Positions 1 through 64,000 of a stretch of DNA of 64,000 bases are shown here, in pieces. Position 1 is the stretch's first letter. Each line of letters begins with the position of its first letter. The notes below the pieces were generated by a model. The model was given only the letters and a program-made list of their open reading frames with translations. It did no database searches and was not told the origin of the DNA. This stretch comes from an uncultured virus (IMG/VR IMGVR_UViG_3300027608_000027) (taxonomy: Duplodnaviria; Heunggongvirae; Uroviricota; Caudoviricetes), in the IMG/VR virus record IMGVR_UViG_3300027608_000027, one strand, 5' to 3'. Both the position numbers and the translations under genes were made by a program.

Positions 1-1
1 A

Positions 2-508
2 AAATGTACAGCTTGTGAAACTGAAAATGACTACGACATTGACCTAAAAGGCATGCTAGATTATTTTAATAACTTAAAATTTATTAATACTGTGGTTATC
101 AACGATTCGTTAACTATTAAAATTCGTCCCTTGCAGTACGATGAAATGAGTTATTTTAGTATAGAAAATTTTAAATTACAAAAAACTCTGTATCAAACAG
201 TTGAAATGGCTGACGCAGAAAAACAAAAACAGCTTGATCAAATTTACAAAGACCTTAGCGAACTACAACTACAATTATTTTTAACTGCTGTTGAACAAGT
301 TCAAACACCTGACGGTAATGTAGATGACAAAGCGTTTATTGAAGACTGGTTACGTAACACTGATAGAGATTCGTATAACAGTATTAAACTTAAATTAGAA
401 CAAAACAAAGAAACATGGAGCATGCCTAAGCAGCAGATAAAATGTGCTGCCTGCGGTCATGAAGATCATGTTAACGTCACCCTGGATCAATCAAATTTTT
501 TCGTATAA
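2..508 (+). CDS. T4 gp26-like baseplate hub/tail assembly chaperone (5'-truncated by window edge)
   Basis: Frame is open from position 2 (KCTACETENDYDIDL...), upstream of the track's ATG at 53. Two CxxC motifs (CTAC, CAAC) and a C-terminal ...SNFFV, as typical of gp26-like proteins of T4-like phages. Confidence 0.65.
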   Translation, partial: KCTACETENDYDIDLKGMLDYFNNLKFINTVVINDSLTIKIRPLQYDEMSYFSIENFKLQKTLYQTVEMADAEKQKQLDQIYKDLSELQLQLFLTAVEQVQTPDGNVDDKAFIEDWLRNTDRDSYNSIKLKLEQNKETWSMPKQQIKCAACGHEDHVNVTLDQSNFFV

Positions 509-735
509 AGTTACTTCGTCTCTCAAACTCTGAGATTGAAGCCTATATTAACAGTCTTGAAAATGATGCTAAAGGCATCAAAGATGAAATTTTTAGACTA
601 AGTTGGTATATGCGAGGCGGAGTAACTAGCCAAGAATTGTTTCACATTTACTCTTATGAAGATAGAGTGTTAATTAATGACATTGTCAAAGACAACATTG
701 AAGCAACTAAAAAGTCTGGCTTAAATTTAATTTAA
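499..735 (+). CDS. gp51-like extension in the -1 frame, probably reached by programmed frameshift from the upstream ORF (or a 41-aa ORF from ATG 610)
   Basis: Frame open 475-735 (…RIKLLRLSNSEIEAYINSLENDAKGIKDEIFRLSWYMRGGVTSQELFHIYSYEDRVLINDIVKDNIEATKKSGLNLI*). No ATG/GTG/TTG before 610. Slippery A AAT TTT TTC at 493-502. Confidence 0.6.
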   Translation, partial: FRIKLLRLSNSEIEAYINSLENDAKGIKDEIFRLSWYMRGGVTSQELFHIYSYEDRVLINDIVKDNIEATKKSGLNLI

Positions 736-1878
736 CACTTCCGGCGGATAAGAAGCGCCAGGCTTCTTGGGAATAGCTGCTAGTGGATTAGGTTTGCCAG
801 CTTGTTTGGCTCTCCACAGTTCGTTTTTAATCTTTGGGCTTAGTAATACGTCTCTGCTGGTAGTTAGATAACCATCGTAATCAGTTACCAGCACATCATT
901 TACGTAGACTTTCTTAGCATTACGTGCTGAATCTTGAGCTGCTGCCGCATCTTTTTCTGCTTGAGTTGGTGTTAGTTTAGATTTAACAGCATCTGGCACT
1001 TTAATATCTAATCCTGTTTCTTTACTGACCCATTTAGCAGCTTGATCACCAAGCTCAACAAGTTTATCTATGGCAAATGCTGTAGCTTCTCCTAACTCTT
1101 TTGTTACATATCTACCTAAAGTAATTAATATACCATTGCTCCAATAGCGTAAGAATTCTATACCTTGGGGACTAGATATCCATGCTGTTAATGCTAGCCT
1201 AACACTGGTGGCCATAGTTGAATTGCTGCCACTTAGTTTAGTAATTACCCATCCTAGACCTTTTAAAGGATAACCAATAACTGGTCCTATTCCCGGTATT
1301 ATTTTTATTGCAGATCCTAACACACTGACAAATTTACCTGCAATACCCACAACTGCTAACATTTGAGCAGTTGCGTATCCTAATAGTTCTTCACGAGTTT
1401 CCAAAGCCTTTGCTCTAGCTTCTTCTACAGATTCCATGCTTGCAAACATGTTATCAGATGAAAGCTCTTTTCCTTTTTCGCTAGCTGCCTTAAATTCTTC
1501 AAAATCTTCTTCTACGGCAGCAATTTGAGTTAGGTAATTATAAACAATTACACCTACACCCAGTGTTTGGAGTACTGTGCTAGCACTTGCTATACCTTCT
1601 TTGGCTTTGGCGGCTGCAGTAGCACTTGCAGCAGCTCTCTTAGCAATCATGTCAATACGTTCTTGACCTTTTAATCCTTTAAGGTCATACTTGCTTTGAC
1701 CAAATATATTTTTTTCCTGCCTAGCTTTTCTAGCAGCTTGTGCTGCTTTTAGATCTTTACTTCGTTTATATCCTCTATATGCCTTTTGTACAGCATTAGC
1801 ACCTCTTGTTACTCCGGGAATAACTCCAAGGATTTCGTCAACTTGCTGTTCTTCGGATATAATCTCGTATATTTTCAT
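727..1878 (-). CDS. Hypothetical virion (internal head/ejection-like) protein with hydrophobic helices
   Basis: 383-aa ORF with TAAATA 7 nt upstream. N-terminus MKIYEIISEE resembles T4 capsid-targeting leaders. Ala-rich, with hydrophobic segments. Confidence 0.45.
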   Translation of the reverse strand: MKIYEIISEEQQVDEILGVIPGVTRGANAVQKAYRGYKRSKDLKAAQAARKARQEKNIFGQSKYDLKGLKGQERIDMIAKRAAASATAAAKAKEGIASASTVLQTLGVGVIVYNYLTQIAAVEEDFEEFKAASEKGKELSSDNMFASMESVEEARAKALETREELLGYATAQMLAVVGIAGKFVSVLGSAIKIIPGIGPVIGYPLKGLGWVITKLSGSNSTMATSVRLALTAWISSPQGIEFLRYWSNGILITLGRYVTKELGEATAFAIDKLVELGDQAAKWVSKETGLDIKVPDAVKSKLTPTQAEKDAAAAQDSARNAKKVYVNDVLVTDYDGYLTTSRDVLLSPKIKNELWRAKQAGKPNPLAAIPKKPGASYPPEVLN

Positions 1879-1894
1879 AGTATTGTATTTATTA

Positions 1895-2335
1895 ATGATG
1901 TACTGCGTACATCTGTTCTTCGCTTTGCAGCTCGAACTATTGTCTTTTATTTAATTATGATTAATGCGAAGCATTTAAATATTATCTAGATTGTTCAGTC
2001 ACACTTTGCCCTTGCGGGCAAAGAAATAAAATTCAACATTATCTGAGTTGCACATTTATCACTTAGCGTTACAGCATTACAGAGGCGGTCATCCGGTACC
2101 TCGAGCTGTGTCTTTATTATGACGGCGGCCTACTAACATACGCTAACATGCTAGCAAACGTGGGGCTTATTTCCCCTCTTTTTGCCTTTGATTTTCCTTT
2201 AAACAACCAAACCGCGGCAGCTTTGCGATCCTCGTCCTGTAAAGGATAGTGGTTGAGTACTCTTAACGGCGAGAGATTTCTGTCCCTGCGATCCGAGATC
2301 CAGGTGTAGAGCGCACGAAATTAGCCTGCGCCAGC
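1895..2335 (-). ncRNA. Candidate large structured non-coding RNA (family not recognised)
   Basis: No credible ORF and visibly GC-richer than the rest of the window. Multiple hairpins. On the minus strand there are two GCAA (GNRA) tetraloop hairpins (2004-2023, 1915-1937) and a 10-bp stem with three G-U pairs (2131-2156) that would be A-C mismatches on the plus strand. Confidence 0.6.
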
Positions 2336-2336
2336 G

Positions 2337-2774
2337 TTAACCGTTTAATTGTTTGCCTTTGATATGACTTCCGTGTACACGAACAGCAATATGTCCGTTG
2401 TAATAGTTGTCACTTTCGAGAACTTTGCGAGTGAATTGTTCTCTTGCCTCTATGTATGAGCATTCAGCCTTTGATGTGCAGTAGTAAAGTATTTCTCTTT
2501 TGAAATTTTCTGTGCCTAGAGTTTCTACGTCTTTTGTTAAGTGGTCGCTGGAGCCATAGTATTCACGCCAGTCTGAATCAATTTTAGATCGAATCTTCTT
2601 TTTCTTCTTCGTGCCGTTTTTGAGTTTTATTGTTTTGTAAGTTGTTTTAGAGAATTTTGCTAATTTCTTGCCTATATACATGCGACCAGTGATGTTATTA
2701 GTGATACAATAGACGAATCCGATACATTCTTCAGGAAGAGTTTCGACTATTGCGTTTTGATAATACCATGACAT
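2337..2774 (-). CDS. Stand-alone GIY-YIG (Seg/DenA-like) endonuclease
   Basis: GFVYCITN...MYIGKK, then SDWREYYGSS, FKREIL, catalytic E in YIEAREQ, and YYN. Lys-rich insertion KNGTKKKKKIRSK. Confidence 0.8.
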   Translation of the reverse strand: MSWYYQNAIVETLPEECIGFVYCITNNITGRMYIGKKLAKFSKTTYKTIKLKNGTKKKKKIRSKIDSDWREYYGSSDHLTKDVETLGTENFKREILYYCTSKAECSYIEAREQFTRKVLESDNYYNGHIAVRVHGSHIKGKQLNG

Positions 2775-2777
2775 CAA

Positions 2778-3041
2778 CTAGTTAGTGTCTGTGCCTTTAT
2801 CTGCCTGTTGTTTTTGAGCAAGCTGTTCTGCTCTATATTTTGGTGATTTAATTCTAGGTTTAAGTTTGCGAGTTTCTAATATATCCACTCTAAGTGCGCT
2901 GGCAATTCGTCTAATATCTGATAAATGTGCGCGAGTTCGCATACCACTGGCATGCGACTCAGTAGTTGCCCAATTTTGATAGTCCTCAAAGTAAGCTCTG
3001 AATTCTTTCATTAAACGATCGTGCAACTCTTCGTAATTCAT
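2778..3041 (-). CDS. Small basic protein, histone H1-like Hc1 family-like
   Basis: 87 aa; motif ASGMRTRAHLSDIRRIASALRVDI resembles the 'AGxRARxxLxEIxK...RxEI' motif of phage Hc1-like proteins. Confidence 0.4.
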   Translation of the reverse strand: MNYEELHDRLMKEFRAYFEDYQNWATTESHASGMRTRAHLSDIRRIASALRVDILETRKLKPRIKSPKYRAEQLAQKQQADKGTDTN

Positions 3042-4816
3042 TCTTCTATTTCTAAATCATTTGCATAGCTAGTAAAGCCGTTTTCTTTAACGACCTTAAG
3101 AACATTATTCACACGACCTATTAATTCATCTTTGTGACTGATCAAATAGATATTCTTATTACGCTCACGTGCCATTTTCTTTAGTACTGCCAGCGCATTT
3201 TCAACACCATTAGCATCTAAGCCGTTATCAATAAGCTCGTCAATGAATAACAAGTTAATGTTTTGATATAAACTTTCCCACACATCACGGAAACTCCAGC
3301 TTAACCCAAGTATTAAACGATTACGTTCACCACGTGACAAGTTATCAAAATCTAGATCCTGTCCCAACTGTGTGATTTCAACGTTTAAGTCGTTTAAGAA
3401 ACTTACTTGATGCGGCAACCCCATCTTATCGAGATAGTAGGTTAATCTATTGTTCAAGTAGGCAAGGTTTTGATCTATGATCTTCTTACGAATAAACGAA
3501 TCCTTATTTGTCAGTAACTTTAGCAAGAACTCTTGATGATCCTTTAGCAAAGTTAATGCGTTAATGTTATCCCATGATATTTCTTGAATAGCGGTATGAC
3601 GTAATTCATCAATCTGTTCTTGATAAGGATCTTTTTCTTGTTGTCTATTACCTAATGCAGTTTCTAAACTAGCAAGATTATTCTGATGCTTGAGTGCTTC
3701 TTCTAAGGTGTCATAGTAAGTTTGAGGCCTACCATTGATATCACCTATAGTTTCTAACTCTTGCATAACACTAGCATAGCTGTCGCTAACGCCCTGCAGA
3801 TAAATCATAGCATCTGCTAAATTCTTTTCTGCATTAGCAGTCATTTCTTCATGTTTATGACTGTGTAATCCTTGTTCACATGCAGGACACGTTTTGTTTT
3901 TTAACTGTTCTGATTCTTTAGTGTATTTGGTTACAGCCTTATCTGCTTGTATCACAGCAGTTTCAAGTGTTGATTTTTCTTTGTTAAGACTTTTAATCTT
4001 AGCACTTAGTTCATCATAACTTTTGAGTTTAGCATGTTGTTCTAATTCACGATCAATGTCTACACTTTGTAGTTCAGTGATACTTTGTGCAATTTTTGCA
4101 CAGTCTGTTTTTTGTTGAGAATACCAAGCTGACTGTCTAGTTTCTAAACCAGTAATACTTAACTGTATTTTTTCGTTAGATTTTTTAGCAGCCTCGATAT
4201 CAGCATTTTCTTGATAGATCGAATCTTTAGATATCCGTATCTGTTCTTTTAACAGATCAGCTTTCTCACTGAGTAAGGTAATACCTAGTAACTGTTCAAT
4301 AATTTCTCTCTGCTCATTGGCTTTTAAACTAAGGAACGGCTCTGTATAAGTGTTAAGAGCAACTATATGCCTAAACATATCGTGACTCATTTCTAATAAT
4401 TCACTAATATCTTTCTGCGTTTCTCGCATGTCACCTTGACTATCATCAGTTTCTTCTGTGACTAGCTCTTCGTCATTAACATAAAATTTCATCACAGTAG
4501 GCTTACGTCCCCGCTCAATTTTATATTTGTTGTTGTCTTTCTCAAAAGTAAGCGTAACCAACATGTTTTTATTATTAATCTTGTTAATTAAGTTATCTTT
4601 CTTGATATTAGTTAGGGCAGTACCGTATAGTGCAAAGCTAAGAGCATTTACAATGGTAGTTTTACCCGTGCCATTACGACTTCCACTATCATCTCCACCT
4701 TGATCTAAGTTTTCACCTAGCACCAAAGTTAAATGTTCACGAGTAAAATTTACAGCTTGGGTTTGATTACCCACGCTCATAAAGTTTTTCACGGTTAATT
4801 CTTTTAATTTTATCAT
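3038..4816 (-). CDS. Recombination endonuclease ATPase subunit (T4 gp46 / SbcC / Rad50-like)
   Basis: Walker A NGTGKTT, coiled coils with zinc hook CPAC, signature LSRGE, Walker B FIDE, and H-loop ISH. Confidence 0.95.
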   Translation of the reverse strand: MIKLKELTVKNFMSVGNQTQAVNFTREHLTLVLGENLDQGGDDSGSRNGTGKTTIVNALSFALYGTALTNIKKDNLINKINNKNMLVTLTFEKDNNKYKIERGRKPTVMKFYVNDEELVTEETDDSQGDMRETQKDISELLEMSHDMFRHIVALNTYTEPFLSLKANEQREIIEQLLGITLLSEKADLLKEQIRISKDSIYQENADIEAAKKSNEKIQLSITGLETRQSAWYSQQKTDCAKIAQSITELQSVDIDRELEQHAKLKSYDELSAKIKSLNKEKSTLETAVIQADKAVTKYTKESEQLKNKTCPACEQGLHSHKHEEMTANAEKNLADAMIYLQGVSDSYASVMQELETIGDINGRPQTYYDTLEEALKHQNNLASLETALGNRQQEKDPYQEQIDELRHTAIQEISWDNINALTLLKDHQEFLLKLLTNKDSFIRKKIIDQNLAYLNNRLTYYLDKMGLPHQVSFLNDLNVEITQLGQDLDFDNLSRGERNRLILGLSWSFRDVWESLYQNINLLFIDELIDNGLDANGVENALAVLKKMARERNKNIYLISHKDELIGRVNNVLKVVKENGFTSYANDLEIEE

Positions 4817-5826
4817 AGGCTATTATAAATGCTCAGTAACACTTTGGTATCAAATGTATCGGATTGAATGCTTACAAGTTGATTTGATACAATCTGATCA
4901 ACACTCTCAAACTTTTGAATGTCAATGTCAGTGTTAATTTCTACTTCTTTCTTTTCAGGAATCAGCGTCATTTCTCTAATTGAATAGTCTTGCATAAACT
5001 TTTCTTTGATAAAACTAGCTTCTTCATAACTAATATCAATATCTAAACTTACACGCAGATGTTGTTTAGGCAATATAATTGAATCAGCTTCATCGATTAG
5101 TTTGCTAAGTTTAATGGTGCGGAATGTAGGTTGATCCGGCCATGAGTAATATTCAGGTTGCTTATCCCATTCTAAAATCATCATACCACGATCATCGTCC
5201 CAGGTATCTGCATAGTTGTGGGGAAAAGCATTACCAATGTAAATCATATTGCCTTTTTGTTGGCGTTTATGAAAGTGCCCACTAAACCCTAACTCATAAC
5301 CTTTAAAACTATCTAATGCAATTTCTCCATGGTCAGGCATCTGCACCATTGCATTCATAAAGAAGCTAGGCAATTCAAAGTGACCAAAGATATACTTTCC
5401 ACCTTTCTTGCCTATTGACTTCCATTCGTCTCCGACAAGCCAAGGACATAGAGTAACGTTACCAATAGTAGTGGGCTCATGCACCACAGTGACTCCAGGA
5501 ATGTACTTTCCGAATTCAACTGAGTGGATGTCCCGCTTATCTTTGTAGTAAAGATCATGATTGCCAGGAAAGAAATAAAACTTATCGAACGCCTGTCCTA
5601 GTTTTTCAAGGGCTCTAAGACTATAATCCATTGTAGTAATATTAAGGCTATTACGGTTATGGTGCCAATCGCCCATAAAGATTCCGACGTCACATCCTTC
5701 CTCTTTGGCTTTAGCAATATACCAATCTACAAAGTCTTCGCAATCTTGATTATGCGTTGAACTATTAGATTTTAATCCAAAGTGTATGTCCGTGAAACAG
5801 GCTACTCGTTTAAAAAGGTTACTCAA
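4813..5826 (-). CDS. Recombination endonuclease nuclease subunit (T4 gp47 / SbcD / Mre11-like)
   Basis: Metallophosphoesterase motifs TDIHFG, GDWHH, GNHD, GHFH. TTG start preceded by GGAGA. Adjacent to gp46. Confidence 0.95.
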   Translation of the reverse strand: MSNLFKRVACFTDIHFGLKSNSSTHNQDCEDFVDWYIAKAKEEGCDVGIFMGDWHHNRNSLNITTMDYSLRALEKLGQAFDKFYFFPGNHDLYYKDKRDIHSVEFGKYIPGVTVVHEPTTIGNVTLCPWLVGDEWKSIGKKGGKYIFGHFELPSFFMNAMVQMPDHGEIALDSFKGYELGFSGHFHKRQQKGNMIYIGNAFPHNYADTWDDDRGMMILEWDKQPEYYSWPDQPTFRTIKLSKLIDEADSIILPKQHLRVSLDIDISYEEASFIKEKFMQDYSIREMTLIPEKKEVEINTDIDIQKFESVDQIVSNQLVSIQSDTFDTKVLLSIYNSL

Positions 5827-5846
5827 TATAGTATCTCCATTTATCT

Positions 5847-5875
5847 ATTATAGTTGTTTTAAGGCTACAGGTCAA
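5847..5875 (-). promoter_or_regulatory. sigma70-type promoter for gp47/gp46
   Basis: Minus strand TTGACC-N17-TATAAT. Confidence 0.75.
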
Positions 5876-6696
5876 TCGGCAGTTTCGTCGAATCGTTTTA
5901 ATGCTGCCTGATGTTCGCCTTCACCAGTTCGACTATAACTAGGATTCATACCATTGATTTCTAATAGATCATCACGAATATTTTGACTACGTTTTTCAAT
6001 ATTAATAATCCTAACAAACGAATTAGTCACCGCGGCGGTAAAGTAAGCAAATGGATTGTTTGATTTTGATTCGTCAAACTGTAGACCAATTTGTGTTAAC
6101 TGTAGAATAGCTTGACCTTTCATTTCATCGTTGTATGTATAACCCCTAACATTTCCACGGGTAGCATATCGTTCACACAATTTAATGTACATTCGAGCCA
6201 ATGTATTAGTAATCTGTCCGTGGTCCTTATTAAACTTTCCAGTTTCTAAGTCTCCCTTCCAATGACTTTTTCCAACGCATACTAGGATATCGTTTTCATT
6301 AAATTTCCAATGTTGGAACGGCGGAAAGTTTACTTTGTCTCTATGGTCAGCAAGTGTTTTAGGATTCTTTTTACGTGTATTGTTTAAGGGAATATGATCG
6401 AAAGTCATAATTCTAAATACTAAATCTTGTTTAGGAATTTTTTTATAATCTACTTCGCAGTCTGCAATTTTTACTTTTTCACCTGCTGCCTTACGACTAG
6501 CATAAGCTTCTTGACTCATTCGTTTTGCCTGTGCTCGTTTGGCCTCTGCAACAGTTCGAATGTTAATTTTATCAACGGTTGGTAGAATAAGATCGTATTG
6601 ATGATATTCTGGATTGACAAAACTACAAAATGTATTTTTGCTTTTGTGTATTTCTTCTAATAAATCTTTGTTGTTTAAGTAGTTAACTTTAGTCAT
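5872..6696 (-). CDS. Late-transcription sigma factor (T4 gp55-like)
   Basis: NYLNNKDLL...RGYTYNDEM...FDESKSNNPFAYFT...F..I..EK motifs of the gp55 family; synteny with gp47/46. Start moved to ATG 6696 (AGGA upstream) because ATG 6717 overlaps the -10 box. Confidence 0.85.
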   Translation of the reverse strand: MTKVNYLNNKDLLEEIHKSKNTFCSFVNPEYHQYDLILPTVDKINIRTVAEAKRAQAKRMSQEAYASRKAAGEKVKIADCEVDYKKIPKQDLVFRIMTFDHIPLNNTRKKNPKTLADHRDKVNFPPFQHWKFNENDILVCVGKSHWKGDLETGKFNKDHGQITNTLARMYIKLCERYATRGNVRGYTYNDEMKGQAILQLTQIGLQFDESKSNNPFAYFTAAVTNSFVRIINIEKRSQNIRDDLLEINGMNPSYSRTGEGEHQAALKRFDETAD

Positions 6697-6715
6697 ATCA
6701 TTCCTAATTACATAC

Positions 6716-6744
6716 ATTATAAACTACGCAGTTTATTTTGTCAA
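6716..6744 (-). promoter_or_regulatory. Consensus sigma70 promoter for the late sigma gene, with a 7-bp inverted repeat
   Basis: TTGACA-N17-TATAAT; ATAAACT-acgc-AGTTTAT at 6719-6736. Confidence 0.85.
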
Positions 6745-6745
6745 C

Positions 6746-6751
6746 TAAATA
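6746..6751 (+). promoter_or_regulatory. Putative late promoter (TAAATA) of the baseplate operon
   Basis: TAAATA upstream of AAGGAG and ATG 6773. The same motif occurs upstream of other structural genes. Confidence 0.65.
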
Positions 6752-6772
6752 CACTGACAAAGGAGTCCAATA

Positions 6773-7852
6773 ATGCCAAATTTTGATCCAGGCGCAGGTA
6801 TACGAACTATCGGGCAAGCCGCCTCATCTTTAGGATCCAATGCTGTTTCAGCAATGGGCGCATTAGGATCTGTTGCAGGAACAGTGAGTAGAGTTGCAGG
6901 TGCGTTAAATAATTTATCAAATCCTGCGGCATTAGTGTCGGCATTACGGAGCGCAAATTTGCCCACAGGCGGCAATGCACTTGGACAAATTTTCAGTGCC
7001 GGAGCACAGTTTGTGGGTAGTGATGCTAGTAACGATTGGCGTGTTAGACTTAGTATGCCCAGCACTCCAATTTACACAGGGAGCCCAGTACTACAACCAT
7101 TAGTACGTGCAGGCGGCCTAGTGTGGCCCTTTACTCCTTCAATTGCAATTAGTTCGTCGGCTAACTATGAACCCACTGCAATCACACATCAAAACTACAA
7201 TTTCTTAAGCTATCAAAATAGTAAATCGGACTCTATTACGATTAACGGTGCATTTCACGTAGAAGATGCAATACAAGCACAGTACTGGATAGCCGCAGTA
7301 CACTATCTAAGATCTATTACTAAAATGTTCAGCGGTGACATGGGTAAAGAAGCTGGTAATCCTCCTCCTATTGTGTTATTAAATGGCTACGGAGATTATG
7401 TGTTTAAAAATATACCTGTAGTTGTTACAAATTTTTCTTGCGAACTACCATCAGACGTAAATTATATTTCTACTAATGTAGGGTCAGAAGGATCAATGGG
7501 TGGATTTGGTATGGCATCTGGAGGCGGCATGTCATCTATTGAAAGCATATCAGCAACTACCGGAGCACTTGCTGGACTAGCCGGAGCATTTGGTGCAGGT
7601 AAAGCCGCAAGGGCGTTAGGCGCAGTGAGTGCAGCATCAGGCGTAGTCAACGGCGTTAAAAATTTACTAAGCGCATCCGGTGGCGGAGGAGGAACTTCAG
7701 GTTCAGCATCCGGAGGCGCAACGCATGTTCCTGTAAAGAGTAATATTTCAGTAACGGTAATGCCTGTCTACAGTAGAGAAGATGTTAGGAAATTTAATCT
7801 TGGCGATTTTGTCAACGGCAAATATGTCAATAATATTCCGGGGTATAATTAA
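6773..7852 (+). CDS. Baseplate/tail-tube initiator-like protein
   Basis: DWRVRLS...FTPSI...GNPPPIVLLNGYGDYVFKNIPVVVTNFS motif typical of tube-fold baseplate proteins; first gene of the baseplate module; Gly/Ala-rich insertions. Confidence 0.55.
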   Translation: MPNFDPGAGIRTIGQAASSLGSNAVSAMGALGSVAGTVSRVAGALNNLSNPAALVSALRSANLPTGGNALGQIFSAGAQFVGSDASNDWRVRLSMPSTPIYTGSPVLQPLVRAGGLVWPFTPSIAISSSANYEPTAITHQNYNFLSYQNSKSDSITINGAFHVEDAIQAQYWIAAVHYLRSITKMFSGDMGKEAGNPPPIVLLNGYGDYVFKNIPVVVTNFSCELPSDVNYISTNVGSEGSMGGFGMASGGGMSSIESISATTGALAGLAGAFGAGKAARALGAVSAASGVVNGVKNLLSASGGGGGTSGSASGGATHVPVKSNISVTVMPVYSREDVRKFNLGDFVNGKYVNNIPGYN

Positions 7853-8151
7853 TGGCTACTTATAAAAATACAAGTCCGTGGAAAGATACGCAAATAAAAA
7901 ATAACTATCTAGGCATACTTCGTATTAGAACAGTGCCTGCAGAATCAGATGACTATCTCTACACAATAGAACCTCAATATAATTTTAGACCTGATTTGTT
8001 GGCCTACGACCTTTACAAAGAACCTAAACTTTGGTGGGTTTTTATGCAGAGAAATTTAGACATATTACAAGATCCAATTTATGATTTTGTTGCTGGAACT
8101 AAGATATACATACCTAAAGGCGATAGTTTAAACAAACTGTTGGGATTATAA
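7852..8151 (+). CDS. Baseplate wedge protein, gp53/LysM-like
   Basis: RPDLLAYDLY...LWWVF..RN...DPI.DF..G..IYIP motif; position in the module. Confidence 0.75.
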   Translation: MATYKNTSPWKDTQIKNNYLGILRIRTVPAESDDYLYTIEPQYNFRPDLLAYDLYKEPKLWWVFMQRNLDILQDPIYDFVAGTKIYIPKGDSLNKLLGL

Positions 8152-8152
8152 C

Positions 8153-10633
8153 ATGGGATTTTTTGATGAAGTTAGAGGTGCAGCAACTACAGCATCTAGC
8201 CAAGTAACTAAAGTATTATCGGGAAATTCTGCAGTTACACAAGGCATTGCTAGTGCAACACAATCTGCGGAATCTTTGAAAAATGCTGCTCTTAGCGGAT
8301 TATCTAATGTGGGTACTAATATTGCAGGATTAGTCCCAGGTATTGCAAACTCCGCCACTTCCGCACTAGGCAGCATTGCAGCAGGACAGCCTACTCTTGA
8401 CGTAAAAGGTTACACTTCAGGGTTTAAAGCATCTGTTCCAGGAACGCCTCCGTTCCCTAATGTTTTAAATCAATATACTTCGTTTAACTATATGTTTACA
8501 TTAAGTGTACTTCCTTTAGAACACATTAATGATCCAAATTCAACTTACAGAAAAGGCGATTTAGGACCAATTATTATTAAGTCTGCCGGCGCCGCCCCAG
8601 AAAAAGATCTTGTATCAACTGCCTATGGCAAATATGATTTTTATGTTGAAAATTTAAAAATCAGCGGTATGGTAGGTTTAAACAAAGGCACAGGAAATTC
8701 TAATGCACTCAGCATGAGCTTTACAGTCATTGAACCTTATAGTATGGGACTGTTCTTCCAGGCTATGCAGACAGCAGCATTGCAGTCTGGGTACTTAAAT
8801 TATCTTGATGTGCCTGTATTGTTGACTATAGAGTTTAAAGGACACATTGATGCTAATTTGTTAAACCAACAAATTGACAACACTAAAAAAATGATTCCTT
8901 TAAAACTTAGAGAAATAGGAATGCGAGTCACAGGAAAAGGTTGTACGTATGATGTAGAAGCTTATCCATGGAATGAGCAGGCATTTTCATCTTCTTATTC
9001 TCAAACTAAAACAGACGTTAATATTAGTTGTAACAAAGGTGGTCCTTATACAGTACAAGAAATGTTACAAAAAGGACAGAAAAGTCTACAAAAAGTTCTT
9101 AATGATAGATTAGATGAAGAACGTAAAAAAGGAAATAAACAATTTTCTGATGAAGTAATAATTTTATTTCCTTCAGATCTTGCAACAGGTGATGCTGCTA
9201 CCAGTGCCGATGCAGCGCCTAATGAATCAGCAGATAAGCCTGCTACGGCTAAACCCGGAGACTCTGCATCATCTGGAATATTTAAAAAATTAGGAATTGG
9301 TCGAGGTGACAATACAACTTTAGTTCAATTAAATGCAGCCACTGTTAACAACATTGGCAAGTCTGGTATGGGCTTTAATCTTTATAATAAAGGTGATACT
9401 CCATTTGCTAAAGATAATCTTGCCTATGACGAAGCAACAGGAATTTATAAACGAGGCAACGTACAAATTGATCCAAACAATGCAGATTTTAAATTTCCAC
9501 AAGGATCTACAGTACAAGATATTATTAATCAAGTTATATTAATGAGTGACTATGGTCGCCAAGCATTAAACAAATCAAACTGGACTCCGCAAGGACAAGT
9601 AGTATGGTGGAGAGTTGAAACACAATATTTTATGAAATCTAGTCCCGAAGATAATAAAGTAGGACAAAAACCTAAATTAATTGTCTATAGAGTTGTACCT
9701 TATTTGGTAGATGCATCTGTTTTCATACCACCTAATGACAAGGCACCTGGTTTAGAAAACAAAAAGAAAGAAGCACTTAAAGAATACAATTACATTTATA
9801 CTGGTAAAAATATTGATGTACTAGATTTTCAAATTGATTTTAAAGCAGGCTTTTATAGAGCATTGAATGCAGATGGCGGTAAAGAATCAGAATCTAATCA
9901 AGGAATGTCAGCTGCTCAAGGAGCCGGCACAGTTAAACAAGAAGCACAAGATGGCAAAAATCCTTCAGGCAGTACTCCTAATACTCAAGAAACTCCTGTT
10001 ACTAATAAAACAGATAAAATAGGATCGGCTAGTCATAAAAATGGCGGAACTGGAGTCGATGATGCTGCTACTATTGCAGCTAGACAATTCCATGAACTAG
10101 CTACTCAAGGTACTGACATGATTAATTTAAACATGACAATACTTGGAGATCCTTATTATATTAGCGATAGTGGATTAGGTAACTATTCCGCAGGCGCAAC
10201 TGAAAAACAAAACATTAACACTGACGGTGCTATGGACTATCAAACAGGCGAAGTGTTAATTAGTGTTAACTTTAGAACACCAATAGATCTAAACACTAAA
10301 ACTGGCTTTTATAATTTTGGTGATACTAAACCTGTACAACAATTTAGCGGATTGTTTAGAGTACTTCAAGTTGAAAGTATTTTTAATCGAGGAAAGTTTA
10401 CTCAACAGCTAAGTTTAGTTAGAATAGTAGGACAAGACAATAAAAATGCTCCAGAAGGAGAACCGGCACTGCCAAAAGTAGCACAGCCAGATCAGCCAGA
10501 CGGAGAAGATGCAGGAGCAGATATTGCGGCAATAGAAGCATCAGCTGCTGAAGAATACCCAGACGGTGCACCCCAACTCTCAGATCAAGAAGTTGCAGCT
10601 AATAATGCAGCCCTTGGAGATTTTAACGGATAA
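8153..10633 (+). CDS. Baseplate hub protein (gp27/gpD-like)
   Basis: 826 aa between the gp53-like and gp5-like genes; C-terminal ILGDPYY and FSGLFRVLQVESIFNRGKFTQQLSLVR. Confidence 0.55.
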   Translation: MGFFDEVRGAATTASSQVTKVLSGNSAVTQGIASATQSAESLKNAALSGLSNVGTNIAGLVPGIANSATSALGSIAAGQPTLDVKGYTSGFKASVPGTPPFPNVLNQYTSFNYMFTLSVLPLEHINDPNSTYRKGDLGPIIIKSAGAAPEKDLVSTAYGKYDFYVENLKISGMVGLNKGTGNSNALSMSFTVIEPYSMGLFFQAMQTAALQSGYLNYLDVPVLLTIEFKGHIDANLLNQQIDNTKKMIPLKLREIGMRVTGKGCTYDVEAYPWNEQAFSSSYSQTKTDVNISCNKGGPYTVQEMLQKGQKSLQKVLNDRLDEERKKGNKQFSDEVIILFPSDLATGDAATSADAAPNESADKPATAKPGDSASSGIFKKLGIGRGDNTTLVQLNAATVNNIGKSGMGFNLYNKGDTPFAKDNLAYDEATGIYKRGNVQIDPNNADFKFPQGSTVQDIINQVILMSDYGRQALNKSNWTPQGQVVWWRVETQYFMKSSPEDNKVGQKPKLIVYRVVPYLVDASVFIPPNDKAPGLENKKKEALKEYNYIYTGKNIDVLDFQIDFKAGFYRALNADGGKESESNQGMSAAQGAGTVKQEAQDGKNPSGSTPNTQETPVTNKTDKIGSASHKNGGTGVDDAATIAARQFHELATQGTDMINLNMTILGDPYYISDSGLGNYSAGATEKQNINTDGAMDYQTGEVLISVNFRTPIDLNTKTGFYNFGDTKPVQQFSGLFRVLQVESIFNRGKFTQQLSLVRIVGQDNKNAPEGEPALPKVAQPDQPDGEDAGADIAAIEASAAEEYPDGAPQLSDQEVAANNAALGDFNG

Positions 10634-10635
10634 TT

Positions 10636-12216
10636 ATGGCAGAAGAAACTAGACTAGGGCAAAACGAAAGTCCTCAAGACCCCGGCCCGTTTTTAGCAAA
10701 AGTGGTCAGCCACCTTGACCCTAATTATATGGGCGCCTTAGAAGTACAATTGTTACACGAGGTAGGAAATGACGAAGATAGAGAAGGACAGCTTAGAACT
10801 GTTAAGTATCTAAGTCCTTTTTATGGTGTGTCAAACAGTGCGTATCTTGGCGAAGATCCTGACGACTACGACAACACACAGAAGTCCTATGGTATGTGGA
10901 TGGTGCCTCCTGACATTGGCACTATTGTAATGGTAATTTTTGTCGGAGGAGATGTACGTAAGGGCTACTGGATGGGCTGTGTGATTGAAGAAAATATGAA
11001 TTTTTCTTTACCAGGACACGCTTCTACAAAATATGTAGTTGATGATACTAAAGAAACTGACGCCAAATACGAACGTGTGCCAACGGGAGAATATAATAAA
11101 ATTATTCATCCAGTTACAGAAGATCCTACAAAAATTGTCAAACCTGAAAGCCCGTTAGCAACAAAATTAGAAACTCAAGGATTACTAAAAGATGATATTA
11201 GAGGCATAACATCATCTTCTGCTCGCAGAGAAATTCCTAGTTCTGTTTTTGGTATTTCAACACCTGGGCCTGTAGATAAAACAGGTAAGCAGGGTAAAGT
11301 AGGAAAACACGAATACAAAATTCCAAATGCATTTGTCAGTCGGTTAGGTGGTAGTAGCTTTGTTATGGATGACGGAGACGACAAGTGGGAAAGAAAAACC
11401 CCTGCATCTGATGGACCACCTGAGTACGTTTCGGTAGAAGGTGGCACGACTGCTGAACGAGATATCCCGCATAATGAATTAATTAGATTGCGTACCCGTA
11501 CTGGTCATCAAATTTTATTACATAACAGTGAAGATTTAATCTACATTGGCAATAGTAAGGGAACTACTTGGATAGAGCTGACTAGTGATGGTAAAATAGA
11601 TATTTTTGCCAATGACAGCATCAATATTAGAACTAAAAAAGATTTTAATTTTTATGCAGACAGAGATATTAATATTGAAGCAAAGCGTAATGTTAATATT
11701 AAAGCCGGTGAAGAGATGCAGTTAGAAACCGGTTTAGACTGGAATGTAATAGTAGGAAAAAACGGCAAAATATCGTTGTCAACAGACTTTGATGTTAACG
11801 CTGGCGGACATATCTATAATACATCTAGCGGAGCTAACCATACTAAAGCAGGCGGAAATATTGTAGAAACTGCGCCTGCTATTCATATGAATGGACCAGC
11901 AGCAGCTACAGCACCTAAAGCACAAGTTTTAAAAACACACAATCTACCAGATGTTGCTAGCCCTGGTGCAGACCTAACTGAAATGGTATCAATTTTAAGA
12001 CGTGTACCTACAGCAGAACCGTATCCGCAGCATGAAAATTTAGACCCGTTGAAAGTTAAACCTGATATAACTGATAGAGACGCTGAAGGAAGACACACTT
12101 CGTCAACTACTACGATGAGTTTTGCTGGAACACGATGGAAAGAGTATACTACAGAGACTGATACATTTGAAAAAATAAAAGGACCTGAAGAGCAGGATGC
12201 AGACCCTTACATTTAA
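10636..12216 (+). CDS. Baseplate central spike, gp5/VgrG-like (OB-fold plus beta-helix, no lysozyme domain seen)
   Basis: GPFLAKVV..LDP...G.L.V, SYGMWMVPPDIGTIVMVIF...GYW (gp5 OB domain); RTRTGHQILLHNSEDLIYI and beta-helix-like repeats. Confidence 0.8.
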   Translation: MAEETRLGQNESPQDPGPFLAKVVSHLDPNYMGALEVQLLHEVGNDEDREGQLRTVKYLSPFYGVSNSAYLGEDPDDYDNTQKSYGMWMVPPDIGTIVMVIFVGGDVRKGYWMGCVIEENMNFSLPGHASTKYVVDDTKETDAKYERVPTGEYNKIIHPVTEDPTKIVKPESPLATKLETQGLLKDDIRGITSSSARREIPSSVFGISTPGPVDKTGKQGKVGKHEYKIPNAFVSRLGGSSFVMDDGDDKWERKTPASDGPPEYVSVEGGTTAERDIPHNELIRLRTRTGHQILLHNSEDLIYIGNSKGTTWIELTSDGKIDIFANDSINIRTKKDFNFYADRDINIEAKRNVNIKAGEEMQLETGLDWNVIVGKNGKISLSTDFDVNAGGHIYNTSSGANHTKAGGNIVETAPAIHMNGPAAATAPKAQVLKTHNLPDVASPGADLTEMVSILRRVPTAEPYPQHENLDPLKVKPDITDRDAEGRHTSSTTTMSFAGTRWKEYTTETDTFEKIKGPEEQDADPYI

Positions 12217-12220
12217 CGGG

Positions 12221-12226
12221 TAAATA
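12221..12226 (+). promoter_or_regulatory. Putative late promoter TAAATA, 5 nt before the gp25 ATG
   Basis: GGGTAAATAcaactATG; no Shine-Dalgarno in between. Confidence 0.6.
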
Positions 12227-12231
12227 CAACT

Positions 12232-12678
12232 ATGACAGCTAGCCAAAGATTATATGATAAGATTGTTTTAAAAAGTGCAAACACTTCTGAATCAATTCCG
12301 GGTACTAGAACTTATAAAGGTTTTAGCACAGTTGCGTCTACGTCTAACAGTTTTGCGCTCTACGATTTAGAACTGATTAAACAAGATTTGTTAAATCACT
12401 TTCATATACGACTAGGCGAAAGACTAGAGCAACCAGAGTTTGGAACTATTATATGGGACATATTGTTTGATCCGTTAACCGACGAACTACGATCAGTTAT
12501 TACAAAAAATGTAGAAACAATTGTAAATTATGATCCTAGAATACGTGCTGATCAAGTTATTGTAACCAGTTACGAAAGCGGTATACAAATAGAATGTACC
12601 TTGGTATACTATCCCTACAACATTCAAGAATCAATTCAATTAAGATTTGATCAAGACAACGGTTTACTGCTAGTTTAA
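12232..12678 (+). CDS. Baseplate wedge subunit gp25-like
   Basis: LIKQDLLNHFHIRLGERLEQPEFGTIIWDILFDPL...DPRI: GPW/gp25 family pattern. Confidence 0.9.
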   Translation: MTASQRLYDKIVLKSANTSESIPGTRTYKGFSTVASTSNSFALYDLELIKQDLLNHFHIRLGERLEQPEFGTIIWDILFDPLTDELRSVITKNVETIVNYDPRIRADQVIVTSYESGIQIECTLVYYPYNIQESIQLRFDQDNGLLLV

Positions 12679-12731
12679 TAAACTACCCACATAATTTTAA
12701 TCGATAAATACCTTATAAATGGGAATAAGGT

Positions 12732-15700
12732 ATGTCAGCAACCGACAGACAAAATAGATTATTAGTAGCAGAAGACTGGAAACGAGTCTATCAAAGTTTC
12801 CGAAATGCAGACTTCCAAAGCTACGACTTTGAAAATTTACGTAGAGTAATGATCAATTATATCAGGGAAAATTATCCTGAAGATTTTAATGACTACATTG
12901 AATCTAGCGAATACCTTGCTCTTATTGATCTTATTGCTTTTCTTGGACAAAGTATTAGTTTCCGCATTGATTTAAATGCAAGAGATAACTTTTTAGAACT
13001 AGCAGAGCGTAGAGAAAGCATATTACGACTGGCAAGACTATTAAGTTACAATGCAAAGCGTAATGTTGCAGCATCTGGTTTATTAAAATTTACCACAGTT
13101 AGTACCACTCAAACAGTTTACGATTCTAACGGACGAAACTTATCAGGCCAGGTAGTTACATGGAATGATCCAGCAAATACCAACTGGTACGATCAATTTG
13201 TAAAAATTCTTAATTCAGCATTGCCCGCAACTAGACAGTTCGGTAATCCTGACGACAAAAATGAAATTTTTGGAATTCCTACAGAACAATATAGATTCCA
13301 AAGCAGTAACACTGATGTTCCAATTTACAGTTTTTCTAAAACAGTAGACGGAAAAAATTTACCTTTTGAAATTGTTTCTACAGTGTTTAAAGGTGCCGAC
13401 GAGATATATGAAGAAGCACCATCAATTGGTAATCGACTGGCGTTCCTATATAGAAATGACGGTCGAGGTAACGGCAGCACTAACACTGGTTTCTTTATAC
13501 ATTTTAGACAAGGTATATTAAATCAAGGAACATTTTCTATTACACAACCATCAACTAATGAAACAGTTGATATTGATGCAACCAACATTAATAACTCAGA
13601 TGTGTGGTTATATAGACTTGATCAGAACGGATTAGAGTCAGAATATTGGGCTCCTATTTCTTCCTTAGAGGGAAATAATACAATTTACAATAGCCTTAAC
13701 AAGTCGATAAGAAACATCTATAGTGTTATCACTCGTGCTGGCGATAGAGTAACTTTATCTTTCAGCGACGGAACTTTTGGTAACTTACCGTTAGGCACAT
13801 TTAGATCATATTATCGTGTGAGTAACGGAACAAGTTATATTGTTAATCCTAAAGACATTAAAAATGTTTCTATAGAAATCCCATATGTTTCTAATTTAAA
13901 TCAGTTAGAAACATTATCTGTTACTCTTAGTTTACAATCTTCAGTTAGTAATTCTGTTGAAGCTGAATCAAACGCAAACATTAAATCTAGAGCACCGGCA
14001 ACCTATTATACACAAAATCGTATGATCACGGGCGAAGACTATAATATTAGTCCATTAAGTGTCAGCCAAGAAGTTGTAAAAGTTAAAGCAGTTAATCGAT
14101 CAGCTAGCGGCATTAGTCGGTACTTTGATCTTGTAGACCCAACTGGCAAGTACAGTAAAACTAATCTCTTTGCAGACGACGGCGTGTTGTATAGAGAAGA
14201 ATTTACTGATAGTTTTAGATTTAGTTACACAACAAGAACAGATATTGAAGCAATGATCTATAATCAACTTACTGAGTATTTAAAAAGTACATCATTAAGA
14301 GATTACTATTACACTAAATTTATTGCTATTGCTACGGATTCTTTGAATGTGTCTTTTTACAATAAAACAACTGATATAAATCAATGCACAGGCTACATTG
14401 GCGGTACAACTCCTGATCCGTCTACTCCGTATAAAGTTGGAACTTTTTCAACTACACTTTTAAGATTTGTCACCAGTGGTGCCCTAGTTAAATTTGTTAC
14501 ACCTACTGGAAAATATTTTGATAAAAGCAATAACAATGTACTTACAACTGGTGACGGTACTGCAAAAAATGCTAGTCGATATATTTGGACTAAGGTAATT
14601 TCAGTAGCCGGAGACGGTACTAACAACGGTACCGGAGTATTAATTGACGGGTCTGGGACTATCATTTTTAATGACATAGTTCCTAGCGGAGCATTGCTTG
14701 CTGAAATAATCCCAGCATGGAGAACAACATTCGATACTAATACAGTATCGACAATGATCGATCTAATGTTCGCTAATAAACCGTTTGGCCTTCGTTACGA
14801 TGTTGAAGATCGTAATTGGAAAATTATTTTTGAGGTTAACCTTAATACTTCTTCTGATTTTAGTTTAGGCAAGCAAGGCGACAATTCTAATCAACAATTA
14901 GATTCTAGTTGGCTAGTATTGTTTACAACAGATACTGAATATTATACTGTTCAGTTTAGATTGTTACGTTATATATTTGAAAGCGATACGCAAGTACGAT
15001 TCTTCTTTGATGCTAGCGATAAAATTTATGATACTAGAACTAATACTGTAGAAAAAGACAAGATAAAAGTCTTAAGTATTAATCCAGTACCCGACGATAC
15101 TATCCCATTTACCTATGATAGAGATTGGGAAATTACCGAAGAATACACTGGATTAGATGGATATGTAGATACTAAAAAAATTCAAATATCATTTAGTGAT
15201 ACAGACGACGATAGTGTTGTAGATAATCCTGATATTTTCTTAGAAATAGTTGCGCCGTTAACTAACCCTACTTCAAAATATGTTGTTCAAGAATTGTATA
15301 TTATTGAACAACAACAAGAAGATTATCGTTGGATAGATAATTCAACAGATACTGTTATAATATTATCCACACAGCCAGTTACTGGCGTTAACGGACAATA
15401 TTATTATTTTATTGACACAGATGTTGTTAAAGTTTACAGCTCAACAACTGGAACTTTTACACCGTCTTTAAATTATAAAGTATATGTTGGAAGATCAAAT
15501 TTAAAGTTTCAGTACATTCACAATGCCGATTACGAATCTAGAATTGATCCAGGATTAACTAATCTAGTTGATATCTTTGTATTAACCAAACAATATGATA
15601 GACAATACAGAGAATGGTTAAACGGATCTAGAGCAGTGCAACCTTTACCACCTAGTAGTGATGCATTATACAACTTATTGTCACCTGATCTTAACAAGAT

Positions 15701-16172
15701 CAAATCAATAAGTGATGAAATTGTTTATCACCCGGCAAAGTATAAAGTATTATTTGGACCAACATCTACTATTGATGTACAAGCTACTTTTAAAGTAGTA
15801 AAAAATTCAGAAATTGTTATCAGTGATAATGATGTTAAGTCAAGAGTATTATCTGCAATAAGTGAATTTTTTAGCATTGAAAATTGGGAGTTTGGGGATA
15901 ATTTTTATTTTAGTGAATTATTAACTTATGTAATGAATAGAATTGCTCCGAACATAGTTAACTTCTTAGTAGTACCTAAAAAGAGCGATCTAACATTTGG
16001 TAGTTTATACGAGATTAGGTCTGAAAAAGATCAGATTTTTATAAATGGCGCAACAATAGATGACATTGAAATTATTAGTGCAGTAACGGCAAGTAAATTA
16101 AAATCATCCGGTAATATTACTATTGCAGAAACAACAACAAGTCAACAAAGTATAACAAGTGGAAGTAACTGA
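12732..16172 (+). CDS. Baseplate wedge subunit gp6-like
   Basis: DFQSYDFENLR...EDFNDYIESSE..ALIDLIAF...FLELAERRESILRLARLLSY; FSDGTFG; QNRMITGEDY. TAAATA at 12705-12710. Confidence 0.85.
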   Translation: MSATDRQNRLLVAEDWKRVYQSFRNADFQSYDFENLRRVMINYIRENYPEDFNDYIESSEYLALIDLIAFLGQSISFRIDLNARDNFLELAERRESILRLARLLSYNAKRNVAASGLLKFTTVSTTQTVYDSNGRNLSGQVVTWNDPANTNWYDQFVKILNSALPATRQFGNPDDKNEIFGIPTEQYRFQSSNTDVPIYSFSKTVDGKNLPFEIVSTVFKGADEIYEEAPSIGNRLAFLYRNDGRGNGSTNTGFFIHFRQGILNQGTFSITQPSTNETVDIDATNINNSDVWLYRLDQNGLESEYWAPISSLEGNNTIYNSLNKSIRNIYSVITRAGDRVTLSFSDGTFGNLPLGTFRSYYRVSNGTSYIVNPKDIKNVSIEIPYVSNLNQLETLSVTLSLQSSVSNSVEAESNANIKSRAPATYYTQNRMITGEDYNISPLSVSQEVVKVKAVNRSASGISRYFDLVDPTGKYSKTNLFADDGVLYREEFTDSFRFSYTTRTDIEAMIYNQLTEYLKSTSLRDYYYTKFIAIATDSLNVSFYNKTTDINQCTGYIGGTTPDPSTPYKVGTFSTTLLRFVTSGALVKFVTPTGKYFDKSNNNVLTTGDGTAKNASRYIWTKVISVAGDGTNNGTGVLIDGSGTIIFNDIVPSGALLAEIIPAWRTTFDTNTVSTMIDLMFANKPFGLRYDVEDRNWKIIFEVNLNTSSDFSLGKQGDNSNQQLDSSWLVLFTTDTEYYTVQFRLLRYIFESDTQVRFFFDASDKIYDTRTNTVEKDKIKVLSINPVPDDTIPFTYDRDWEITEEYTGLDGYVDTKKIQISFSDTDDDSVVDNPDIFLEIVAPLTNPTSKYVVQELYIIEQQQEDYRWIDNSTDTVIILSTQPVTGVNGQYYYFIDTDVVKVYSSTTGTFTPSLNYKVYVGRSNLKFQYIHNADYESRIDPGLTNLVDIFVLTKQYDRQYREWLNGSRAVQPLPPSSDALYNLLSPDLNKIKSISDEIVYHPAKYKVLFGPTSTIDVQATFKVVKNSEIVISDNDVKSRVLSAISEFFSIENWEFGDNFYFSELLTYVMNRIAPNIVNFLVVPKKSDLTFGSLYEIRSEKDQIFINGATIDDIEIISAVTASKLKSSGNITIAETTTSQQSITSGSN

Positions 16173-19100
16173 TGGCAACTAACAATCAATCTGAATCAGC
16201 ATTACCCGTTCCTGGTAACAACAATTCTAGGAAAACTTCGGATCTGTTACCTAGATTCTATAAAACAGACAGCAATAAGAAATTCTTTTCTGCTACATTA
16301 GATCAGTTAGTTCAACCTGGTACAGTAAAAAAAGTAAGTGGATATATTGGCAGACAAAATGCTAAGTCAGTAGTTGCTTCTGATGTTTTTATTCGAGCAT
16401 CAGACACTACACGACAAAACTATCAATTAGAACCTGCAGCAGTAATTCAAGATTACTTAGGTAACGTTAACTTTTTTAAAGACTACATTGATCACATTAA
16501 TCACGTAAAAGTATTTGGCGGAAATGTTGACAACCACGAACGATTAAACAAACAAGAATTTTATGCGTGGAACCCAAATATTGACTGGGATAAGTTTGTT
16601 AACTTTCAGCAGTACTATTGGTTACCGTACGGCCCAACACCTATTGAAGTTGCAGGACAGCAACTAGCAATTGAAAGTACATTTACTGTTGTTGCAGAAG
16701 ATAACGGTGACAACTATGCTTATCTTTTTACTCCCGACGGCCTAACTAGAAATCCTACAATTACATTGTTTAGAGGTCAAACTTATAAATTTGACATAGA
16801 TGCGTTACACAATCCGTTTGCTATTAAAACACAACGAGTTGCAGGAACACTTGACAGATTTACCGAAGGTGTAACTGGCAACGGGACTGAACAAGGAACA
16901 CTTACTTTTGTAGTAGGTATAGACACTCCTGATGTACTGTATTATGTAAATGAAGCAGATGCTAATACAGGCGGAACGTTTCAGATTAAAGATATTGATG
17001 AAAACACTTTCCTTAATGTAGGCGCTGATATATTAGGTAAAAAATCCTATACATTGTCTACAGGAACAGCATTGTCTAATGGAATGAAACTATTTTTCTC
17101 AGGTAATGTATCTCCAGAAATTTACAGTAGCGGCTATTGGTATGTTGAAGGTGTAGGTACTACAATTAAACTAGTATCAGAAGTTGATTTAGAAATTAGT
17201 GGAACATACACTGAAGAAACTGCATTGTTATTTGATGATAACCCGTTTGACCTAGATCCATTTAGTACTATTACAAATACTCCTAAAGAAAAAGATTATA
17301 TTGTAATCAACAGATCTAGCCCGGATCGAAATCCGTGGTCAAGATACAATAGATGGTTTCATAAAGATGTTATTACTGCGTCAGCGGAATCTGCTGGACA
17401 GTTTCCGGAGTTTGATCAAACTGCAAGAGCTAACAGACCTATTATTGAATTTAGTGCTGGATTAAAACTTTATAATTTTGGTCATCAAGCAAAGAAAAAT
17501 GTTGATCTAATAGATAATTTTACCACTGATGTATTTTCTACAATAGAAGGCAGTCTTGGTTATAATATTGACGGAGTTGATGTTGTTAACAACATGCGTA
17601 TCCTGTTTACCGCAGACCCTGACAGACTAGTTAATGGTCGAATTTTTAAAGTTAATTTTATAGAAGTAACAGTCCCTAATAGACAGTTTAATTTTAATGC
17701 AGTTACTGGTATAAATTTAACTACAAAAGTTATTACTACTAGTACTGTACACGGTTTAACAACAGGTAATCAGGTTATATATTTAAACAATGGCGAATTG
17801 AATATTAACGGATTAACTCATAGAAAAGTTTATTATGTTCGAGTTGTTAACGATACAGATATACAATTATACACTAATAAACTGTTATCTGTTGAAGCAA
17901 ATATTTTCGACGTTGGCATTGGAACACACAGCTTTGAAGTGTTTACTGGCCTGCGTCGCCAGATTAATCTAGTTGAAGAAGCTGATTCTGCCCCATTAGA
18001 AAACGAAACAATATTAGTAAATCTTGGACAAGTTGAAGAACTTATTCCTAACTCTTTGTACGGCAATAGGGGAATGATGTACTGGTATAACGGTACTAAA
18101 TGGAAACTTGGACCTATTAAATCTACTGTTAACCAGCAACCGTTATTTGATATATTTGACCCTAACGGTTATAGTTATAGTGACACTACAATTTATGACG
18201 GATCCAGTTTTAGAGGAACTAAAGTTTTTTCTTACAAAGTAGGTACAGGCACGAATGATGCAGTATTAGGATTCCCGCTATCTTATCAAAATATTAATAA
18301 TGTTGGCGATATACAATTTGAATTTAATTTACTTAAAGATAGCTTTACCTACAAAGATGTTGCTGACGTATTGTCTAAAACAACTAGTGTTGGATATTTA
18401 AAATTAATTAATGCTCTTACAACTTACAGCTACGAGAACGGATGGAAAACATCTCTGATAGATAATATACAACCTGTAGTAAGAATATTTAAAGAAGAAT
18501 ATCGAACGCTATTTGATGGATCTAAAAATCTTATTGTAAATAATTTTCCAGTAGATGTTTTTGATTTTAAAGATCAATTAACAGATTTAGAAATAAAGGT
18601 CTATGTTAATGGTCGCAGACAAAACAAAGACTCATTTACAGTTATCAACGGCCCAACTTATAAGACTGTAGTGTTAACTACAGATGTAACTAATGCCGAT
18701 GTAGTTACTTTAAAATGTTATGCTAAACAGTTAAAGAATGATAAGGGATATTATGAAACACCTATTAGTTTACAAAACAATCCTTTAAACAATGATGTTA
18801 CACAGTTTACACTAGGTGAAGTCATTGATCACGTAGATACGATTGTAGATAATATAACAACCTTTTCTGGAACATATCCAGGCGACGGAAACTTGCGAGA
18901 CATTGGAAATTTAACTCCGTACGGTGCCCGATTTGTCCAGCATAGTGCTCCACTAAACTTTAGCTTATATCATCTTGGATCTCAAACATCTAATATGTTT
19001 AAGAGTTTAGAACAAGCTAGAGATGATTACGGCAAATTCAAACGAGCATTTATTACCTATGCATCTAATGCAGGAATTGACACTGATCCAAGACCGTTTG

Positions 19101-22100
19101 TAGATATTATTCTAACTGAGCTTGCCAAAGATAAACCTAAAACAAGTCCATATTATCTATCAGATATGTTTGGATATTCTGGTTCTAAGAGATTAGAATA
19201 CACAGTGCTTGACGGCAGAATTAAAACATACCCATTAACTTCTGCGTTTAACCTTGCTTTATTATCAAATAAAGCAGTTGGCGTTTACCTCAACGGCAAT
19301 CAATTATTGCACGGCCGTGATTATACATTTGGAACAGATGTATTTTTTACTATCTTAGTTGAGCTAGTTGAAGATGATTTAATTGAAGTTTACGAATACG
19401 AAAGTACCGACGGCACCTTCTGCCCACCAACTCCGACTAAACTAGGTTTATATCCTCTGTTTGAACCTAAAATATATACTGACGACACTTACCTTGAACC
19501 TACTACAGTTATTCAGGGCCACGATGGTAGCATAACAATAGCCTATGATGACTACAGAGATGATCTAATCCTAGAATTAGAAATGAGAATTTTTAATAAT
19601 ATTAAAATTTCTTACAACTCTGATATTTTTAATATCTATGATTTTATTCCTGGGTATAGTAGAACAACTGAGTACTCTAAATTTGAAACTGATAATGTCC
19701 TGGGACAATTCTTTTTCCAATGGACAGCAAATGTTAACCAAGATTTTACACAACCAAATATTGATTTATGGTCTAGATTAAATCCGTTTACATTTAATTA
19801 TAGAGGTAATTTTGCTCCTAATGGCACTGATATTCCAGGATTCTGGCGCGGTGTATATCGCTGGATGTTAGATACAGATAGACCACATACCCATCCTTGG
19901 GAATGTTTAGGGTTTAGTATAGAACCAACATGGTGGCAAGATGTTTACGGAACAGTGCCCTATACTAGTGACAACTATGTATTGTGGGAAGACATTCGCC
20001 AGGGTATTATTAGACAACCTGGCGTTCCTATTCGAATTTTAGAAAAGTTTGCTAAACCTATTCTTTCTTCAGGCAAACCTGTTGACGAAGACGGCAATTT
20101 AATTAGTCCATTATATGCAAGTTATGCAAATGGTCCTATAAAAGAAACTGCAGAAGGCTCATGGGTATTTGGTGATCAAGCACCTGTAGAGACTGCATGG
20201 AGACGTAGTAGTTATTATCCATTTGCATTAATGCAAACAGCATTGTTGTTACATCCTAACAAAGTATTAGGTTCAACATTTGACAGAAGTAGAATTGTTA
20301 GAAATCTTAGCAATCAATTAATTTACAAAGATACAGGTAGAAGAATTAGACTTGAAGACCTTGCTGTTACCTCAACCGCGTTAAGCTCTACAAGAGTATA
20401 TACTGCTGGATTAGTGAATTATCTTGTAGATTATTTGACCAGTGATACTACTGCTTTATTAGATCAGTATGCTGATGATTTACAATCTCTTACTACAAAA
20501 ATTGCCGCAAAACTTGGCGGGTTTACATCGAAAGCTAAATTTAAATTAATTCTTGACAGTAAAAATCCCAGTAGTTCTGGAGGAGTTTTTATTCCGGAAG
20601 AGAATTATAATATTTTCTTAAACACTAGTTCCCCTACAAATCGATTAGCATACAGTGGCGTTGTTATTACAAAATATGCCGACGGTTATGAAATTAGAGG
20701 GTACATTAAAGATCAACCGTACTTTGTTTATTATCCCTATCAGCAAAATGAACGGGTTATAAATGTCGGCGGAATTTCTGAAAGTTTTATTAACTGGGAG
20801 TCTGACAAATATTATACTGCCGGAAAACTTGTTAGATATAACAATCAATATTTTAGAGTAAAGATCACTCATCAGTCAACTACTGAGTTTGATCCTGATT
20901 ATTTTACCCGATTGGCTGCACTACCTGTTACAGGAGGCCGAGAGGCAATTATTAGAAAGTCTTGGGATAAAAACACTAAGATTACAATTAGCTACGGAAC
21001 AAAATTTAAACAAATACAAGAAGTTGTAGATTTCTTGCAAGGCTATGGGGCATACTTACAAGAACAAGGATTTGTATTTGATGAATATAATCAAAATTTA
21101 AAAGCAGTTGACAGCTGGGAAACTTCAGTAAAAGAATTCTTATTTTGGTCCACACAAAACTGGGCAGTAGGGTCGGCATTAGCAGTAAGTCCTTCGGCTA
21201 GATACATGCTAGTCAAATCTGACACGGCGGTAGTTGATAATATTCAAAATAGTTTCTATGGCTATAAAGTTTATCGTGTTGACGGTGAAAAAATAGATCC
21301 AGAATTTACAAACACTTACAGAGAAGAAAACGAGTTCTCACTCTCTCCTCAAAACACAAATCACGGATTGTATGGAGCAGTATTACATACAGTTCAAAAG
21401 GAACATGTGTTAATACTTGACAATGTAACACAGTTTAATGATATAATTTATGATCAAGCTCCTGGATATAGACAAGAGCGAATTAAGATTCTAGGATATG
21501 TATCAGCTAATTGGAATGGTAGTTTTAACGTGCCTGGATTTATTTTTGATACTGCTAGAATAGCTGATTGGACTCAATGGTCAGATTATAATCTAGGTGA
21601 TATTGTAAAATATAAAGAATTCTATTATTCTGCAAAGTCATTCTTGCCTGGAGTAGCTGAGTTTGATAATTCCAGTTGGGTATTATTAGAAGAAAAACCA
21701 ACAGCACAGTTGTTACCTAACTGGGATTATCGTGCCGAGCAATTTACAGATTTTTATGATCTTGACAGCGATAATTTTGATTCTGAACAACAAAAAATGG
21801 CGCAACATTTGATTGGTTACCAGAAACGTCAGTATCTAGAAAATATTATTCAAGACGATCTTAGTCAGTATAAATTCTATCAAGGAATGATTTCTGAAAA
21901 AGGTACACAAAATGTTTTTAATAAATTATTTGATGTATTAAGTGCAGATGGCCAAGAAAGTTTAACATTTAACGAAGAGTGGGCAGTTCGTGTTGGTGCA
22001 TACGGTGCAACTGATTCTTACAAAGAAATAGAGTTTAAATTAGACGAAAGTTTGTTTAAATTAAATCCGCAACCAATAGAATTAACTTCAACTATTAATC

Positions 22101-25100
22101 CTTCAATAGTTGACTTTGTTTATAGACAAGTTCCTACAGATATTGTTGTTAAACCAGTAGGGTATAATAATGAACCTTGGCCAGTAGAAGGCACAGAACA
22201 ATATTTAAGAACGCCGGGGTATGTCAGATATGAAGATGTTAAATTAAATGTTGATTCTCTTGAAGATGTAATAGCATACGATATTTCCACGTTTGAAGAA
22301 GGTGATTATATTTGGTGCGCATTTGAAAATAAATTAAATTCTTTTAATGATTATTGGAATGTTTATAGATTTACTAAAAATACTTTTGGAATTGCCGATG
22401 TCGAATACGCTTCTGGCACACTAACCCTTCAATGCGATAGAACTCCGAATGTAGCAGCTGGAGACATTATTGGAATTGAAAATGCCACTGCTATTCAAGG
22501 TTTTTATACAGTAGCATCTATAGTAAACAAAAATATTATCATCAAGACAACTATTAAAGATTGGACATCCCCGTTTACTGATAGTTCTGAAATTTTAACA
22601 TACAAGTTTATTAGATCTAGAATTGATAATGCTAACAATATTAACGATTTATTACCACCAAAGATAAAAGCCGGCGAACTTATCTGGGCAGACAATAACG
22701 GTAACGGATTAAAAACTGTTTATGAAAATAATAAAGTCTATGGTCAAAAAAGTTTATCTAAGGCATCGCCGATTTTACCAAATGTAAATTTTGGTAAAAA
22801 AGTAGCAATGTCAGAAAATGGAAAAACTGCCGCTGTGGCCGATAATAATAAAGTAACAATCTTTGTTAAAAATTCCTTGGGCAACTGGCTAGAACAGGAT
22901 ATAATGACTGCTGACTTTGAATCGTCAGTAACTACTATTGCTAGATCTACTGCTAGTGGTACAAATATTATAACAGCCGACGACACTTATAGTTTTGAAT
23001 TAAACGATCCTGTAATGTTTTCGGGAGTAACTGTCGGTAGTATTATTAGTGGTAGAACATATTTTGTTAAGACGAAGCCCAGTAATGTTACATTTACAAT
23101 ATCTGAAACTCCGGGCGGCCCTACAGTTGCACTAACTTCTAATTCTATTAACATGAATGTTCATCTTAAATTAGAATACGGTGCAGAAATGTGTTTTAGT
23201 CCCGATGCTGAATGGTTGGCCATTGCTGCTCCTAGAGCAAGTAACGTTCGTTCGGCCTGGCGCGGCGACTACGATGGCGGCCACGAATACAACGCCGGAG
23301 ATGTTGTACAGCTTAGAACAAACTTTACAACTGAGCGTTCTTTAAATTCTCATTGGACAGCTAGAGGAAACATTCCTGTAGCAGACTGGAGTACTATAAA
23401 TTCTTTTAGTCAAGATTGGTCAGCAACTGATTTAATCACAGTTAATAAACAATTTGCAGACGCTGCTTACCTTACAACCGGTTATGAAAATCTTGGATAT
23501 GTTGATTTATATAGAAGAAGTTCGTCGACTGGATCGTACGATCTAGCTCATAGTTTCGTAAGCCCTAATCCAACACAGGGCGAACGCTTTGGTTCTAAAA
23601 TGGTAATGGCTCAGTCTGGCAGTGAGTATGTACTAGCAGTTACTAGTCCAGGAACAGATACAGAATCCGTTGATTCTACTGTAGTTCAAGGGCGTGTTTA
23701 CATGTATAGATACGGTACTGGCGCCGGCGACGATAGTTCTGTTAGATGGCAAATGGATTATGATAGAAATTATCAGGGAGCATTTGATTCTTCTAGAAGT
23801 TATCTGCAAGGTGATATTGTATTCTATGATTACAATTTATATGAGTGTGTTGGTAATACAGATTTTCAAAATCCTGCACCTGACCAATCAAGTCTTTGGT
23901 CCCCAGTAACAAAGTCAAATATTCTAGGATATTTCCCTCAAGAATCAAGTTTATTTGATGTTAACAATAACGATCTAACGTTGGCAGCATTAGAAGGACA
24001 GACAATTGAATCTGTTCAGCCTGGCGATAAGTTTGGCGCAGCAATTGACATGTCCAGTGACGGACAGACACTAATAATTTCTGCTCCAGGAGCTGACCAG
24101 GATACCTACGAAAATTATAAAGGACCGTTTAGAACATCATTGAAATATTTTGAAAATGATGTAGTTTATTACAACGGATACTACTATAAGTTTAATCAAA
24201 CAGCTAGTGCAGATCCTATTATTTCTTTTAATACTACACATTGGGATAAAGTGTCTACAGAAACTAGAAGTATAAATTCGGGTAAAGTCTTTATCTATAC
24301 TTACAACGGTGTTGGATACGAACTAACACAGACATTAACCAGCGACAACGTGGACATTGAAAGAGAAGACCAGTTTGGTGAATCTATTGCAGTGTCTGCA
24401 ACTGGTGGATACATTGCAGTAGGTACCTCATTATATGATTCTGACAAACGCGATGCAGGCCGAGTTATTATTTTTAAGAAAGGTACAACCTACACTAAGA
24501 ATCAACTACTATACAGTTATACTAAAGAAACTTTTGAAAGATTTGGTGCTTTTGTAGACTTCATGAATGACGATGAAACTCTAGTAGTATTCTCAGGTAA
24601 TGGTGATGTTGAACGTGTTACTACATTTGACCTGGGCAAATTAACTATTGATAATGATACGCTTAGAATTGCTGACTTACAAGTTGACACTGGCCGAGTT
24701 GATATTTTTGACAAATACAACGAAAATTATATCTACGGTGAAAGCCTTGACACTTCTGTAACAAATGATGACACTGATAGATATGGTGCATCTATTGCAG
24801 TAGGTAATAATAACATCTATGTTAGTTCCCAACGCGACGATGGATCAACATCTACATTTGTACAAAGAGAAGGTAAAGTTTATGCATACTATAAACTTGC
24901 TAATGCTACATCTTGGTCTGTACTACACCAAGAAGTTAAAAAACCAAATGTTCGTAAGATTAAAAAATCATATCTATACAACACAACTACTAGTAAGTTA
25001 ATTTCTTATCTTGATGTTGTTGATCCTATACAGGGAAAAATCCCCGGACCAGCAGATCAAGAAATTAGATTTAAAACATATTTTGACCCTGCTGTTTATT

Positions 25101-28100
25101 CAGTAGGAACTAGCGCGGTTAATGTTGACGTTGGTATGAACTGGACAAAATCGCAAGTTGGTATGTTATGGTGGGATTTAACTCGCGCCAAGTTCTTAGA
25201 CAATCAAATTGGGGAAACAATTTATAGGTCAACTACTTGGAATAGGTTGTATGAAACTGCCAGTATTGATATTTACGAGTGGGTTGAAAGCAAATTCTTA
25301 CCTGCCGACTGGGACATCTTATCAGGTACTGATAAAGGAACTGCTGCCGGTATTAGCGGAACATCAAAATATGGTAGTGCAGTATACAGTGTAAAAAAAC
25401 GATACGATAATGTATCGAAAACTTTTATAAACACTTATTACTATTGGGTTAAAAATCCTACAATTACTCCTAATGTTTTAGACAGAAAACTATCTGCATT
25501 TAATGTTTCAAATTTAATTGCAGACCCAACTGGACAAAATTATTCTTGTATAGCGTTAACTGGCGCCAACACATTTAGTTTAATCAATGCTACTAGTTTA
25601 ATTGAAGGTACTAGTTCAAATTTAAATATTCAATACTGGATTGTTGATGCTGATTACACACAACAAAATGCTCATAGTCAGTGGAAAATTATTAGTGAAA
25701 ATCTTAATACTGTTATTCCTAGAGAAATAGAAAAGAAATGGGTTGACAGTTTAGTGGGTAAAGATGCGTTTGATAGAGTTGTTCCTGACCCTAGTTTGCC
25801 TATTAAACAACAATATGGCATTTTGTTTAGACCTAGACAGAGCATGTTTGTTAATAGAACTGAAGCATTAAAACAATATATCGAACGTGTAAATTCTGTA
25901 CTAGCTACACGGTTAATTGCTGATGACTATGATACAAGCAATTTATTACTAGTAGATCCTTCACCTAGTCCTGTATTAGGATTATGGGATTCTTCAGTTG
26001 ATACAGAAGCTGAATTAAGATTTATAGGTACTGCTAATCTTAGAGCTGCAATCTTAGAACCTATTATCATTGATGGTAGAGTTTTTGGAGTTACAATTAT
26101 TGATTCTGGGTACGGATATATTAATGCACCATACTTACATATAACAGGGCAAGGAAAGAATGCTAATGTTAAGACAATTATTAACGCCACTGGACAAGTT
26201 ACAGGTATAGAAATTATCAATAAAGGTGAAGGTTACTTAGATAATACAATATTTGAAATTAGACCATTCTCAGCGTTGGTACTCAGCGACTCTACTACTT
26301 TTGACAAGTGGAGTATATATGAATGGAATTCGGCAACAGTAACATGGGAAAGAACTAGAAGTCAGGGGTACGATGTTACAAAATACTGGTCTTATCAAGA
26401 CTGGTATAGTGCCGGATACAATCAGTTTACTAAAATTGACCATGTTGTTGAAAACACCTATGAGTTAGCCACTCTCGATGTTGAAATTAATCAAATTGTT
26501 AAAGTTAACAATATAGGTACAGGCGGCTGGTTACTATTAGAAAAATACGCTAATATAGCAACAATTGATTATACTGAAAATTATAAAGTTATTGGTAGAC
26601 AAAATGGAACAATAAAGTTTTCCAGCAGCCTATACAATTTTAGTAATTCTATTATAGGATATGGTAGTGATTTGTACGACAGTACATATTATGATAATTT
26701 AGCTGTTAAAGAGCTAAGAATTATTATTGATACTATTAAAACTAAAATACTAGTTGACGATTTAAAAGTTGAATACTTAAAATTATTCTTTTCTAGTGTA
26801 AGGTATGCTCTGCAAGAACAAGCATTTGTTGATTGGGCATTTAAAACAAGTTTTGTTAAAGCTACACACAATGTTGGAGATTTAAAACAAAAAGTTACCT
26901 ACAATAGTGACAACCTTGAAAGTTTTGAAGACTATGTTAATGAAGTTAAACCTTATAGAACTCAAGTTAGAGAGTATATCAGCTCTTATTCAAAAGTAGA
27001 TCCTAATCCAAATAGTGTAACTGACTTTGATTTACCTCCATTAATTAATGAAAACTTTACAGTTGATCCGTTAACTGTTAAAATTTCTCCTACCGGAGCA
27101 ATTGAAAGCGGGTACGCTGTTTTACAACAGTATCCGTGGAAACATTGGTACGATCATGTTGGATTTAAAATTACCACTATTGAAATTGTTGACGGAGGCT
27201 CGGGATACATCGACAATCCGGTAGTTAGGATTAATGGTGGGTTTGGGACCGGCGCAGTTGCTAAGGCTTATATATCTAATGGTAAAGTTAACAGAATACA
27301 ATTGGTTAATTCTGGAACTGGTTTCTTAAAAGCTCCTGAAATTGTAATTGACGGTGGTCTTGCAGTCGACGGAGTTCAAGCTAGAGCTGTGGCTATTATT
27401 GAAAGTGAAGTTGTACGTGCTAATAAAATTAGTATTAAATTTGATAGAACTAGCAAAACTTATTTTGTATCTGAAATTACAGAAACAGAAACATTTGTAG
27501 GAACTGGTTCAAGACTACAATTTGCTTTAAAATTCAGCCCATTAACTAAGATTGGTACGTCGTCTGTTAAGTTATATCAAGTAGGATTAGATCCCGATAA
27601 TGCAACAGTTACGGGGGTTGATGTTCTTAGAGAAGATTATACATTAACTAGTAAAAAATCAACTGCAAAAGGTTACACAAGTTATTCAGGATTGTTAACT
27701 TTAGCTACTGCTCCTGCAGTAGGCGAAACAATTAGAATAACTTATACAAAAGATTTTAACCACCTATCTGCAACTGATAGAATTAAATTCTATTATAACC
27801 CAACAACTGGAATGTTAGGCAAAGACGCAGACGACTTCTATGCTCAACTAATGACAGGTGTTGACTACGGCGGAGTAAGCCTAACTGGATTAGGATTTAA
27901 CATTGGCGGTGGATGGGATACTCTTCCTTTCTTTACTGACAGTTGGGACGGATTTGATGCAGACTTTGACGACTACATTAAAGTTGTAGGATCAGACAGT
28001 GATGCACACTACGAGCACCAACTACCTTATACTCCTACTGCTGGAACAATTTTAAATGTTTATGTAAATGAACAACGAATTGATGATCCGTATTTTGATC

Positions 28101-30520
28101 TATATGATGGTTCTACTGTACAACCTAATGGCAGAAAAGTTGCGCCAGCCGGAGCAGTGATGAAAACTATCACTGCCAGCGGCACAACAGATATTTTCTA
28201 TTTGCCAAACAACAGTGATGGTACTTATCTTGACATAAATGAAGGAGATAGAATTATATTCCGTAAGAATACTAGTGACGGAAGTATTACTCCTCGTCCA
28301 GAAGAATACGATACACAACTAAGTGGCGGAAATCTAGCATACACTACTGCTACTGGCCTAGCCACAGACGACATTAATATTGATGGCGACGGATTTGTAA
28401 CTGCAATGACTAGTAATGCCCCAGAAGAAGTTGTTCCTGGTCAAATTGTAGATACAGTGGCCATCAAAGTGTTCCAACTACCAACGTCTGGATCTAGTAA
28501 GATATTGTTTAAAAATTATATTGGCAATGGATCTAATACTGAATTTAGTCTAGCACAGATTCCATTGCAATCAGCAAGTGTGTTTGTAAAATTAGACAAT
28601 CTAATTTTAACACAAGGTGTTGATTATATAATTAATTGGGCACAGAAGAAAGTTGTACTTTCTGTAGCCCCTGCTAATAAGAAAATCGTCAGTGTAATTA
28701 CATTTAGTATTGCTTCAGAATTTTTATTAGATACAAATTATTTTGTTTCTGATGGTAGTACTTTGGAATATATCACAAATGCACCTTGGTCTAATGATGA
28801 TTCTACTGCGTTTGGTAGCATTGTTCTTGTTAACGGAGCAACAGTAGCATATGAATTATTTAGAACAGACAACAGCTATGCTAGACCAAATTGTGTAGGA
28901 ATTAATTTAACTGCTGTTCCGGCAGTTGATGCATTAATAACATATATGATCACTAGTGATGCTAATTCTTCTGCATCTGTTATTAAGACTGAAGAACTAG
29001 CAGTAGATGGTAGTACTAGAGTATTTGATATAGTGAACCCGGTGGGGCTTGCATTGCCGTATGAAAATAATATTCTTGTGTTAGTAGACGGAGAAATATT
29101 AATACCGTCTATGACAGAATATTTCACCATGAAAGATAATTCTTTAACGTACAATCTTGCTAAGTTTAAGAGCGAACCTTTTGTAATTAACCCAGTTGAT
29201 TGTAAAGTTTACATTGATGGAGAACTACTATCTTATAGTTCTCAATATGTGTTTGATTTGTCAGTTGTGTCAATAACATTAGATCCTTCAGTTTACAATG
29301 AAGGTAGCGTGTTAGCTATTGTCAATTACAGAGATAGTGAATATACTATTGATAATGATAGTACTGTTGCTCAAATTACTTTTGCAACTGCTCCTCTTGC
29401 AAACAGCACAGTTGAAGTTGTTACTTTCTACAATCACAATGTAGAAAATATCATTCGCACTAATGAATTTGTAGGCGTTACTAGCTCGTTAGATATCGAT
29501 ACTCCCGACTACTACAGATATCACAGCCTAGCTGGAAATCAATTAGAATTGTTTAAGTCTGTAAAATTTGATGACTATATTTGGGTTATTAAAAATAATC
29601 AAATGCTAACACATAGCGTTGATTATCATTTAAATTCAAATCTACGTAGTATTACATTGGCTGTTCCGTTAATAAATTCAGACGTACTAGATATAGTATT
29701 GTTTAGTGATGATCACATAACGCAAGGTTACGGTTGGATGCAGTTTAAAGATATGTTAAATCGTACACACTACAAGAGAATTTCTAAAGCTAAGAGTACT
29801 AGATTAGCAGCAGATCTTGGACAGTTTGACATTCAGATAACAGTCGAAGATGGATCAACTCTAGCACCGCCTAATCCTACTCTAAACTTACCAGGTGTAG
29901 TAGAAATACTTGGAGAAAGAATTGAGTACATGTCTAAAGTTGGAAACACATTAAGTAGACTTCGTAGAGGTACATTAGGTACTGGCGTAAAAACAACCTA
30001 TGTTGCAGGTACACTAGTTCAAGATATTGGGCCTACTGAAACTATACCTTATGCTGATCAAACTATTGTCAAGAAAGGCGACCCAATAGATACTCCTCAG
30101 TTATATACTAATGGAACTTTAGAATTGCCGTATGTACCAAACATTAACGATATAGAAGTATTTGTAGCGGGCCGTAGACTTAAAAAATCTAGTTACCAGT
30201 TATTCCAACAAGAAGCAATACGTCAAGGTAAACTTGATGCTACGTTAGCTAGCAATGACAAAGATTATCCTGACAGTTCTGAGGGTGACATAACATTTGC
30301 TGCTGAATTTGCAGTTAATGGAACATCTACATTACAACTAACAGAACTACCGTTAATATTATTAGAAGATTCGTCAGAGAATAAGTTTGAAGTAATTGTT
30401 GTTAAGAAAATTGGACAAGTTTGGGAAGATCCTGGACGCACGTTACAGCAGTCTAATGGCGCTGTAGCTAAGTTCTTAAAAGACACTGAGACTAATTTCC
30501 CAGAATATCCTGTGGAATAA
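16172..30520 (+). CDS. Giant (4782 aa) virion structural protein, gp7-like wedge/receptor-binding multi-domain protein
   Basis: Uninterrupted 14.3-kb ORF directly after gp6. FG-GAP-like repeats (FGKKVAMS, YGAEMCFS, FGSKMVMA, FGAAIDMS, FGESIAVS, FGAFVDFM, YGASIAVG), CBM5/12-like YxxGD(I/V)VxY repeats, and GxGY..P repeats. Confidence 0.7.
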   Translation: MATNNQSESALPVPGNNNSRKTSDLLPRFYKTDSNKKFFSATLDQLVQPGTVKKVSGYIGRQNAKSVVASDVFIRASDTTRQNYQLEPAAVIQDYLGNVNFFKDYIDHINHVKVFGGNVDNHERLNKQEFYAWNPNIDWDKFVNFQQYYWLPYGPTPIEVAGQQLAIESTFTVVAEDNGDNYAYLFTPDGLTRNPTITLFRGQTYKFDIDALHNPFAIKTQRVAGTLDRFTEGVTGNGTEQGTLTFVVGIDTPDVLYYVNEADANTGGTFQIKDIDENTFLNVGADILGKKSYTLSTGTALSNGMKLFFSGNVSPEIYSSGYWYVEGVGTTIKLVSEVDLEISGTYTEETALLFDDNPFDLDPFSTITNTPKEKDYIVINRSSPDRNPWSRYNRWFHKDVITASAESAGQFPEFDQTARANRPIIEFSAGLKLYNFGHQAKKNVDLIDNFTTDVFSTIEGSLGYNIDGVDVVNNMRILFTADPDRLVNGRIFKVNFIEVTVPNRQFNFNAVTGINLTTKVITTSTVHGLTTGNQVIYLNNGELNINGLTHRKVYYVRVVNDTDIQLYTNKLLSVEANIFDVGIGTHSFEVFTGLRRQINLVEEADSAPLENETILVNLGQVEELIPNSLYGNRGMMYWYNGTKWKLGPIKSTVNQQPLFDIFDPNGYSYSDTTIYDGSSFRGTKVFSYKVGTGTNDAVLGFPLSYQNINNVGDIQFEFNLLKDSFTYKDVADVLSKTTSVGYLKLINALTTYSYENGWKTSLIDNIQPVVRIFKEEYRTLFDGSKNLIVNNFPVDVFDFKDQLTDLEIKVYVNGRRQNKDSFTVINGPTYKTVVLTTDVTNADVVTLKCYAKQLKNDKGYYETPISLQNNPLNNDVTQFTLGEVIDHVDTIVDNITTFSGTYPGDGNLRDIGNLTPYGARFVQHSAPLNFSLYHLGSQTSNMFKSLEQARDDYGKFKRAFITYASNAGIDTDPRPFVDIILTELAKDKPKTSPYYLSDMFGYSGSKRLEYTVLDGRIKTYPLTSAFNLALLSNKAVGVYLNGNQLLHGRDYTFGTDVFFTILVELVEDDLIEVYEYESTDGTFCPPTPTKLGLYPLFEPKIYTDDTYLEPTTVIQGHDGSITIAYDDYRDDLILELEMRIFNNIKISYNSDIFNIYDFIPGYSRTTEYSKFETDNVLGQFFFQWTANVNQDFTQPNIDLWSRLNPFTFNYRGNFAPNGTDIPGFWRGVYRWMLDTDRPHTHPWECLGFSIEPTWWQDVYGTVPYTSDNYVLWEDIRQGIIRQPGVPIRILEKFAKPILSSGKPVDEDGNLISPLYASYANGPIKETAEGSWVFGDQAPVETAWRRSSYYPFALMQTALLLHPNKVLGSTFDRSRIVRNLSNQLIYKDTGRRIRLEDLAVTSTALSSTRVYTAGLVNYLVDYLTSDTTALLDQYADDLQSLTTKIAAKLGGFTSKAKFKLILDSKNPSSSGGVFIPEENYNIFLNTSSPTNRLAYSGVVITKYADGYEIRGYIKDQPYFVYYPYQQNERVINVGGISESFINWESDKYYTAGKLVRYNNQYFRVKITHQSTTEFDPDYFTRLAALPVTGGREAIIRKSWDKNTKITISYGTKFKQIQEVVDFLQGYGAYLQEQGFVFDEYNQNLKAVDSWETSVKEFLFWSTQNWAVGSALAVSPSARYMLVKSDTAVVDNIQNSFYGYKVYRVDGEKIDPEFTNTYREENEFSLSPQNTNHGLYGAVLHTVQKEHVLILDNVTQFNDIIYDQAPGYRQERIKILGYVSANWNGSFNVPGFIFDTARIADWTQWSDYNLGDIVKYKEFYYSAKSFLPGVAEFDNSSWVLLEEKPTAQLLPNWDYRAEQFTDFYDLDSDNFDSEQQKMAQHLIGYQKRQYLENIIQDDLSQYKFYQGMISEKGTQNVFNKLFDVLSADGQESLTFNEEWAVRVGAYGATDSYKEIEFKLDESLFKLNPQPIELTSTINPSIVDFVYRQVPTDIVVKPVGYNNEPWPVEGTEQYLRTPGYVRYEDVKLNVDSLEDVIAYDISTFEEGDYIWCAFENKLNSFNDYWNVYRFTKNTFGIADVEYASGTLTLQCDRTPNVAAGDIIGIENATAIQGFYTVASIVNKNIIIKTTIKDWTSPFTDSSEILTYKFIRSRIDNANNINDLLPPKIKAGELIWADNNGNGLKTVYENNKVYGQKSLSKASPILPNVNFGKKVAMSENGKTAAVADNNKVTIFVKNSLGNWLEQDIMTADFESSVTTIARSTASGTNIITADDTYSFELNDPVMFSGVTVGSIISGRTYFVKTKPSNVTFTISETPGGPTVALTSNSINMNVHLKLEYGAEMCFSPDAEWLAIAAPRASNVRSAWRGDYDGGHEYNAGDVVQLRTNFTTERSLNSHWTARGNIPVADWSTINSFSQDWSATDLITVNKQFADAAYLTTGYENLGYVDLYRRSSSTGSYDLAHSFVSPNPTQGERFGSKMVMAQSGSEYVLAVTSPGTDTESVDSTVVQGRVYMYRYGTGAGDDSSVRWQMDYDRNYQGAFDSSRSYLQGDIVFYDYNLYECVGNTDFQNPAPDQSSLWSPVTKSNILGYFPQESSLFDVNNNDLTLAALEGQTIESVQPGDKFGAAIDMSSDGQTLIISAPGADQDTYENYKGPFRTSLKYFENDVVYYNGYYYKFNQTASADPIISFNTTHWDKVSTETRSINSGKVFIYTYNGVGYELTQTLTSDNVDIEREDQFGESIAVSATGGYIAVGTSLYDSDKRDAGRVIIFKKGTTYTKNQLLYSYTKETFERFGAFVDFMNDDETLVVFSGNGDVERVTTFDLGKLTIDNDTLRIADLQVDTGRVDIFDKYNENYIYGESLDTSVTNDDTDRYGASIAVGNNNIYVSSQRDDGSTSTFVQREGKVYAYYKLANATSWSVLHQEVKKPNVRKIKKSYLYNTTTSKLISYLDVVDPIQGKIPGPADQEIRFKTYFDPAVYSVGTSAVNVDVGMNWTKSQVGMLWWDLTRAKFLDNQIGETIYRSTTWNRLYETASIDIYEWVESKFLPADWDILSGTDKGTAAGISGTSKYGSAVYSVKKRYDNVSKTFINTYYYWVKNPTITPNVLDRKLSAFNVSNLIADPTGQNYSCIALTGANTFSLINATSLIEGTSSNLNIQYWIVDADYTQQNAHSQWKIISENLNTVIPREIEKKWVDSLVGKDAFDRVVPDPSLPIKQQYGILFRPRQSMFVNRTEALKQYIERVNSVLATRLIADDYDTSNLLLVDPSPSPVLGLWDSSVDTEAELRFIGTANLRAAILEPIIIDGRVFGVTIIDSGYGYINAPYLHITGQGKNANVKTIINATGQVTGIEIINKGEGYLDNTIFEIRPFSALVLSDSTTFDKWSIYEWNSATVTWERTRSQGYDVTKYWSYQDWYSAGYNQFTKIDHVVENTYELATLDVEINQIVKVNNIGTGGWLLLEKYANIATIDYTENYKVIGRQNGTIKFSSSLYNFSNSIIGYGSDLYDSTYYDNLAVKELRIIIDTIKTKILVDDLKVEYLKLFFSSVRYALQEQAFVDWAFKTSFVKATHNVGDLKQKVTYNSDNLESFEDYVNEVKPYRTQVREYISSYSKVDPNPNSVTDFDLPPLINENFTVDPLTVKISPTGAIESGYAVLQQYPWKHWYDHVGFKITTIEIVDGGSGYIDNPVVRINGGFGTGAVAKAYISNGKVNRIQLVNSGTGFLKAPEIVIDGGLAVDGVQARAVAIIESEVVRANKISIKFDRTSKTYFVSEITETETFVGTGSRLQFALKFSPLTKIGTSSVKLYQVGLDPDNATVTGVDVLREDYTLTSKKSTAKGYTSYSGLLTLATAPAVGETIRITYTKDFNHLSATDRIKFYYNPTTGMLGKDADDFYAQLMTGVDYGGVSLTGLGFNIGGGWDTLPFFTDSWDGFDADFDDYIKVVGSDSDAHYEHQLPYTPTAGTILNVYVNEQRIDDPYFDLYDGSTVQPNGRKVAPAGAVMKTITASGTTDIFYLPNNSDGTYLDINEGDRIIFRKNTSDGSITPRPEEYDTQLSGGNLAYTTATGLATDDINIDGDGFVTAMTSNAPEEVVPGQIVDTVAIKVFQLPTSGSSKILFKNYIGNGSNTEFSLAQIPLQSASVFVKLDNLILTQGVDYIINWAQKKVVLSVAPANKKIVSVITFSIASEFLLDTNYFVSDGSTLEYITNAPWSNDDSTAFGSIVLVNGATVAYELFRTDNSYARPNCVGINLTAVPAVDALITYMITSDANSSASVIKTEELAVDGSTRVFDIVNPVGLALPYENNILVLVDGEILIPSMTEYFTMKDNSLTYNLAKFKSEPFVINPVDCKVYIDGELLSYSSQYVFDLSVVSITLDPSVYNEGSVLAIVNYRDSEYTIDNDSTVAQITFATAPLANSTVEVVTFYNHNVENIIRTNEFVGVTSSLDIDTPDYYRYHSLAGNQLELFKSVKFDDYIWVIKNNQMLTHSVDYHLNSNLRSITLAVPLINSDVLDIVLFSDDHITQGYGWMQFKDMLNRTHYKRISKAKSTRLAADLGQFDIQITVEDGSTLAPPNPTLNLPGVVEILGERIEYMSKVGNTLSRLRRGTLGTGVKTTYVAGTLVQDIGPTETIPYADQTIVKKGDPIDTPQLYTNGTLELPYVPNINDIEVFVAGRRLKKSSYQLFQQEAIRQGKLDATLASNDKDYPDSSEGDITFAAEFAVNGTSTLQLTELPLILLEDSSENKFEVIVVKKIGQVWEDPGRTLQQSNGAVAKFLKDTETNFPEYPVE

Positions 30521-30550
30521 ATATGATTAAATATACTAAAGAGAGCAATT

Positions 30551-31162
30551 ATGCAAGGTAAAGATTTATCCGGAATCCACATCGAAGGTCATATAAAGAT
30601 ACATGATCCAAAGAGCGGAGAAGTATTCATTAATAAACGTAATGCTATCCATTATGAAAATATGAGTATTTCTCTAGCAGAAAGCATTGCCAATGCTGGG
30701 CAAGGATTCATCTATGAAATGTCATTTGGCAACGGTGGAACCACAATAGACCCAACTGGTATTATTACCTACTTGACCCCTAATAGCACTGGAACAAACG
30801 CTAGTTTATACAACGAAACTTATAGTAAAGTGGTTGATGACCGCGCAGTTGTAAATTTAGATCCTACAAGAAATAAAATAGAAACACGACATGTAACTGG
30901 TACAAACTATACTGATGTCTTTATTACTTGTTTGTTAGACTACGGCGAGCCTGCAGCTCAAGAAGCTTTTGATAATACAAATAATAACGAAAGTGCTTAT
31001 GTATTTGATGAATTAGGACTACGTGCATATAGTACAACGGGTACTGGTAGATTGTTAACGCATGTTATCTTCCATCCTGTGCAGAAATCATTAAATCGTT
31101 TAATTCAAATTGACTATACTGTGCGTATTCAAAGTCTAACAGGTCTAAGTGAGGTAGCATAA
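30551..31162 (+). CDS. Conserved baseplate/virion structural protein
   Basis: 203 aa, beta-rich, FDELGL and HVIFHPVQKSLNR motifs; tandem TAAATA at 30518-30523 and 30528-30533. Confidence 0.55.
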   Translation: MQGKDLSGIHIEGHIKIHDPKSGEVFINKRNAIHYENMSISLAESIANAGQGFIYEMSFGNGGTTIDPTGIITYLTPNSTGTNASLYNETYSKVVDDRAVVNLDPTRNKIETRHVTGTNYTDVFITCLLDYGEPAAQEAFDNTNNNESAYVFDELGLRAYSTTGTGRLLTHVIFHPVQKSLNRLIQIDYTVRIQSLTGLSEVA

Positions 31163-33309
31163 TGTCATATCAAATAGACCGTACTGATAAAACAAACTAT
31201 GGTAGCATTACTGTAGCAGATCAAGAAATTAATCAAGAAACAAGTCTAGGGTTTGTTGGTAAAAATTATACAGGTTATGCAAAAACTTTTGGTGAAAACT
31301 TTTTACACTTATTAGAAAATTTTGCAAAAGCTACTGCACCAACAAATCCAGTAATTGGACAACTATGGTATGACACTAATTCTACAGCAAATCCTTCACA
31401 ACCTCAGTTAAAAGTATACGATGGCACTAAATGGGTAGCAGCCGGTAACGTTGAACGTAAACCTAATCAGCCAACCTCGGCAACAATTGGGGATTTATGG
31501 GTAGATACTGCTAATCAACAACTATACTTGTGGTCAGGATCAACTTGGATATTAGTAGGACCTCAATTTAGTGAAGGTACACAATCTGGACCTGTGGTTG
31601 AAAGTGTATTTGATACATTAAATTCACCACATGTTATTATAAAATTTATTGTAGGCGGAGAAATTGTTGTTATTATTAGCAAGGATGCATTTACGCCTAA
31701 GGTCACAATTGACGGATTTGCGGTTGTTAACCAAGGTATTAATATATCCAAAAAAGATTTTGATCTTGACGGTAATATGTTAAACAAACTATGGGGAACA
31801 GCAGAATCATCAGACGCATTAACAGTATCAAATGAAATAGTTCCTGCTGCAAATTTCCTTAGAAGTGACAAAGTTAGTACAACTAATTATGGTATTAGTA
31901 TTAGAAATAACTCTGGACTTACATTTGGTTCAGATTTAAATGTATCACTAAGTACAGAAAGTGGAGATACTGTACTTTATAACAGTACTGCTGGAAAAAG
32001 TTTATTTGTTAAATTAAAAACACAATCTGGTGCTGTTGAAAGAGTTATAACTGTCACTAATACTAATGTAGGTATTAATAAAACTAATCCTACAGAAGCG
32101 TTAGATGTAACTGGAAAAATTGTAACTAGTGACGGGTTAACAGTAACATCAACAACAAACGCAACAGACTTATTAACAGGTAGTATCAAAACTGTTGGTG
32201 GAGCAAGTGTAACTAAAAGTTTGTTTGTAGGACAGGGTATTGATGTTACTGGAACAATTGACTCGAACAATATTATTCCTAAAACAACTAGTGTGTATGA
32301 TCTAGGTAGCTCTACAAAATCGTTTAACAGAATTTACGCCGATGCGGTAGGCAATGTTGATAATTCAACACAGTTTGTAGGAACATTTACCGGAAGTTTT
32401 GCCGGATCTGTTACTGGTACCGCGTCTAGATTAACAAGTCCTACGGTGTTTAGTATTACTGGGGATGTTGCTAGTACCAATGCTATTAGTTTTACAGGTC
32501 AGCAACCTAGTGGTGTTGCTACTTTTATTACAGAACTTAGTGCAGATTTTATTAATAATAAAACAACAGCTACGGATTCTTTAGCAACTGATCAAATTCT
32601 TATTAATAGACCTAGTGTTGGCCTAAGAAAAATAACAAAAACTACATTTTTAGCTCAGGTGGCAACGGTTCCTACAGCAGCAATATTTCCATTTGCAGGC
32701 GCAGAAACTGCAGTACCAAATGGATACTTGTTATGTGATGGCGCTGAAATATTAATTAGTAATTATCCAGAGTTATATGCCGTTATTGGATATACTTATA
32801 AAGCAGTAGGTAGTCTAGTAGGTCTTGCTACGTTTGGATTACCTGATTTAAGGGGTAGATTTCCGTTAGGCGCTGATAACATGAATAATGGAATAGAAGT
32901 TCCATTATTACCAACCGGTGCAACTTCGGGACCAACTACTGTAGACGTAGATGATAATTCTAGTTTAACTGCAAATCGAGTAACTGATGTTACGGCTGAT
33001 ACAATCGGTGAAGGCAACGGGGTTGAAGAACGTGCTATTATTACTAGTAATCTTCCAGAACACCAACACGATATGAAAGGCTCTGCTGGTACACAGTTTT
33101 ATGCTATTAGAGATAACACAAGTTCTGAAATTATTCCTGACATTGATGCAGTGGACCATACAACAACTGGTGGAAGCATTAGTGGTAACGCAAAATTTTT
33201 ACCTAATAGTGGCGGCATACTGGGAGCAACGTCAACTGATGTACCATTAAATGTAATGAACCCATATCTAACAATTAATTATATTATTTTTACTGGTAGG
33301 ATTGCATAA
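31162..33309 (+). CDS. Tail fibre protein with C-terminal phage tail-collar domain
   Basis: Shared fibre N-domain (GKNYTGY...ENFLHLLENFA...GQLWYD). Collar motif PTAAIFPFAG..PNGYLLCDG...YPELYAVIG...LPDLRGRFPLG, then LPEHQH and NPYLTINYII. Confidence 0.85.
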   Translation: MSYQIDRTDKTNYGSITVADQEINQETSLGFVGKNYTGYAKTFGENFLHLLENFAKATAPTNPVIGQLWYDTNSTANPSQPQLKVYDGTKWVAAGNVERKPNQPTSATIGDLWVDTANQQLYLWSGSTWILVGPQFSEGTQSGPVVESVFDTLNSPHVIIKFIVGGEIVVIISKDAFTPKVTIDGFAVVNQGINISKKDFDLDGNMLNKLWGTAESSDALTVSNEIVPAANFLRSDKVSTTNYGISIRNNSGLTFGSDLNVSLSTESGDTVLYNSTAGKSLFVKLKTQSGAVERVITVTNTNVGINKTNPTEALDVTGKIVTSDGLTVTSTTNATDLLTGSIKTVGGASVTKSLFVGQGIDVTGTIDSNNIIPKTTSVYDLGSSTKSFNRIYADAVGNVDNSTQFVGTFTGSFAGSVTGTASRLTSPTVFSITGDVASTNAISFTGQQPSGVATFITELSADFINNKTTATDSLATDQILINRPSVGLRKITKTTFLAQVATVPTAAIFPFAGAETAVPNGYLLCDGAEILISNYPELYAVIGYTYKAVGSLVGLATFGLPDLRGRFPLGADNMNNGIEVPLLPTGATSGPTTVDVDDNSSLTANRVTDVTADTIGEGNGVEERAIITSNLPEHQHDMKGSAGTQFYAIRDNTSSEIIPDIDAVDHTTTGGSISGNAKFLPNSGGILGATSTDVPLNVMNPYLTINYIIFTGRIA

Positions 33310-35147
33310 TGGCATATAAAATAAACAAAACTGACGGTTCATTATTAACTGAAATTGTAGACAGCACGATTGATCAAACAGCTAGCGACCTTACACTTAT
33401 AGGTAAAAATGTATCCGGCTTCGGCGAATTTATTAATGAAAACTTTGTAAAACTTCTTGAAAATTTTGCAGCCACTAGTTCCCCAAATAATCCTATTGCT
33501 GGTCAAATATGGTATGACACCAGTCAGAATAGATTAAAGGTCTACGACGGCGCAGGGTTTAGACAAGGCAGCGGCCCTATAGTATCAGGTGCAGTGCCAT
33601 CTAACTTAGTGCAAGGAGATTTATGGATTGACAGTTTAGAAAATCAATTGTATTTTTATGACGGAACTGATAGACAACTCGCCGGCCCAATATATAAAGC
33701 AAGTCAAGATGTTTCTGGATTTACTGTTGACACAATTATTGATTCTAATAACTCAGAAAAAACTGTATTGAAGCTATGGGTTAATGGTATATTGTTAGGA
33801 ATATTCAGCAGAAACACTATAGAATTTACGCCTAAGGTTACAATTACTGATTTTTCAGGAACAATTAAACCTGGATTTAATGCAAGTACACTTGCAGGAA
33901 TGAAATTTAATGTAACTTCTAGTAAAGCTGATGCACTAGTTGATACTCTAGGAAATCTATATACTTCTAATAGTTTTATGAGTACAACTGCTAATACTAC
34001 GACTACTGGACAGATTAGAATTCAAAATTCAACACCGTTAATTCTTGGTGCTAATCAAAACTACGAAGTAACCGCAACTACAACTGCACTGGCAATAACT
34101 AGCAATAATGCTGGACAAAATTATCAAATTAAAATTAAAAATGCCGGCGGGACACGAGATGCAATCACGGTAAGAGCAACTACTGAACGTGTTGGTATTT
34201 TTAACGATAATCCTGCATACACATTTGATGTAAATGGCGATGCAAGAATTACAGGTAACCTTACAGTTGAAGGTGTAACTACTAGTATTGAAAGTACTAA
34301 TTTAATTATTGAAGATAAAAACATTGTTATAGCAAATGTTGCTTCCCCGACAAATTTTACAGCTGATGGCGGCGGCATAACGATCAAAGGATCTACTGAT
34401 AAAACAATTGTGTATAATCAGTCTAATAATAGATTTAATATTTCTGAATCTATCAATCTTGCTTCGGGTAAGACACTACAAATTAATGGAGTTACTGTTA
34501 TTTCAGGTAGTGCATTGGGTAGTGGAATCACTAGTGCTCCGGGAATTACAGCGTTTGGCCCACAAACAGAAATCACAGTTGATAACTTATATCTAAATTC
34601 TAATAGAATACAGTCAATTAACACTGACGGTGATATTGAATTAGAACCAAACGGATTAGGGAATGTTGCACTTTACGGTAGTCCTAAAATTACAGGTCTT
34701 GCTACCCCAACAACGGGTACAGATGCAGCCAATAAAACCTATGTTGATAATACTGTAAATGCAAAAGCTCTTGCACTTAGTATGGATACAACAGGGTTAA
34801 ATGATTTACAAATATCAAACTATTTGCAAGAAATTGCCCCAGCTGCTAATTATGTTTTAGGAACACAGGCTAGAATACATTGTACACGACAAATATCTAC
34901 TTATGCATCAACTCCGTTAACAGCTAGTACATATCCTAGCACTAGCGGCAATATAGTTAAAACTTATGTAGCAGTTGATAAAGTAGGCGGTTCAGAAAAT
35001 CAGCCAGTTTTAGAAGATATTGCAGTGACATTAAACTTAGGAAATTCAACAGTGACTGTTGAAAGAACTACAAAATTATTTGAAATTAACATTATTACGG
35101 GCGTATGGACATATGTTTCAACTATCAGCGGCCCGACAATAACATGA
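33309..35147 (+). CDS. Tail fibre protein
   Basis: Same N-domain (GKNVSGFGEFINENFVKLLENFA...GQIWYD); Thr/Gly-rich fibre repeats; DAANKTYVD motif. Confidence 0.75.
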   Translation: MAYKINKTDGSLLTEIVDSTIDQTASDLTLIGKNVSGFGEFINENFVKLLENFAATSSPNNPIAGQIWYDTSQNRLKVYDGAGFRQGSGPIVSGAVPSNLVQGDLWIDSLENQLYFYDGTDRQLAGPIYKASQDVSGFTVDTIIDSNNSEKTVLKLWVNGILLGIFSRNTIEFTPKVTITDFSGTIKPGFNASTLAGMKFNVTSSKADALVDTLGNLYTSNSFMSTTANTTTTGQIRIQNSTPLILGANQNYEVTATTTALAITSNNAGQNYQIKIKNAGGTRDAITVRATTERVGIFNDNPAYTFDVNGDARITGNLTVEGVTTSIESTNLIIEDKNIVIANVASPTNFTADGGGITIKGSTDKTIVYNQSNNRFNISESINLASGKTLQINGVTVISGSALGSGITSAPGITAFGPQTEITVDNLYLNSNRIQSINTDGDIELEPNGLGNVALYGSPKITGLATPTTGTDAANKTYVDNTVNAKALALSMDTTGLNDLQISNYLQEIAPAANYVLGTQARIHCTRQISTYASTPLTASTYPSTSGNIVKTYVAVDKVGGSENQPVLEDIAVTLNLGNSTVTVERTTKLFEINIITGVWTYVSTISGPTIT

Positions 35148-35188
35148 TTATAATACAGCTAAATACAACGAGTTAAGGGGTTGCTTGC

Positions 35189-36640
35189 ATGCCATACAGC
35201 ATTAATAGATATAATAATACGTTACTAACCGTTGTTGAAGACGGGACCATTGATAGTACGCTCGATATTAAACTTATCGGAAAAAACTATGCCGGTTACG
35301 GAGAAGTACAAAATGAAAATTTTGTAAACCTACTAGAAAATTTTTCAGGAACAACAGAGCCCCCTCGCCCTATAAGCGGACAAATTTGGTTTGACAGCAA
35401 TCTTAATAAGTTAAAATTCCGTGATAAAAACAATGCTTGGAGAACAACAGGCGGCGCTGAGGTTGGTGCAAGCGAGCCTACAACAGCATTATCTACTGGT
35501 GATTTTTGGTTTAAAACAAGCACAGATCAGCTGTATGCATGGAACGGTTCAGAATACGTACTAATTGGTCCAGAAGCAGCATTAGGTCAAGGAACTACAC
35601 TCTTACGTTCTAGAACAGTGTCAGATACCATAGGCGGAGCCCATGCGATTATTGAAGCCATCGTAGATGATGCCACTGTTCATATTATCTCGTCTGATGA
35701 ATTTACGTTAGATGGAGCATTAAATCCTATAACTGGATTTAGTGTGATCAAGAAAGGGTTAACTCTTGTAAACACTGGATCAGACGGAATAACTACTTCC
35801 GATCATAGATATTGGGGCACTGCAAGCAATTCTTTAAAACTTGCCGGGTTGCCCGATTCAGCATATCTTAAAGTTGCAGACTATGGCGGATTTGATGACA
35901 TAGGATTTACACTAGGGGACAGTGATGATCTAGCAGTATTCATTGATGTTGACGGGATTACACCAGTTATTAGAAATGTTCTTAGCAATACAATTAAGTT
36001 TCAAACTACTAGCTCGGGTATAAAGACTCCATTAACACTAGTGGCAAATGATATTTTACCAGGAACGACTGCTGTTTCTAATATTGGGTCAAATACATAC
36101 AAATATGCAACGGTATATGCAGCATCGTTTGATGGTGTAGCAACTCAATCGACCACTTTGTTTTTTAACGGAGGGTATCGATCGGCGGTTGGCAATGCCA
36201 GTACAGCTAACTCAATAGTTGCTCGTGATGCTAGCGGTGATGTTTACGCCAATTTATTTCAAGGTACTGCTACGGCAGCTAGATTTGCTGACTTGGCAGA
36301 AAAATATCTTGCAGATGCCGAGTACGACGTAGGCACAGTTGTTGCAGTAGGCGGCGATAAAGAAGTTACTGCTGCTAAATATGGTGATCGTGCATTAGGC
36401 GCAGTAAGTGCTAGTCCAGCGTTCATGATGAACAAAGATTTAGAAGGCGGGACATATATAGCATTAAAGGGCCGTGTACCTGTTAAAGTACAAGGTGCAG
36501 TGCGCAAAGGACAAAGACTAGTTGCAGCTAATAACGGTACGGCAGTGGCTGCAGTTCCGCATGCAAATGATATATTTGCAATAGCTTTAGAGTCTAGTGA
36601 CGACACTGGTGTTAAATTAATTGAAGCAGTAATACTATAA
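35189..36640 (+). CDS. Tail fibre protein with C-terminal intramolecular-chaperone-like domain
   Basis: Same N-domain (GKNYAGYGEVQNENFVNLLENF...GQIWFD); C-terminal ADLAEKY..D..Y..GTVV..GG...IALKGRVPVKV domain. TAAATA at 35160-35165. Confidence 0.75.
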   Translation: MPYSINRYNNTLLTVVEDGTIDSTLDIKLIGKNYAGYGEVQNENFVNLLENFSGTTEPPRPISGQIWFDSNLNKLKFRDKNNAWRTTGGAEVGASEPTTALSTGDFWFKTSTDQLYAWNGSEYVLIGPEAALGQGTTLLRSRTVSDTIGGAHAIIEAIVDDATVHIISSDEFTLDGALNPITGFSVIKKGLTLVNTGSDGITTSDHRYWGTASNSLKLAGLPDSAYLKVADYGGFDDIGFTLGDSDDLAVFIDVDGITPVIRNVLSNTIKFQTTSSGIKTPLTLVANDILPGTTAVSNIGSNTYKYATVYAASFDGVATQSTTLFFNGGYRSAVGNASTANSIVARDASGDVYANLFQGTATAARFADLAEKYLADAEYDVGTVVAVGGDKEVTAAKYGDRALGAVSASPAFMMNKDLEGGTYIALKGRVPVKVQGAVRKGQRLVAANNGTAVAAVPHANDIFAIALESSDDTGVKLIEAVIL

Positions 36641-36650
36641 GGGATAGAAA

Positions 36651-37610
36651 ATGACAGCAGGTGTTGGACAACTAATACAAGTTAATGACTTTAACTCTAT
36701 TAGAACTAAAATTAATAATGTTATGGGAACAGGTACAGATGGTTACGGCCAAGCATTATCTAGTATTGATGCTACATCTAGTTCTACACAAACTGCAACA
36801 TTTTGGAATAATTTAAGAATAGATATTGCTAAATGTCGTGGCCACCAAACTGGCAGTAACGAATTGTTAAACTTATCAGAGCCGGTTAGTACAACTCCTA
36901 GTGCAGGACAGGTACAAATTATATCAGAAGCAGTTAGGGCCCAATATGATACAATGGCAGATTCTTGTGTTACGAATAAAAGAGTGTGTGCAGTTGGACA
37001 AGGATCTCCAGAAGCTATTGCTAATGGGGTAGGTACTAGATCAACAAATTGGCGAGTAAACATTACACATTCCGTAACTACCGAATTTACTTCGGCATTA
37101 GCAGCAAGGTATTTCTTTAATGCAGGCGGACAAATTAGATTCAGTGGAAGTAGAGTAGGAACTGCAGCATCTACTAAAGATACTAGCTGGACTAATCTGT
37201 TACAACAACAAGGCACAGTATTTATGGACTATACTGGAACAGGCCAAGCAATTGCTGGCACTCCTTCTAATTCATTTGGTACTTCAACTAGTATAGGTTT
37301 TTTTGATCTAACAACTTCTAATCAACAAATTTATATTAAAAATGCCACTGCTGGTACGTATGCTGAAAATTATTATCGCGTATTAGCTAAACTTAATACA
37401 GCATTTGGATCTGGAACAGAACCTACATCTATTATATTCACCATAGAATTTACTGATGCAGATACTGGTGATCAAACCGGCCTTGGAGCACCTGTCGACG
37501 AATTCGTTACAGGTACATTGACCAGTACTGTATCTATGTTTAGACCATCAGGTAGTAACGTATCCGTTACTGGTCCGACCATCGCTTCCCCAACTTTCAG
37601 CGGCTCATAA
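36651..37610 (+). CDS. Virion structural protein (hypothetical)
   Basis: 319 aa, Thr/Ser/Gly-rich, ARYFFNAGGQIRFS motif; last gene of the structural block. Confidence 0.5.
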   Translation: MTAGVGQLIQVNDFNSIRTKINNVMGTGTDGYGQALSSIDATSSSTQTATFWNNLRIDIAKCRGHQTGSNELLNLSEPVSTTPSAGQVQIISEAVRAQYDTMADSCVTNKRVCAVGQGSPEAIANGVGTRSTNWRVNITHSVTTEFTSALAARYFFNAGGQIRFSGSRVGTAASTKDTSWTNLLQQQGTVFMDYTGTGQAIAGTPSNSFGTSTSIGFFDLTTSNQQIYIKNATAGTYAENYYRVLAKLNTAFGSGTEPTSIIFTIEFTDADTGDQTGLGAPVDEFVTGTLTSTVSMFRPSGSNVSVTGPTIASPTFSGS

Positions 37611-37623
37611 ATTTTCTAACCCA

Positions 37624-37672
37624 GTAGATCGTTGCATAATTACAGTATAGATTGTAATTATGGAGTATCTAC
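37624..37672 (+). promoter_or_regulatory. Hairpin occluding the RBS of the first gene of the enzyme cluster
   Basis: CATAATTACA (37635-37644) pairs with TGTAATTATG (37653-37662); outer GTAGAT/ATCTAC stem flanks GGAG and ends at ATG 37673. Confidence 0.55.
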
Positions 37673-38017
37673 ATGAATGAGCAAGTTACTAAGGCCTTCA
37701 ATATAGCCAACTTAATGGCTACTATGGCCAATCAAAAACGTATTTTAAAAGAAGAATTTGAACAAACACTGTTTTATTTTCATAACGGTGGCACATTTCA
37801 AGCTACTCCTGTATTAATTTCCTATGTTCAAAGTCTAAAATTATTAGAGTTAGAAGAAACTGTAATAGTTGATAGTAATGGAATTCCAATTCTTGTAAAA
37901 AGTCTTTCTAACTTTTTAGAACAACTATTAGATTGTCATGTACGAGCTAATAATTTGTATTTTACAAAATACGAAGATTTAAAAAAATCTAGATCTGTAG
38001 AAAGTATCCTAGCATAA
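37673..38017 (+). CDS. Hypothetical protein
   Basis: 114-aa ORF with GGAG RBS; translationally coupled to the next gene. Confidence 0.7.
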   Translation: MNEQVTKAFNIANLMATMANQKRILKEEFEQTLFYFHNGGTFQATPVLISYVQSLKLLELEETVIVDSNGIPILVKSLSNFLEQLLDCHVRANNLYFTKYEDLKKSRSVESILA

Positions 38018-38841
38018 TGACACAGGGAGTTTTAATTTTTGCATTTAACAGTGAGTTCAATTATCAAGAACTTGCACTGGCAGCAGCTAAACGAGTCAAA
38101 GAACATTTACAGTTACCAGTTAGTTTGGTAACTGATGCAACGACCTTGCTACCAGAAATATTTACATCCGTATTTGATAAAATAATTTTTTCTCAAGATA
38201 CTTCTACACAAACTAAAACCTTTTTTGATGGTGCTATTGCATCAAATGTTTACGTTTGGAAAAATGCAAATCGATATCAAAGTTATGATCTAACTCCGTA
38301 CGATGAAACACTAGTTATTGACGCAGATTATCTTGTTAACAGTAATTTTTTATTAAATTGTTTTAAGTTAGAAAAAGATTTTTTAATTTACAAAGACTCA
38401 TATGACTTAACAGGATGGAGAACAGGTAACGAGTTCAAATATGTAAATCAACATTCTATACCATTTTACTGGGCAACAGTGTTATATTTTAAGAAAACAC
38501 CCAATACTCGTATACTGTTCGATCTAGTTGATTTCATACGACAAAACTGGAACTACTATAGATTAATCTATCAAATTCCTGAAAAGAAATTTAGAAACGA
38601 TTATGCATTTAGCATTTCGTTACATATCTTAAATGGTTATGTTACCGATAATGTTGACACAATTCCTGGAAGAATGTATTATGTTACAGATAAGGATATT
38701 CTAATTGCCGCAACACCCACATCCTGCACTTTGTTAGTTGAAAAAGAACATGCAATGGGTGAATATACTGCCTTGAAAATTTCCGATGTTGATGTGCATG
38801 TAATGAACAAGCACAGTATTTTAAGGGTGTTGAATGACTAA
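38017..38841 (+). CDS. GT-A fold glycosyltransferase-like protein (GT8-like)
   Basis: GVLIFA N-terminal strand, TPYDETLVIDADY (DxD), FRNDYAFS. Confidence 0.65.
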   Translation: MTQGVLIFAFNSEFNYQELALAAAKRVKEHLQLPVSLVTDATTLLPEIFTSVFDKIIFSQDTSTQTKTFFDGAIASNVYVWKNANRYQSYDLTPYDETLVIDADYLVNSNFLLNCFKLEKDFLIYKDSYDLTGWRTGNEFKYVNQHSIPFYWATVLYFKKTPNTRILFDLVDFIRQNWNYYRLIYQIPEKKFRNDYAFSISLHILNGYVTDNVDTIPGRMYYVTDKDILIAATPTSCTLLVEKEHAMGEYTALKISDVDVHVMNKHSILRVLND

Positions 38842-39670
38842 GGGACATTTAATTTTTGCACAAAATTCTGATATTGATTATGTTAGACAAGCCTATGCAT
38901 TAGCATTGTCAATTAAACAACATAATAAAATAAACAACGTTTGTTTAATGACAAATGATTCAGTGCCGTTTGAATATACAAAAGCATTTGATCACATAGT
39001 TTCAATTCCATGGGGAGATGCTGCCGAAAAATCTGAATGGAAAATTGAAAACAGATGGAAGATAATTTATGCAAGCCCTTATCAGGAAACACTAGTTTAC
39101 GATTCAGACATGCTAGTATGTTCTTCTAATGATCACTGGTGGGACTATTTAGAAAATAAAAATATTGCATTAGCCGGAAATGTACAAACATACAAAGGCG
39201 AAATTGTGACTAACAATTTTTATAGAAAATCTTTTGTTGAAAACAATCTACCAGATTTGTATTTTGGAATACATTACATTAAAAAAAATAAAAGATCTTA
39301 TGAATTTTACAAATGGTTAGAAATTATTGTAAAAAACTGGAAACAATACTACAGCATTTATACTCCTAATAATCCTCAAAAGTTTTGTAGTATGGATGTA
39401 TCATCGGCCATTGCAGCAACAATATTAGATGCCAAAGAAGAATTTGGCACAGGTAATCCTTTAACTTTTACGCATATGAAGCCGGCAATACAAAACTGGC
39501 ATGATATTCCAGATACATGGCAATCGGCAACTACTATGCAGTTTACTGATCATGCCGATCTTAAAATATCAAATTTTTTACAAACAGGTGTTTTTCATTA
39601 CACTGAGAATGATTTTCTTACTGACGATATTATAAAAAAATTAGAGGCTGTATATGAATCAAGGTATTGA
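38834..39670 (+). CDS. GT-A fold glycosyltransferase-like protein, paralogue of the previous gene
   Basis: GHLIFAQN, SPYQETLVYDSDM (DxD), FTHMKP, FHY. Confidence 0.65.
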   Translation: MTKGHLIFAQNSDIDYVRQAYALALSIKQHNKINNVCLMTNDSVPFEYTKAFDHIVSIPWGDAAEKSEWKIENRWKIIYASPYQETLVYDSDMLVCSSNDHWWDYLENKNIALAGNVQTYKGEIVTNNFYRKSFVENNLPDLYFGIHYIKKNKRSYEFYKWLEIIVKNWKQYYSIYTPNNPQKFCSMDVSSAIAATILDAKEEFGTGNPLTFTHMKPAIQNWHDIPDTWQSATTMQFTDHADLKISNFLQTGVFHYTENDFLTDDIIKKLEAVYESRY

Positions 39671-40226
39671 AGGCATTGACTTTATAAGTGAAGAAGACCG
39701 CTTGCGTACAAACACAATGTTTTCTGCTCCTAATATGTTTTATGTATATTATGACGAAAACAATAACATATATTCAATTACAAATGAAAAAAAAGAGTCT
39801 GGAAACTTTGTTGAAACTACTGAAGCTTTAGTTAAAGATTTCCTTGAAGGTAAAAAAGATTATAAAAATTTTAAAGTTAAAGGTAGTAGAAATAAACAAT
39901 TTGTTGAAAACACTGTGCATGTTAAATCTGTTTATAAAGATTTTTCTGTAATAACAGCTTGTGAAACTACTCCTGAGTTAGCAGTATCTATTAAAGACAA
40001 AAAAATAGTTTTTAAAATTAATCCTGACATTACAGGATATAGCGGAAACTTACAATTTTTTATTGTTGATAAAAACGATTATAATTGGTTATTTGAAACT
40101 TTAGAGGTAAGTTTAGAAGACATTCAACTGCATGGAATTGTTGAAAAATCTTTAAATTATAACTTTGAAAATATTGCCATACTTACTAAGAACTTTTTTA
40201 ATTCTTATGGAATAGTAAATGACTAA
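39654..40226 (+). CDS. Hypothetical protein
   Basis: 190-aa ORF overlapping both neighbours. Confidence 0.65.
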   Translation: MNQGIEGIDFISEEDRLRTNTMFSAPNMFYVYYDENNNIYSITNEKKESGNFVETTEALVKDFLEGKKDYKNFKVKGSRNKQFVENTVHVKSVYKDFSVITACETTPELAVSIKDKKIVFKINPDITGYSGNLQFFIVDKNDYNWLFETLEVSLEDIQLHGIVEKSLNYNFENIAILTKNFFNSYGIVND

Positions 40227-41145
40227 AAAAATTAAATTAATAGACTATGATGTTGTTTATCTAAGCTATGACGAACCCAATGCTGAAAAAAATTATGCCG
40301 ACTTGCTAACAAAGATTCCTTGGGCAAAACGTGTTCACGGTGTTGACGGCAGTGACAGCGCACACAAGGCCTGTGCAAGACTTGCAGAAACAGACCGTGT
40401 TACTATTATTGATGGTGACAATATTATTAAGCCTGAATTAATTCAACAGTCTGTTGAATTTGTTGACGAAGTAGACCTGTCTAAATCTGTTCTATCATAT
40501 GCGGCAGAAAACATTATTAATGGTTTACAATACGGTAATGGTGGAATTAAGAACTGGGATAGAGAATTAGTGCTAAACATGAAGACTCATGAAAATGCTG
40601 ATCCTACAAATGATAAAACTCAAGTAGATTTTTGTTGGGATATAAACTATCTACAGTTAAAAAGCTGTATGAGTTATGTACATAATAACGCTACTCCCCA
40701 GCAGGCGTGGCGAGCAGGATTCCGCGAAGGTGTAAAAATGAGTTTACTTGAAGGTAGCAAGCCTTCAAAAGATTTACCATTTGACAAACAAATTCACTGG
40801 AAGAATTATCATAGACTAGTAACATGGATGAATGTTGGCGCAGATGTTGAACACGGTATTTGGGCCATGTACGGTGCTAGATTGGGTTGCTGGATGACTA
40901 ATCTTAAAGATGATTGGGATCATACTAATGTACGAGATTTTAAGTATCTCAATAGTCTATGGAATACTTTAGAAACAAGTGTTGACTTTGACTTGTCTGC
41001 AGAAATGTTAGAATTAGGTACACAGCTAAGAGATCAGTTAGGCATACTTACAGGACCTAGCATATTAGATGCTGATCAAAGTAAATTTTTTAAAGCATTA
41101 TACACAAATCCTCCTCGTATGAAAAATAACTGGGTTATAGAGTAA
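40219..41145 (+). CDS. Glycosyltransferase-like protein (GT-A, DGD motif)
   Basis: DVVYLSYDEPNA...RVHGVDG...AHKACA...IIDGDN...YGNGG...AWRAGFREGVK. Confidence 0.55.
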   Translation: MTKKIKLIDYDVVYLSYDEPNAEKNYADLLTKIPWAKRVHGVDGSDSAHKACARLAETDRVTIIDGDNIIKPELIQQSVEFVDEVDLSKSVLSYAAENIINGLQYGNGGIKNWDRELVLNMKTHENADPTNDKTQVDFCWDINYLQLKSCMSYVHNNATPQQAWRAGFREGVKMSLLEGSKPSKDLPFDKQIHWKNYHRLVTWMNVGADVEHGIWAMYGARLGCWMTNLKDDWDHTNVRDFKYLNSLWNTLETSVDFDLSAEMLELGTQLRDQLGILTGPSILDADQSKFFKALYTNPPRMKNNWVIE

Positions 41146-41813
41146 TGTACGATATTGTTTTTATAAGTTATAATGAACCTAATGCTGATGAAAACTGGCA
41201 AAGATTAGCGTCTAGATTTCCCTTGGCTAAACGTGTGCATGGAGTTAAAGGCATCCATCGAGCACATATAATGGCTGCAAAAAAATGTTTCACACATATG
41301 TTTTGGGTTGTAGATGGTGATGCAGTAATACTTGATACTTTTGATTTTAGTTATAAAACTAAATTGTTAGACACTGTGCATGTATGGAGAAGTATCAATC
41401 CTATAAATGATTTAGAATATGGAAATGGCGGAGTAAAGTTATTACCTAGAAGTATGACAATTAATATGGATGTTACAAAGCCAGATATGACAACTAGTAT
41501 TAGTGAAAAGTTTAAACCAGTTTTAGAAGTTAGCAATATTACAGCATTTAACAGTGATCCTTTTAACACTTGGAAGAGTGCATTTAGAGAATGTTGTAAA
41601 TTATCAAGTAAAATAATTGATAGACAAAAATCAGATGAAACTCAGCAAAGATTAACTGCATGGTGTACTAAAGGTGCAGATAGAATTTACGGAGACTATG
41701 CATTAGCAGGTGCTAAAGCAGGAGCATTATATGGAACTAACAATTCAAATAATGTTGACGCATTAAAAATGATCAATGATTTTGAATGGTTAGAGAAACA
41801 ATATGGAAAATAA
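41145..41813 (+). CDS. Glycosyltransferase-like protein, paralogue of the previous gene
   Basis: DIVFISYNEPNA...RVHGVKGIHRAH...VVDGDA...YGNGGVKL...WKSAFRECCK. Confidence 0.55.
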   Translation: MYDIVFISYNEPNADENWQRLASRFPLAKRVHGVKGIHRAHIMAAKKCFTHMFWVVDGDAVILDTFDFSYKTKLLDTVHVWRSINPINDLEYGNGGVKLLPRSMTINMDVTKPDMTTSISEKFKPVLEVSNITAFNSDPFNTWKSAFRECCKLSSKIIDRQKSDETQQRLTAWCTKGADRIYGDYALAGAKAGALYGTNNSNNVDALKMINDFEWLEKQYGK

Positions 41814-42621
41814 AAACGATGCAGTTGAGTTATTATTTGGATTAGAAACTTATTGTGAGTTTTTAAAAAAAGGAGAAGACAGGGCGTTTATACATGATAT
41901 CATTAATGTCTTAAGAGCAGAAAACGTTAATGAGTCTATGCTTAATTATTGTCTTAAGCGACTTAACAGAGACGAGTTGTTTAGTTCAATTAACTCCTTT
42001 TCTAAAAATAATGATATACAACCGATTAAAGACGGGTTAAGCAGAAGTCAAATTCGAAGTAAAATATGGCTTATAGAAGAACTATCTAAATTAGGAATTA
42101 AATATTCCAATATTGTAATTATGGGAGGCTGGTTTGGTCAGCTAGTTAGTATATATGATAAAATATTAAAATTTGACAAAATTAGAATTTTAGATCTTGA
42201 AAAATCTTTTTGTGAAGCTAGCGATTATACATTTAATTTAAAGTATCTTGAAAATTATAAAGTTAAAGCTGTGTGTGCAGATATAAACAAATTAACATTG
42301 CACAAAAACGGATACGAATGGCCTGTTACTAATTTTAAAGAAAACACAGAATATGTAGAAAAATTTGTACCTGACCTAATTATTAACACAAGTGCAGAGC
42401 ACATGAGCGAAGATTGGTTTCATCAGATTAGATTTAAAGAACTAGAATCTAATCCTATTGTGGCAATACACAGCAATAATATGTTTGATGGTGAAGGCCA
42501 TATTAATTGTGTGCATAGCGTTAACCATATGAAAAAGAAGTTTCCAATGAACGAAATTTTATTTGAAGGTGAGCTTCAACTTAAAGGGTATAAGCGAGTA
42601 ATGCTTATAGGAAGACCATGA
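41803..42621 (+). CDS. Class I SAM-dependent methyltransferase-like protein
   Basis: IVIMGGWFG glycine loop, acidic LDLE at the end of strand 2, CADIN, LIINTSAEHM. Confidence 0.55.
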   Translation: MENKNDAVELLFGLETYCEFLKKGEDRAFIHDIINVLRAENVNESMLNYCLKRLNRDELFSSINSFSKNNDIQPIKDGLSRSQIRSKIWLIEELSKLGIKYSNIVIMGGWFGQLVSIYDKILKFDKIRILDLEKSFCEASDYTFNLKYLENYKVKAVCADINKLTLHKNGYEWPVTNFKENTEYVEKFVPDLIINTSAEHMSEDWFHQIRFKELESNPIVAIHSNNMFDGEGHINCVHSVNHMKKKFPMNEILFEGELQLKGYKRVMLIGRP

Positions 42622-42836
42622 TAGACAATCTTGAATTACGAGACTTACAAAAAGAAGCAGCTAGAGCATTAACAGTTATGGAAGCTACAAATAACAACAT
42701 CTACAAGTATAATGTTCAAGCCTATCATAACAGTCAAAATTGGTATCGAGCTGTTATTAAAGACTATGTAGAAAAGTACGGAGACCTTCCTAGTCGTGTT
42801 GGCCCTGCAAAAGAAATAAAATTAGTGATGGAATAA
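42618..42836 (+). CDS. Hypothetical protein (72 aa)
   Basis: ATGA/TAATG overlaps with both neighbours. Confidence 0.65.
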   Translation: MIDNLELRDLQKEAARALTVMEATNNNIYKYNVQAYHNSQNWYRAVIKDYVEKYGDLPSRVGPAKEIKLVME

Positions 42837-44008
42837 TGTTATACACATATAATGAAATTAAGGCAGTACACTTAGAAATTACAGATAACTGTAATGCAGC
42901 CTGTCCTATGTGCGCTCGTAACATTAATGGCGGTCAAGAAAATCCACAACTTCCGGGTACTGAACTATTCATAGAAGATATTAAACGTATATTTGAACCT
43001 AACTTTATAGCACAGTTAGATCGTATGTACATGTGTGGAAACTATGGTGATCCAATTGTTGCAAGAGATACATTAGAAGCCTTTGCTTATTTTAGAGAAC
43101 ATAATCCTAAAATGAATCTCAGCATGATGACAAACGGGTCGGCTAAGAAGCCTGAGTGGTGGAAAACACTTGCACAAGTATTAGGCCCTAAAGGATACGT
43201 TACTTTTAGTATAGACGGATTAGAAGATACTAATCATCTATATAGACAAAATACCGTTTGGTCTAAAATTATGGAAAATGCATCTGCATTTATTGCAGCC
43301 GGCGGCAGAGCACGTTGGGATTATATTGTATTTGCACATAACGAACACCAAGTAGATGCTGCAGAAGCATTGTCAAAATCTATGGGGTTTGAACGATTTC
43401 AATTTAAAAAGTCTGCTAGATTTTTTAGTAATGCCAGCGGTGTTACTAAAGAAATGCATCAAGCTGCTAATCGTAAAGGAATCGCAACTACATTATTACA
43501 AGCACCTGCTAATCCTAAATATCGAAATGCTGCTTTAGAAGAACTCAGTAAGATTGCCAAATCAGAAGCCCCTATTAAATTTTTACCAAGTAAGCAAGAA
43601 GATTTAGCAGGGTATATTTTTCCACAAGTCTTCCATAAAGACACTGAAAAGAAAAAACCAATGGAAAAATATTGGGATGAAGTTCCAATCAAATGTAAAG
43701 TAGCAGAAGAAAAAAGTCTTTATATTTCAGCAGAAGGTATTGTGCAACCTTGTTGTTGGACAGCTGGACAAATGTATGTTTGGTACTGGACTCCTAAAGG
43801 TGGACAAATATGGAACTTGATAGAACAAGTTGGCAAGGACAACCTCAATGCTACTAAATTAAATTTAGAAAGTATTGTAAATGGTAAATTTATGCAAGAC
43901 CTTATTCCTAATAGTTGGAAAAAATCTAGTTGCGCAGATGGCAAACTTGCTGTATGTGCAAAAACTTGCGGCACAAAATATGACGCATTTGAGGAACAAT
44001 TTAAATAA
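42836..44008 (+). CDS. Radical SAM protein with C-terminal SPASM/twitch-like Cys cluster
   Basis: CNAACPMC; GNYGDP; TNG; SIDG; C-terminal KC...PCCW...CAKTC. Confidence 0.9.
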   Translation: MLYTYNEIKAVHLEITDNCNAACPMCARNINGGQENPQLPGTELFIEDIKRIFEPNFIAQLDRMYMCGNYGDPIVARDTLEAFAYFREHNPKMNLSMMTNGSAKKPEWWKTLAQVLGPKGYVTFSIDGLEDTNHLYRQNTVWSKIMENASAFIAAGGRARWDYIVFAHNEHQVDAAEALSKSMGFERFQFKKSARFFSNASGVTKEMHQAANRKGIATTLLQAPANPKYRNAALEELSKIAKSEAPIKFLPSKQEDLAGYIFPQVFHKDTEKKKPMEKYWDEVPIKCKVAEEKSLYISAEGIVQPCCWTAGQMYVWYWTPKGGQIWNLIEQVGKDNLNATKLNLESIVNGKFMQDLIPNSWKKSSCADGKLAVCAKTCGTKYDAFEEQFK

Positions 44009-45408
44009 TGAATAATTACCCTTCTAAAACATGGTGTATCCTTCCTTGGGTACATCTTAGCACACGCCCTGACGGTAGTATGCGAGTATGTTGCACGGCT
44101 AATGCTAGCGGTGTCGCCGCCACTAACGAAGAAAAAGTAGGCGGATCACAAGTTGGAGTACTTAAAAACGATGAAGGTTTACCTAGTAATCTCAACAACA
44201 CAGACTTTCAAACAGCCTGGAATAGCAACTACATGAAGAATGTTCGTAAGCAGATGCTTGCAGGAGAACAACCGCCTAGCTGCACTAAATGCTACAAAGA
44301 AGAAGCAGCGGGACATAACAGTAAAAGAATGTGGGAAACTGAGTATTGGAGACAGCGTGTTGATGTAGACAAGTTGATTAATGAAACTAACGAAGACGGC
44401 AGTGTTCCTCCACAATTAGCCTACATTGATTTGCGTTTTGGGACTAAGTGCCAACTAGCCTGCATCATGTGCAGTCCCCATGACAGCAGTGGCTGGATCA
44501 AAGATTGGCAGAAAGTATTTCCTACATTAGAAAATGAGGGAGTCAAAAAAATATGGCAATGGGATAATAAAGGCAGCATCAACGGCAGCAGTTATAATTG
44601 GCACAAACAAAATCCTGTGTTCTGGCAGCAGTTCTATGAACAAATTCCCCACATGCAACAGGTCTACTTTGCCGGAGGAGAACCGCTGATCATTGACGAA
44701 CATTACGAAATTCTTGAAGAAATTATTCGTCAAGGTCGTGCTAAAGATATTGAGATACGTTACAACAGCAATGGAGTTGAATGGCGTGAAGACCTATTTG
44801 AGTTATGGAGTCATTTTAAGATTGTGCGCTTTCATTATAGTGTGGACAGTATAGGGTCAATGAATGAGTACATACGTTATCCTAGCAAGTGGGAAAGAAC
44901 TACAGAAGTGTTTAAAATTTTAGATGAGCAAACACCTGACAATGTAGAAGTTACTATAGCTTGTGCAGTTAATGCATTAAATATCTATTATATTCCAGAT
45001 TTTTTACGTTGGAAATTACAACAGAATTTTAAGAAAATTAATATGTGGCCATTAGGCGCAGGTGGTATTAACTATCATTTTGTATACTGGCCTGCATTTT
45101 TAAATGTAAAAGTACTGCCACAGTGGTTTAAAGATACGTGTGAAAAGAAATATGAAGAATTTATACCATGGTTTGAAGAAAACTGGGAACTATGTTTATC
45201 TGAAAAAAGCAAGGGTAAGGTTTCTAAAGAACAGTGGTTGAATAATCAATATGGTGTAAAAAGATTAAGAGGCATGATCAGTTTCATGAAGTCAGAAGAT
45301 TGGAGTGGAAGATTGCTAGAAATGAAAGATTATTTAGAAAAAATTGATGCACAAAGAGACATAAGTTTTTATACTACTTTTTCCGAAATGTCTGACATCT
45401 TTAAATAA
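44008..45408 (+). CDS. Radical SAM protein with N-terminal SPASM/twitch-like domain
   Basis: N-terminal CILPW...VCC...CTKC; core CQLACIMC; AGGEP; SNG. Confidence 0.9.
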   Translation: MNNYPSKTWCILPWVHLSTRPDGSMRVCCTANASGVAATNEEKVGGSQVGVLKNDEGLPSNLNNTDFQTAWNSNYMKNVRKQMLAGEQPPSCTKCYKEEAAGHNSKRMWETEYWRQRVDVDKLINETNEDGSVPPQLAYIDLRFGTKCQLACIMCSPHDSSGWIKDWQKVFPTLENEGVKKIWQWDNKGSINGSSYNWHKQNPVFWQQFYEQIPHMQQVYFAGGEPLIIDEHYEILEEIIRQGRAKDIEIRYNSNGVEWREDLFELWSHFKIVRFHYSVDSIGSMNEYIRYPSKWERTTEVFKILDEQTPDNVEVTIACAVNALNIYYIPDFLRWKLQQNFKKINMWPLGAGGINYHFVYWPAFLNVKVLPQWFKDTCEKKYEEFIPWFEENWELCLSEKSKGKVSKEQWLNNQYGVKRLRGMISFMKSEDWSGRLLEMKDYLEKIDAQRDISFYTTFSEMSDIFK

Positions 45409-45423
45409 ATTAGGAGAATTAAA

Positions 45424-46341
45424 ATGTATATTTCAATACACGGTGACCAAAAGAACATACAACCTGTTCGTCAAGAAATCGAAAAAATTAAAAGTGCGTG
45501 GGCAGATAATACACAACAGTATGAATCTTACATGCCGGACCTAACTAGTGATGATGCAATGGATTCTATGCGTAGACATTTTGAACCTGCTGTTTGTCAC
45601 GATATTATGTTTGATGCAGACGAATTATCTTGGATGTACGCATTTGCATTTGCTGGATGCCATAATGTAAGGCATAATGCAAACGGCACTATTTTTGCCA
45701 GCGGTAATTTAGATATTGTTGCTACTAAATTTTTAGATAAGTTAGAACAAATTGTCCCGGGTTGTAGTAAAAGCCCAGCAGTTGGCGGGAATTTTTTAAT
45801 TACACCTAGCCAATATGGGTTACATAATGATAGTACCCGCAGAACTGATTGGGAAAATAGTTTAAGAAAAATTCCTGAGAATCATGAACAACGAAAATTT
45901 ACGCCATGGAGAAATGTTCTTATTCCTATGTGGATAGGTAACAGCCCAGATACAGTAAGTCACGGTGTATTTTTTCATCAGAGACATTGTGATTTTGCAC
46001 ATGTTTATAATCATGCTAGTAGTGCGCCTCCTCCTGCAACTACATATCCTATTTGCAGTGATCATACGACAGTTGATTTTTACAACAATGATGGTAGTTT
46101 AATCCCGAGAGAATTAAACTCAGTACAGTATGATGAAGCACACTATAAGCAATATCTTAGTTATACTCCTAGAGCTAGACTAACAGGATTAACACCAGAA
46201 TTAACAGGTGAATGGCGCCCCGGTGCTCCCTATGTGTTTGATGCAGTTCAGCTACATGCAACTAATAAAGGTACTAATCCCGGACAGCAATGGGCTGTAA
46301 AAATGGGTCTGCTATTAACATTTTTAAAAGAGATAGAATGA
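45424..46341 (+). CDS. 2OG-Fe(II) oxygenase-like protein
   Basis: HxD (LHND) and distal His (FDAVQLHAT); AGGAG RBS. Confidence 0.5.
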   Translation: MYISIHGDQKNIQPVRQEIEKIKSAWADNTQQYESYMPDLTSDDAMDSMRRHFEPAVCHDIMFDADELSWMYAFAFAGCHNVRHNANGTIFASGNLDIVATKFLDKLEQIVPGCSKSPAVGGNFLITPSQYGLHNDSTRRTDWENSLRKIPENHEQRKFTPWRNVLIPMWIGNSPDTVSHGVFFHQRHCDFAHVYNHASSAPPPATTYPICSDHTTVDFYNNDGSLIPRELNSVQYDEAHYKQYLSYTPRARLTGLTPELTGEWRPGAPYVFDAVQLHATNKGTNPGQQWAVKMGLLLTFLKEIE

Positions 46342-47531
46342 AATCAAATACATTTTGTACAGTTCCTTGGAATAGCCTTGCTACTAATGCATCTGGGGTA
46401 TATAGAGTTTGTTGTAACAGTACTCCGGGAAAAAATGTTATTAAAGATACTCAAGGCAACTCTTTAAAAATTTTTAAAAACAAACCTAGTGAAGTTTGGA
46501 ATAGTCCAACATATCAACAGATAAGACAAGAAATGCTTTCTGGTACTAGACCAGAAATGTGTGTTCGGTGTTTTAAAGAAGAAGACACTGGAGTTGAGTC
46601 TGCTAGATTAAACTACAATAAAAGATGGTACGACGAATCTAAAGAGTATGCAGTAGATGCAGTTCTCGATATTGAATATATAGATTTAAGATTAGGTAAT
46701 TTATGCAATTTAAAATGCAGAATGTGTAATCCTTATGCAAGTAATCAATGGATAGAAGAATGGAATTCTGTAGTTGTAAAAGCAGAGCTAGTACCGAATA
46801 CAAAAATAAACATTGAAGAAGAAAATAGACTTAAAAAATTAACGTGGCCAACGGACACTAAAACTTGGGATAGTGTTTCAGAAATTGCAAATACAATTGA
46901 AGAAATCTATCTTACAGGCGGTGAGCCTACACTTGCAATAGAACAATATAAGTTATTTGACATCTTAATTGACAAAGGTTTTGCAAAAAATATTAAATTA
47001 AAATATAATACCAATCTTACAAATATTCCAAAAAAGATGATAGAATATTGGTCTAGTTTTAAACAAGTTCAATTAAATGCATCTATAGATGCGCACGGAG
47101 AGTTAAACAAATATATTCGATATCCGACAGCATGGTCTATGGTTGAAAAGAATATAGATCAATTTTTAAACATGCCGAATGTTGTTGTGCAAATACATTG
47201 TACTATACAGACTTACAATATTTTGCATTTAGATAAACTATTTGAATGGATAGATACTACGTGTAAATTAAAACCCTACTTAAATATATTGAATCACCCA
47301 CGCTCACTAAATATACAAGTACTACCAACAGCACTAAAAGAATTAGCTAAACAACGATTGGAACCTTTTTTAGATTGGCCAAAAGTTAAAGACATGATTA
47401 ATTACATGTTTGCAGAAGATAATACAAAATACCTACAAGAGTTTTTTGATTATACAGCTGAACTTGATAGGCTTAGAGAACAAGACTTTTTTGTGTACGT
47501 ACCTGAGTTAAGACCATATAAAGGAAATTAA
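46338..47531 (+). CDS. Radical SAM protein with N-terminal SPASM/twitch-like domain
   Basis: CTVPW...VCC...CVRC; CNLKCRMC; TGGEP. Start at the ATGA overlap at 46338. Confidence 0.9.
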   Translation: MKSNTFCTVPWNSLATNASGVYRVCCNSTPGKNVIKDTQGNSLKIFKNKPSEVWNSPTYQQIRQEMLSGTRPEMCVRCFKEEDTGVESARLNYNKRWYDESKEYAVDAVLDIEYIDLRLGNLCNLKCRMCNPYASNQWIEEWNSVVVKAELVPNTKINIEEENRLKKLTWPTDTKTWDSVSEIANTIEEIYLTGGEPTLAIEQYKLFDILIDKGFAKNIKLKYNTNLTNIPKKMIEYWSSFKQVQLNASIDAHGELNKYIRYPTAWSMVEKNIDQFLNMPNVVVQIHCTIQTYNILHLDKLFEWIDTTCKLKPYLNILNHPRSLNIQVLPTALKELAKQRLEPFLDWPKVKDMINYMFAEDNTKYLQEFFDYTAELDRLREQDFFVYVPELRPYKGN

Positions 47532-47533
47532 AA

Positions 47534-48646
47534 ATGGAATGGCAACAAATTTTAGAAAGCAGATCAACTACATATGCCTGGGAAGACACTGTACCATCAA
47601 AGCAGTTAATTGATGAAATAATTCAAGAACTGCATGATCATTGTCCTAGTAAGCAGCGTAAAGTTCCTTATTACATTGATGTGATTGACAATACTGATCC
47701 TAATGTAAGACCTAATGCCCATGACATTTTATTAAAAAATAAATCTTTTGCAGTTGAACAAGTAGTTGCATTTGTATCTCAACATGCCCGAACTGCTGAA
47801 GGATTGTATTCTGGATATCAGTATGATTCGGCAAAATGTACTAGAGATGTTGGATATGTAATTGATGGTTATCTTAATGATTTAAGATATGACACTAACG
47901 AACAAACTTTAAAAATAGGTAATAGATACTGGAAGAACGGTGTTTCTAGAGTTAGACAGTTTGCAGAAATTGATGCTCATAATTATCTAAAAGATTTAAT
48001 AGCTAATTATATACTTCCACAAATCGCCGCCCCCACTAATCAAAGTGTTGCATTACAAATAATTGATAATACTAACTCTTCAGAAGAAGGTTCAGTAGAT
48101 CATTTTAATTTGTGTGCAACTGAATTTATTAATATTGTACAAACAGGTCCGTCAACTGCTACTCCTCTTACAGGAGTTCCTAGATTAAGATTTAAAATTT
48201 TTGAAACAGCTGATCGCAAGGCTAAAGGAAAAATGGACGATATTAGGAATCCTCAATTGTTAGCACCGTGGATACTTGCATTCTCTTTTAGATTTTTAGA
48301 TGACGACGGCATCAATCTTAATCACGAAATGAAAAATGCAACTTATAACAAACAAGTAATGCAAAATGAAATTGGTATTGCAAGTATGTTTGCTATGCTC
48401 AGTGCTCATGCTAAGGGATTAGATACTGGATTTTGTGCTTGTATTCAAGACCATCCAGGTATTTCTAAAATGTTAGGCCATGACATTGAAAATGAAGTAA
48501 TAGTTTTTATGGGAATCGGGCATAAAAAACAAGGAGCAACACAGTATTATAGTCCGTTAATACACAAAATGGTAGGCATCCCTAACAAAGATGTTGACAA
48601 CAAACCAGAACTTTCTACATATGTAAGGTACCACTTAGGACTATGA
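47534..48646 (+). CDS. Nitroreductase-family flavoprotein with an inserted helical domain
   Basis: N-terminal ILESRST...CPSKQRKVPY and C-terminal EIGIASMFAMLSAHAKGLDTGFCACI...MGIG are nitroreductase motifs, separated by a ~150-aa insertion. Confidence 0.65.
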   Translation: MEWQQILESRSTTYAWEDTVPSKQLIDEIIQELHDHCPSKQRKVPYYIDVIDNTDPNVRPNAHDILLKNKSFAVEQVVAFVSQHARTAEGLYSGYQYDSAKCTRDVGYVIDGYLNDLRYDTNEQTLKIGNRYWKNGVSRVRQFAEIDAHNYLKDLIANYILPQIAAPTNQSVALQIIDNTNSSEEGSVDHFNLCATEFINIVQTGPSTATPLTGVPRLRFKIFETADRKAKGKMDDIRNPQLLAPWILAFSFRFLDDDGINLNHEMKNATYNKQVMQNEIGIASMFAMLSAHAKGLDTGFCACIQDHPGISKMLGHDIENEVIVFMGIGHKKQGATQYYSPLIHKMVGIPNKDVDNKPELSTYVRYHLGL

Positions 48647-49926
48647 CAAAACATCTTGCTTGCAGTAAAATGTGGACTGACATCAATGTTAATGTCCCAA
48701 CAAAAGAAATAAAAAATTGTTGTAAAAGAGAACCGCAAATGCTTTCTCCTGATGAGATTACATCTTATGGCAGAAACGTATTTGTGAAAAATAGAGAATT
48801 GTTGGAAGATAAAAAATACTTTATAGAAAACAATGATTTTCCTAAAACTTGCAGCCATTGTAAACACTCCCACCCGGCTAGTATTTGGCAAAACTGGAAC
48901 GAATGGAAATATAGAGAATGGTCACCGGTTGCACTTGATAGTTTAATGGATTCTGACTTTACAAGAAACGTTGAAATAATGTTAAGTACAACTTGCAATC
49001 AAACATGCATGTATTGTACAGAACAAGTAAGTAGTGAATGGGCTAAACTTAAAGGTACAATTCCTATAGTAGATACTGCGTGGAAAGATGCTACTTTACA
49101 AGCGTTATATGAGTATATAGAATGTAAATTAACATTTGATTTTACTCCGTTAACTTATAATTTTTTAGGCGGCGAGCCTTTTCTAGAATTAGAAACTTTT
49201 GATATTATGGAAAAGATTATTTCTATCCATGATAAAACATGGGGAAAACATAGTTCTCGATATATTTCTTTTAAGTTTACATCTAATTTAAATGTTAAGA
49301 AGCGAACAATTGAAAAATTTCTTGAATATGTTAAAGCACATCCTAGATATAAATTTTCTGTAGCATTCAGTTTAGATGCATTGGGTACTATAGGTGAAGA
49401 AATAAGAGATGGATTAGATTTTTCAAGATTTGAAGAAAACTTACGACTTTTAATGACAGAACCTAGACTACATAGACTTGATCTATTGCCTACATTAAGC
49501 TGTTTAAATGTACAACATTACCATGAAGTTTTGCAATGGTTTATCGACCTAGCAAAAGAATATAAGCCAGTTTCGGAGTATGGTAATACTTGGCAAATTG
49601 GTACTAATTTAGTTACCTGGCCTTTTGAATTAATGCCAGCATTGTTGCCCACTCATTATTCTACTTACTTAGATAAAGCAGCAGAAGTAATGCGCCAACT
49701 TCCTAATTCTAGTTATAGAGAACAGCAGATAAATTATTTAAACAGAATTAAAGTGCATGTAATAGGCAAGCAGAGAAATAAAATTAAAATAGATGATGCT
49801 ATTAGATGGTTTGAAGAACAAGGCCGCCTAAAAAATAAAAATTACTGGGAAATATTTCCTGATCTTAAAAACATTTTAAATTATGAAAATCTTAATGACC
49901 GGGAACCCACAGACGGGAATAGCTAA
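48643..49926 (+). CDS. Radical SAM protein with N-terminal Cys cluster
   Basis: CSKMW...NCC...CSHC; CNQTCMYC; LGGEP; SLDA. Confidence 0.88.
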   Translation: MTKHLACSKMWTDINVNVPTKEIKNCCKREPQMLSPDEITSYGRNVFVKNRELLEDKKYFIENNDFPKTCSHCKHSHPASIWQNWNEWKYREWSPVALDSLMDSDFTRNVEIMLSTTCNQTCMYCTEQVSSEWAKLKGTIPIVDTAWKDATLQALYEYIECKLTFDFTPLTYNFLGGEPFLELETFDIMEKIISIHDKTWGKHSSRYISFKFTSNLNVKKRTIEKFLEYVKAHPRYKFSVAFSLDALGTIGEEIRDGLDFSRFEENLRLLMTEPRLHRLDLLPTLSCLNVQHYHEVLQWFIDLAKEYKPVSEYGNTWQIGTNLVTWPFELMPALLPTHYSTYLDKAAEVMRQLPNSSYREQQINYLNRIKVHVIGKQRNKIKIDDAIRWFEEQGRLKNKNYWEIFPDLKNILNYENLNDREPTDGNS

Positions 49927-50437
49927 AGAAATACATGCTCTATATCCAGATGCAACATTTGTTAGTAGAATTAATGGATATGATTTAACGTCACAAGAAG
50001 GCCAGCAACGATTATCTAAGCTAGTCCTTGATTATGATGTAATTATAAACAATTCTGCATTATGGAAATTTAATCAAACGGTCTTACTTGATCAAATTTA
50101 TAAATCTTGTATTGACAATAAACATTACCCTCATATTATTTGCGTAGGATCAACAACCGATCGTGTAAAAAAAGGCGGTGCTTGGTTGTACAATGCAGAA
50201 AAAAAAGCTCTTAGAGATTATTGCAACACACTAGGAATAAATGGTGTTTGGGGGACTGCTCCTAAAATAACATTAATAAGTTTTGGAAGTTTATCTAATG
50301 TACAACATAAGCACCCTGACAGAACCTGCATGCCTATTAGTAAAACAGCTGAATATATTAAATGGCTAATTGATCAACCTAAAGATATTTGTATTAACGA
50401 AATAAGTATTGATATAAAACAGGAATTGACTAAATGA
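49883..50437 (+). CDS. Short-chain dehydrogenase/reductase-like protein
   Basis: MKILMTG...GIA Rossmann start, IINNSA, catalytic YxxxK (YNAEK). Confidence 0.7.
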   Translation: MKILMTGNPQTGIAKEIHALYPDATFVSRINGYDLTSQEGQQRLSKLVLDYDVIINNSALWKFNQTVLLDQIYKSCIDNKHYPHIICVGSTTDRVKKGGAWLYNAEKKALRDYCNTLGINGVWGTAPKITLISFGSLSNVQHKHPDRTCMPISKTAEYIKWLIDQPKDICINEISIDIKQELTK

Positions 50438-51189
50438 AAATAGGAATCTATGGAGATAGTTTTGGTGATGATAACTCACAATGGCCACATAGATTTAATG
50501 ATGTAGGCCCAGGCTGGACACAATTGCTAGGAATGACTGGACATAATAGTGTTTCAAATTATGCTGAAGGTGGTGCTTCACTATTTTACAGCTTTAATCA
50601 ATTTAAGGATACTCATGCCGAACACGACAGAATTATCTTTATGATTACAAGCCCTGGTAGACTAACAATAGAAATTGAAGATTTTTCTAATCTAGCACGT
50701 AGTCAAAAACACCATCCTAACTACGATCAAGTAGTAAGATGGAAAAAAGAATTACTTCGATTAAATCCGCATTCTCATGGAATTACTCAATTAACTGCTA
50801 TTGAAAATTATTTTCTATTAGTAAAAAACGATGAGTATGATCAAGACTCTCATTGGTTAATGGTAGATGCTATAAAAAAAATTAGACCCGATACTGTTAT
50901 TATACCTTGTTTCCACAATAGTATACCTAATTTAACACATAAAGCAATGTGTGAAATAGGTCACATGGAACTAGAATATCTATGTAATAATACATATTTA
51001 AAACTATATCATAAAATACATTCTACAAGAGTTGATGCTAGAAAATGTCATATGAGTGAAGAAAACAATTTTATATTCTATCGCAAAATGTTAAAATTTT
51101 TATCTGGAGAACCAGTACATTTAGACATTAATGATTTTGTTAAGCCACCTATGAAATTAGATCACTACTGGAGACCAAAAACACTATGA
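50434..51189 (+). CDS. SGNH/GDSL hydrolase-like protein (paralogue 1)
   Basis: IYGDSF, NYAEGGAS, C-terminal DARKCHMSEENN. Confidence 0.6.
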   Translation: MKIGIYGDSFGDDNSQWPHRFNDVGPGWTQLLGMTGHNSVSNYAEGGASLFYSFNQFKDTHAEHDRIIFMITSPGRLTIEIEDFSNLARSQKHHPNYDQVVRWKKELLRLNPHSHGITQLTAIENYFLLVKNDEYDQDSHWLMVDAIKKIRPDTVIIPCFHNSIPNLTHKAMCEIGHMELEYLCNNTYLKLYHKIHSTRVDARKCHMSEENNFIFYRKMLKFLSGEPVHLDINDFVKPPMKLDHYWRPKTL

Positions 51190-51947
51190 CCACTCTTGCT
51201 ATTTTTGGAGATAGTTTTGCCCATGATACTAGTCCCCAATGGGATATTGAATGGGCAGATATAGGGCATTCGTGGATAGATCATATACGAAATACTACTA
51301 ACTATCAAATAACAAATTTTGCTAGTTCTGCTACAAGCACATATTGGTCAAAAAAACTATTTGACCAACATTATAAAAATTTTGATAAGATAATTTTTGT
51401 AGTAACTTTTCCTTGTCGCAGAATCACTTTTGATAAATTACCAGACGGATGTAATGAAATTAATAAGACATTTTATAACTTGTCTTCAGTTTTTTCTATT
51501 ATAGAAGATAAGAAAAAATTTAATAATTATAATTTAATAGAAAAAAACTTTTTAATGGCAGTTAGGGACTACTACCTATACATACAGAATGATCAATTTG
51601 ATCATACTATACATTCATTAATCTTAGATGACATTAAAGAAAAAAGACCAGATAGTGTGTTAATTCCTGCATTTCCTAGTTCTATTCCTAGTCTAGATAC
51701 GGCAGGGTCTTCGACATTATTAGATATCTCACAAAAAGACACATTATATTTTGGATTAGGAGAAAATATGCCAAACTCTCCTGAATTACACGATGCTAGA
51801 AAATGCCATATGAATGAAGAGAATCACAAAATACTAGCAGATCAAATATTAAAATTTTTGCAAGGTGACTCAGTTTACTTAAATAAAAATGATTTTGTAA
51901 ATCCAGTTAGAGATCGCACTCATTATTTTAGAAAAAGACTTTGGTAA
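51186..51947 (+). CDS. SGNH/GDSL hydrolase-like protein (paralogue 2)
   Basis: IFGDSF, NFASSATS, DARKCHMNEENH. Confidence 0.6.
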   Translation: MTTLAIFGDSFAHDTSPQWDIEWADIGHSWIDHIRNTTNYQITNFASSATSTYWSKKLFDQHYKNFDKIIFVVTFPCRRITFDKLPDGCNEINKTFYNLSSVFSIIEDKKKFNNYNLIEKNFLMAVRDYYLYIQNDQFDHTIHSLILDDIKEKRPDSVLIPAFPSSIPSLDTAGSSTLLDISQKDTLYFGLGENMPNSPELHDARKCHMNEENHKILADQILKFLQGDSVYLNKNDFVNPVRDRTHYFRKRLW

Positions 51948-51970
51948 TATTATTTTAGAAAATTTTAATT

Positions 51971-52669
51971 ATGAAAATAGCAATATTTGGTGATAGCTTT
52001 GGAGACGATCATATAAACTGGAAAGATAAAAATAGATGGTTAGATGTTGGGCCTAGCTGGATTGATTACTTACGACAATTTCACAATGTGGATAACTTTT
52101 GTGGAGGCGGAGCTAGTTTATATTTTTCTAAAAGAATATTTGATAAAACAGATCTGTCTAAGTATGATAAAGTAATTTTTTTAATAACTAATTCTTGCAG
52201 AAGATTTGCTCATATGCCAGGCGATCATGAAGAATTTGGTAGTAATTGGAATCCTTCGAATACTCAATATATGTTAGAAAAACAAAAACATTCTCCGGAA
52301 AAATTAGCACATTTAACTGCAATGGATATGTTTTTTAAGTATACTTATAACGAATCTGATGAACATTTTCATCAACTAATGATAGATGATATTAAACGTA
52401 AATGTCCTATTGGATTTATAATTGAGGTAGCCTATGGCTCTGTAATAGGCGGTGTTAGTGAATTAGAACTTGAATATTTTAACAAACAACAATTTCATGA
52501 AATAGAGGGATTCCAAGATGCTAGAAAATGCCATATGAGCGAAGAAAACAATTTAATTTTAGGAAAACATATGCATCATTGTATTATAAATGACATATAT
52601 CCCACACTTGATAAAAGTATGTTTATTAATCCCACTCAACCATTTGAGTATTATTTTAGAAAAAGTTAA
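51971..52669 (+). CDS. SGNH/GDSL hydrolase-like protein (paralogue 3)
   Basis: IFGDSF, NFCGGGAS, DARKCHMSEENN. Confidence 0.6.
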   Translation: MKIAIFGDSFGDDHINWKDKNRWLDVGPSWIDYLRQFHNVDNFCGGGASLYFSKRIFDKTDLSKYDKVIFLITNSCRRFAHMPGDHEEFGSNWNPSNTQYMLEKQKHSPEKLAHLTAMDMFFKYTYNESDEHFHQLMIDDIKRKCPIGFIIEVAYGSVIGGVSELELEYFNKQQFHEIEGFQDARKCHMSEENNLILGKHMHHCIINDIYPTLDKSMFINPTQPFEYYFRKS

Positions 52670-52671
52670 TT

Positions 52672-53841
52672 ATGAATGACCTAAGTTGGAGTGCCTATGA
52701 CTTCACACAAATTCCCTACAATGATATTGTTCGTGTTGGACAGCGTACAATGTTGTACAAAGACCTATTTACAGTTAGTTGGTTGTTGGGCAGATACTGC
52801 AATTACCGTTGTAGCTACTGTTGGCCATATGCACGAAGCGACAGCAAGGACCATAGACCAACTGAACTGTGTTTAAAGACAATAGACGAAATCAAACGAC
52901 AAGCTAGAGAACGTAATTTTAATAGTTTCCATTTTAGTCTTAGTGGAGGAGAGCCTACTTTCCATCCTGGTTACATTGACATCCTTAATTACCTAAACGA
53001 TGATGTAGATAACACAAACTATACTAGTGTGCATATGACTAGCAATATGAGTCGACCACTTAAATGGTTTGAAGAGAAGTATTGCCCTGCCGTTAGCAAG
53101 TTTCATCGTGCTAGTATTACAGCAAGTCTACATACTGAACATGTAGACACACCCGAAAAGATGCAAGAGTTTGCAAATAAATTAATTTTATGTCAACAGC
53201 ATGATGTGCAGATAACCATTAACATGGTTATGGTTCCCAAATGGTTTGAACGTGATTTTGATAACGCATTGTTCTTTCACAATCAAGGTATCAACGTTAC
53301 ACTAAAGCCGCAGAGTGATCCTACTGCCAGTCGTGTTGTAGATGGATATACTGACGAAATGTTAAAGCGTCTGCACAACGGAATGCCACAACGAGCATTT
53401 ACTGAGACAAAATCCGCACTCGCCAAACTGGTAAAACGACCTGAACCTAAGTTTTTTAAAACTCCTGATCCTATATACCAAGAAGCACAGAGTAAAGTAC
53501 CACAACACTTTCAAGTAGAGTTTAGAGACAGTGAACACAAAATTTGGTATATAGATCAAGCAGAACGTTTTAATGCTTTTAATTTTAACAAATTTAAAGA
53601 TTGGGAATGTTCAAGTGGTTATAGAGGAATTATTATTCGTGAACCCGACGGCAGCATTAAACGTAGCTACAGTTGTGGAGATGCTCCTCTAGGAAACATT
53701 GAGACAGGATTTAAACTATTTGATGGTCCTAAACCCTGTATCAGCGAAAGCTGTGTTAGTAGTGCCGACAGTAAAATACCCAAGAGAGCGCCCGGAACAA
53801 AGTTACCTCTGTGGCCGGGCGATACAACTTTTGAAAATTAA
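52672..53841 (+). CDS. Radical SAM protein with C-terminal SPASM/twitch-like Cys cluster
   Basis: CNYRCSYC; SGGEP; C-terminal WECSSG...SC...PCISESC. Confidence 0.9.
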   Translation: MNDLSWSAYDFTQIPYNDIVRVGQRTMLYKDLFTVSWLLGRYCNYRCSYCWPYARSDSKDHRPTELCLKTIDEIKRQARERNFNSFHFSLSGGEPTFHPGYIDILNYLNDDVDNTNYTSVHMTSNMSRPLKWFEEKYCPAVSKFHRASITASLHTEHVDTPEKMQEFANKLILCQQHDVQITINMVMVPKWFERDFDNALFFHNQGINVTLKPQSDPTASRVVDGYTDEMLKRLHNGMPQRAFTETKSALAKLVKRPEPKFFKTPDPIYQEAQSKVPQHFQVEFRDSEHKIWYIDQAERFNAFNFNKFKDWECSSGYRGIIIREPDGSIKRSYSCGDAPLGNIETGFKLFDGPKPCISESCVSSADSKIPKRAPGTKLPLWPGDTTFEN

Positions 53842-54512
53842 CGATCTAACGGAAAAATTTCTGCAATAATTTTAGCACAAGCTAACGCAATTTCCATATG
53901 TTCTTTTTGTGTACCGTTTTCTTTACGTAGATCAATATAGTGTATCCAACTACGTAATGTACCATTCATATACATACGACTAATTGTAAGACCTTCTGGA
54001 AGAACAGCACGAGCCTGTTCTTTGGCAATACCATTCTTAATAGCCCAAGAATACTCTTGTTTAACTGAAAATAACACCCGCCGTTGTGCCCTTTCCCATT
54101 CAACAGCTAATAGTTTTTGTTTTTCATCATTCATGTCCAACTCAACACTATTTTGCCTATTCTTTGTATCTTGAAATCTTGCTTCGCGTAATACAAACGC
54201 TTCATCTAACTCTGCTGTAGGATCAGCGTAGCGTTGGCTAAACTCTTGGAAGCTAAAACTACGATGACGTAAAATTTGTCGAGCAATGTCGCGTGTAGTT
54301 TTAATTTCAATACAGGCACTGACCATTTCAAGTGGCGACCAGTGTTGATGCTTAATCAAATACTTAATTAGTTTTTCACTAGTTTCTGTATTAAATTGAT
54401 TAGCAGGATTACTAACTCTAGCACAGTATGCAACAAGGTCTAGTGCATCTGTAATATTCTGTTGGCGGAACTCATCTGTTGGTTGTGAGTATGATACAAG
54501 TTTAACTTTCAT
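53838..54512 (-). CDS. thyX: Flavin-dependent thymidylate synthase
   Basis: ThyX signature RHRSFSFQEFSQRY; HWSPLE; EQARAVLP; TQKEH. Confidence 0.95.
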   Translation of the reverse strand: MKVKLVSYSQPTDEFRQQNITDALDLVAYCARVSNPANQFNTETSEKLIKYLIKHQHWSPLEMVSACIEIKTTRDIARQILRHRSFSFQEFSQRYADPTAELDEAFVLREARFQDTKNRQNSVELDMNDEKQKLLAVEWERAQRRVLFSVKQEYSWAIKNGIAKEQARAVLPEGLTISRMYMNGTLRSWIHYIDLRKENGTQKEHMEIALACAKIIAEIFPLDR

Positions 54513-54829
54513 CTAAGCTGTCTTTTCTTTAAAAATCTGTTTGTATGTTTAATCATGTCTTTTTTAACTCTTTCTGTATCTAATTTAAAATCGACATTGT
54601 CTATTTCGCTTTCGTATGAGGAAAGCATATCTTTGAGACTTGTTTCAAACGAGTCCCAATCACTTTGTGCCTGCTTTGCTCTCATATTAATTTCCCACAC
54701 TTTACCATTCTTGAATTTAATCGTAATGGAATCTAAGTATTTTAGTGGAACTACGTTTAGTGTAATTTCGCCAAATACTTCAGGCCAGTGTTCTACTACA
54801 TCGGTGGGAAACTTCTTTCCCTTGTTCAC
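54509..54829 (-). CDS. Hypothetical protein
   Basis: 106-aa ORF coupled to its neighbours. Confidence 0.7.
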   Translation of the reverse strand: MNKGKKFPTDVVEHWPEVFGEITLNVVPLKYLDSITIKFKNGKVWEINMRAKQAQSDWDSFETSLKDMLSSYESEIDNVDFKLDTERVKKDMIKHTNRFLKKRQLR

Positions 54830-55488
54830 TCTTTAATTGCTGTTTTTTTCTTTGTAGGAGATAAATCTTCGGCCTTTCTACGCATTTCCGCAGCCTGCTT
54901 ACTTAATTTATCAGCTTGACTACGATAGAATTTAGCGACATCATCTGGAGTACCAGACGGTACTGTTAGTACCTGTTCTGCGTCATTAACACTTGCACTA
55001 GTTGTTCTACCTTGATCAATTACTGGATCTGTGCTGATGTCTTTAGGACTAATATCTTTAGCAGTGGCAATTTCTTTAATTTCGCTTTTTGCGTTACCAT
55101 CTGTAACAGCTAGATCTTGAACACTTATTCCTTGTTGTTCTGCAATCATTTGATTTAATTCAGATAACAAAATCGCCACAGAATTATTTGGTAGCATTTC
55201 AACCATGTCAGTAGGAACTTTAACTAAGTTTCCTTTTGCATGGAGACTAGGCAACATTGTACTACCGTCGGAGAAAACAGCACGAGCTAGTACTTCAGCA
55301 AATTCATTTGCATTTTGTGCAGCCGGCGATTCGACTAGATTAATTAATGAATCATGATAGCTGTCTGACAAATTTTCTGTTTGTACAATTAGACAATTGA
55401 ATGCATCGTTAGGCAACGTTCTAAAAACCACAAGACATTTTCTGCCATTAGTTTTAATACGACCTACGTGTTTTAAATTTACAGCCAT
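54826..55488 (-). CDS. Hypothetical protein
   Basis: 220-aa ORF in the operon. Confidence 0.75.
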   Translation of the reverse strand: MAVNLKHVGRIKTNGRKCLVVFRTLPNDAFNCLIVQTENLSDSYHDSLINLVESPAAQNANEFAEVLARAVFSDGSTMLPSLHAKGNLVKVPTDMVEMLPNNSVAILLSELNQMIAEQQGISVQDLAVTDGNAKSEIKEIATAKDISPKDISTDPVIDQGRTTSASVNDAEQVLTVPSGTPDDVAKFYRSQADKLSKQAAEMRRKAEDLSPTKKKTAIKE

Positions 55489-55489
55489 A

Positions 55490-55723
55490 TTAGGCTCCTT
55501 GTTTTGTTTGTTTTGACACTGTTTCTAAAAATGAAAATAGCTTTTGATAAGTTTGTCCGACAGCTACCATTTCATTTGGTTTAAATGCACCCCGTGAACT
55601 AGCAATATCAATGATAGTTTTAAGAGCATTGAGGTCATTAACAGTTAAATCTGCAGATTCCTGTTGCTCGGGTGCAGGTGCAGGTTGTGCCGCTGGCATT
55701 GGTGTTTTAGTTTCTTCAGTCAT
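55490..55723 (-). CDS. Hypothetical protein
   Basis: 77 aa with AAGGAG RBS; SRGAFKPNEM motif. Confidence 0.7.
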   Translation of the reverse strand: MTEETKTPMPAAQPAPAPEQQESADLTVNDLNALKTIIDIASSRGAFKPNEMVAVGQTYQKLFSFLETVSKQTKQGA

Positions 55724-55764
55724 ACGATCTCCTTAAATGATTATATATGTATATTAATTATCTA

Positions 55765-56043
55765 TTAGATTAAATGTGGGCATGCAAGTTTGAAGAAACT
55801 AAGTTCTTTTTCTTGCTCAAACCCTATCTTTGTAACATAGACTACAGTATTATCAACAAGGTCTACAGCTTGACCTATATAATATCTACTATTTAAATTG
55901 GTGTAAATCCAAGAATCTATATTTTTATGAAATGTAGGAGTATATTTAGGCAACAACGTATAATGGAAATGAAACGCTGGAAATGAGACCTTTCTCAAAT
56001 CCAGCGCATTAAGGGGGTTAACCTTACCGGTTTTTAAACTCAT
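55765..56043 (-). CDS. Hypothetical protein
   Basis: 92-aa ORF coupled to the VWA gene. Confidence 0.65.
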   Translation of the reverse strand: MSLKTGKVNPLNALDLRKVSFPAFHFHYTLLPKYTPTFHKNIDSWIYTNLNSRYYIGQAVDLVDNTVVYVTKIGFEQEKELSFFKLACPHLI

Positions 56044-57215
56044 TAATTCTTAAACTCGTAGTATGCGTGAGCACCAAACGGAGGTACAACTGTATTGTTA
56101 CCGTGTATTACAAAGAATGTGTCACAGTAGTTCTCATCGCCCCAAGAGCCATATGGGTATCCATCTGTAAACATGATAAACTTCTTAGGCATAATATCAT
56201 GTTGTTTCATGTAGTCCCAGTTGGCATCAAATTCTGTACCACCGCCACCTTTAACTTCATATTCCATAATGTCTTCGCCGTAGCCGTCAAAGTCTTGTTC
56301 GTTGTAGACTTTAGTATCAAAACACCACAGTTTAATCTTGTACTCTTTGTACTCGTCCATAATGCCTTTAATTTCGCTAATAAAATCTTTAGCTTGGTCA
56401 TCACCAATAGAGCCAGACATGTCAATGCCAATACAAATATCAATAGTCTCGTCGTAGTTAGTACCGGGCAAAATAGCAGTCATGTGCCAACCCTTACGGT
56501 TAGGACGCATAAAGGTATAATCGTTTTTAATAGTGCTTTGAATTTGTTGCCGGAGAATTTCACGCCAGTTCATCTTTGGCTCAGTAAGCTCTTTGATCAT
56601 ACGACCAATTTCTGCTGGTACATTTCCCGCACCCGCTGCCTGAGCCGCTGTCATCATAGCTTCTTTGATCTCATCACGGATCTGTTTGAGCTCTTCTTTA
56701 GAGTAAGCAGGCTGACCATTTTTGCCTTCTTTCTCCCAGTCAATGTGTTCGTCTAACAACTCGCCAAGTGCCGCTAATTCTTCATCATCATACTGCTCAT
56801 AGATCTCATCATAGATCTGTTCTGAGCTTTTGCCGTAGTGAGCAGTGTCGTGGAAGATTTTAATCTTAGGAGGAGCTTCACCAATACGATCACGTGTCAA
56901 TGTACCGTTAACTGAGTAGTCAGCGGCAATGTTCCATATCTTACGATCACGACCTTCTACACGGAGCATGTGCTCAAAAACGTTATGCAGAATTTCGTGT
57001 GCTACTACAAACTCAACTTGTTTAACAGATAAATCTGCAAAAAAGTCTTTATTGTAATATAAGTGACGTCCGTCTGTAGCGGCAGTAGCACACCAGTCTG
57101 ACGCATCTTCAATTTTAAGACGAGTAGCCATATTGCCAAAAAACGGATGTCGTAGTAGCAATCCAACACGAGCCACTACAATTTTATCAACAATTGGGTC
57201 TAGATAATTTGACAT
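56043..57215 (-). CDS. Metallopeptidase-like (HExxH) plus VWA domain protein (DUF2201-like)
   Basis: TAATDG, AHEILH, WNIAADY; C-terminal MIDAS DMSGS, GGGGTEF, FTDG. Confidence 0.85.
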   Translation of the reverse strand: MSNYLDPIVDKIVVARVGLLLRHPFFGNMATRLKIEDASDWCATAATDGRHLYYNKDFFADLSVKQVEFVVAHEILHNVFEHMLRVEGRDRKIWNIAADYSVNGTLTRDRIGEAPPKIKIFHDTAHYGKSSEQIYDEIYEQYDDEELAALGELLDEHIDWEKEGKNGQPAYSKEELKQIRDEIKEAMMTAAQAAGAGNVPAEIGRMIKELTEPKMNWREILRQQIQSTIKNDYTFMRPNRKGWHMTAILPGTNYDETIDICIGIDMSGSIGDDQAKDFISEIKGIMDEYKEYKIKLWCFDTKVYNEQDFDGYGEDIMEYEVKGGGGTEFDANWDYMKQHDIMPKKFIMFTDGYPYGSWGDENYCDTFFVIHGNNTVVPPFGAHAYYEFKN

Positions 57216-57229
57216 TTTTTGCTCCTAAG

Positions 57230-57276
57230 TATTTACTGTATGTATATATTATAACAGGACCCGCAGGTCCTGTCAA
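57230..57276 (-). promoter_or_regulatory. Consensus sigma70 promoter with an 8-bp palindromic spacer, followed by TAAATA
   Basis: TTGACA (57276-57271)-N17-TATAAT (57253-57248); ACAGGACC-cgca-GGTCCTGT at 57254-57273; TAAATA at 57235-57230; AGGAG RBS. Confidence 0.85.
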
Positions 57277-57293
57277 TTGACTTTGGCTACTAA

Positions 57294-58385
57294 TTAACGC
57301 TTTTCTGTAGCCGCCGCAATGTACTTACCATATTTGGCATGGAAGTCGTCAAAGCATTTGATCTCATCTGGATCCAATGGCAACTGATATTGAGTAAGAG
57401 CAAGTTTAGTACCCATAACAACCAATTCAGTTTCAAAATTATCCATCATAAACTGGAAGAAGTAGTTAACCTTGTCGTTAAACTTCTTGTCGTTTTTGTC
57501 GCTAGCATCTTTCAATTCGTAGCACAATGATACAGTCAATGAATACATGGCACTGATTTCTTTAGTGTCCATTTTCTTAACCTTGCCGTTTAAGATGTCT
57601 GTAGGATCAGGCAATTTAGATGCAATCTTACGATGAGCCATAAACTTAACAGCTAGACCTTCACCAACAGCACCCGAGATCAAATCTGTCAATGTGTCTG
57701 TATCTTCCTCGTCATCAAACAACAACTCAGATACAAATGACCAGCTACGTGGTGTAGCAAAGGCACGTGATGCTGACTTAGGATCAAAGTCATACAAGTC
57801 CTTCTTAGAGAAGGTCAAGAAGCCAACTACGTCCTTATGGATCTTGTTGTCAACAGCCCAACCAAAATAATCTTCCCAGTCAACTTTCATTTCCAAGTGA
57901 ACAAAACGGTTAGCCAACGGAGCAGGCATACGATAAGTAACACCCTTGTCAGTTTCACGGTTACCAGCGGCAACAATGTGTACATTGTCTGGCAATTTGT
58001 AAGTACCAACACGACGGTTCAAAACAAGTTGATAAGCCGCTGCCTGTACAGCAGGAGCCGCAGAGTTCATTTCGTCCATGAACAAGATGATCTTGCTATG
58101 TTGAGCAGCCATCACGTCATCGGGCAATTCTACAGGCGGTGCCCATTCCATCTTATTAGATGTAGAATTGAAAAACGGAATACCTTTAATATCTGTAGGA
58201 TCCCAAAGTGACAAACGAATGTCAATAACATGTGCATTCAATTCTTCGCCCATTTGTTTAACAATATCGGATTTACCAATGCCTGGAGGTCCCCAGATGA
58301 ACAATGGACGATTGGCTTTAAAAGCACGACGAAGGGATTTTTTAGCGGCTTTAGGGCCAACTGTACGTGAAAGGATCTCGCTCAT
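57294..58385 (-). CDS. AAA+ ATPase (MoxR/dynein-related family)
   Basis: Walker A GPPGIGKS, Walker B LFMDE, AAGN, LANRF, TPRSW; adjacent to the VWA partner. Confidence 0.9.
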   Translation of the reverse strand: MSEILSRTVGPKAAKKSLRRAFKANRPLFIWGPPGIGKSDIVKQMGEELNAHVIDIRLSLWDPTDIKGIPFFNSTSNKMEWAPPVELPDDVMAAQHSKIILFMDEMNSAAPAVQAAAYQLVLNRRVGTYKLPDNVHIVAAGNRETDKGVTYRMPAPLANRFVHLEMKVDWEDYFGWAVDNKIHKDVVGFLTFSKKDLYDFDPKSASRAFATPRSWSFVSELLFDDEEDTDTLTDLISGAVGEGLAVKFMAHRKIASKLPDPTDILNGKVKKMDTKEISAMYSLTVSLCYELKDASDKNDKKFNDKVNYFFQFMMDNFETELVVMGTKLALTQYQLPLDPDEIKCFDDFHAKYGKYIAAATEKR

Positions 58386-58434
58386 AAATACTCCTGGGTT
58401 AAAAAAGCGTTGAAGTTTAACTGTCTATGTATCT

Positions 58435-58463
58435 ATTATACTGCCTAACAGCAGTCACGTCAA
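58435..58463 (-). promoter_or_regulatory. sigma70-type promoter for the AAA ATPase
   Basis: TTGACG-N17-TATAAT; short ACTGC/GCAGT inverted repeat in the spacer. Confidence 0.8.
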
Positions 58464-58470
58464 CAGATTT

Positions 58471-58878
58471 TTAGGAGTTTTCGTCCGTTTGGCTATCTTT
58501 GTTTTGGCGATTTATAGCTTTGACTAGACCGTATTTTCGAATGTCGTCCGAAAACATATATAGCTCAAATGATTTACGCTCAGAAAATACAGTAATACTT
58601 TGGTTTGTAAGATAGTATGGAAAATCCATAGTTCTATCAAAAAAGATAATAGTTTGGGGACTTAACTCAATTGGCTCTGTAAATGGAATTTCGTAACTAC
58701 GTAGTTCCAATTCGTTTACCAAAAAATCAAACCCGTCATCACTTAGACGCAGACCCCCTTGATCTTTGCTTCTATGACTTTGCCACCATTTGTACATATG
58801 CAGTTTAATATTGGCTGCATCTATACTTTTTTCCTTTTGCTGTAGGAAAATTTTGGTGAAAGTCTCTTTTGAGATCAT
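58471..58878 (-). CDS. Hypothetical protein
   Basis: 135-aa ORF, GGLRLS motif, coupled to the upstream gene. Confidence 0.7.
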   Translation of the reverse strand: MISKETFTKIFLQQKEKSIDAANIKLHMYKWWQSHRSKDQGGLRLSDDGFDFLVNELELRSYEIPFTEPIELSPQTIIFFDRTMDFPYYLTNQSITVFSERKSFELYMFSDDIRKYGLVKAINRQNKDSQTDENS

Positions 58879-59159
58879 TTGATGATTTCGCCGGAGGTTA
58901 ATTTAACTACTTGGAAATCCTCGCAGTTAAACATTTGATTGAGTTTTTTTGCAAGATTATGTGCATGTCCGGGATTACTAAATGATACTTTCTTATACTT
59001 AGGGCCGGGATAGCTGGTAATGCTACTTGCAGATTTTAAATTAAAAGGCTCATTTTTATAGAAGACAGCCCAAATTGCTTCAGCTTCTAAAATCTGTTCG
59101 CTTTTATAGTTCTTTTTGTTAACATAGTCTAACAGAACTTTTGGCTTAGGTCTTGACAT
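58875..59159 (-). CDS. Hypothetical protein (late-expressed candidate)
   Basis: 94 aa, MSRPKP...YPGPKYKKVSFSNPGHA; preceded by TAAATA and a hairpin. Confidence 0.75.
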   Translation of the reverse strand: MSRPKPKVLLDYVNKKNYKSEQILEAEAIWAVFYKNEPFNLKSASSITSYPGPKYKKVSFSNPGHAHNLAKKLNQMFNCEDFQVVKLTSGEIIK

Positions 59160-59160
59160 G

Positions 59161-59193
59161 ATATATGCGTCCTATTATGTACGCATATATTTA
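59161..59193 (-). promoter_or_regulatory. Late promoter overlapping a 10-bp hairpin that covers the ribosome-binding region
   Basis: ATATATGCGT/ACGCATATAT perfect stem at 59161-59190; TAAATA at 59193-59188; AGGA at the loop/3' arm; ATG at 59159. Confidence 0.65.
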
Positions 59194-59197
59194 TCAA

Positions 59198-59440
59198 TTA
59201 ATTAGTGGAAAATCCGCCGCCATCCATTTGTACAGTAACAGCCGCCCCTGTACTAGATTCTAAACGTTTAAACAATATATCGTAATCTTCTAACAATTTT
59301 GCACTGACTTCTCCTAGACAATAGGCCAGTGCTTTAGCTGTCTTAATGTCTAGTTTAATCTCACGCTGTTGAGTAAGATCAGCAGCCTTTACCTGCTGTA
59401 TAAACTGTTGAATTGGAATAGTATTAATCGGATTTGGCAT
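59198..59440 (-). CDS. Hypothetical protein
   Basis: 80-aa ORF ending MDGGGF. Confidence 0.65.
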   Translation of the reverse strand: MPNPINTIPIQQFIQQVKAADLTQQREIKLDIKTAKALAYCLGEVSAKLLEDYDILFKRLESSTGAAVTVQMDGGGFSTN

Positions 59441-59900
59441 TAGCTAGCACCTGTTTCATTTCCAATTCACTCTTGAAGGGTCCTTTATAAGGGTAGCGTT
59501 CAATAGTAATCAGTTTAGGACAAAAGCTCTTAACCCAGCCTTTGTCAAATTTAATTGTATAATAGCCTGCGCAATACAAGCTCTTACTTGCACTTGATTT
59601 AGTGAATAATGGCAACTTACGTTGCACATTGAATAACGGATTATATGGACGGCAGCTAGTGGGATAGTCATACACATCACGTACTTCTTCGTGCGTAATT
59701 TTTACTTTATCACTGACTAAAAAGAAGTCCTTGCCAAATCGTTTTGTTAGTTCATCTTTTTTGCTAAAGTATGCTTCGCCGTCTTTTGAACTTAGCATGA
59801 ACTTGTTATTTTCTTTTTTATGTAGAATACCAACTTTTTCTCCATCTTCTTCTACAATCCAAAATTTACCATCTACTATGGGTTTGGCTTTTAAATTCAT
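59424..59900 (-). CDS. Hypothetical protein
   Basis: 158-aa ORF; SLYCAGYY...FCPKLITIERY motif. Confidence 0.7.
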   Translation of the reverse strand: MNLKAKPIVDGKFWIVEEDGEKVGILHKKENNKFMLSSKDGEAYFSKKDELTKRFGKDFFLVSDKVKITHEEVRDVYDYPTSCRPYNPLFNVQRKLPLFTKSSASKSLYCAGYYTIKFDKGWVKSFCPKLITIERYPYKGPFKSELEMKQVLANAKSD

Positions 59901-60898
59901 TGTGTCTCCGATAATTTAATATATCTTGCTTGAAATGGATGAGCAAATGATTCAATACTATCCATCATACGTTTCATGTCATACAGCTGACAAAACTTTA
60001 ATAAACGAATTCCTACTTGACTAATATTCTTAGGCTCTTGAATTTTCTCTTCAATAGTTGTTGTAATCATTTGTCTAACATCTTCAGGTTGTGCAGTTAG
60101 ATCAACTAATGTTACATTGCGGTTATAGTCGTCTAGGACCTTGTGTTCGATACCTTCGTGGTCGACCCAACGCTGAAGCATGAGATTGTTCCACGCCCAG
60201 CCTTTTTTACCTTTATCTTCGTAGGCTTCTGTTAGGCCAACTTTATTCTTTGTGCCTTTAGTACGAACACCTGGATAAGCACTAAAGACATTATCACTGC
60301 TATCGCCACGCATACATTTCTCAAATAAGATCCATTGTGGATTAGGTGCTGCCACTGCTTCTTTAGTTTTCTTATCAATTACACTCTTGCCTTTCTTATC
60401 AAAGACGCCTTCGTGCGTAGTAAGTGTATCTGCTACACCATTATACTGCTTAACATTGGGCGCAATCAATTGGTGAAAATCGCTGTCTGTCGAAATGATC
60501 ACATGGTCATCATTAGGATGCATCTGTATGAAGCCTGCGATTAAATCATCTGCTTCTAGTTGTTTATGTTGCAAGACTGTACAGTTAGTCTTTGTTTCAA
60601 TAAACTCTTTAAACGAATCAAACGTCTCCCAAAAGAGTTTATCTTCTTCTTGTTCACGTACAGTCATAGCCGCACGAGTTTCTGCACGATTGGCCTTATA
60701 AGGCTTATAAAAGTCCTTACGCCACGATCTACCTTCTAAGCAGAATACCACATGCTTCCCACCAAAGTCATTCCACGCTTTTTTAATACTGTTAAAAGTA
60801 ATGTGAAGGGCCATGCCTAGTTTGATGTCAGCGTCACCGCGAACAACGTGTCTAGCACGGAAGAATGTATTTGCAGTATCTACTAAAATATATGTCAT
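59897..60898 (-). CDS. rnh: T4-type RNase H / 5'-3' exonuclease (FEN family)
   Basis: ILVDTAN, WRKDFYKPYKANR, LEADDLIA, STDSDFHQL, GDSSDNV. Confidence 0.9.
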   Translation of the reverse strand: MTYILVDTANTFFRARHVVRGDADIKLGMALHITFNSIKKAWNDFGGKHVVFCLEGRSWRKDFYKPYKANRAETRAAMTVREQEEDKLFWETFDSFKEFIETKTNCTVLQHKQLEADDLIAGFIQMHPNDDHVIISTDSDFHQLIAPNVKQYNGVADTLTTHEGVFDKKGKSVIDKKTKEAVAAPNPQWILFEKCMRGDSSDNVFSAYPGVRTKGTKNKVGLTEAYEDKGKKGWAWNNLMLQRWVDHEGIEHKVLDDYNRNVTLVDLTAQPEDVRQMITTTIEEKIQEPKNISQVGIRLLKFCQLYDMKRMMDSIESFAHPFQARYIKLSETQ

Positions 60899-60899
60899 T

Positions 60900-61589
60900 T
60901 TATCTTTCAGATATTAGTTGTTCAAAAATTTCTCTGTTCATAAATTCTTGATGAGGTTGATTCCAGGATACAGTATATGGCACTCTAAAATCACAGGCAA
61001 TACTAACTCGTGGAGTTGTTACATCTAAGTATTCTGTGGTTGTATGAGGTACGTAACTAGGGAATATAGTAAACCCGCCTTTAACATTATCAAATGTATG
61101 AGGAACAAATGGCTCGTATGGACTTCTATAAATGGTACTAGTTTTATAATCATCTAAATGCATATTACCACTTAAATATCCCATACTACTTGCATTATGC
61201 ACATGTTCTCTAATTTTTTGACCTTCTCTAAGAATATTGACCCAACATACTAATACTAACTCCTGTTTAGTAGTATGGTCACTATCAACAAAATCAATAT
61301 AGGACTTTTGCATAAATTTTAATAAATCGGCGAGTTCTGGAAGTTCAGTGGTATAATCAAATAGATTATACATGCCAATTCTACTGGAAATACTATCGTT
61401 ACCTAATCCAGTATCACCAACATTGGACACTGCATAAGTTTCTTTAATGCGTTCTTCATTTGTAAGTAACCATGTTTTAATAGTGTCAATCTTTGCTGAT
61501 TCTTCCCATACAGTATTGCCGACTGAAATATTCCATGTTGGGGCATATTCTGTTCCAGGAAGATCGCTTTTAATTTTATAAATGTTCAT
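60900..61589 (-). CDS. 2OG-Fe(II) oxygenase-like protein (TIGR02466-like)
   Basis: WVNIL...EHVH...YLSGNMHL...IFPSYVPH...RVSIACD. Confidence 0.7.
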   Translation of the reverse strand: MNIYKIKSDLPGTEYAPTWNISVGNTVWEESAKIDTIKTWLLTNEERIKETYAVSNVGDTGLGNDSISSRIGMYNLFDYTTELPELADLLKFMQKSYIDFVDSDHTTKQELVLVCWVNILREGQKIREHVHNASSMGYLSGNMHLDDYKTSTIYRSPYEPFVPHTFDNVKGGFTIFPSYVPHTTTEYLDVTTPRVSIACDFRVPYTVSWNQPHQEFMNREIFEQLISER

Positions 61590-62029
61590 TAACTAACTTC
61601 TGACTTGCCTTGTGATATAGGAACAACATTAATATAGCCTGCACCTCTTGTGGTGTCCATGCCTTCCTCTGCTAGCATGTTTCTAACAATGTCTCTAAAC
61701 CAACGATCTACAATCTCCTCGTCTGGGTCACCGTCAAAACCATAACCTGCTTGTTTCAATTGTACTATAAAAAGGTCGTTCCAGTCAAGCTCAAAAAAGC
61801 CATTCTTAATGTTATCTTTATTAACATGGGTATCTAAAACACTAACCCACGGCTCGCCTTTGGCAGTAGCACGTTCTTTAGGAGTAGATTTGGCCTGTGC
61901 TTCTGCAGCCTGTGCCTGTGCAGTTTCTGCTACTGCTTGATCTCTGGCTGCTTGTAAGGTTGCCTTTTCTTCTTCTAGCTTATCAATACCAACTAAGCGT
62001 TTAAAAAAGTTTTTCATTATGTACCCCAC
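61589..62029 (-). CDS. Hypothetical protein
   Basis: EPWVSVL...GFFELDWN...IVDRWF. The true start may be the second Met at 62017. Confidence 0.7.
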   Translation of the reverse strand: MGYIMKNFFKRLVGIDKLEEEKATLQAARDQAVAETAQAQAAEAQAKSTPKERATAKGEPWVSVLDTHVNKDNIKNGFFELDWNDLFIVQLKQAGYGFDGDPDEEIVDRWFRDIVRNMLAEEGMDTTRGAGYINVVPISQGKSEVS

Positions 62030-62874
62030 TCATTTTTAAATAACGGCACTTGCAAACGGTCACTGTATCGTAACCCATGTTTCATTGCTAACAATGCAAT
62101 ATTTTTATTATTCATAGCATAGACATTTTCAACACCGCCTACTGGCATCAAATAAACATGTCCAGTAAATCCAGCACGACGATATTCTTCAGTAGCACGT
62201 TGTGCATCAGCAAAGTCTTGCTCGGTGGCAATAACAAATTTTAGATATGCTGTTCCAAACCACTCATATTCGCATACAGTTTTTGGTCTAATAGCTTCTT
62301 CCCAAGATTCTCCGCTACAGGGAAGTTTAGCACTTACGCTAAATGTAATTTCTCGATCTGTATTAGCCTTGCGCCAGTTGTACAAAAATGATCTAAATTC
62401 GTCAGTTAATGGTTGAGTACCATTTGTTTCGAATGTAATTTCTTTAAGTCCGCTCATACTAGCATGATTTAGTAAATCTGGATAAGCACGTTGCCAACCT
62501 AACAAAGGCTCACCGCCTGTAATAACTAAGTGTTCGTCCTTCCAACGACGGTGTGGAAGTATTTCCATAATGCGATTCACAATACCATTACTTTCCATCA
62601 TTGGACTTAGATCTTTGAAATCAGGATGCCAACTAGCATAGCTGTCACAACCTGTGCTAACTAAAGGCAAGTCTTCATATTTTTCAAATGCTTTAATCAT
62701 TGTGTGGGTCGCCGCAAGGTCTGTTGCCTCATGACTTAGTTCACCACGTGGCATACCAAAGCCAGCGCACTTAAAGTTACAACCAAAAGTGCGTAGAAAC
62801 ACACTAGGAACACCCATGTAGCGACCTTCACCTTGTATGCTGTAGAACAGCTCTGCAATTTTAATTTTGCTCAT
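62017..62874 (-). CDS. queE: 7-carboxy-7-deazaguanine synthase (QueE/NrdG-like radical SAM) with a split Cys motif
   Basis: ELFYSIQGEGRYMGVPSVFLRTFGCNFKC...CDS, ITGGEPLL, ETNGT, SAKL, LMP, RLQVPLF. Confidence 0.8.
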   Translation of the reverse strand: MSKIKIAELFYSIQGEGRYMGVPSVFLRTFGCNFKCAGFGMPRGELSHEATDLAATHTMIKAFEKYEDLPLVSTGCDSYASWHPDFKDLSPMMESNGIVNRIMEILPHRRWKDEHLVITGGEPLLGWQRAYPDLLNHASMSGLKEITFETNGTQPLTDEFRSFLYNWRKANTDREITFSVSAKLPCSGESWEEAIRPKTVCEYEWFGTAYLKFVIATEQDFADAQRATEEYRRAGFTGHVYLMPVGGVENVYAMNNKNIALLAMKHGLRYSDRLQVPLFKNEWGT

Positions 62875-63158
62875 AACTTTAATTTTTCCATTGTTGCAAT
62901 TTTACTAATTCGTTCACCAAAGTCTTGATCATTAGTAATAATGTAAGTAGTAGTATCATTACGATCAATCTTACGATCATAACGTCTAAACTCTACGACC
63001 TTACCACCTACTGCTGAGTAGACTTTGAAGTTCAAGATTGGTTCATCACCGCATACAGCTTCTGAGTCTCTTGAGGTAACTAATCCTCTAGAAACTTTAG
63101 CATTCTCTTCGCTGCCTTGTTGTGCCCAATTGGCTACTAATCTCTTTAACCATTTCAT
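62871..63158 (-). CDS. Hypothetical protein
   Basis: 95-aa ORF coupled to queE. Confidence 0.7.
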   Translation of the reverse strand: MKWLKRLVANWAQQGSEENAKVSRGLVTSRDSEAVCGDEPILNFKVYSAVGGKVVEFRRYDRKIDRNDTTTYIITNDQDFGERISKIATMEKLKL

Positions 63159-63397
63159 TTACATGTTCCTAAAAAATCATCTAATCTTTTTGCAGCCTCA
63201 TCAAAATCAACTGCCCACACTTTAGCTGTTATTATACTATCTTTAATCTGCATGTCAAATGGAATCTCACCATTAAAACGGAATTCATCAGGAACTTCTG
63301 TAGTAACAGTAAATTCAGTTAAGTTCTTTGCTCTAAAGATTAAATTGTTAGCCATGTCTACTGAATTCATAATATTCCTTAATTTGGAAAAGGCCAC
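63155..63397 (-). CDS. Hypothetical protein
   Basis: ORF of up to 80 aa; the true start is probably an internal Met. Confidence 0.6.
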   Translation of the reverse strand: MAFSKLRNIMNSVDMANNLIFRAKNLTEFTVTTEVPDEFRFNGEIPFDMQIKDSIITAKVWAVDFDEAAKRLDDFLGTCK

Positions 63398-63858
63398 GAA
63401 TTACTAGGATCTGGGCGTGTCTTTAGTTTTACATTTTCTTCAATAACTTCTCCGGCATCGTTGCATAGATCAACTTGATATGGAGCAATAATATGTACTG
63501 CAGTATCTTCTTCGGCCCAATCATGTTCTCCGTCAAACAACCAGCCAGCACCACCTTCGTAGTATGCTTCTTTGAGTTCTTGTTGTTCAAGTTCACTAAT
63601 GTCATCACTAAACTCCCACTCAACGCTGATGCTGTCATCAAACTCACAACCCCAACCACAATCGGTTCGAGCGTAGGCAACAGTATCACCTTGCCAAGGA
63701 AGATTACAATCCAAGTCACCTTCAACAAAGCCCTGCCCCCAACGATATGTTTCGTCAATGTTAAACCAACTGACGCTATCATCAGGATTCCTACGATACA
63801 TTTCTACATGGTAGACAACACTTTTCTTTTCCAGCGGCTTGATAAGATATACACTCAT
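63379..63858 (-). CDS. Hypothetical acidic protein
   Basis: Start reassigned to MSVYL at 63858 (AAGGA upstream, ATGA overlap). Confidence 0.7.
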   Translation of the reverse strand: MSVYLIKPLEKKSVVYHVEMYRRNPDDSVSWFNIDETYRWGQGFVEGDLDCNLPWQGDTVAYARTDCGWGCEFDDSISVEWEFSDDISELEQQELKEAYYEGGAGWLFDGEHDWAEEDTAVHIIAPYQVDLCNDAGEVIEENVKLKTRPDPSNSWPFPN

Positions 63859-63998
63859 TTGAACATCCTTGTATCTAAAATTATTGACGCACCTAATACT
63901 AACCATACTATGCCAGGCCAAAAACTTCCACTAGCAATTTGTACAATGCCTGAACCTACGTTAGCACCGCCGACTACATAGCCAATCGTTTTACGGTG
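63855..63998 (-). CDS. Small membrane protein, 5'-truncated by window edge
   Basis: Open frame HRKTIGYVVGGANVGSGIVQIASGSFWPGIVWLVLGASIILDTRMFK* with two hydrophobic segments. Confidence 0.55.
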   Translation of the reverse strand, partial: HRKTIGYVVGGANVGSGIVQIASGSFWPGIVWLVLGASIILDTRMFK

Positions 63999-64000
63999 AC

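What the first reader, a model, noticed from the sequence alone, without database searches (positions are those of the whole stretch)
1895..2774. ~450-nt structured non-coding RNA candidate directly downstream of a stand-alone GIY-YIG nuclease
Seen: this is the only long ORF-free stretch in a gene-dense window, and it is GC-richer than its surroundings. Read on the minus strand (same sense as the nuclease) it forms a chain of stems: GCGCA/UGCGC just after the stop; CCUG-GAUC-ucg-GAUC-g-CAGG; a multi-way junction closed by CAACCA/UGGUUG (2255-2204) containing UCCU-uuac-AGGA and GAUCGC/GCGGUU; GGGG/CCCC; a 10-bp stem with three G-U pairs (2156-2131); ACAGC..GAGG..CCUC..GCUGU; CUUUGCCC-GCAA-GGGCAAAG (2023-2004); GCU-GCAA-AGC; GAUGUAC-gca-GUACAUC. 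The G-U pairs and GNRA loops work only on the minus strand, which argues for an RNA rather than DNA cruciforms. I do not recognise it as tmRNA, RNase P, tRNA or a group I/II intron. Inference: an undescribed phage ncRNA, possibly forming an RNP with the nuclease, which has a Lys-rich insertion (by analogy to HEARO/OMEGA nuclease-RNA pairs), or an origin-associated RNA.
Basis: partly seen in the sequence, partly recalled or inferred. Interest (0 to 1): 0.85.

Follow-up and report, generated by a model that had tools for sequence, protein, structure and literature searches.

The report
Phage RNA with self-matching repeat pair
A giant freshwater phage carries a real, heavily folded RNA of about 370 bases, of which only the first third is catalogued; it does not depend on the nuclease gene beside it and most likely pairs back onto its own DNA to help start genome copying.

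Summary
The RNA is real and partly known. Its first 136 nt are Rfam Polynucleobacter-1 (113 bits, cut-off 37). The conserved element is longer, about 370 nt (2345-1981, minus strand), with three pseudoknots and strong covariation (0.415 against 0.168 shuffled).

The nuclease-RNP idea fails. The same RNA follows a PD-(D/E)XK nuclease, inserted genes or no nuclease, and cultured relatives put Holliday-junction resolvases in this slot.

They are identical in 314 of 318 unique elements although their sequence varies between elements, and no complementary partner lies on the same strand. The last hairpins (1975-1897) carry DNA-type GNA mini-hairpin loops on both strands.

Best reading (0.45, inferred): a ColE1-RNA-II-like preprimer, whose repeat 1 pairs with the template strand at repeat 2 and opens a replication origin. 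Skew tests were uninformative.

The scan found this element before on other DNA, once with the ColE1 analogy.

The parts
2337..2774 (-). 145-aa single-domain GIY-YIG nuclease gene (Pfam SegE_GIY-YIG, phrog_447); neighbour of the RNA, probably the branch/Holliday-junction-cutting enzyme of the gp47-gp46 operon
   Evidence: model matches the I-TevI catalytic domain, Z 8.6, rmsd 2.6, 82 aligned; slot synteny
1981..2345 (-). conserved structured RNA element, about 370 nt (true transcript ends unknown)
2201..2336 (-). 5' domain = Rfam Polynucleobacter-1 (RF01718); replaced by other folds in classes B, D and E
   Evidence: 113 bits
2265..2345 (-). pseudoknot 1: 2345-2341 (last codons of the nuclease gene) pairs with the loop 2269-2265; not in the Rfam model
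   Evidence: helix 1: 5 of 5 pairs changed on both sides, 78.9% paired
2063..2157 (-). 11-bp stem (2157-2147 with 2140-2130) whose loop 2146-2141 pairs with 2068-2063 (pseudoknot 2)
   Evidence: helices 9 and 10 (98.6% paired, 6 of 6 changed on both sides)
2071..2123 (-). near-invariant core (2100-2084) with pseudoknot 3 (2123-2119 with 2092-2088); weak whole-model likeness to Rfam cow-rumen-2 over 2056-2159
   Evidence: helix 11
2038..2048 (-). repeat 1: ACTC plus a 7-nt repeat (2044-2038); proposed RNA 'guide' loop
2004..2023 (-). hairpin between the repeats (8 bp, GCAA loop; GNYA loops as common as GNRA in relatives)
   Evidence: (helix 15)
1981..1991 (-). repeat 2: ATCT plus the identical 7-nt repeat (1987-1981); proposed DNA target (its template strand)
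1963..1975 (+). GAA-loop DNA mini-hairpin on the template strand
1934..1962 (.). A+T-rich spacer (possible unwinding element; inferred)
   Evidence: mean A+T 0.69-0.74 after repeat 2 in relatives
1897..1933 (-). two hairpins on the non-template strand (1933-1921 and 1913-1897, the latter with a GCA triloop); core of the conserved downstream module. The second also scores as a terminator-like site for plus-strand transcripts
1886..1892 (-). ATAAATA, T4-late-promoter-like (label recalled), before the variable 383-aa gene
2778..5826 (-). upstream context: 87-aa ORF, gp46-like and gp47-like genes

Best explanation
The element is a cis-acting, R-loop-forming RNA at a replication origin of a clade of uncultured giant T4-related phages, working like ColE1 RNA II. 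(1) Shown: a single-copy, multi-pseudoknot RNA fold at a fixed site after gp47-gp46 and a nuclease. (2) Shown: two 7-nt repeats that must stay identical, with no partner on the RNA strand. (3) Inferred: transcription runs through the element, the RNA folds and presents repeat 1, and repeat 1 pairs with the DNA template strand at repeat 2 just behind the polymerase, so the transcript forms a persistent hybrid. (4) Inferred: the hybrid is trimmed by RNase H (host, or phage-encoded in one lineage) to a primer, or simply displaces a strand. (5) Inferred: the A+T-rich spacer opens and the GNA mini-hairpins on both strands act as priming or loading signals. The nuclease gene is a neighbour, most likely the operon's branch-resolving enzyme, and not the RNA's protein partner.
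For: Repeats are identical in 314 of 318 unique elements, three differ at one base, and one (L425) carries a wholly different 11-nt repeat in the same two slots. There are 48 concerted parsimony changes at four positions on a 125-sequence tree and no discordant tip. No complementary covarying column appears, and the complement is not enriched on the same strand from -1000 to +500 (26 against 30.7 +/- 4.1 shuffled), which points to the opposite strand as partner. The one internal mismatch (L061, G in repeat 1, A in repeat 2) would be a G-T wobble in the proposed direction (n=1). DNA-type loops lie downstream on both strands; such mini-hairpins are reported at phage G4 and ssiA priming sites (PMC13037366, passages). 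The module is single-copy in 3 of 3 near-complete genomes and is shared by RNA classes whose 5' folds differ. RNase HI lies directly before the element in 9 of 28 PD-(D/E)XK loci. Precedent: rG stretch of ColE1 RNA pairing with the dC stretch of the template, and T4 R-loop origins (PMC4412123, PMC5043065, passages).
Against: There is no direct evidence of replication from the site: total and four-fold-site skews gave no significant origin signal anywhere in 3 genomes. No RNase H (PF00075) was found in 5 of 5 records searched, 3 of them near complete. In the RNase HI lineage itself the repeats are imperfect, and in class E they are shorter. Seven base pairs are few, and the repeat is A+T-rich, unlike the G-rich ColE1 tract. 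Transcript ends, strand and level are unknown (contigs only). No promoter-like site was found at the RNA's 5' end. The 1913-1897 hairpin may instead be a terminator for opposite-strand transcripts. Identity could also come from template jumping or from non-canonical pairing, which my tests do not separate.
Confidence: 0.45

Rival explanations
1. The repeats are take-off and landing sites for a polymerase that jumps between them (telomerase-like or DRT-like template translocation; these systems are recalled, not from a call), or they pair with each other non-canonically inside a free-standing ornate RNA that acts in trans.
For: A strict 7-nt identity with sharp borders around a 50-nt hairpin segment fits a template jump. 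The RNA is as ornate as free-standing large ncRNAs, and RNA-library contigs cover it.
Against: No reverse transcriptase (PF00078, E up to 0.1) in 5 of 5 records, 3 near complete, while controls rang in 4 of 14. The L061 mismatch disfavours a cDNA-of-repeat-1-onto-repeat-2 jump (n=1). It does not explain the DNA-type hairpin module that always follows.
Confidence: 0.2
2. The 3' module is a DNA site for recombination, concatemer resolution or packaging, cut by the neighbouring branch-specific nuclease (cruciform or single-strand hairpin, as Ssn nucleases do); the RNA only opens or marks it.
For: The slot holds EndoVII or RusA-like resolvases in cultured relatives. GIY-YIG and PD-(D/E)XK genes were not found together (0 of 3 near-complete GIY genomes; 0 of 5 partial PD-(D/E)XK records). 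Small GIY-YIG Ssn nucleases cut single-stranded DNA near hairpins (PMC11893778, passages).
Against: The repeats and hairpins stay the same when the nuclease changes fold, and the element occurs without a nuclease nearby (L099, L201). Protein reading does not explain 48 concerted changes.
Confidence: 0.15
3. The RNA is a cis-regulatory or stabilising 3' end of the gp47-gp46-nuclease transcript (or a leader of the next gene), and the repeats are protein-binding sites.
For: Fixed position at the operon's end; the 2010 paper marked the motif as possibly cis-regulatory (PMC2864571, table passage); pseudoknot 1 overlaps the stop-codon region.
Against: Both the upstream gene and the downstream gene vary, the next gene has its own late-promoter-like site, and repeat identity across many different sequences is hard to explain by protein binding.
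Confidence: 0.12
4. The RNA is the scaffold and guide of an RNA-guided GIY-YIG nuclease, as in OMEGA/HEARO systems.
For: Tight linkage: 72 of 77 RNA-anchored class A/B loci with 800 nt or more upstream hold the GIY-YIG gene, and 74 of 74 in class D. The nuclease has no separate DNA-binding domain and carries a long lysine-rich beta-hairpin.
Against: The nuclease is replaced by an unrelated fold with the RNA unchanged. The same nuclease clade goes with RNA classes of different 5' fold. Family members in cultured phages have 0-148 nt before the next gene. The element is single-copy at a fixed site, with no long variable guide.
Confidence: 0.08

Closest known systems
Polynucleobacter-1 RNA motif (Rfam RF01718; Weinberg et al. 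2010, PMC2864571)
   Same: The 5' 136 nt match the whole model at 113 bits; class A relatives match at 61-115 bits.
   Different: The model stops at about one third of the conserved element, lacks pseudoknot 1 and the whole 3' region, and does not match classes B, D or E. It was built from 16 sequences, with no function assigned (table row).
ColE1 RNA II preprimer with downstream strand-displacement signals
   Same: Long folded RNA; an RNA stretch with the same sequence as the downstream non-template DNA; priming-type hairpins beyond it; RNase HI adjacent in one lineage.
   Different: No sequence or Rfam likeness; no antisense regulator seen; the matching stretch is a variable A+T-rich 7-mer about 55 nt away, not a G-tract; it lies in a 350-kb phage genome; function untested.
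T4 origins oriF/oriG (promoter plus DNA unwinding element, R-loop primed)
   Same: T4-related phage; transcript followed by an A+T-rich stretch.
   Different: The passages read describe only a promoter and an unwinding element, no large folded RNA or repeat pair; no promoter-like site was found at this RNA's start.
cow-rumen-2 RNA (Rfam RF02947)
   Same: Whole-model alignment to the middle domain with the same order of motifs (19.6 bits, E 0.28); in 3 of 5 records its best match falls on or just after this element.
   Different: Far below the cut-off of 66 bits; homology is a lead, not shown.
OMEGA/HEARO nuclease-RNA pairs
   Same: Structured RNA directly beside a small nuclease gene.
   Different: Nuclease interchangeable, locus fixed and single-copy, no long variable guide.
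SegE_GIY-YIG family (Pfam PF19835, phrog_447) and I-TevI catalytic domain
   Same: 113 bits over the whole Pfam model; fold Z 8.6.
   Different: No C-terminal DNA-binding domain; it sits in the slot where relatives keep Holliday-junction resolvases.

Membership tests
Polynucleobacter-1 RNA (RF01718) | Score at or above the gathering cut-off over the full model | tested here: met
   113 bits against 37, model 1-141
Polynucleobacter-1 RNA (RF01718) | Model stems supported by compensatory change | tested here: met
   helices 2-7, 78-99.7% paired
cow-rumen-2 RNA (RF02947) | Score at or above the gathering cut-off (66 bits) | tested here: not met
   19.6 bits; 15-20 bits in related records
OMEGA/HEARO-type RNA-guided nuclease system | One cognate nuclease family obligately linked to the RNA | tested here: not met
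OMEGA/HEARO-type RNA-guided nuclease system | Mobile or multi-copy element with a long variable guide | tested here: not met
   one copy in each of 5 records; fixed site; alignment
OMEGA/HEARO-type RNA-guided nuclease system | RNP formation and RNA-directed cleavage | not testable with these tools
   needs pull-down and cleavage assays
ColE1-type RNA-primed origin | Homology to RNA II, with an RNA I antisense regulator | tested here: not met
   no such Rfam match at the gathering score or at E up to 10
ColE1-type RNA-primed origin | RNA stretch able to pair with the downstream template strand | tested here: met
   repeat identity in 314 of 318, no same-strand partner; the pairing itself is inferred
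ColE1-type RNA-primed origin | Single-strand priming or loading signals downstream | tested here: inconclusive
   DNA-type mini-hairpins on both strands; function untested
ColE1-type RNA-primed origin | RNase H processing | tested here: inconclusive
   RNase HI adjacent in 9 of 28 PD-(D/E)XK loci; none in 5 other records
ColE1-type RNA-primed origin | Replication starts at the site | tested here: inconclusive
   skews uninformative
Reverse-transcriptase-associated ncRNA (retron, DRT) | RT gene in the genome | tested here: not met
   0 of 5 records, 3 near complete, with PF00078; a very divergent RT could be missed
tRNA, tmRNA, RNase P, group I/II intron | Match to the family model | tested here: not met
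SegE_GIY-YIG (PF19835) | Score above the Pfam cut-off; GIY-YIG fold | tested here: met
   113.4 bits against 25; Z 8.6 to I-TevI
Holliday-junction resolvase (function of the nuclease) | Cuts four-way or branched DNA | not testable with these tools
   inferred from slot synteny only

The most novel reading that the evidence does not exclude
A large clade of freshwater and marine giant phages starts replication with a self-targeting RNA: a multi-pseudoknot scaffold presents a freely changeable 7-11-nt guide loop that invades the phage's own DNA at an identical downstream repeat, without a dedicated protein partner. Polynucleobacter-1, and possibly cow-rumen-2, would be fragments of this machine, and changing both repeats together would re-address it.
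Probability: 0.3. Interest if true: 0.85.

Novelty: new variant of a known kind. Interest (0 to 1): 0.62.

Why it matters
Polynucleobacter-1 has been an orphan motif since 2010. Here it is shown to be the 5' third of a much larger phage RNA with exchangeable 5' folds and a conserved 3' module. The repeat pair gives a cheap, decisive test: mutate one repeat, the other, then both. If the origin reading holds, it shows how an abundant, uncultured group of giant phages initiates replication and adds a natural short-guide RNA that invades DNA in cis. It also removes a false lead, since the GIY-YIG protein is unlikely to be a new RNA-guided nuclease and may be an unrecognised phage resolvase.

Tried and rejected
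Single-sequence folding: weak and not strand-specific.

Total GC/AT skew follows gene direction, and four-fold-site skew stayed below permutation limits in 3 of 3 genomes: no evidence either way.

BLASTN of the RNA against 50,697 GenBank phage records found nothing. My HMMs for classes A, B, D and the hairpin module did not hit the syntenic non-coding gaps of PA5oct, Phosso, GAP32, RaK2, Atu_ph07 or the Vibrio phage, so homology to cultured phages is not shown. The four PA5oct ncRNAs (PMC7318152, passages) lie elsewhere than 75.8-77.2 kb. Phosso's annotated RNase HI did not match the L266 RNase HI; it is an annotation only.

PF24608 search in GIY-bearing records rang nowhere, controls included; I rely on tblastn. 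The reverse test used partial records.

Four-fold-site identity was higher for the nuclease than for gp46 (0.54 against 0.40, 75 loci). This could mean recent exchange, but the loci were ranked by nuclease likeness, so I draw no conclusion.

Considered and not favoured: sigma-70 promoter pair (spacing does not fit); ribosome hopping (the repeat reads codon plus stop in classes A, B and D, but 7 nt must match rather than 3, and classes E and L425 differ); a rolling-circle origin (likeness to nick sites is recalled and untested; the loop resembling a single-strand-origin motif is explained by pseudoknot 2).

Sequence search of the PDB gave no hit; Foldseek gave none at E up to 0.001. Complex prediction was not used, as it cannot score RNA.

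Full report
Observation. The window is part of a T4-related giant phage; its gp46-like protein is closest to the PA5oct group among cultured phages (49%). The stretch 1879-2336 is the only one over 250 nt without an ATG-started ORF of 50 aa or more, and it is GC-richer than the window (0.43 against 0.356). Rfam finds one family in the whole window: Polynucleobacter-1 at 2201-2336, minus strand, 113 bits, full model. A search for that name returned one paper, Weinberg 2010. In it I saw the main-text table row, supplement table rows, the start of the alignment file and a figure page; I did not find a text description among the eight supplement files held. That the motif was noted near a cyanophage-like gene is recalled, not from a call.

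The full element. I fetched the best 80 of 584 viral loci encoding the nuclease. In 67 of 80 three conserved motifs mark a complete element of about 370 nt; of the other 13, seven are cut by the fetch, two have an inserted gene, three are another class (or copies of it), L061 has a variant core and L017 has a deletion. With HMMs built from these sets, 73 of 73 loci with 450 nt or more downstream hold it (circular, so this is a count and not a test). On 60 of the 91 least similar class A sequences, 81 named pairs were 89.5% paired and 59 had changes on both sides. The covariation score was 0.415, against 0.168 for shuffles and at most 0.095 for slid partners; the structure came from these sequences, so the slid control is lenient. 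The 5' fold is exchangeable: classes B, D and E do not match Rfam but share the 3' architecture or the downstream module. The middle domain aligns weakly over the whole cow-rumen-2 model. RNA-library contigs of 4 laid runs cover the element and the nuclease gene, one contig bridging 2254-2785. Contigs show neither ends, strand nor level, and DNA may be present.

The nuclease is a neighbour. It is a SegE-type GIY-YIG protein with the I-TevI catalytic fold and a long inserted beta-hairpin. Linkage is tight: 72 of 77 RNA-anchored loci with 800 nt or more upstream hold it (53 of 130 were too short), and so do 74 of 74 in class D. It is not obligate. Three of the five exceptions have a PD-(D/E)XK protein (PF24608; PHROG label RusA-like resolvase) in the same slot, and two have no nuclease in the DNA examined. 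Of 28 loci fetched with that protein, 15 carry the class A/B core. Genes of 250-360 aa are inserted between nuclease and RNA in six loci shown. Four cultured phages with the GIY-YIG family have 0-148 nt before the next gene. In cultured relatives the genes just after gp46 include EndoVII (GAP32, RaK2) or a RusA-like resolvase (PA5oct, Phosso), as annotated. The two nucleases were not found together (the second on partial records). I infer a branch-resolving enzyme; a mobile homing-type gene is not excluded.

The repeat pair. The element ends in ACTC plus 7 nt, a hairpin, and ATCT plus the same 7 nt. Among 318 unique elements (215 class A/B, 103 class D) the 7-mers are identical in 314, differ at one base in three, and L425 carries a different 11-nt repeat in the same slots. 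Caveats: one collection pattern required a purine-rich consensus in both copies (not identity), and in 30 cases the better of two candidate pairs was taken. On a class A tree built without the repeat columns, four positions changed 22, 4, 11 and 11 times, always in both copies. No column of the RNA is complementary to them, and their complement is not enriched on the same strand within -1000 to +500 nt. Against universality: the repeats are imperfect in the RNase HI lineage and shorter in class E.

The downstream module. After repeat 2 come an A+T-rich spacer and hairpins with C-GNA-G triloops on both strands: 121 sense and 87 antisense in 205 class A/B elements, and 53 and 47 in 96 class D elements, while the class A/B body has GNRA loops with other closing pairs. 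Such loops are very stable in DNA, RNA counterparts of the mini-hairpins are much less stable, and they occur at G4 and ssiA priming sites and the N4 promoter (PMC13037366, passages; PMC3201870, search listing only). The module is found once in each of 3 near-complete genomes and in every RNA class examined. One of them also scores as a plus-strand terminator.

Mechanism. Identity without a partner on the same strand points to pairing with the opposite strand. In ColE1 an rG stretch of the transcript pairs with a dC stretch of the template, the transcript forms a persistent hybrid, RNase H makes the primer, and the displaced strand takes the helicase; T4 origins also use R-loops (PMC4412123, PMC5043065, passages). 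I propose the same logic here: repeat 1 in the folded RNA captures the template at repeat 2 and the module beyond is opened and primed. RNase HI lies directly before the element in 9 of 28 PD-(D/E)XK loci, all one lineage, but in none of 5 other records. Skews gave no signal. All steps after the fold and the repeat identity are inferred; confidence 0.45. Rivals are template jumping or a trans-acting RNA (0.2; no RT in 5 records), a DNA site for the resolvase (0.15), a cis-regulator (0.12) and an RNA-guided nuclease (0.08).

Novelty. The 5' third is a known orphan family. I found no paper on the full element, the pseudoknots or the repeats in four searches: 'Polynucleobacter-1', 'cow-rumen-2' (PMC11701678, one passage), GIY-YIG with noncoding RNA, phage and structured RNA, and jumbo phage with large noncoding RNA, covariation and origin. 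The library lacks most subscription papers, and preprint supplements are closed. No cultured phage matched, although PA5oct, Phosso and GAP32 have long non-coding gaps at the same locus. This scan reported the element before on other genomes, once with the ColE1 analogy; I had written that reading before the look-up, and the notes are not support. Verdict: a real RNA, a new and larger variant of a known orphan family, with a strong testable clue to its mechanism; interest 0.62.

Noticed in passing
window 495-733 (+): The gp26-like ORF ends at 508 just after a TTTTTTC run and is followed by a second short frame; earlier scan notes read this as a -1 frameshift giving a gp26/gp51-like pair (run seen).
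   Followed up: no
L017 3438-3700: The element has an internal deletion that removes the core and repeat 1 but keeps repeat 2; a natural mutant or an assembly error.
   Followed up: no
L425 about 620-700: A class D element with a wholly different 11-nt repeat in both slots and altered flanks.
   Followed up: partly
L093, L352, L353, L357, L376: An additional homing-type endonuclease ORF lies next to the nuclease gene or between it and the RNA; label by motif only.
   Followed up: no
L266-L273, L275: RNase HI with a sigma-70-like promoter sits between the PD-(D/E)XK gene and a divergent RNA class with imperfect repeats.
   Followed up: partly
L513 4700-6180 (PA5oct), L508 5760-6773 (Phosso), L510 4398-5201 (GAP32): Long, poorly annotated or empty gaps beside the resolvase gene after gp46, with promoter-like sites and hairpins; candidate RNAs or origins in cultured phages, homology not shown.
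   Followed up: partly
L201-L210: All 10 hits among 185,579 prokaryote species genomes are in MAG contigs, several with phage genes, probably mis-binned phage DNA. The Polynucleobacter record in the 2010 alignment did not appear among them.
   Followed up: no
window 727-1878 (-): The 383-aa gene after the element has no Pfam or PHROG match and diverges quickly among close relatives.
   Followed up: no
window 2340-2774 (-): The family's PHROG and GenBank label 'NAD synthetase' is at odds with its GIY-YIG fold.
   Followed up: yes
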